A stretch of DNA of 64,000 nucleotides from Saccostrea cucullata (lineage: Eukaryota), in assembly GCF_032062105.1 (NCBI RefSeq), contig NW_026922866.1:62001-126000 (forward strand). The letters run 5' to 3'. Made by a program: the position numbers and the translations under genes. Positions 1 through 64,000 of the stretch are shown here, piece after piece. The notes under the pieces were generated by a model. It was not told where the DNA came from. It searched no databases and worked only from the letters and a program-made list of their open reading frames with translations. Position 1 is the first letter of the stretch. Each line of letters starts with the position of its first letter.

Positions 1-347
1 AATTATTTCTTTAATTGTGGATCTTGTTCTGTTCTTTAGAAATGATTTTATTGCTTTGACAATGACAGAAGTGGCTTGGTTAACAGGGTAGCCAAATATG
101 CCGGTACATAATCCAGGTATTGCAATCGAGTTATAGCCCCTTGTTTCTGTTTCTGTCAATGCCGATTCAACACAGTCCGTAAGGCGCTCACGCTCTAGAT
201 TCATTCCATTTCTCCAAGTGGGTCCACAGGCATGAACAATCATTTCGCAGGCCAGTTTCCCTGCTATTGAGCAGAAAGTGTCTCCTTCAGACAGCTTTCC
301 ATTTCTTCTAACGTGGTCTGAACATTCGTTTTGAATGCCATTACCAC
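1..347 (-). CDS. PARP14: PARP14-like gene, exon encoding C-terminal part of macrodomain 1 (continues beyond window start)
   Basis: Acceptor ttttag|GT at 347. Hand translation is GGNGIQNEC...IVHACGPTW...SIAIPGLCTGIFGYP (macrodomain motifs), in phase with the 2528 donor. Missing from the ORF track because it runs off the edge. Confidence 0.85.
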
Positions 348-669
348 CTAAAAGGAAAGCAAAGTGGATTTATTCTAATATTCAACAAAAGTAATCACTT
401 GATTGCTTTGAGGTTTGTTTTTAAAAGCAAGGACAGTTTTAGACCTTTTTGGCCCTGTGTTTTTTTTTTCAAGAATCGAAACTGCTCAGTTTTGGTTTAA
501 AATGAAGTGTTTTTCACTTGAACCCTTGGTAGTTGTGTTTCTATTGAATACGTCGTATGCTTTTCTCAAGTCAATTGATCATGACGTCATAAACTGCGTT
601 CTGTTCCCAGATTCCAGATTTTAAAATGTCCAAACGTTAAAGTATATTTTTTATATTTTACTTTTTATA

Positions 670-1135
670 TTACTCATATTCTGTGGCCTTCAATATTTAG
701 ATATATCGACGACATGCTGTCAATTAACAATGGTTATTTTCTATATCGATACGATATATCCTGGCTAGCTTGAGACAAACGATACCATAGAGTCTGATAA
801 ATCTGTTTTATATTTGGAAATACTTGAAAAAGGACGTTAAAAGGACGTTAATGGTAATATAACAATAGAGCTTTATGATAAAAGAAATGACTTTAACATT
901 ACAGTCGGCAATTTCCCGTACTTACAGCAGCATGTCTTCATCATCTGCATATGGAGTTTATATCTCTCAGTTAATTCAATACGCAAGAGCATGCTCTACT
1001 ACATGTACAATTACTAAAATAAGGTAAATTATAGACAAACAGGCTGTCAAAAAAAGAATATCAGCACTCTCGTTTAAAGTCATCATTTCGGAAAATCTTG
1101 GCCGATACAATGACCTTGTCAGCGAACTTTGAAGA
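670..1135 (+). mobile_element. Degenerate Penelope-like retroelement RT fragment
   Basis: Broken frames read FRYIDDML ... LYDKRNDFN ... NFPYL ... AYGVYISQLIQYARACS, typical of the C-terminal PLE RT region. Confidence 0.75.
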
Positions 1136-2527
1136 GAAACTTGTACCGCGCCATAAAGCGCTTGCGGAGAAAAGGTAACGTCATATTTCACCTGTACTAT
1201 TACCTATTTCAAACGCAAAATCACGCATATACCGTTTCTCGCAATCATGCATTTTTCACGCACTTTCAAAAGTACTTTTAAGTGTATGTTGTGTCACAGA
1301 TCAGTAAGTTGTAAAGATATACAAGACGTTTTAGCTCTTAAATTGCTCGTTATCATCACATATTTCCCTCATACATGTATTTCGTATATTGATATCACTC
1401 ACATTTTAATTTGTCGTATTCGTCAAAACTTATGCATTTAAAACAAAGCCTGTTTTCAAATATTTGAATTCTCAAAAATAAATTTTCTTGGAAATGAAAG
1501 CAATAAGTCTCTCCTTTATTTTGCTGTAAAAAATTGAACAGTGAATTATAGATAAGTAATTGATTTCGATACTGGCCAATTCCAGACCTAGATCATTTAA
1601 CGTCACTTACGGTTTGGTAAATGACCTAACATTGTTTTATTTCTTCCAATGTGTGAGAAGTGCTGGCCAGGGCAGGACATCAAAATTCTGCTGGGGAATA
1701 AAGTTTCTGACAACACAGACAACATGCAGTCTGGTGTTTTCCAGTTACAGGTTATACGGAATTTGTTTGAACGGTATCGCATAACGTTGATTTATTTCAT
1801 CCTTTAGCGCGCAAATTCGTGTACCTTTTAGGTTTTTTTTTATTGTCAGTAAGCTGGTAAGGGAATTCTGTGACTATTGCTTGCTGAAATTCGACCCTTA
1901 GCCCATTGCGCTACCGCTTCCAAACTGTTGACGTTGCACTACAAGATCCGATTAATACTACCAATATTCGAGAAAAACACATCAGCGACTAGTGCTGATG
2001 ACCAATTAAATTTTTGATTAATCAGTGAACGAAACATGTCTTAAAATGTCTTGCCTTGTATTGAAATTGGTACCTTAGTTAACTCCGACATTACCTCGGA
2101 GCAGTATTGACCGTACATGTATCGCAGGACGTCTAGTTCTGATGTTAAATTCGCACAAAGCGATTATGTACAGTTCTTGTATTTATGCACTTGAAATGCT
2201 ACAGAGAGAGAGAGAGAGAGAGAGGAGATGGTCTGAAAGATTTTTATTTCCGCTAAGTATTGTATGTAGGGGCGATTAATATTTTCTGAACTTGATCTAT
2301 AAAATAATGTCATGTTATCAAGTTACATTATCTTTGTTGACTAAAGGTGCATCCTTACATTTACACATGTTTATGCATTTAGACAGTTTTTAACTTAGGT
2401 GACATTGTAGAATTACACGCCTTATAGAAACAATCATAATTTTGATGTTTTTGAAAAGAGTTCATATTTTAATATTTCAAATGACTGTGAATTAAACTCC
2501 TACCTTTTTAAAATAGTATAAATGTAC

Positions 2528-4276
2528 CTTTCTCAACAATGACCCCCGCAAGTCCACCCTGATGATAAAGTTCTTGGTTGGCAGCATTAACAATCACGTG
2601 GACACGAAGAGCAGTCAAATCACCAGATTTAACTTTTATACTAACACCAGCTTTAGTTATATATTCGGTCATATTTTTATTTGAGGTTTGGCCCCGTTTT
2701 ATACCCGATTCTGAAGAAGTACTCAAAAAATTTGACAAATCTGTCGATCCTTCATCGCCAATTTGAATGTAGCAGGTGTGATGTTTTTCAACTTCAGAAA
2801 TTTTTATTTTGCCGGTCGAACTTTTTAAATGTTTGGCAATTCCTGGTTTCTCAATTTTTTGTTTTTTCCATTGGATCCCATTTAAGATATCCTCTATTTT
2901 TTTCTTAGCTTGGTTCAGTCCCTTTTGGGTCCCTTTAATATCGATTTTATTATTATTTTTCTTTATTTGGACTTGCTGTTCTTTCAAACTTTCAGAAATC
3001 CGTTCAAATTTGCCTCCATGGTGTAGCTCCAAAAATTTAGAAAGACTTGGAGGAATTTCCATTGTATAACTCTTAATAGTATTGTCATGAAGAAAGTCTT
3101 CTATCAGTTCTCTTGCACGGCCCACGTATTCATTCATCGATACAATAATAACTTGTCTTTGTTCTGCTATTGTTATAATCTGGAGAAGGCCCTCGAAATC
3201 TTGTGTACATTCGATGCTTTTTGTTTGTTTCTCCCATTTATCTGTATTTAAAAGATAGACAGAGTCTGGGTTTACATCGATGGGGGACTCTGCAATGCTT
3301 TCCTTTACTGCATGTGCTGCTTCAACAGCTTTATCATCAGAGAAGGCATAACAAATCACCTCCTCTCTCTGTAAAACAAAACAGCTCATATTTCCCTTTT
3401 CTTTCAGTTCCTTTGAAATTCTGGCACTGACTTCCTCTCTGCTTAAAAAAACTTGTCTGTTTTTTGAAAACTTTCCCGCAGAAGCCTGACATATTTGTTG
3501 GCATTTTTCAAAGACTAATAATTTTGCGTGATTGACATCTGAACATTGTCCTTCAAATGTGATAGTTTTTTCCGGGATATCGAAAGTAACTTCTACATTT
3601 GGGAATTTTCTTTCTGTTGCTTCTTTGAAATTATCATCACGAAGTAACAGAAGCTGATAGTGCTTCAATTGCACCCTCTCCTTTACTTGTTGTTTCCTTC
3701 TCTCTAACTCACCTACTACTTTAGATATGATTAGCGTAACATTTTCTCTTAATTCAGCAACCTGATTTTCATAGCCCACGATAACAATAGTGTTATTGTT
3801 CTTTTCTATAACAATTCCTACTTTCTTGGGATCAGGAACATTCAATTTTTGAATTTCTTCTAAGGTTGTCTGCCACGCTTCCTGCAAGACATTCATGACC
3901 TCTACATGTAGATTTTCCAGCAATTTTTTAATGACATCAATCATGTGCTCCTTCCATGTTTTAGCCAATTTTCGACAATCTTTTGTATCTTTCCTTAAAG
4001 TACATTCTACTGTTAATTCTGTGGCTGCTTTGTTTGACCACTTTATTTTACCATATGCCAATTCTGCTTGCTCATTAAAAACCTCTTTATTTTCCTCAGA
4101 ACTGTGCACAAATTTCATCTTTCTTAATTCAAGGTTTCTCACTACCACTGGATCAACCGGCTTGAACTTTGGTCCCTCTTCAGGATTAAATGATTGTCCC
4201 AAGCATTCATGATATGTATGTACAGTCAATTCATTCTTATCAAGTTTATGACTTCTCTGGCAAACTCTGTCGCACA
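2528..4276 (-). CDS. PARP14: PARP14-like gene, large exon (KH-like region and start of macrodomain 1)
   Basis: ORF 2508-4277 trimmed to acceptor cctag| (4276) and donor |gtacat (2528). Ends with GDLT...VIVNAANQELYHQGGLAGVI (macrodomain N-terminus). Confidence 0.85.
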
Positions 4277-7200
4277 CTAGGAATGAAAAGAATGGATAAT
4301 CAATTCTTCATTTTTACAATGCAAGTGAACTCTTAAAACTAATATTTGAATTTTCTTCCTGTCGATTTGTTTTGGACCCTTGACACTTCCAAAATACAAA
4401 TTATATATTTTTTTTCAGCAAATATGTGCAAAATTGGCAAAAATATAATCACCAAAATCAACCCGACACAAGATAATTTTATTTTCTCTGTACATTAATT
4501 GCCCGAAATCATTCTTAGTTTTCAAAAACGAATATTTTTACTCAGCATTAACAAACCATCCTGCTGTATATACGAGTGGTTATCAAAAAGTTCGTGGGCT
4601 GAGGCTATAAAATTAGTACTTTGTAGTCTGTGCTTTCAAAATTTATATGGAAGATAAAACAACAGAAAATTAAGGAATGTTGAAAATTTTAGCCTGATAC
4701 GTTCATTATTTGCCAAATTATTCTAAATTGAAAACAACATTATATGATCACCCGGCGCTGTCGTCGTTTATTTTCATGACGTCCGATAACGTCATTGTTT
4801 TTTCATTGTCCGCTTCTTCTACCTCATACACTTTTTTAATGAGATTCCCTGAATAAAGACTTAAACCCGGATTGTTTATATGCTTTACAAAGTCATGAAC
4901 AGTACCTTAAGTGGCCTTAAATGAATATAATATTCCAAATAAATTAATACATTGGTAGAGATCTGCCGGCATATTTTGCTTTTGGGAGTTCAATATCTAC
5001 AACACATGATCAACGTCGTTTTTTGACGTGATTGATTTTTCACACCTTGACTGCAAATCGACATTAACTGTGTATCCCTCTTCTCTCTGAATCTATTTTG
5101 ACATTAAAAGACAAATACTCTGGATGAATATTATTTCTCTGTAGCCAGTTTTAAGATATTTTCGGTCTATACCAGTATTTTCTGTGGCAAAACTTCCTAG
5201 AATGTTGGAAACGGAAACCCCTTCCCCCTTTTGACGTCACTTTCAAGGCCTCAATTGTTTGGACATTCCGTGTAAAATCTACGATAAAATTTCGTACAAT
5301 TTCCAGAATGAAGTGAAAATTTCATATTTTATGGAACAATTCACCCCTACTAATGTGTTCGGAACCTTTTATTTTTCGGTGTTCTGCAAATAATAAGACC
5401 CGATGAGTTCAGAGTAGCTCTGGCAGTGGCTCTGGCGAGAGTTATCGAGACTTCAGTGAGATAGGGTAAATTATTCACGGAAATGTGGCCAGGAAGTGAC
5501 TAGCACGTGGAGACATGGTAAACAGAAAAGTTATGTTGCGTTTCAGTTTTTACCACCCTAGAATCAACTGATAATGTCTGTAGAAATGTACTTCAATCAA
5601 TCGATCTCTCTTACATTCATTCAAACTTAAATAAGTATTCTCTATAATGCAATTTTCTGCAGTCATGAATTAAAATTTCTTTTTGGGAAAATATTTTTGC
5701 ATGGGAACTGGGACTATATTTTTCGGCGTCAGATTAGCAAATGAGGCACCAGCATGATTTTAACTGACCAATCAGCTAAATGAGTATTGCATTATGGGTT
5801 ACTACGAATACTACAGGAAGTTTACGCTTGAAAAAAGGAAAATCTTATTGTAAATAAAAAAGCATTTTTTATGTTCATGCTCATAATGACAAACAATTCA
5901 TTTGTTCAATACACGGTGGAAGTCTAAGTTTCTGAAAGTCATACTGCAAAAGCGAATTGCGTCTGTATTAATTCCTTTGTTGTACTATCGGTGAATACAA
6001 TTGCCATGTGAATTCCCTGACCGAACACGTGATCATGAACGAAAACAAAGTTTTGTCCATTTGAATGCATAACAGATGCTGCTCGTTTTCCTTACCCTTG
6101 AAGCGCTGGGGCCCGTTTCACTAAAAGGCGTACGCCTGTCTTAACTCTACGACCGGCGTAAGTCCGGACTTACGTCTAACATTTGGACTAAGGTCCGTTT
6201 CACTAAAGGGCGTAACTTTGCGCCCGCCTTAAGTTAAGACAAAAATCTACGGCTGGTCTAAGGCAGGCGTAACTATAGACGTAAACATTGGATAATGGCG
6301 ACTTTCTGGCAGCTTCGCAGAAGAAGAAAGGAAACACCTCGGCGAGAACGCGTTTTTCGGGACCGAACCAACCCTCTCGAGTATCTTGATGATATAGATC
6401 TCGTAAGTAGGTATAGGTTCCCGGGAAGAGTCATTCGAAAACTGATAAATGATGTTGACCCTATTGTGAGGCGACCTACATACAAAAGTCATGCCATTCC
6501 CACCCACATTCAGGTACATGTATATGTGAATGCTTACTGTAGCATTGTATGCTTCTTAAATATCCACACATAAATAAATACTGACACATGGAATCACATG
6601 ATATGACAAATATAATGGGTTTTACAATGTACCTATTAATATAAATAAACTACATTTGCATACTTATTTATACATGTATATATAAAGATACACATAAACA
6701 TCTTACAGGTAATTATCACCTTAAGATATCTGTCAAAGGCAGACTTCTTTTCGGAAGTAGGCGACCTTCATGGCGTTTCCAGATCATCCGTATCCCGAGT
6801 AGTACATACAGGTTGTTATACTTCAATATTTTAACTTTAAAATGATGTCAATTCTATTTTTATTAAAAATTATTGCAGGCATGTAGCATCGTTGATGTGG
6901 AGATTTGACCCCTTGAATGTTTTAACATTTTGTCCCCTGCATTCACAAATGATAATAAAAGAAAAGTGAGCAAGTTAACACATCCCACACCCCTCCCCTC
7001 TTAATATTTGACAATATCATGCAAAATAAATGGCATGTTACACATTAAATACACACAAGTAATTCAAAATGAGGCATAATTCCAAAGTAATCGTTACATG
7101 TACTAAAACTCCGTGCAATTATTGAGTGTTTATTTTGTTCAGATAAAATGTACATAATAAAAAGTACCGGAATTCCCAGAAAAAAAGGAAGCGGAATTTC

Positions 7201-7978
7201 TTTGTAATATGCGCCTACACAATGTGTTCTCAATAACTGCAAAGTTTCACGAAATTAGTTTAAGCAGTTTCAGAAAAGTGACAATTGCAAGTACTATGGG
7301 GTATACTGATAATAATAATTATAATAGTAATATGTACATGTTTGCATACACTATCCTTCATGTTTCTACATGCCTGTAATACATTTAATCAGTTGTACAT
7401 TTCCTTTTCAAATATTCTTTATATATATCATTAAGGATTTTAACGCAGATTCATCATATTGTTATACAGTGTGCAGTGCAATAAATACAACAGTGGACAA
7501 CATTAAGTTTCCAGTTACTGCCAATGAATTACGCCATGTAAAATCTGAGTTCTATGACATTGCCAAATTTCCAAATTGCGTTGGTGCAGTCGATAGTACT
7601 CTATATCTAATACCAATTAAGGGCATGAGTGGTCCACAGGAGCCTGCTTTTGTATGCAGAAAAAACTTTCATGCCCTAAATATTCAGGCCGTAACAGATT
7701 CCAATATGAGGTATAAACGGTATTGATTAAAATATAAATACTAGCACATCATTTTTTTTGTAATAGAAATACCCTTGTATACGCCAAAACTTCAACAGGA
7801 GAAAATTAAAATATTTAATATAATGTCAAAAGGGTTTTATGAAATAGCAACCTTTGAAAATGTAAATGTTGTGAATTTTAAAATAACTTTATGGCACCAA
7901 ATATAACCAAACAAATATAACAAATATAAGAATGCTAATTGTTTGCTTACATATGCATAATTAAGGATAAAAAAAAAT

Positions 7979-8660
7979 TATATAAATATAGCCCTTTGAT
8001 GAGGTCAATCCATAGACATATCGACTTCACAGAAAAGCATATCGACCGAGCACGAAGTGCGAGGTCGATATGCTTTTCTGTGAAGTCGATATATCTATGG
8101 ATTGACCGAATTAAAGGGCTACATTTGTTATATTATTTTACATAGATTAACAAACAAATTATGAAAATAATTGGAAAAGTTTTCTCCCTTTAACAATTAG
8201 AGACTAGAGATCAAAATAAATTACACCGTTTAATGTAAATGCGTTTCCTTTATATTGATGGAGTGATTTAGACGATTTACTTATTCAGAATACTTCATTT
8301 ATTTGATTAAGTTTTGTATCAATATTTGACACACATATCGAATATGTTTTAATTAATATGAAGTAATCCTAATCCAATGCCTTCTTTTGTCTCATCAAAT
8401 ACAGAACATAGAAAAAAAGTTAGTAAAAGTTGAAATAAATATTTTTTTTTCTAGAAACGTCAAATCATACACTGTATTAGCTTTGATTGAATACAGTACT
8501 ATTTTGTTTCACGGAAATTATCTCCATTTTAAGAAACCTCAAGTCGATACGCATTTCAGATTCTATAAATAGTAACTCAAGTCTTTATGCTGTTATATAC
8601 TAAATCATGTGATCAAGTTTGAGCCAATCAGAGAGCCGGGAATAAATGATAAAAATAATA
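7979..8660. mobile_element. Non-coding hairpin (foldback) element in transposase intron 3
   Basis: ~70-bp-arm palindrome 7980-8130 centred on gcac-gaa-gtgc. The putative far end taaaaataata is complementary to the sequence just after the right arm. Confidence 0.6.
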
Positions 8661-9095
8661 TTATTTGATATTATTTCAGATTTCTTCAAATCAATACCTG
8701 TTTACCGGGGCAATTCACGACTCTTTCGTTTTGAGCAACTCGGGATTGTCAGATGTTATGGAACATCTCGAAGGGGGTGGGTGGTTACTTGGGGATTCTG
8801 GCTACCCTCTCAAGGAATGGCTCTTAACGCCATTCTTATCCCCAGCCAATCAACACGAAGTGAATTACAACGATGCCCATGGAAAGACTCGTGTTGTCAT
8901 AGAAAAATCGTTTGGGGTTTTGAAATCCACATTTAGGTAATTTAAACGCAATTTTTCGTTAAATATCTTTATATGTCATATTTGCAAGCAAATATTTTAT
9001 TTCAAACGTTCATTACGATAAACGCGACCTTACATTTTTTTATTTGAGAAAAAAATTATCTATTGCAACCATAAATAAACCTTTTTACAATTTTA

Positions 9096-9325
9096 TTGTG
9101 AATTCATTTAAAATTCTGAGGGCCAATTTTCTTAGATTGTGGGTTTTTTGGTTATTTGTGGAGATGTAATTTCGAGTATGGGTTTTCAGATTCAGTAACA
9201 AAGATATCTCTTTCTAAATTTCCTATGAAGATGTAAATTCGTGTGGTTTGGGGGGGGGGGGGGGGGGGGCTACCAACGAATATCACGAAAATTGAGCCAC
9301 CACGAATTCTAATGATTCCACAGTA
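9096..9325. mobile_element. Small TA-flanked MITE in transposase intron 4
   Basis: Degenerate ends tattgtgaattcattt / aatgattccacagta. Resembles the MITE at 49969-51472. Confidence 0.5.
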
Positions 9326-9628
9326 TTTACATTCAAGTAAATCTTTGCAGGTGTTTACATCGAACTGGAGGAGTACTCCCCTTTTCACCAAGTAGATGTT
9401 CTCAAATTATTCAATGCTGTATCCGGCTTAATAATTTAGCTGTTTCAGAGAAAGTCCCCTTACTTGAGGGTGGGGTTGTACAGAACATCAATGACAATGC
9501 CGTGTTTAACGCAAACGCACCAAGGAGAGCACAGGATGTGCGCATTCAAGTTGCAAATTTATTTTAACAATTCATCTATTCATTAAATCACACACTTACA
9601 TTGTAATAAAGAACATGACTACTATATC

Positions 9629-9855
9629 ATTTATGTAAACCCACTGACAATAGTTTAACTCTGTTTGATATGAAGAAACAAAATTAAGATTAAGTGAATT
9701 GAAAAATGCCATTTATTTACATTATAAATGACTGTATGAAAAAACACAAAATATCATGCATATAAACATATAATGCAGAACCAGAAAAATTGAACAATTG
9801 AAAATATAATCAATTTTGTTTCAATAGATATCAAAGGTGGGGTATAAAAATTCGC
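9629..9855. repeat. Split direct repeat B2 (227 bp; copy B1 at 10262-10488)
   Basis: Apparently identical direct repeat atttatgtaaaccc...aaattcgc. Confidence 0.95.
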
Positions 9856-10005
9856 AAACACCACAATCGTACATATTTTTAGCAAATTAAAACATAAACA
9901 TAAAAAACTATTCTAAAAGAATATGTATCATACAAAACCAATCAAAGATAACTATGCTGACACGGCAATAATTACAGATGGTGTTGGGGCGGGACGGAGG
10001 GCAAT

Positions 10006-10265
10006 TAAAATTACAGCAGAATTTTTGTTTGCGCGTTCACTGACAAGGTTCTGTGAGGGAATGGTGAAAGGCGTGAGAACCCGCGCGCATATCTTAGCAT
10101 CCGACGGCCGAGAATATAAATCATACCAATTTACAGAAAGATCTTCGAGAATTGCTTTAATCTAACGGATAAGAAATTTTGCGATTAAGAAACTTAATTG
10201 CTAGCATGGGTCTGCCGTGTCAGATGTTTTACATAAATTAATTTAAGGATGTAAATTAAATATTT
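10006..10265. repeat. Split direct repeat A2 (260 bp; copy A1 at 19892-20151)
   Basis: Apparently identical direct repeat taaaattacagcag...attaaatattt. Confidence 0.95.
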
Positions 10266-10787
10266 ATGTAAACCCACTGACAATAGTTTAACTCTGTTTG
10301 ATATGAAGAAACAAAATTAAGATTAAGTGAATTGAAAAATGCCATTTATTTACATTATAAATGACTGTATGAAAAAACACAAAATATCATGCATATAAAC
10401 ATATAATGCAGAACCAGAAAAATTGAACAATTGAAAATATAATCAATTTTGTTTCAATAGATATCAAAGGTGGGGTATAAAAATTCGCCACATTATTGTG
10501 TTTACATAAACGCAATAAACCCCATCCTTAAACTATTGTCTTCTAATGAAATGTTAATATTAATGCACAAACATAAATACCACACAGTTTCTTCAAAGAT
10601 GGTCAAGATACTCCTTTATAAGTGATAGAAGGATCTAGTTCAAGCTCCATTAACCAGCAGTGTCCATAATACGTTATAATTAAGTTCACGATCCTCTGTC
10701 ATATTTCATCAAAGTTTCTAACATCACTATTACAGCCAACCGGAATAAACAAACATATTATACATTATATAAACACAACCAGGCGAA

Positions 10788-11178
10788 TAAGTCAGAGGCC
10801 CATGTCCCCGTGACTTAATGTCGAAGAAAAATGAACGCAGTTGTACCTCCATTAGGTTAAGTCAGAGGCCCTTGTCCCCATGACTTACGTGTAAGTTCGA
10901 AAAATCAAAACAGTCCATCCTTTATTTGTAAGGTTAAGTCAGAGGCCCCTGTCCCCATGACTCAAGTTTGAAAATCAAAACATTCCATGCTATATTTATA
11001 AGGTTAAGTCAGAGGCCCATGTCCCCATGACCTAGGTTTAAAATTCAAAACAGTCCATGCTATAAAGGGAAATTAAATATAAATCTGGAAACTTATATTC
11101 GCTATGTCCAAAAACCAGCTGATCGTAGTATGTGTTGATATTTAGTGCATAATCAGAGGCCCCTGTCCCCATGATTAT
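10788..11178. repeat. Array of five 30-bp palindromic motifs downstream of YR
   Basis: taagtcagaggcccNtgtccccRtgactta at 10788, 10858, 10935 and 11005, with a variant ataatca..tgattat at ~11149. Confidence 0.9.
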
Positions 11179-11196
11179 ACTTACTGCAGAAAATAT

Positions 11197-12104
11197 TTAG
11201 ATTTTCAAAACAGGTATGCGTATGTATTTCTTGTATGCGTCGGAATGCCATCGTCCCATCTGTTTAATCTTTTCATCTGAAATACCCATTTCGGCCGCTG
11301 ACGTTGCCGCACCAATTCGAAAACTATGAGTTTTATAGAGTTTAGAATCGAGACCCGACCACTTTAAAGACATTTGTAGAAAGTTTGTAAATTGTTGCCT
11401 TTGGATTCCATGACCATCAGGGTAAGAAAAAGGGGACCCATGACTTGACCCCTTAGTGTAATAAATGACAATAGTGCTTGCACTGGACAGAGCCCTTCAT
11501 CGGAATTACTAGCCTGTAGAAACAAGGTGGGAATATGTCGGCCAGAACTGTGCTTGAAAGAATCAGGTCTTATTTCTAGGCCTTCTAGTGTGTTTGATTC
11601 GTCTCGAACAAGCTTAACATTTTCCAGTAGCAAAACATTACCTCTGTGATGTCGAGATGTGATAGTTATTTCCCCCACTCTTAAGAAGGCATGGAAGGCC
11701 AACAAATACATTGATTTTAGCATGCTGCGCTGGTAAAATGAGATACTTAAATGATCAATCGAGTCAACTAAATTTCTTAGAATAGACGGTGTTATAGGCA
11801 GCCTCGTATTCCCGGTACCTGGTTTTAACTTTTCATACCCTTGTAGCATTTTGCGAATTACAAAAAGCTGTGTTACGTCTTGATAGCCCTTTAATTTAAA
11901 TATATATCCTAGAGCTGATAGATAACTTTTCAAGGTCGACGTCGCCATGTTGGATTGAAAACAAAAGGCTACAAAAAGTGCGACATGTTGAGATGATGGT
12001 GGTAAGATGGGGACGTTTGGATATTGGTTGAACATGAAGGACTTATAACATGTAAAAGCTCTATCGTATGATGACCTAGAAGCTTTAGAAAGTGAACTCT
12101 GCAA
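11197..12104 (-). pseudogene. Tyrosine recombinase of the Ngaro element (1 frameshift near 11429)
   Basis: AFHAFLRVGEI, LCPVQAL; after the frameshift, HSFRIGAA...MGRWHSDAYKKYIR (R-H-R-W-Y catalytic set). Confidence 0.92.
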
Positions 12105-12124
12105 AATGAAGTCTGCTAGGTTCT

Positions 12125-34669: not shown

Positions 34670-35347
34670 AATTTCTTTGAAAATCTTCTTCTCTGCTCCT
34701 GGGTATTAAATAAACTCTCCAAGCACATAGTTATGATGAGCAAGAGTGCCTCTTTCAAAATTGTTAATCTTATGACCCCAGGGTCAGGGGTTCTGGTATT
34801 AGGGCGGGGCTCTATTGGTTTTATAGTGAAAATGCATTTATTCTTTGAAAATCTTTCCTTTGTTTCTGGGTTTCATGCCAATGATCCAAGTATATATATT
34901 TATGATGAAGAAAGTTGCATCTAGCAAAATGTTTTTTATATGCCCCCCCCCCCCGGGTCGGGGGTGAGGGGGGGGGTACAAAGTCTGAAAATAAATTAAT
35001 GCTTTGAAATCTGCTCTTTGGTATTAATCAACCATTTTATGATAAAATTTGCACAAATTTGAAATATGCGGCCCCAGGTTCAGTGGTTCCTTTGGGATGA
35101 GGAGCACAACTGGTTATAAAGTGGGAGTGCATTTTCTCTTATGTTACTCTGATCTTCCTCTGGATATTACGTATTACAAATAGAGTAAGCATGCTAAGTC
35201 TTTAATTATGATAAGCAATGGTGCCTCTTTCAAAATTGTGAATTGTGAATTTCATGGCCTCTGGTTTAAAACACGAACCAAATTTAATTGTTTGAAAGTT
35301 GTTACACAATACTCAGGTGACCTATAAGGCCCGTGGGCCTCTTGTTG
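34670..35347 (+). mobile_element. HINE-type element 3' part with degenerate satellite monomers
   Basis: Ends tactcaggtgacctataaggcccgtgggcctcttgtt (subterminal motif plus hairpin). Repeated gtgcctct..caaaattgt..atgacccc units. Confidence 0.65.
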
Positions 35348-35568
35348 TTTACTGTGCTATTTATTATAGTAAGACAGTTAATCCATGATGCTTATAGCTA
35401 GGACTTCGCTTTCAGCAAAACCCGACTAAAATTACATAAGACTAAGCTATATTTCAATGTAAATAACTAATAACACTGTCAATTTTAAATACATTCATAC
35501 TCTGGATGAAAAAAAAACATGCCTAAAAGCGTTATAGAACGAAACAATGGTCGACAAACATTCGAGAT

Positions 35569-36098
35569 TATTACCTAACCTACGATATAAAGTGTAATTA
35601 AAGTGTAATTAGGCATTTTGAACTGTTTTACGATTCATTTTTTGTTTTTGCGTGATCATGAAACAGTGAACTGTTGACCGGTCCACAGAATGAACTGTTG
35701 CCTCTTTAAAGCGTCATAGTGATATTCAAGCGTTTTGATGATCACGACATCACATCCTGCTATATAATTAACTAAATTGGAATAAAACACATAAACAATC
35801 AATTAATTAAGTATTAGTTAAAATTATTAATTATTGATTTAATCTTTACATTCTGTGTTCAGCTAATTAATAGACTGGTATGTGGATAATCAGTTGTTAA
35901 AACTCTTTATTGATTGTTTGTGTGTTTTTATTCCAATTCAGTTAATTTTATAGTAGGTTAGGTAATAAAACACTTATTTAATGACTGCTCGGTGAAACAG
36001 TTAAACTATTGTCCCTCGAGCAACAGTTTCCCAGGTCTTTTCCACTACCTCGGGACAATAGTTTGACTGTTTACCTCGTAGTCATTAAATAAGTGTAT
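35569..36098. mobile_element. Non-coding hairpin element with internal inverted end-junction
   Basis: Left end tattacctaacctac is complementary to 35953-35967, which abuts the palindrome 35968-36098. Also contains inverted repeat 35757-35956. Confidence 0.65.
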
Positions 36099-36429
36099 AA
36101 TACATGCTTTACTTTTAGGCCTTTTACAGATTTTTATAAAACATTGTATATGTACTGTTACGGTGTATAATAATATTATTATTATTAATAAACACGTGTA
36201 TTCATATTAGTAGATGTGGATAGAATTTTCCATGTTCTATTTTACTCTCAACAACTTTAGTATTTATGTAATTTGTGTAATATTCAGCAAGGATTAAAAA
36301 ATTATATAAACATGTTAATCAAAACATGCCAAATAGAACAAACAATTTTGATTCTGGTTTATTCTGTATATTTAATAAAAGATGATGATTCATCACTCTA
36401 TTTTAAGATGTTTCCAGTGTTTGAAGATA

Positions 36430-37753
36430 CAAGGGACGTTCAATAAATAATGTCAATAGCTCGATGACATACAACATAGTAGTCATATGACATAAAGCCT
36501 TACTTTTTCTCATTATTGAATCTTAAATGGAATGATAACAGTTAATGTGAACACTTTTCATCGCATTATTTCATCTTGGAAAGCTGGAAAACAAGGGCTA
36601 TTCGAGACACTGAATTAAAAATGATGGTCAATAATCAGTAAAGTGGAGTAAAGTTACACGCATCATAAAAGCAGCTGTAAAACTTGTTAATATCTCAAAA
36701 ATATATTAACTGAAATATGTGAAATTTACAGCAACCAATGCCTGTTTTATAAACAGGTGAACATGTAGATTTCAATGCACAAAAATTATAAAATGGGCAT
36801 CAAAAATGGGTACCGTCCTTGGCAACAATGACTTAGAACAACCGATGTAAATTTGCGAAATTTCAACAAATTATCACTGATTATGTTTTATTGACTTTAA
36901 GACACATAGCAAAATTGATAAAAATCATTTTTGGGATAGTTCATACTGTTTTAAAGAGACATTTTTTAGTAAAAAGAAATTTTAATACTCCAAGGTCACC
37001 CTATTTTGAAAAATGAGTGAAGACGACAGCGTGTAGGAATATCCAAACAATTATTTTAAAAAATCAAAAATTGTACTTATCCACGTTTGTATGAATTTCT
37101 AACAGATAATGAAACTTGAATCCATTTTGCTTTAAGCCCTCAAAACAACTGTACAATAAGATGATCTTGACAAGACTAAAAATGCCTAAGAAGATAAAAA
37201 AATTGCAAGAGCATAAAACATTTTTATATGCTATTTTCTTAAGTATTAGCGGTCTTGTTGTTCAAATTCATATTCGATGAAGTTCAATTTCTGGAGGAGT
37301 CTAGAAAACAATTTTTTGCAAAAAATTGAAAGGTTCATAAAAGAAAGGAAACAGAATGAGGAATTCACTACATTAAATGTCTTCATGACGGCGTCCAAAC
37401 CCACATGCCATGAAGAGTAAAGAAGTTTTGGGGATAGAAAGAAAGTTTATGTTTTGTCACATCAACAAAATTTGCCAGATCTTTCAATCTTTGCCTTGTT
37501 TCATTTCCTAAACTTAGAAAAACATCTATCAGAAAGTTAGAAAACAAGTACAGCAAATCACAGGATCTGCCATATTCCAGTATACGAAGGGTCATATACT
37601 CAAAAATGTGTTCGAAAAACAATTAGAAATTGAATGAAAATGTTACAAATATGCGTTTTAATTGAAAAGAATATTTTAGTTGAATCATTTAGACTAAGTC
37701 ATAGAAAAGCGTTTTTTGTTTCTTTCCTTTCATTATTTATTGAACACCCCTCG
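36430..37753. mobile_element. Non-autonomous mariner-like element, copy 1 (1.3 kb)
   Basis: TA-caagggacgttcaataaataatg ... cattatttattgaacacccctcg-TA. Internally homologous (inverted) to 41957-43562. Confidence 0.8.
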
Positions 37754-40669
37754 TATTTAGTTTGATTGGGATTCAAAATGTAAGCATTTATATGTTCCTC
37801 GCAAAGCAACAGTCGTTTTTAAACGAATTCAATTAAAGATCAGGATTATTGAAGTAACACCCAGGAAAATATCATATAATTATTTCAATAATTGGCGTCA
37901 ATATAATAATACAGTTTCAACAAATTTGGCAAAAACTAGTGTTAAAATGTTGTATTAAATTAAAATAATCGAATAACAGACACACAGTGTACCTGAACAT
38001 AACTAATAAAAAAATGTTTCTTAAATTAATAATAAAAGATATAATTTTATAAGATATAATTTTAAAAATGCGTGATTCATTCAAAACCAAAAATAAAATG
38101 CCTTTAAATAATTCTATCAAATCCAAATGTTTATCATAAATTATAAATATGCATTTTATATCTTTTAAAATATTATATTATTTCCATCTTTTAAATGTTG
38201 GATTTCATCTTATAATTTAATTCATAATCATTTTGACAAAGTGTCATACAATGCAAAAATGATTATAGAGCTAGAATTAAATGATAAACTACATATGTGC
38301 ATATTTCATAAGTTACATATAAGAGTTATAGTACAGAATTAAGGTTGGCTTGACAGCAGCTTGAGAAAACTAAAGACACATATATTTAACTGAAGGAAAC
38401 GATCCATGAAAGAAAATACTGAACATAATATATGCAAAATCAAACACTCAACTACTTTTTGTGCAAAAAAAGATATGATCGCATTTAACAGTTTAATATA
38501 GTTATTATAAAGTTACATTCTTAATCAAAAAAAGTCCAGTCTAGGATTTAACTTTATTTCAAGTTGAAAACTACACCTTGCAATCATGAATTTCCTACAA
38601 ATACATGAGGTAAACATGCATGGAAGATTGCTTAAAAACTTTTAAATTACACAAAAAACAACGAAGAGTGTCCTTCGTGTTCATATTCCTCTTCAGCCTA
38701 CAACTGTAGTCCTGCTACACATTATTATTGGTGACGTAAATTTTGCTCTCAGTGTATATTGAGGACTTTAAATCAACTATTCTGAACCGGTCAACATTTG
38801 GAGAACACAATGCAGTCTTCAATGGCGTCAAATTATATAATAGATTCTCTGCAAGATTATGCTAAGCGACGTGACAGATATGAAAAAGAAGATGTTGACA
38901 CTTTGTCAAAATGATTATGAATTAAATTATCAGATGTATACACATGCGTTACGTGACTGAGAGCAATATAAAAACCATCTATCCTTCTGTATTTAATAAA
39001 AAGAATATTCTTATAGAATAAGATTACACGATCAGTGTTTATTACTCCCAGCTGAAAAAGAAGGCCATAACATTGTCTTTGTTTGTGGGGATCGTCACTA
39101 GTATTTTAAATCTATTTAAAGTAATTGTGATAAAGGTCTTCAAGTGGAAATCCAACATTTACCCATATTTTTCGTTCTTGGTAGGAAATTCTCCAAAATG
39201 ATATGTCAGTTTTTTTTTATTTTTTATATGCCTAACAACAACCAAGATAACGCTGAATTAACATATACATGTTTACTTAGGAATCTATATCTATATTGAA
39301 GTTTGAAACTTCATAAAAATCCTTGCAAAAAAAGAAACATAGCTGGTTCCGTAAAATGTTCTACTTAGCCTCGTAATTTCTCATCAAAATAGCAACAGCA
39401 CTTGGCCTTCATTTCGACATTTAGATATATCGACGACATCAATTGTCAATTAAAAATAGTTTCTTTCATTCTTAAGCTGCCTGACACGATATATTATTTG
39501 AAAATAAATATACAACTGAGTCTTACATATCTGGTTCATACTTTGATATTTTACTTGATAACTTATGTTCTCTCTGTAATATGGAAGAAGAAACAATAAT
39601 ACATATTTTCTGGGAGTGTGACAACCTTCCTCAACAGTTTTAAAAGACATTGTGAACAAAGGAAAGGGTGGCAACTTTCATTCACAAAGCAAAGTTTTAT
39701 TTTGGGATTTCTAGTGAAAAAATATTCATAACTTGCTGGCCATATGGATAAAATATTTTATATATACAGTGAGATGTTTAGGAAAAAAATTAAATGTCAG
39801 ACTTGCGACTTCACTTATTAATCTTTTTTATGAAAATCAAAAATATTAAGCATATAAGAATGGTGACAGAGAGATGTTTGACACCAACTGGAATCTGTGG
39901 AATCCAATGTTTTCATAAAATGTTATTAAATGAAAAAAGTCTTATTTATGTAAAGGAATTTTAAAACATGCCAACTCTCCCCCCCCCCTCTCTAAAAAAA
40001 ACAATCTGTAATATATTAAATTTTGTATTATGAATTGTGAAAAAGATTGTGTAAAATAATTTATAAATTTTAAAAAATATATTTTACTTAAAAAAGACGT
40101 TAATGGAAACGTTCACAACAAAGCTCAAGCTCACAACAAAGCTTTATGAAAAACACGATTATTATAGCTTTTCAATCGTAAACATTCCTTATATACCTGG
40201 AACTGATCCCACCTCTGATGTTTGTTCTGCTCCTGATTCGCATTGTTTTGATTGACTTTTAAGCTTGAATAATTTTTGTTATCTCAACGTATTCATGCTA
40301 CCTTTCATTTTTGAAATAACTCTTCATGCAAATGGCATGTTTCTAATACTCATATTAAGAGAAAATAAAAATTTAAGCGTGTTATTCTTATTTGTCGAAA
40401 TGTGCATTTTCAAAAATGCAATGGTGTGTGCAAACAAATTTTCATAACGCGCCAATGCATCATTACTCTGATTCATTGACTAAATTTTACAAAATTACAT
40501 GTGTGTGTTTGTCAGAAGTAATTTGTTTAGCTAACAAATATCGAAACACTGATCAAAGCAGGGATAATTGAAGATCATTTTTACCGAAGAGATAGTTTAT
40601 GAACACCAGTTTTACTAACCTGAAGCCAGTCATCAGGAATATCAGATCCACGACTCGCAGTTATGTCTA

Positions 40670-41010
40670 ACGTTATGTTTAAGAGCTTGATGTTACCTCG
40701 CTCCACCAAATCTTCAGCACCTAAAAGTTTAAAAAATATCGTACATATCTTATGGTCGATACAATGACCTTGTAAGCAATTACTGGGTTGTATGGTGACT
40801 AACATTTTTTTAACTAACTGGTAGTCCATTATTTACCAACTGTCGACGGATTTTTCCGTTCTTTCCTGGACATGACAAGGAGCACACAGCAGGTGTGACC
40901 GGTCGGTAGGGGATGCTCACTCCTCCATGGCACCTGATCCGGCCTATGATTTTTTGGAGGACCGTGTTTCTCTGTTCCTATTTTGTATTGTTTTATGTAC
41001 TTTGAGCATG
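40670..41010 (+). mobile_element. Penelope-like 3' fragment (related pieces at ~33225-33460, 39403-39440, 40090-40260)
   Basis: tatggtcgatacaatgaccttgt (shared with 1100-1120) and caggtgtgacc..ggggatgct.actcctc...cacctg (shared with 33407-33455). FRYIDD at ~39420. Confidence 0.6.
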
Positions 41011-41956
41011 AAGATTCTTCATTATCTTTATATATTGTTACGCAATTCGCCAAACGATTTTTAACAAATACGAATATATTCGGCCAATAAAATGCTTTGA
41101 TATAATGCACTGTTTGTGAATTTATTAGATGCACATCTTCATATGAAAGAAATTGTAAAATTTGATTCATTTGCAACAGTAACTATGAAATTCAATTTAA
41201 AATTTGCTTAAAAGTTATGACTTTATGCAAGGATTTTCAGTGGAAAAATGCTTTTGTAAATATAAAAAATTTCCAAAACAAAATCCTTGTGTTTCTATAC
41301 ATGGCTTTAGTTTCCCTCAAAAATTAGAAATGCATGACATGTACACATCAGTACGAGGGTTGTCCGCAAAAGCCGCAGACAATGTTTATAACTTTGCTAA
41401 CATGAATCCTATACTAACCAAACTTTGCATTGACGTTATATATTCAATGTTCTTAAAAAGTTTGAATTCTTAAGCATATATCTTTCATATTAATAATTTT
41501 TGGGCGATTTATTTGAAGGTCGATATGATCTGTCGGCGCTTGAACAAAAATCGAATTATTTACGTATATAACTGTAATAGTTATACTAGGTATACGTAAA
41601 TAATTCTTAATTTCTTTTGTACTATAAAGAACATAGAACTCAATTTGAATCAGTGAGACTAGAACCAAAATCTTAACAACATGTCAAATTTTCATATAAA
41701 TAGCGTTAGAAACAGACGATTAGTGTCATGGTTTAAGTGCTGACTGAATTAAGTTTGATGAAATGACGTCATAAAATGCGTAAGCGGCGCAAGAAGATGT
41801 AATAAACTGTTATGGATGTGGTGTATATAAATCAGAGACGGGGAAAAAGTACAGAAGTTACATAACACACTAAACTCTAATAGAGAAACTGATTTTAAAT
41901 GGAATAAGATTAAATGATAATTTTTCTCTATACCGAAAAAAGCTACCGCACGAATA

Positions 41957-43562
41957 CGAGGGCTGTTCAATTAAGAAATGAATTTAATTTTTGAAGATTC
42001 ATGAGGTTATGAACTACGACGCTTCACGCCGGCATATTTCATGAAGCGCGTTAGCGCTTCATGATAAATATGCCGGCGTGAAGCGTTGTAGTTCATATAC
42101 CTCATGAATCTTCAAAAAATTAAATTCATTTCTTATATTTACATTATTTTTCTGATGACTTGCCATAAATTTATGCAGTTCAACTGTCATTTTTTAAAAC
42201 AAAACAGTGTGCACTATATTTTTTGACTTTTGACGTCAAGAGCGGTATTATGACGTCACAATGGAGATATTCATGCTTATTCGTGATACATACCTAATGT
42301 AGTTCATGAGAAAATATACTGCATTTTATTTTGTAAAGAATCATAAGGGAAATTTATTGGAAATGTAAATATTAAATAATGTTATCGGTGCTCGGAAAGA
42401 AGCAAACGACGCTTTTCAATGATTTAATCTTCATGATTTTACTTATTTATCTCTTTTAATTCAAACTTATGTCCGTAACATTTTTTATCCAATTTCTGAT
42501 TGTTTTTAGGTCAAAAATCTGGCAAATATTGTTAATGTGAAAAAAACATTAACTTTCTGTTTATCCCGAAAACCCCTTTACTCTTCAGGGCATGCGGGTT
42601 TGGACGCTGTCATGAAGAAATTCGACTAGTGGATTCCTGATTCTGGGTCCTTCCTCTAATAAACCTTTCGATTTTTTTTTCAAAAAAATTGTTTTCTAGA
42701 CGTCTCCAGATATTAAGCTGTCTCCCCGAATACGAATTTGAACAGCAATACCACTAATATTTTAGAAAATTGCATATAAATCTGTCTTTGTGCCCTTGCA
42801 TACCTTTGCGTTTGTCAGACCTTTGCAATTTTAATCAAGTACTTCATATGGTAAATTTTGTTTTGGTGATTTTAAGCAATAGATTCATATTCCAATATCT
42901 GTTTGAATATAAAACAAACGTGGATTACTACAATCACTGATATTTTAAAATAAGTGTTTAGACTTTCTTACACGCTGTCATTTTCACCCATTTTTCAAAA
43001 TATAGGGTAACCTTTGAGTACCAAGCGTTTTAAGAAACGTTAGACAAATTACTCCCGATATGATGTCTAACAAATTTGCTATGTGTCTTTCTAAAAGTCA
43101 ATCATACATCATCAAATATTATTTGTTGAAATTTGGAAAACAATACATAAGTTGTTATAATTTTTGTTGGCAATGAGGGTAACCATTTTTGATGCTCATT
43201 GATTGTATAATTTTTATCATTGAAATCCATCTGCTCTTTTGTCTATAAATCAGGCACCAGTTGCTGTAAATGACACATATTTCAGTGAATAGTACTTTTG
43301 GATTTTTAACAAGTTTTACAACAGCTTTAATGTAGCCTTTATTTTCACTCTAGTTTACTGATTCTTTACCATTCGTTTATAATGCAGTGTCTCGAAAAGC
43401 CCTTGTTTCCCAGTTTCTCACGATGAAACTATGTGAATAAAAGTGGTCACATAAACTGTTATTAATTCAGTAAAGATTCAATAATAAGAGAAAGTTTTAT
43501 GCCAAATGATATCTGTATTGTACGTCATACTGTTCAGGACATAATTTATTGAACAGCCCTCG
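41957..43562. mobile_element. Non-autonomous mariner-like element, copy 2 (left TIR split by an insertion)
   Basis: TA-cgagggctgttcaat[insert]aaataatg ... cataatttattgaacagccctcg-TA. Confidence 0.8.
41972..42372. mobile_element. Non-coding hairpin element (~400 bp) with internal inverted end-junction
   Basis: Near-perfect ~80-bp-arm palindrome 41972-42135 (loop gcgc-gtta-gcgc). Right end aatgtaaata is complementary to 42136-42145. Boundaries are fixed by the interrupted host TIR. Confidence 0.8.
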
Positions 43563-46500
43563 TAGGTTGGGAACTTTTTGTTTAAAGCAGACAGTGTATA
43601 TTCTCTGCTCCCATAATTTTAATGTAAGGTGATCTTTCGACTAAATTTCTACTGAAATTTTGAATTAAAAAAAAAACGGAGAGTATGAAATTTACACAAG
43701 TCCCTCGCCTAAAGTGTTTTTTTCACTTTAAAAATTTTTTGGATCTTAACTGACGTGTATGAAGCAGAAAAAAAGATTATTATGTGATAAGAGACGCAAA
43801 TCACGATTGCTTTAGTGTGTCGATGTACACTTACGTGCTTCATTCATCTTTTCATAATTTTATTATTAGATGTGAAAACATCAAGACTTGAAATGCATGA
43901 TCATAAAATGTTACATTTTGCTATGACAAGAAAAGAATTTTAATTTAGCAAAGAGGAACTATACTGTTTTTTTGCCTACGATTTTTTGGGACAACCCTCG
44001 TATAATGCAAAATAAATCTGAAAAAGTGTCACATTTCATCTATTTCTTTAAGTAATGATGGTCATTTTGAAATTTTGCATGTCATGTACACATTTAAACT
44101 TATCATCATTACCGATGATTAATCAAGTCACCTGCATGATCCCCTGCAGATAATTTATGATTGATATTTTAGATAATTTAGTCACAGAAATCAAATAATT
44201 TCTTTCAGAAAAATATGCATGTTTATTTTTAATGTATTGGTTCCAGTTGTCCATTACCTTAATAATTTAAACTTCTTGTGTCATTTCTTGCTTAAAGATC
44301 TGTGAAAAGAGTACGTAGGGTTTAAAGTTTTAAAGTGTATAAATCTGCATTGATAATATATTGGTTTGGAAATTCTTGAAAGCAATGTCTCGCGTAATCA
44401 AAATTTCCCTTAACTTGATTTCTAGTCAAGTACCAGAACGTTTTAGAAGAATTTTTTTGTAAAGGTTTGGACTTTATGCGATGCTCCTTTTAAAACCAAA
44501 AATATTTTAAGTGTAAAAATAAGTGTAAAAATAAATCATGTAGTTGAACTGTAGTAAGTAATATTTAGGGCTAATTTAAATTAGGATGTGCTGAAAATTC
44601 TTTCAATACTTACATATCCTTTAATGTAAACAACTCAGTATTAGAAATATATAGTAGCTTAATCTTACAGAGTCATATTATATCCAAAACGGAAATAAAG
44701 GAGATTGAAAAATGACTGAGATTTGCAAACCTTACTGTGTAGGTCAACCATTTATAATAACTTGTTAACAGCGCAAAATGTATATGTATATTGCGTGCAA
44801 GGCTATATATGACATTTCAAACGTCTCAATACTCGATTTTTTCCATTTGAATTGTTTACTTTTGTATTTGTATTCTTTTTTTCCATTTGTGTTGTTTAAA
44901 AAGTCTTTTTTTTGTGTATTTTTATTTGTTACATGAAAAAGTCAGTGCACTGGGAGGCAAATTTTGTGTATTGTTTATTTGAATTCACAGTGTGTCTGAT
45001 TTTCCAGGTGTCGGATTAGACAGTTTTCACTGTATTTTCCATTTGCAGTTATTTCCATTCATATTGTTTTCATTTTTCTTTGATTTTTTTTTTATATATG
45101 TAGATATGGATATCAAAAACAATACTAATGAACTGATCGCAAAATTTTTGAACTGTTTATATTTTAAATTAAAATTAAAAAACTCAGGGAATTTTGTCTT
45201 CTTATTTATATATCACCTAAGCCCATGCAAATATTCACTCTGATGAGAAAATATAACCCAATTTTGGAATATTAAGCTATACTTCATACCATAATCTTAC
45301 AGTTTTAAGAAGATAAAGGAACTTTAGCTGAAAAAATACCTGTCGGTCATTTTTTTTTCATATTTTGTATATCTCTAATTTAGTATGTCCCCCATACCTA
45401 AAAGCAATTATAGCAATAGTTTTCTAGACTTATTTCTGAGATATTGAGTGACAAATACGAAACCCTACATTGTCTAAGTGAAGTTTTGATTCTCCATGTT
45501 TCTGGGCCAATTACTCGGTCGATAATTGAATTTTTCAGCATAGATAAAAATATGTCAGCAAAAATGTGTCTTAAAATATTTCAAAGTATTAATATGGTTA
45601 AAAATTCAAAAAAGCAAGACTCTTTGGTCACACTGCATCTGGAGACGAAAAAAAGGTACTTTTTAAGACAACTTAAACAATAAAAATTTAATTTGCAAAA
45701 ATTCCTATCATTCAATATTTGAAAATTTACGTTGAAATGCAAGTTCGTCATGTTATTGATTAACTATAAAAATATCGATTGGTGAAGCTGAGCTCAATAT
45801 TGCACAGGGCATAGTTAAACAAAACTTAACATGAGAAAAACGTGTCATGTTTACATTTCAGAATACAGGAAAACCCAACTATGACGTCACGTTTTTACGA
45901 AATAAGCGAAATATGACATAACTACAACACATTTCCGTCAACAAACATGTAAAAATATTTTTTTTTGTTCTGTAATTCAAAAAATACCCCACCGTGTACT
46001 GATCATGACCCGTTTTTATGATATAATACTACCCGTGTTTTACCATGTGTAATCTAACTGTACCAAAAATCCACTATGACGTCAACGACTCCTTGGACGC
46101 GCAGTGTAGGGAAACAGAAGAGTGGATCAATCTATTCTGTAATTTGATAATATTTGCAGGAAAGTTTGAGTGTTTTTAGATATTTTTATACAAGATGGTG
46201 AACTCAAACAAGCAGTCCAAATTTTCAAGAATTCTGTGGTTTCGATTTGAAATCATTTTATTAGTGGTTGTGGTGGTTTTGTACATATTTTAAAAAATCA
46301 GAGATTATGACTATGTAATTAAATCTTGAAGCTTTTTTCAGTGAAAAATATATTTTAATGCCCTCCACGACCACACAACACTTGCTTAGCTCATCTCGGA
46401 TTTGGTTCAGGACATATCCCCCACTCATGATTCTAAAAATCCGTTCATTTATTGGTTGCCTATCTTTTTTCTCGAAGAAAAATTGTTTTTCATGTTAGTT

Positions 46501-47589
46501 TTAAAAAATATTTTAAATACTATTCCTGTTCACATTTTCCAGCTTTATTGCGACTGCGTAGTGCTCTAAACTATTTTAAGGTAAAATTTCCCGATGACGT
46601 GTCCGAAACCGAAACTTTTTTTGCTATTGGTTGGATTTTCTGATGACTTGACAAATAATGGTCTGCATGTATATTTTGCAATTGAAATGGCAGCAATATT
46701 TACTAGCAATCTTTTTATTACCTGATATTAAAGTCCATAAAACCTTCCGTATGAAACTTGTCCTTACAAGAAATGCACCCTTTAAATATAAACAAGAATA
46801 CATTATGTTCCCTTTGCCCGATAGGAAATCTTTCAATCGGAAAAATCAATTATCAGGTAATTATATCTCCTCTTCCCTAATACATTTATACAAACATTAC
46901 AAAGCGTTTTATTTCAAAATGACTGAGTATATACTATGGTTGATCCAGAAGTTCGTGTATTTTCTTCGTATTTTATTTATTTATCAATGAAATTTGTTGA
47001 TGTTTTTAAATAAAAAATATTTTAAAGATCTTTGATAGAAACTCCATGGCAGTTGCGATAGAAACGGATGTTTGAAAATACAGGGGAGACCTTAAATCGT
47101 TCTTTATTATATTATAATTATTATTATTACAATATTATTTATTCTAAATACATGAAATGAGAAAGAATGCTCTCAGTAATGTCATTACCACGATTGCTTT
47201 ACATCTTGAATCTTTAATTTCTTGAATAATTTCTATGAGAGTTTTTCTGATTTAAAAGGAACTTCTGTTTATTTTAGACAACGTCAAATTTCAATCAAGT
47301 TATAAGTTATGGGGACACTCTGACTTAAACGCGTATACTGCTGATACGGACTGGAGAAAAATGCATTAAGCAACTAGATTTCCAGCGGCATGAGAAATCT
47401 AAGAAAAAGATAAACTTCCACGGAGGTTGATTGATGGTTTGGCCGCCTTTTGATGGGTCTGATTTTGCTCAAAGACAAGCTTAAGTAAAGCGTATTTGAA
47501 CGTTGTCCGCTGACGATCTGTGTTCATATGGAGAAATGCCCAAACAGAAAATATTTTTTTACAAACTACTAATAGGGTCTGTAAGTCTC

Positions 47590-47630
47590 GTCACGTGACT
47601 CGCGAGATTTTACGATAATTTTCCTTCCGG
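47590..47630. promoter_or_regulatory. Putative Pol II promoter motif cluster
   Basis: GTCACGTGAC (E-box), overlapping CTCGCGAGA (CGCG-type element) and CTTCCGG (ETS core) in a locally CpG-rich patch upstream of a strong donor at 47814. Confidence 0.5.
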
Positions 47631-49725
47631 GTACATGTACCTCACATGGAGTTGTGTATTGAGTTAAGCATGTTTCTGGTTTACACAAGGCTTTCGGGGG
47701 GAAAGTTAAGTAGTTTTATAAAGCAGGAAGGTTCTTCGACTTACGATGGATGAATTGCGTGTCAGAAAAGCTTGGGTGCGAGTGTCCACCAGGAAAAATT
47801 CGATCGAAGTACAGGTAAACAATCAGAGAATGTCAACTGTTTCTTGTTCATTTTGAGAGAAAATGAAGTGTTTTATTTTATACCCGAATAAAATAGTTTT
47901 GTAATCAGCTTTCGCCTTAATTTGTTAAAAGATTTTTCTTGAATTCGAGAACGATAATGTTATTTTTTAAATATTTTTTTTAACAAAGTTTTACCTGTTA
48001 TGTCAACGTATGTGTCACTGGATCAACTATTTGAGCTATAAATGTTTGAAGCCATTTAGATCTATTTCTCAGAGATAAGACGTTCATATAGTTTGCTATT
48101 TCGCTGCATTCAACATTTAACAAAATTCAAATCACTTCAATACAATGACTATATTTCTCACCTTAGACAGTATGGTCATTAAACTTTCTGTATATTCAAT
48201 TTATTCATCGATCTTACACAATTATATACATTAAAACTTATTTTCATAGCAGAAGTACAAGAGAACCAGGCAGTAACACAGATGAAAGATGCGGTTGCAG
48301 AAAGATCCAAAGTCAAGCACATAAGACTAAACTGACTTTGAATGATCAGCCCCCTTAAAAATGCAAATCAAATACAGGTATGAAACTGATGCAACAGAAT
48401 ATGTTCTAGGACATATATTTAGAATTTATTCTCGAAGACATAGCATATCAAAATATTACAAAAAGGTCATGGATGTCTAGTGATGCTTTACCCTCACCCA
48501 CCCCAAGGTTTTCTTTCAGACATTTACCTATGATTCATCTATACTGTCATCTCACCTCACTATTAATTGATTGGTTGTTGTTTAACTTCCCTCTTAGGAA
48601 TTTTTTACTTGTTAGGAGACGCACCCACTTGACGGTGGAGAGCTGCAAATTTTGTCCTATATTCGGCAATCAGGGTAATTGAGCAGTGCATGAGGTATAT
48701 TTTTCATGCAAGTACCTGCGACATGGTTTAAATGGTCTCAGATGAAGGACCGGTCTCCACGTCCCACAGTGGGATTCAGAATCTGCAACGTAATCACCTC
48801 ACTATAAAAATAGGATGATACCCTTGTGTACAGATTAAATGTATAATAATATTATGTATACCGGGTACATGTATAAATTTTTGTTTACAAAATGACTAAT
48901 ATGCTTGTCAACATTGGCCATCATTAAATATGTTTTTATCCAGGTTAGTAGGTAGTTTTATTTTTAGCCGTACTGTATTGAAAAACATTGATAACTGTCA
49001 TATTAACAATCACAGACTCAGAAATCTGTTGATGTTTTCATTACTAGCTAGATCCACTATAATATATGTATAGATCGAAAAGCAGCTTTTAAAAAAAATA
49101 CCTTATCTTTAAAACATCTGTGGAATTAAGGGGGAACATTAAATGAGAATTGAAGTGCTGAAAAAATTATTGCTAATGATAGGGTTGATTTTAATGGGTC
49201 AGTCTGAGTACATTAAACAAATCATTTTGTTAATGTTGGCACCCTAGATATGAAAATACAGTGTGTAAAACAAGTATTCTAAAATCATTTTTTTTTTATG
49301 AAAACATTTTTTTGGTATAGGAAGGACAATTTCTATTCTGTTTTTCTTGTAAACTTATTAATAAAATTTAGTGAAGAAGGTTAAGATTTGTATTAAATAA
49401 CTGGTAAATGGTAAATGGACATTTACCAGATTTATAACTCATTACACCTTAATTATCAGTGATGCATTCTGATACAACTGGCAATAATAATGAATAATTC
49501 GTATGACATGTTACAGAAGTTTGCTAAATTACAGGATTTTGTCTGGAAATCTTAGGACATCAATTATTTGATCAAGAATTCATCCAGCTTGAAGTCCAGC
49601 CATGTGCCTCACCTGTCATGTCATAATTAAAGGTAAGTAACCATACATGTATCTGCAAAGAATCTAACAAGCAAAACCTTCAAAAGATTTACTTTTAAGA
49701 TACTATTTAATTTTTAGTTCTAATA

Positions 49726-51479
49726 CTGTATAAGCAGAATTTTAAGCGAGGCATTATCAGCTAGGTTTCTGAGATTGCTAAAATTGAATATCACTGAAAA
49801 TTAAATGTGTTTAACTTGTAATAATTATTAATGTTAATTAAAATTACATACAAATATTCTAAAGTTAGTAAGCTTTAAAAAATCACTACAATAACTTCTC
49901 GCTAAATAGAAAATACCAAATTTTAAGGACAAATCACTAAATTTACATCTCGCTAAAATTTCCACTTACTGTAGTTTCATCAATATTCGTTGAGCACAAA
50001 TTTTCGTGGATTTCGTTGTTGAGCCGATCCACGAATTCAAATCCCATATGAAAAAATACTATTAGAATTCAATCGGAGTATTCAGTTGACTACTAGTTGA
50101 CGGTCAACTGACTGTCAATTGACCATTAGTTGAATTTTTGCCATGCAAATGAGGGAGCGATCAACTCATTTGCATAGAGTGGACCACTGTTGAATGCTCC
50201 TATATATTCTTTGCAGTTGACTGCTAGTTGAATACTCCTCTATTTCCTTTACAGTTGACCGCTAGTTGAATACTCCACTATTTTCTTTGCAGTTGACCGC
50301 TAGATGAATACTCCTCTATTTCCTTTGCAGTTGACCGCTAGTTGAATTCTCCTCTATTTCCTTTACAGTTGACCGCTAGTTGAATACTCCACTATTTTCT
50401 TTGCAGTTGACCGCTAGTTGAATACTCCACTATTTCCTTTGCAGTTGACCGCTAGTTGAATACTCCACTAGTCAGTGCACCTAGGTTGCGTTCATTAAAT
50501 ATTTGAAAAAAATGGAGAGAGATTTGAAATCTATAGTGTTCTTAAAAATATGAAAAGTCAAACCAATAGAGTTTCTAAAATAACATAAATGTACTTGTAA
50601 ATCTTAATGCATAATAAATGAATTGAGCTGGCACACTCTCATTAGTTGTTACAGTCTTTCTTCATTTTTCTTGGCAGAAAAAAGGTTATATATATATAGA
50701 ATAAGTCTTAAGCAATCGTGTACTTTTACAATACAACAAGAAATAAATCAGGACACTTGATGCATAACAGGTTTTCAGAATTATTTCAATATTTAAAAAA
50801 GTACACAAAAAGGGACATATACTCTGATACTGGCTACATTGTTTTGCATTCCTATTATCTCATTCTGTTTAAAAATAACAAGTTTAGTAAAAACAAATCT
50901 TTAAATTTTATATACTTACAATAGTACATGAGATGTTTCACATGCTGAATCATTACGAAGACAATAATAATGTTTCAAATCAAAATTCCTATCTTCTACA
51001 GAAACACACATGTACTGATTCAAATCTTGGTTGTTGTAATTATGGTATAACAAACCCGATCTATGATATTAATGTAATTTTGAACCCAACATAAATTTAG
51101 CGTGGGAGAAATTTTCTAACAAGTCGGAGTGTTCAACGAGTGGTCAACTCTTGCTCTGCATGAAATTTCAAAGTATGAGCATTCAACTAATGGTCAACTG
51201 GCCGTTTTATGCAAATCAGTTGATCGCTTTTCAAAAAAGCATTCAACTCCGAGTGGTCAACTGTTTTCGCATTAACAGTTGACGACTAGTTGACGGCTAG
51301 TTGACGGTCAACTACACATTTTCGTATGGGATGTTCATTGAATTAGGAAATATGACATACATTTGTATAGGTAATGCTTTTGTCCACGAAATTACGTATC
51401 CTCGAAAATGTCTGTTTTATGTTTTACAAAATCCACGAAAATTGATGCCGACGAAAATTGATGAAACCACAGTATACAG
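49726..51479. mobile_element. TA-flanked MITE containing a second MITE (49969-51472) in its right TIR
   Basis: ctgtataagcagaatttt ... aaaatttccactta[ctgtagtttcatcaatattcgt ... acgaaaattgatgaaaccacag-ta]tacag. Confidence 0.75.
50043..51330. mobile_element. Non-autonomous EnSpm/CACTA-like element with 38-bp internal minisatellite
   Basis: Ends cccatatgaaaa / ttttcgtatggg with 2-bp TSD AT. About 7 copies of gcagttgaccgctagttgaatactccactattttcttt (50213-50470). Many agttgac/gtcaact subterminal motifs. Confidence 0.7.
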
Positions 51480-52987
51480 TATTTTAATTTCTGTATGTGT
51501 ATGTTACATTTTATAAAAACAAAAAATATATATTTAAATAAATTCATTTTTATTTTAGCACTTTGTGACAGTGGGAAGATGGGACTTAAAACATGACATG
51601 GCTCTATATAACTGCATCAAAGACCAATCCAGGTTTAATTATAAAGAGAAGGAAAACAGTCAAGAATCATCTGGAGCCACATGTACATATGTAACCGCCT
51701 TAACAACATGTCCTCTTATTTAAGAAATCACAGTGACCAGTTGTACATATAATGTCGGACGAGATCTTGATAAAAACTTTTGGTGCACTCATCACTACCT
51801 GCAAAGAAATGAAAATTTTAAATGACTTGTATCAACACTTTTGTACTTCATCTGGCTTGTGTTTTCAGATCTCGTTAGTCTTAAAGTTTATTTTTCTTCA
51901 AACAAAATTATTATAAAGTACGAACCTGCAGGTGTAAAAAATTTGAAACAATTTGCTTGTCTCAAAAGCAAATTATCTGCCATTTAGCAGTGTCATGAGC
52001 AGTTTATTGAGGTCACAATTCCACCAGCAAAGAGTACATCGGGTATTTGTAGCTGAATGGTGCCAAATAAAACACTTTTCACAACAACCTGGAAAATGTA
52101 TAAGTTGGAAGTGAGGATCTACACAAAAAAGTGAATACTTTCTCAAATATTAACAATATATATATATTAAACAAATTAAGCATATTACACAAATAACTAG
52201 CAAATATACAAAGTTAACTTTCTTAATTTTTTTTTCTTAAGTTCATGTATAGTGTATCAAAATAAACATGCAATATTTGTCTTGTTACACTGAAGTATTT
52301 TTAAGAAAATGTTTTTCGTTGAAACAAATGTGCAAACACTCTGGACAGTTAGCTATATTTATAGAGAACTTGCATGTACTTTAGTCCTATCAACATGCAT
52401 TTTCAATCATTGGGGTGTAATGTTAGTCACACCAAAGGAAAAAAAGTAATTGTTAACAAATGTTTTTACCAATCAAATTTGAGATTTCATTAGAAATTAT
52501 GTGCCAAATTTAACTAGTAGTACTAGTTCATTCAACTTAATTGATTTCTCATTGTATGTGAGCTTTCATGAATTTGATAAATAAATGAACTAGTAGGTTT
52601 GAAATTTTGAAGTTAAAAAAAGAGCTGCCCAAAATTTACCCAATACAAAATAAAATAAATTCCATCATCAACTACTTGGAAGTTTTCACACTCTTCATGA
52701 GTTTAGGAATTATGAGATACACTATACATAATGTAAACATATTACATTTAGCCATGTATTCTATTTAGCAGAAAACATAGTCCGCCTAATTAACCAAGTC
52801 ATGTATATGAATTTTAAAACTAGCACATTCAGATTGCGCTAAATCGAATCTATGATAACTTGTTGAAAATTGAATTTCCACCAAATATCGTACACGCCAA
52901 ATGTATTCATTTACAGTATATATGCCTCATGAACAGAACAGATCTATACCAGTATATGGATGACACATTCAGTCGAAGCGTTGTCCC

Positions 52988-54560
52988 TTTTTAGCTTACC
53001 TCAACGAAGTTGGGGGGAGCTTATGTGATACCCTCGGCGTCGGCGTCCCAGGTTAAGGTTAAGTTTTTTGGGGCAGTTTTCTTTTTAAGTACTTCTATGT
53101 CCTATATTGATTAGACATGCATGGAAGATGCTTCTAGTGTCTTTCATTGTACCAGTCCAAGATTCAGATGCTGCAGTTTAAACAAATAAATGACCAGATT
53201 AATGTTTTATGGAGCAGGTTAACATTTTTGGTGTAGGTTTCATTTCCAAGTAACTATAAGCCCGATGTTGACCAAACTTGCATGGATGATACATCTAAGG
53301 ATGCATACTACCGGGCTTGCTTCGGATGCTGAATCTGACCTACATTTCCCGGTTGAGTGAACAGGTTAAAGTTTTTGGTGCAGATTTCATTTCCAATTAA
53401 CTATAAGTTTTATGTTGACCAAACTTGCATGGATGATACATCTAAGGCTGCATATTATCGGGCTTGCTTCGGATGCTGAATCTGACCTACATTTTCCGGT
53501 TGAGTGAACAGGTTAACGTTTTTGGTGCAGGTTTCATTTCCAAGTATCTATAAGTCCTATGTTGACCAAACTTGCATGGATGATACATCTAAAGATGGAT
53601 ACTACCAGGCTTGCTTCGGATGCGGAATCTGACCTACATTTTCCGGTTGAGTGAAAATGTTAGTTTTTGGTGCAGGTTTCATTTCCAAGTAACAATAAGC
53701 CCTATGTTGACCAAACTTGCATGGATGATACATCTAAGGATGGATACTTCCAGGCTTGCTTCGGATGCTGAATCTGACCTACATTTCCCAGTTGAGTGAA
53801 CAGGATAAATTTTTTTGTTCAGGTTTCATTTGCAAGTAACTTAAAGCCCTATGTTGACCAAATTTGCATGGATAATACATCTAAGGATGCACACTACCGT
53901 GCTTGCTTCGGATGCTGAATCTGATCAACATTTTCTGGTTGAGTGAACAGGTTAAAGTTTCTGGTGCAGGTTTTATTTTCAAGTAACTATGAGTTCTTTA
54001 ATGACCAATCTTGCATGGATGATGCATCTAAGGATGCATACTACCAGGCTTGCTTCGGATGCTGAATCTGACCTCCTTTTTGTGGATGAGTGAAAATGTT
54101 AGTTTTTGATGCATGTTTCATTTCCAATTAACTATGAGCCCTATAATGAGCAAACTTGCATGAACGATGTATCTTAGGATACACACTAATGGACTTGCTT
54201 CGGATGCTGAATTCGACATACATTTTTCAGATGATAGACCAGGTAAAAGTTATGGTTGCAGGTCTATTTCCAAAAAACTATAAGGCTTATATAACATTGT
54301 ATAAACCAAACTTGCACAAATGTTGCATCAAGAGATGAAATCTCTCAAATTTGCTTCAGATGCTGGATTTTGATTACATTTTCATGAAGAAGAACTAGTT
54401 TAAATTTTTTATGTAGGTCTATTTCAAAGTATCAGATCAAAATTGCTTTAATATTTTCATTTTTGGAATGTACACTTATTGTTGGTTAATTGTGTGACTT
54501 TGCCTTACTTAAAGACAACATTCGTTGAGACGAGCTCTGTAATCTCTGATTACCTATGTT
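52988..54560 (+). mobile_element. Helentron/HINE-type element with ~8 x ~147-bp tandem array (53215-54390)
   Basis: Subterminal IR agcttacctcaacgaa / ttcgttgagacgagct, (ggcgtc)n, 3' hairpin gtaatc-tct-gattac; monomer caggtt...accaaacttgcatggatgatacatct... Confidence 0.8.
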
Positions 54561-57457
54561 TCCGTATCTGCTGGATCCCTGTAAAATATGATGACAAATG
54601 TAGATAAATTATTCTGTCGTTGAAGGATGAATGTCCTATTGACCCAGTTATTGCCTTTTTGGAGACAACGTTAGATTAATATATCTATGTCAAACGCCTT
54701 CATTAAAAATATTCCTATTTCTAATTCCTATTTTAAGAAAGAAAAAATATGTGTCGCATAATTGTAAGAGTATTCAGGAAGGGAGTCATAAGGCTATTTA
54801 AGTTATATTGAAGTTGAATATATAATGTATACATCCCTGTTTACATGAAAGATGTAATATTTGACATTTTTATTTCTGAATACTAAGAGTACATTACAAA
54901 GTTGATCTATTTTATTTCTACTGTAATTCAAGTAAAATACATAGGTTAAGCCCCCCCCACCTTTTTTATTGCAAATATATACATAATATGGGCATTGGAA
55001 ATTGGAATTTACCTTTATTTTGTTGGTTAAGCCCCCCCCCCCCCATTCTATGTACCTGCCCCGCGTGCAAAAGAAATGAACTAAATTTAAGGAACCAATC
55101 TTTAGGGAGCCTTATAGTTTGGAAACACCTATTTCAGCTTCTAAACTATTCAAATTTTCCTTTATGCTTTAAAATGTTCGCCAACCACATGGCTTATCGT
55201 GACCCATTCGGAATGGCTTGTATGTACGTCATTTAATGAAACAATAAAGCAATTAAACGCTGTTTATCTGTATCAATCAATCCATTTTACCCTCTTCTTT
55301 TCAACAATTGGGGAACAAATGACATGAAAGGATCCACTAGTCCACCACGAGGCTTAAAACCTAATGCGAAGCGGTAATCCATTGTCTCCACGAACGCTTA
55401 GGTACCCGGGAGTTAGAAAAAGAAAGTGAAAGTTAACGAGACTTACAGACCCTATGAAACATAAACAAAATACCAACAAACTATACTTTTATAATTTGTT
55501 AAAGTATTTTGATAGTATAACATTTAATCAAACACTATAAAACACTGTTTCTAAAATTAACATAAGTGGAAGTGGTTTGTTATTCTTTCGTTTCTGCTGA
55601 TTGTGTTTTCTTTATATTTTGTCAGACTTGGCATCTTGCAACAGTATTTTGTTAGTATAGCATTTGCAACTAACCACATGGAAATTGCTTTAAAGACATG
55701 TTTAGGGTTGAATTATCTGAGAGCTGTAACAGCTTCCATGAACAACTTATCTATTAACATTCCGTTACTATTTGCGCCACTTTTCAAACCACCAGCAGTA
55801 GGTCAGAGAGAAACAGAGATTGGTGAAGGGACATGCAAAGTGTTAGTATATATATTTATATATTGATCCCTTGTTGGTAAAAACAAAATCAGGATGAATC
55901 TGGATATAAAAGAGGTATTTATTGCATGACATAACGTTCTTTTTTACTGGACTATAGTAACATTCAATATGTGGATGTGTATATGGTCTGTTTTACTGGG
56001 GTTTTATTTATTTTCAGATTGACCTTTTATCCCTTTACTAGCTTAGATCAGTTTAGCATTGGATTAAGTGATGGATACTTGAAAATTCTGTGAAAATGTA
56101 TGTGATTGGAGAAGTGGCCAAGGACTGAAAATGACTGGGCTTAGACCGAGAATTTCCCTTTAAGCCATATCAACAGCAGCGATTAGCTTCTCCAATTGCA
56201 CATTTGTGTAAAGTGATGTTACATCACAGCTGACCAGCAAGTTCTTATTGTGTTGTCGCAGAAGTTCAGTCTTCAATGTGAAGTCTGAGATATCCATAAA
56301 ATATGTGGCTGCTCAAGTTTTGAATGCACAATAAATGATTAAAATTATAATCAATATAATTGACTACATTTTAGCAAGTGCCTTTTTGAAATGTAATATG
56401 CCTTCCTTGAGAAATAAAGGTAATTTGCAGCATCTTTTAAATTTTGTGTATTTTATGGAGAAGTTATAATCTCTCCTTCCTCGTGTTATCTGCTAACTAC
56501 AGAAAGCTATAAGTAATATGGCCAAGGACACCCTTTGCATTCATTTCAGCAATGTGTTTATCAAGATGTTTTGATTTGGGATACTAAATTCAGCAGTTAT
56601 ATTTTGAATTTTAATGCCGTCCACACGACTTTTTACTGCGTTTTATTCAGTGACATCATTTAGTCAGTTTTTTAGATGAAATTTTTGTATTTATTAAGTT
56701 CCATCAAAAGCAAATCTGGGTTTTCAAATTTCTCTCCGACTTTCAGTGATGACAATTTAAGTTTTGTATTGTTAAAGTACGTAATATAGAGTCATTATAA
56801 TTCTGGTTCCAATTCAACCGCTTTTAAAGCGGAAAGGAGGCATCGCAATGTTCTCATTAGGATCATGAGACAAGTATCTATTTTCAACTTTTCAGCAAGC
56901 TCATTGATAAACTTATGAGTATACTTCTTGCATGTTGTGACTTGGAGAGGGCCCTCTCGTAAAATTTTTCATAATCAGACAAAATGTCCGATGTGAAAAT
57001 GAGATACAAGCTTACGAGCTAAGAGAACTATTGTTCTATGCTCTCTTTGTTAATTGGCTTTGTAATTATATTCTTAAGCCTTGCGCAATTTACGCTTTAA
57101 TATAGTGTTCCGATCGGAATGACGTATCATTCTGTTGTGAATGTACTTGTACTTTTAGAACCAGCGCACGTGGAAGATCACGTGATTCAAATCTCCATTC
57201 GTACATAGCAAATCAGAGTGGTTGGAACTTAATCAGCGAGTGATAAAATACAAGCATAGCTACCTGCTTCATTACTCCCAATCAAAACACAATCCAAAAA
57301 CATATTTCTGAAAGTATAAACTTATTAATGCAGTCACCCAGTACAATTCCAGATACGTTTAGGGTTTTCTGCAATCTTATACGACGGAATAAAGAGATGC
57401 TTGAGAATTATATATTTGACCGAATCAAAATTCAAAATATATGATGAATAATCTATT

Positions 57458-60251
57458 CACCCATTCTCAATATAAGGGCACAAATGCCTCTCTGATTTTT
57501 TAAAAAATGAAGTTCAAGATAACAATTTTTCTATCAATTACTTTTGAAAGAAAGTATCTGAAGATTTTGTTTCCAGGTTTTTTTTCATCAAATTTTAATA
57601 CATGGAATAATGACAAGACGGTAAAGTAGAGGGTGATTTTATTCAGAAATGTAGCTTGAAATGTACGTTACTCTTTCTTCAATGTCCAATAAGATATGTA
57701 AAAAAAAATGTAGTCATTAAAATCACAATTGGAATATCTCATCTTAACACCAGAACATCCTACCAACTCTGTCAACAACATATTTTCTCGGCATACGAAC
57801 GTGCGTTTGATTTTTCCTTTCAAAAAACAAAGGTTACTTTTTGATCCAGATGTATGAAAATTTTTTTTAAATATAAGCTTTAAATTCTTCTCTCTGTTTT
57901 GTTTAGAGCGATCAGTTTGTAATCTTGTCATTTCTATAGATAGTGGAACTTAACCTGTACATGTAATAAAATTCTATTTTGTAGTTACTGTCTTTTTTAA
58001 CATATATCCATGCCGATTTAGACAACTACGTAAATGTAACGTACATTTCAAGATATATTTCTGTTTAATAAAAAGCTTAAAATTCATCTAAAAATTCATC
58101 GTTTTGTTTCAGTTTATTCCAAAAAAGATTCTCTATGTAATCACATTGTGTTATATGTCACAATCACCACTATAAAGACACGATTGCCTCGGAATATGAG
58201 TAGATAACGTACATTTCAAGCTTGTAATAATATGTAAATTAGTAATAAGAAAGATTATTGAAAAAAAGTAATTATTGACATAAAAATCATTTCAATGAAG
58301 CGTTTTAACGCAGTAATATAAGAAATCATAATGTAACAAACGTGGTTATTTGTCATCAACTACAGGAATGTCACGTCACTTCGGTAACGTTCATTTCACA
58401 TATTATTGGGGAGTCCCCTCCACCTCAGTTCATTACCATTCTTTTGTGCTGTTTCGCTGAAATTGACACCGGTCGAAGCCTAGTTACTTCTATCTGTGTG
58501 CAAGGGTACAGACAAAAAAAAAGAGTCAGACGTAGTTTGCTATGATCTAACAAATGCTTGTGTTTGGCCATTGAAACTTAACGTAAATCTGTTTCGAATA
58601 TATCCATCGACAGTCTACATAACAATTTCATTTAGTATGTTGCAACATCGTTTGTCAAAACACAAACATACGTACTTTTCAGCAGATCTGGAACAATATA
58701 ACCCAAAATGCAATGATTAAAACAAAACTGAGTAGTGTGCCTTTCAGTATTAGAAATGTACGTGGCCGTCTTGTGTTCTGGGTTTATTTGTTTTGTTTCT
58801 TTTCTTTTTTTTTTGTTTTGTTTTGTTTTGTTTTTTTTTTACCAAATATAAGCCTATGCATACCTTGTTTTAAGTTATCAACAACAATTAAATTAATATT
58901 GACGAAAAGGCGCAAATTAAAAGTAAACAAACTGCAAAAAGGTTGCTAAAGATGAATTTAAGACACTTAGAAATAAATTTTCTAGCATGTGGTAATAATC
59001 TACCTCATTTACGAGGATTTCGGGGTACATTTAGATGGAATTATGTGGTCAGTTGTCAAATGGATTGTAACGTTAATTTTGTTTCGCTCGTGTAAACGCA
59101 AATCATTGACTAAATAAAAAAAATGCCAGTTAGAAATGCGCAAAATGTACGTTACCATACGTAACGTACATTTCAAATATAAAAATCAATTCTCTTCCAC
59201 AAGCGTACGTTAGATACGTAGTATATTGATACTATTTGAACTTGCATATCATAAGAAATGCATCATACAGGTTTCGTATTCAGAAATATATACCAGGTAT
59301 CAAAATTATATTACATATAATTGACCTTTATATATTTTGTTTTCCTCAGCAGAAACGTTTCTTTTCATTAATTTTTGGATTTAGCTGACCTCCAACCTTT
59401 GAAACTTTCCTTTGTGTACACATTCGAGTGTGTGAAAGTATGAGAATACATGATAATTCGTGCGAGATTCACTTAATTCGAATTTCACGGTAACGTACAT
59501 TTCAGTAACGTACATTTCAAATGATCACTTTTCATGTAAAAAATAATTTTTAATTGTGTTAAGCAAAACGTCTTTGCCAGTTTACAGGATACAAGGGGTT
59601 GCTTATTCAGAGTCGTCTCATATTTTCTACTTAATATGTATTCTTAATGGAAGAATATAGGTAACGTACATTTCTTTCTTATCTCTACGATTGAAAATGT
59701 CTTTCATTCCGTAAACATATTTATAAAAGTTGCTCAAATTGTTCAATTTCATGTTACATTATCTAAGTAGGAGTTATTCATCCTCTCAAATTTCAAATTT
59801 AGCCCATCAATAAATAAAGGAGAACAAAACTATCAGGTGTATAATCTTTGTGTTTGCTTGTAATGTGGTTGAAATAGAATTAAGCGACAGGGACATTGCA
59901 CAATAAAAATTATTTATTATCACAAAGAAAATGTATTTAATGTTATGAAAAGAAATATATATGATACAGGGTTTAACTTATCAGAATTTTTTTACTTGAG
60001 AATCAAAACTATATATTACACAGAGGGTATTCAGCATAATATTTGCCTCGGCGACAGTAACGTACATTTCAAATAGGCTACTATATTTGAATTTGGAACT
60101 CCTTAAATACCCTTTCGGATCGATAATTATATAAATTCTTATTCATTGTTATATGACTATTTATAATGTTGATTTAAAAATTACATCAGTGGTATTTCTT
60201 CTAAATGAAAACGAGGCGACATTATTTGAGCCCTTATATTGAGAATGGGTG
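57458..60251. mobile_element. Non-autonomous DNA transposon, CAC..GTG termini, 4-bp TSD (Chapaev/CMC-like)
   Basis: 28-bp TIR cacccattctcaatataagggc(a/t)caaat; TATT on both flanks; no coding capacity. Confidence 0.8.
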
Positions 60252-61629
60252 TATTTCAACGTTCAACATATTAATTTTTGTATTATATCTTTATCAATTC
60301 AAAACTTGATATTTGAAAATTTTCATTCTTGCTTACATACAAATATGTTATTAATATATTAAAAAATCATATATAAAAAACAAAAATAAAAAATATATTT
60401 CTATTTAAAAAAATAGTTTATAGGGACATACAGGGGATAACACACCGTGTACCGGACATGTCTTTCATAACGGTGTCTACTATAACTGTTAGATAATGAA
60501 TATGACAAAGTGCTAATAGAATATTTAAGAGGTATGTTTATTATTACTGAATATTGATTTTTTAGCCCCACCCCACATTTGAAAAATGCTTTTATTAATG
60601 TTTGAAGTTGTTTAAGTAAAAAATATTGAGACATGATTAAAATCGTTAAGGTGTTGTATCCTTGCAACACATAAAATGAGGCTATGTATGTCAAGCTATC
60701 CAATGACTGACGATGAAGAAGTCATTAATCAATTTTAATTACCTATACTCCTAGGGATTTCTCCGAAGTTTGAAGCAACTTGACTATAGAGATACAAATA
60801 ATTGTTTGATAATAAGAGTGTAATGCGGTGTAAACTGCAGTACTCGTAAGCTAGGAAGTCAAGACTTGGGGTATTGTACGTTAAATCCTCTTGTGACGTC
60901 ATTCTTTGTCTAAATGCTCCATTACTTTTAAGGAATGGAGAGTTGCGAATTTCATTGATAAGCAATTTCTTATGTTCTTAGTCTACTTTCCATGCCTCTA
61001 CCGAGGAAAGAAATTTTTTAGAAAATTTTCAAAGTTCTTTTTCAAAACATTGAATTTTCTGTTTATTACATTTTCTTTTATTTTCCCTTTGCTTATTTGT
61101 CTTTTTGTAATACAGTCATAGGTACATGACGTCATAGTCGAGCGGTTGAGTTGTCATAGCTAAGTGATACGGGATTGAAAACATTGTAAACATGGATTTC
61201 AGCAACATATTTGGGGGAACTTTGGCAGTCTTATAGTCTTCNNNNNNNNNNNNNNNNNNNNNNNNNNNNNNNNNNNNNNNNNNNNNNNNNNNNNNNNNNN
61301 NNNNNNNNNNNNNNNNNNNNNNNNNNNNNNNNNNNNNNNNNNNNNNNNNNNNNNNNNNNNNNNNNNNNNNNNNNNNNNNNNNNNNNNNNNNNNNNNNNNN
61401 NNNNNNNCAACACTCTACTTTATGGAAAGGTAAATCGAGAATTTTACCGCACTGTGATAGGATATCATTTTGATATCGCTTCACACTGTGTCAGGATATC
61501 ACGTTTATTCAATGGATAAATTTCAGTATTTCACTGTTGATAATGTAATAAATACTAATATATAATGTCTATTTACAGTCTATCATATAAATATTCTTTA
61601 TTTTATATTAATGAGTAATAAATAAAAGC

Positions 61630-61772
61630 ATTAAAAGGGCGGATTTTACGCGGGTTAATGTACGAGTATCGCTCCATTCATTAAAAGTAATGGGCTCCGG
61701 CCCCTTCGGGGCCTCGGCTCCATTACTTTTAAGGAATGGAGCGATACCCATACGTTAACCCTTACATAAATA
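61630..61772. repeat. Long palindrome with central ggcccc-ttcg-gggcc hairpin
   Basis: Arms gggttaatgtacgagtatcgctccattcattaaaagtaatgg / ccattacttttaaggaatggagcgatacccatacgttaaccc. An extra arm copy lies at 60917-60941. Confidence 0.75.
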
Positions 61773-62657
61773 CATATATGCACATGTATAATATTACTAT
61801 GATTGTCCTTTACATGAATTCTTTGGGTTTTGTTATCGGTTTAGCAAGCGTTTCACGCTAATCAAGTTTTTCTTCAAACGTTTCATATTACTTGCATTTA
61901 ATTTATCTTCATGAGAATACCGGCAATACACTTGTATTTATTCCTTACTTTGCTTTACAAGTAAAAACAAAAATCAAGCGATACATTGAATTAAATAAAC
62001 AGGAATTCAAACAGGAATAAGAAAAGAAAGAAATGATAGTTTAATATAATTTATTATAATTCTAATATATATATATACTGAACATTTGAAGCAGTCACTA
62101 AAAATCTAATTTTGCACCAGCCTTAAAAGTTTACCGTTTAACTCAAGCTTCAACTCCACCTTCGTGTAAGCAATGAGTTAGAAAATTTGTAGCCAAATAG
62201 TTCTGGCAAGATCTAAAAAAAAGTCAGCAAAGAAATCTAAAGAATTGTGGTCACCTGCTTTGTTGCTTTGTGTCGTATTACATCACACCCTGATCCATGG
62301 CATATACACCGTATCACGTCATTCAAAAGTTATCCCCAAAGTAAATTTTTTTTATAATTATGTTTAAACTTAAAAGCCAAGATCAATGGTTTAAAAATCA
62401 TAGCATGCTTTGAAACGTCTTGTCATAGGTAATGCACGTGTCAAATATAAAAGTTTCACTTTTTCTAAATCAATGAAAAGTTTTAAGAAAAGATTTCAAA
62501 AGTACGTCAAAGTTCAAGGTCNNNNNNNNNNNNNNNNNNNNNNNNNNNNNNNNNNNNNNNNNNNNNNNNNNNNNNNNNNNNNNNNNNNNNNNNNNNNNNN
62601 NNNNNNNNNNNNNNNNNNNNNNNNNNNNNNNNNNNNNNNNNNNNNNNNNNNNNNNNN

Positions 62658-63556
62658 TTTTGACTTGCCTAGATAGCCGAGCGGTCTAGCGCGCTGTTCC
62701 TGCACTGCTAGGAGACAGATTCCGAAGGTCGAGAGTTCAACCCCGGGCTGGGGCGGACGTGGGTATCCATGTAAAAGTGAATTTCTTTGTGCTTTCTATA
62801 TTAATATTCCTTCACTTAGGGCAGTTATGTTAGTTTAAGAGTTGTTGTAAAATGTGCTTTATCAATAATAACTAATTTCATTACAACATGTATTAGTAAC
62901 AATCCGCTGTTAAAACTAAGGTCCAAATAACTGTATCTCACTTCTATTCTCAATGATCGAGTAGTGTTGGGCAGCGCCGCGAGAATTCCATCGGCATCGA
63001 AAGCAAGTTTTTTGACTTGCCTAGATAGCCGAGCGGTCTAGCGCGCTGTTCCTGTACTGCTAGGAGACAGATTCCGAAGGTCGAGAGTTCAACCCCGGGC
63101 TGGGGCGGAAGTGGGTATCAATGTAAAAGTGAATTTCTTTGTGCTTTCTATATTAATATTCCTTCACTTAGGTCAGTTATGTTAGTTTAAGAGTTGTTGT
63201 AAAATGTGCTTTATAAATAATAATTAATTTCATTACAACATGTATTGGTAACAATCCTCTGTTAAAACTAAGGTCCAAATAACTGTATCTCACTTCTATT
63301 CTAAATGATCGTGTAGTGTTGGGCAGCGCCGCGAGAATTCCATCGGCATCGAAAGCAAGTTTTTTGACTTGCCTAGCCGAGCGGTCTAGCGCGCTGTTCC
63401 TGCACTGCTAGGAGACAGATTCCGAAGATCGAGAGTTCAACCCCGGGCTGGGGCGGAAGTGGGTATCAATGTAAAAGTGAATTTCTTTGTGCTTTCTATA
63501 TTAATATTCCTTCACTTAGGGCAGTTATGTTAGTTTAAGAGTTGTTGTAAAATGTG

Positions 63557-63560
<4 letters not shown>
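62658..63560 (+). repeat. 352-bp tandem array of tRNA-like (Pol III A/B box) units, >=2.6 copies, bounded by an N gap and (AT)n
   Basis: Heads at 62667, 63019, 63371: gcctagatagccgagcggtctagcgcgctg...ggtcgagagttcaacccc. Confidence 0.85.

Positions 63561-63638
<78 letters not shown>
63560..63638. repeat. (AT)n microsatellite
   Basis: ~39 perfect AT units. Confidence 0.95.
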
Positions 63639-63641
<3 letters not shown>

Positions 63642-64000
63642 CCCTACCATATCTTTTCTCTTCCAAAAGTTATGACAAATTTGTAAGATAATGTTATTTT
63701 TTTAAAAGGAAAATCAGACTTAAAATTCATCGTCCCGGGGGCCAAAGTTGTAGTCAATTTAGGAAGGCCTTGTCACAGGTAGGGTACCTAATGTAAATGT
63801 CAAATAGGAGAGCCATTTCTTTTCTCTGTAAAAATTATGACCAAGATTATGGTTTCTGTAACAGACTGACAAACAGAGAGCTGGACTGACTGACAGATGG
63901 TAAGACAAAAAAGATTTACAGTTCCCTTGCTTTTATAAAGTGGGGAAATTAAAATGGATTTAACATTTATTTTTATCTGGAATTTATTAACACTTTTGAC

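Follow-up and report, generated by a model that had tools for sequence, protein, structure and literature searches.

Family 1, a 401-bp non-coding element in a 64,000-nt stretch of the oyster Saccostrea cucullata (contig NW_026922866.1, positions 62,001 to 126,000; hereafter the window), is probably a non-autonomous rolling-circle transposon of the Helitron-like-2 type (Helitron2/Helentron; HINE) and, together with two further families in the window, would be moved in trans by a RepHel-endonuclease, a reading to which we assign a probability of about two in three. The preliminary description of this DNA, made from the sequence alone, had proposed a structurally defined class of mini-elements that depend on a tyrosine recombinase (YR). 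The parts of that proposal which stood are the existence of small, structurally defined non-coding mobile elements, an internal stretch that brings both ends next to each other in the single-stranded form, and the recurrence of this design in several unrelated families, whereas the YR enzyme and the status of a new class were not supported. Helitron ends, named in the preliminary description as evidence against its own reading, were found in the Helitron2/Helentron sense: the 11-nt repeat is asymmetric and adjoins a terminal hairpin, and insertion occurred at T|T without a target-site duplication (TSD) (PMC3627910, PMC4067079, PMC7492417).

The anatomy of family 1 is compact (Table 1). The left part, first described as a near-perfect hairpin of about 165 bp with a mini-loop, was confirmed as such, and its boundaries could be set to the base. 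A42135 is common to hairpin arm A' and repeat B', leaving zero spacer between the hairpin and B'. The interior (42146-42361) contains no open reading frame of note, and neither a microsatellite nor a central tandem repeat is present in the element.

Table 1. Positions of family 1, its parts and target halves, and of the other hairpin-bearing elements in the window (position 1 is the first base of the window).
Feature	Position	Strand	Description	Basis
Family 1 element	41972-42372	+	401 bp, non-coding; oriented so that the flanks read T|...|T	span of copies, 1-401
Terminal hairpin, arms A and A'	41972-42135	+	164 nt, begins at element base 1	nested inverted repeats and minimum-energy fold
Apical GTTA loop	42050-42053	+	closed by GCGC/GCGC; arms 42034-42049 and 42054-42069, 4 nt apart	
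Internal 'splint'	42125-42145	+	reverse-complementary to the joined ends at 21/21 bases	
Internal 11-nt inverted repeat B'	42135-42145	+	abuts the hairpin foot; 100% complementary to 42362-42372	
Two TGACGTCA palindromes	42231-42258	+	interior cargo	inverted-repeat listing
Terminal 11-nt inverted repeat B	42362-42372	+	3' end; pairs with B'	
Left target half	41968-41971	+	c-a-a-t in the window copy; family consensus Y-A-T-T	flanks of 30 copies
Right target half	42373-42380	+	consensus T at +1 and +8, A/T-rich between	flanks of 30 copies
Family 2	35568-36096	-	minus strand reads T|hairpin - inverted repeat ... inverted repeat|T	inverted repeats, matches, 11 flanks
Family 3	7979-8661	+	5' hairpin with 83-nt arms; 10-nt repeat 8130-8139 / 8652-8661	
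Candidate fourth hairpin	61652-61761		42-nt arms; only a weak 9-nt candidate partner at 61933	

For the whole element as single-stranded DNA, the predicted fold had an energy of -111.4 kcal/mol against -35.3 +/- 4.4 kcal/mol for shuffled sequences (z -17) and consists of two helices that abut at the element termini. The right half folded alone displayed modest structure (z -2.85). The central claim of the preliminary description, that the joined ends reproduce the reverse complement of an internal stretch, held exactly: 42362-42371 joined to 41972-41982 matched the reverse complement of 42125-42145 at 21/21 bases. This match requires the right end to lie at 42371, and inclusion of T42372 makes the joint one T longer (two T's). 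The single A42135 thus stands opposite two joint T's and can pair with either terminal T. An internal complement of the joined ends follows directly from an asymmetric repeat placed beside a terminal hairpin with zero spacers.

Copies of family 1 were sought in the 1.17-Gb assembly of the species itself, which yielded 1,805 first-look candidates, 40 of which were scored. All 40 spanned positions 1-401 at 96-98% identity, in agreement with the discrete element that had been proposed at 41972-42372. An exhaustive pattern count (at most 1 mismatch) placed the last 26 bases of the element at 373 genomic positions, and the first 26 bases gave 708 genomic matches, the latter count being inflated because both hairpin arms match in some copies; the reversed control gave 0 in each case. 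A search of a phage collection with the element gave no match. Among 30 aligned copies, the mean divergence from the consensus was 1.7%, with changes that were mostly private and enriched 2.4-fold at CpG. Of the two long parts, the hairpin was the better conserved, with 1.1% substitutions per site as opposed to 2.2% for the interior; the figure for repeat B was 0.3%, and 329 of its 330 bases across the 30 copies equalled the consensus. Family 1 is young, and its divergence has the pattern left by a recent burst with neutral decay thereafter. Within the hairpin, changes were private and had no compensating partners, in keeping with such decay, and covariation among the 30 copies gave no signal for or against the structure.

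The 30 copies were also searched for a TSD and none was found, which bears out the earlier remark that no clear duplication extends beyond about 1 base. In one locus (L030), a family 1 copy is nested in another copy in the opposite orientation, and at most 1 base was added relative to the family consensus. The left flank carried Y (T or C) at -4 in 29 copies, A at -3 in 26, T at -2 in 20 and T at -1 in 29, and the right flank carried T at +1 in 23 copies and T at +8 in 26, with A/T at +5 to +7, against a background of 34% T. The target of family 1 is therefore specific, being Y-A-T-T|T plus T at +8. With the pattern T w w n W W W T, the right target half is similar to the first eight bases of the element itself, a likeness that would fit a single nicking specificity acting on donor and target. 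Four head-to-tail joints of family 1 were detected, all in the two-T form (control 0). No one-T head-to-tail joint of family 1 was found, the sole match being the internal complement of a deletion variant. The two-T joints would fit a further insertion into a Y-A-T-T|T site already used, since the first bases of the inserted copy recreate it. Neither terminus of family 1 is an inverted copy of the other, and the duplication models TA (Tc1/mariner), TTAA (piggyBac) and TWA (Harbinger) were rejected; the apparent TA at the ends is not a TSD because it belongs to the constant element sequence.

Two further families in the window are unrelated to family 1 and to each other in sequence, and all three follow one common layout, a terminal hairpin abutting the inner copy of a repeat. 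The preliminary description had seen the same design at 35569-36098 and, as a probable case, at 7979-8660; both proved to be repeats with this layout, and their ends could be placed as given in Table 1, those of family 3 approximately. Family 2 has at least 401 first-look candidates at 80-90% identity, with match bounds at about 35567-36099. A 23-nt repeat forms its left end in window orientation, the partner of which (35946-35968) is followed directly by the hairpin up to the right end, and the flanks of 11 copies read A|...|A in the same orientation. Two head-to-tail arrays of family 2 were found (contigs C6178 and C21811). Read hairpin-first, the upstream (inner) copy is 3'-truncated in each, both times after AACAGT; truncated inner copies in head-to-tail arrays have been described for Helitrons (PMC7492417). 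For family 3, no fewer than 1,438 candidates were recorded, with identities of 91-99%; the matches begin near 7977-7979 and stop near 8661-8664, and T stands on both sides in most copies as judged by the extent of the alignments. Family 2 is older than families 1 and 3, which are both young.

These characters correspond to those of Helitron-like-2 elements. Helitron2 was defined by asymmetric terminal inverted repeats, one terminal and one subterminal right beside a hairpin, and its authors proposed that the pairing of these repeats determines the replication endpoint (PMC3627910). Families 1, 2 and 3 all possess such a short asymmetric inverted repeat, with one copy terminal and the other internal beside the hairpin; the length expected for this class is 8-15 nt. 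Helentrons and HINEs, including DINE-1 and the oyster Cg_HINE, insert at TT without a TSD and form arrays (PMC4067079 and its supplement 2; PMC7492417), and the insertion site of FoHeli1/2 is TNAT|T (PMC5148889). Likewise, family 1 inserted at T|T without duplication (-1 T in 29/30 copies, +1 T in 23/30), and head-to-tail arrangements occur in families 1 and 2. Family 1 further resembles the canonical HINEs, DINE-1 and Cg_HINE in being non-coding, in its high copy number and in the presence of Helentrons in the same genome. The inverted repeats of those elements and of Helitron2 are 11-15 nt long and subterminal or asymmetric, one of them lying beside the hairpin, and that of family 1 has 11 nt.

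The polarity of the layout departs from the canonical pattern. Canonical HINEs read on the T|T strand have the terminal repeat first and the stem-loop last (PMC4067079 supplement 2), whereas the hairpin occupies the 5' end of the T|T strand in all three families, so that the whole arrangement is mirrored. Moreover, the family 1 hairpin with its zero spacers is far beyond the length range of published stem-loops. A mirrored layout is known within HLE2 as 'HLE2-reverse' (FoHeli3-5 from Fusarium) and proto-Helentron (from Phytophthora), both named in HELIANO (PMC11417382; PMC5148889), and on comparison of the layouts these appear to be the nearest precedent. FoHeli3-5 and proto-Helentron are fungal or oomycete elements with RepHel genes, whereas the families described here are bivalve and non-coding. 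In addition, family 1 differs from HLE2-reverse in its 164-nt hairpin, which touches both the terminus and the repeat, and in its defined target Y-A-T-T|T; for FoHeli3-5, no insertion preference could be established (PMC5148889). On account of the mirrored layout and the long zero-spacer hairpin, the three families were classed as a Helitron-like-2 variant rather than as canonical HINEs.

A potential source of the enzyme is at hand in the same genome. At least 471 Helitron_like_N candidates were detected, and all 150 that were scored passed the Pfam cut-off. In 148 of these 150 loci, no stop occurred within the match, and open frames reached up to 2,848 aa. The relatives of these Rep loci, the closest of which come from Saccostrea, carry OTU, DUF6570, Rep, PIF1 and endonuclease domains, which is the Helentron architecture. 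Several Rep loci are mutually 95-99% identical, indicating that Helentron activity has been recent. By these predicted proteins, the genome appears to hold abundant, seemingly intact Helentrons that could serve as a ready enzyme source.

A RepHel coding element with family 1 ends was not found with patterns that kept 25 end bases and forbade the adjoining HINE bases, which returned indel or deletion variants only. Among the matches listed, matching 5' and 3' ends on the same contig and strand lay 1.3, 1.6, 2.6, 4.1 and 11.5 kb apart (C566:198762-200071, C3354:80159-81768, C3524:4892-7501, C5294:30227-34314 and C2254:3473-14964, respectively). The four short pairs exceed a rough chance estimate of about 0.15, and the 11.5-kb pair (contig C2254) could be due to chance. 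Only on contig C6624 is a 3' end close to a Rep locus, at a distance of about 4.5 kb; this is near the chance level, with about 0.13 such cases expected among the matches listed. A Helentron of Saccostrea echinata (L085) is 88% identical to one Rep group of the present genome. It carries a 14-nt repeat and a short stem-loop about 13 nt from its 3' end, with the gene in the same sense; its ends thus follow the canonical layout and are unrelated to those of family 1. Element ends were also sought for a second S. echinata Helentron (L086) and were not identified.

The anatomy, copy number, youth, target motif and lack of duplication are observed; since no coding element with family 1 ends was found, the enzyme and every step of the following mechanism are inferred. 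A HUH Rep domain would nick Y-A-T-T|T at the hairpin end, after which a helicase would peel the strand off and allow the hairpin to fold. The emerging 3' end could then pair with the inner repeat at the hairpin foot, bringing the paired ends side by side on the continuous internal splint. This end pairing might mark the termination cut, and the ends would be joined to give a rod-like single-stranded circle. The circle would finally insert at another Y-A-T-T|T site with no duplication.

To our knowledge, the way in which Helitron-like-2 elements recognise their ends has not been established by experiment. Biochemical work has its model in Helraiser, a canonical Helitron whose 3' hairpin acts as terminator. 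The three abundant families described here, two of them young, bear the hairpin at the end opposite to the canonical one on the nicked T|T strand, and the 401-bp family 1 offers a compact substrate for asking which strand is cut and whether termination is positioned by repeat pairing. Three features may be of mechanistic interest: a mirrored layout found in an animal, a giant hairpin that begins right at the terminus, and a target that mimics the element's own left junction. Annotation is affected as well, since Helitron finders that work from structure and look for the hairpin at the 3' end would overlook such bivalve families, which number hundreds to thousands of copies, or give them the wrong orientation.

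The strongest competitor of the Helitron-like-2 reading is a transposon that moves as a self-splinting single-strand circle and is served by some enzyme other than a Helitron-like RepHel or a YR, such as one of another Rep/HUH lineage, with the likeness to Helitron2 being convergent. We consider this unlikely, although it would account for the pattern searches having found no partner that shares the ends, for the mirrored layout with its very long hairpin and for the extended target, which covers about 12 nt and includes the T at +8 seen in 26/30 copies. The specific short target beside a hairpin-bearing left end also recalls IS200/IS605. Elements of this group (IS608, ISDra2; work of Ton-Hoang, Guynet, Barabas and colleagues) are prokaryotic, use a Y1 TnpA and have hairpins at both ends. 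Family 1 shares with them a hairpin-bearing end, the lack of a TSD and a specific short motif kept at the left flank; IS200/IS605 elements insert 3' of a 4-5-nt motif and pass through a single-strand circle with abutted ends. An IS605-like Y1 transposase system was rejected, as the Y1 transposase domain (PF01797) gave 0 matches in the genome in a search that was positive in 6 of 14 control genomes. Against an enzyme of other origin also stand the abundant, seemingly intact Helentrons, which offer a ready enzyme, and the fact that the mirrored layout is already known in HLE2 (PMC11417382). A related and equally tentative thought is that the mirrored families could form a distinct lineage of self-splinting single-strand-circle transposons, with a giant hairpin acting at the initiation end and a target mimicking their own left junction (Y-A-T-T|T...T at +8), for which the enzyme would be either an uncharacterised reversed-polarity RepHel clade or a non-Helitron protein.

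A tyrosine recombinase is not likely to be the enzyme of family 1. According to the preliminary description, the families would be minimal non-coding parasites of a DIRS/Ngaro- or Crypton-type YR that integrates the circle in trans, with the internal copy of the junction akin to the internal complementary region (ICR) of DIRS; we regard this as quite improbable. In DIRS-1, the ICR is reportedly an internal stretch complementary to the joined termini (Cappello et al. 1985; Poulter and Goodwin 2005), and the 21/21 match of family 1 has precisely this geometry. As in DIRS-1, the internal stretch could keep the two termini in contact while the intermediate is single-stranded. DIRS elements are several kb in size, belong to the retroelements and possess long inverted terminal repeats and genes for a reverse transcriptase (RT) and a YR, whereas no link to RT or YR, no long inverted terminal repeats and no duplicated core were found for family 1. 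The Helitron2 design, moreover, yields the same complement of the joined ends. A DIRS-like internal junction complement does not, on its own, point to a tyrosine recombinase.

Insertion without a TSD would also suit a YR, and YR retroelements are present in the window, among them a Ngaro element (9629-20151) whose split direct repeats are 100% identical and in which ATTT marks each end and occurs a third time at the internal junction. This in-window Ngaro, the one YR element available, served as the standard of comparison and did not share the termini or the junction of family 1. The left junction of family 1 (-3 to element base 1) reads ATTT, the core duplicated by the resident Ngaro, in about 60% of copies. 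However, ATTT is possible at the right junction in only 12 of the 30 copies, whereas the Ngaro core is perfect at both ends. Variants of the left flank (AAT or ACT) are not mirrored at the right end, which means that nothing was duplicated. By our reasoning, a circle produced by core exchange would also have to measure 402 nt and contain three T's at its joint, two bases more than the one-T joint that the internal complement encodes. Furthermore, the joined ends of the three families matched the Ngaro junction no better than shuffled sequences did (p 0.09-0.58), and it is Helitron-like-2 elements that typically show a T|T target that is specific to one strand and preceded by an asymmetric motif.

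That family 1 is not one element at all, so that either a chance fold-back or MITE hairpin (41972-42135) lies beside a second element with 11-bp terminal inverted repeats (TIRs) (42135-42372) or the unit is a DDE-type MITE, is barely credible: each half is able to fold alone, and the genome contains hairpins with both arms matching the 5'-end pattern of family 1 plus one half-arm fragment, but the 40 best copies are all collinear over 1-401, neither a TSD of 2-9 bp nor TIRs spanning the whole unit are present, and two unrelated families repeat the two-part layout.

The site occupied by the window copy was also compared with its paralogues. The left flank of this copy is a repeat of about 80% identity, and the right flank lies outside that repeat. 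The preliminary description had taken the site for an insertion into a TIR, a view that was not confirmed; the flank paralogues are palindromic at the corresponding point and show only a loose fit to a T|T empty site. At about 80% identity these paralogues have diverged too far to display a clean empty site, and they suggest a position compatible with insertion inside a GTT|TAAAC-like palindrome.

Family 1, the 401-bp non-coding element of the window, carries the palindromic hexamer TCATGA five times (window 41999, 42039, 42059, 42102 and 42304), with four of the five copies lying within its terminal hairpin. Its interior additionally contains two copies of the CRE-like sequence TGACGTCA at window 42231 and 42251, spaced 20 nt apart, and the copies of both motifs may be protein-binding sites. 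Alignment of 30 copies of this family showed that position +8 of the right flank was T in 26 of them and that positions +5 to +7 were A/T, which is a long-range target preference mirroring element bases 1–8. The left flank of the window copy (41722–41950) is part of a different repeat, represented by at least 211 candidates of about 76–82% identity. Moreover, one isolated hairpin arm from family 1, comprising bases 1–81 with 100% identity, was found on contig C1887 of the same genome assembly (C1887:5478–5558), and a full copy, centred in a flanking palindrome, is located 224 bp from this arm.

Family 2, the older sister family with the same hairpin-first layout, forms head-to-tail arrays at two loci, L065 and L069 (contigs C6178 and C21811). 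The truncated inner copies in both arrays stop after AACAGT, read in the hairpin-first sense, at differing element positions. Because this motif occurs three times inside family 2 and is also present in the hairpin loop, AACAGT may represent a premature termination or nick signal.

Arrays were also present around a Helentron from Saccostrea echinata (locus L085), and they are composed of additional left and right end modules that flank it on either side. Its frame spans 2,209 codons with one interrupting stop, and its ends are canonical: the repeat at the 5′ end is palindromic, and the one at the 3′ end precedes a short stem-loop. The closest relatives of the replication-initiator (Rep) domain from the genome of the window are Saccostrea sequences.

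Features located in the window and in Saccostrea echinata
Feature	Location	Strand	Remarks
Helentron (L085)	Saccostrea echinata JAVQLB010000044.1, about 1486–15960		about 14.5 kb
Ngaro-type YR retroelement	window 9629–20151	minus	split direct repeats, ATTT at ends, RT/RNase H frame
RT/RNase H open frame of Ngaro	window 12125–13414		
Open frames with PARP14-type KH and RRM domains	window 2508–4277 and 25824–26498	minus	

The split direct repeats of the Ngaro element are 100% identical (window 9629–9855 to 10262–10488, and 10006–10265 to 19892–20151), and ATTT, found at both ends, recurs once at the internal junction (10262–10265). An exact 15-nt match links the family 2 hairpin arm (window 35998–36012) with the Ngaro repeat (9646–9660 and 10279–10293), situated 17 nt from the repeat end with an E value of 0.005 that applies to a small search only. 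Paralogues of the host repeat, the repeat holding the left flank of the window copy, contain a GTTTAAAC-like palindrome related to this match at the point of the family 1 insertion. Both the match and the related palindrome are possibly due to chance. As for their surroundings, the transposons of the window seem to be seated in the introns of a PARP14-like gene.
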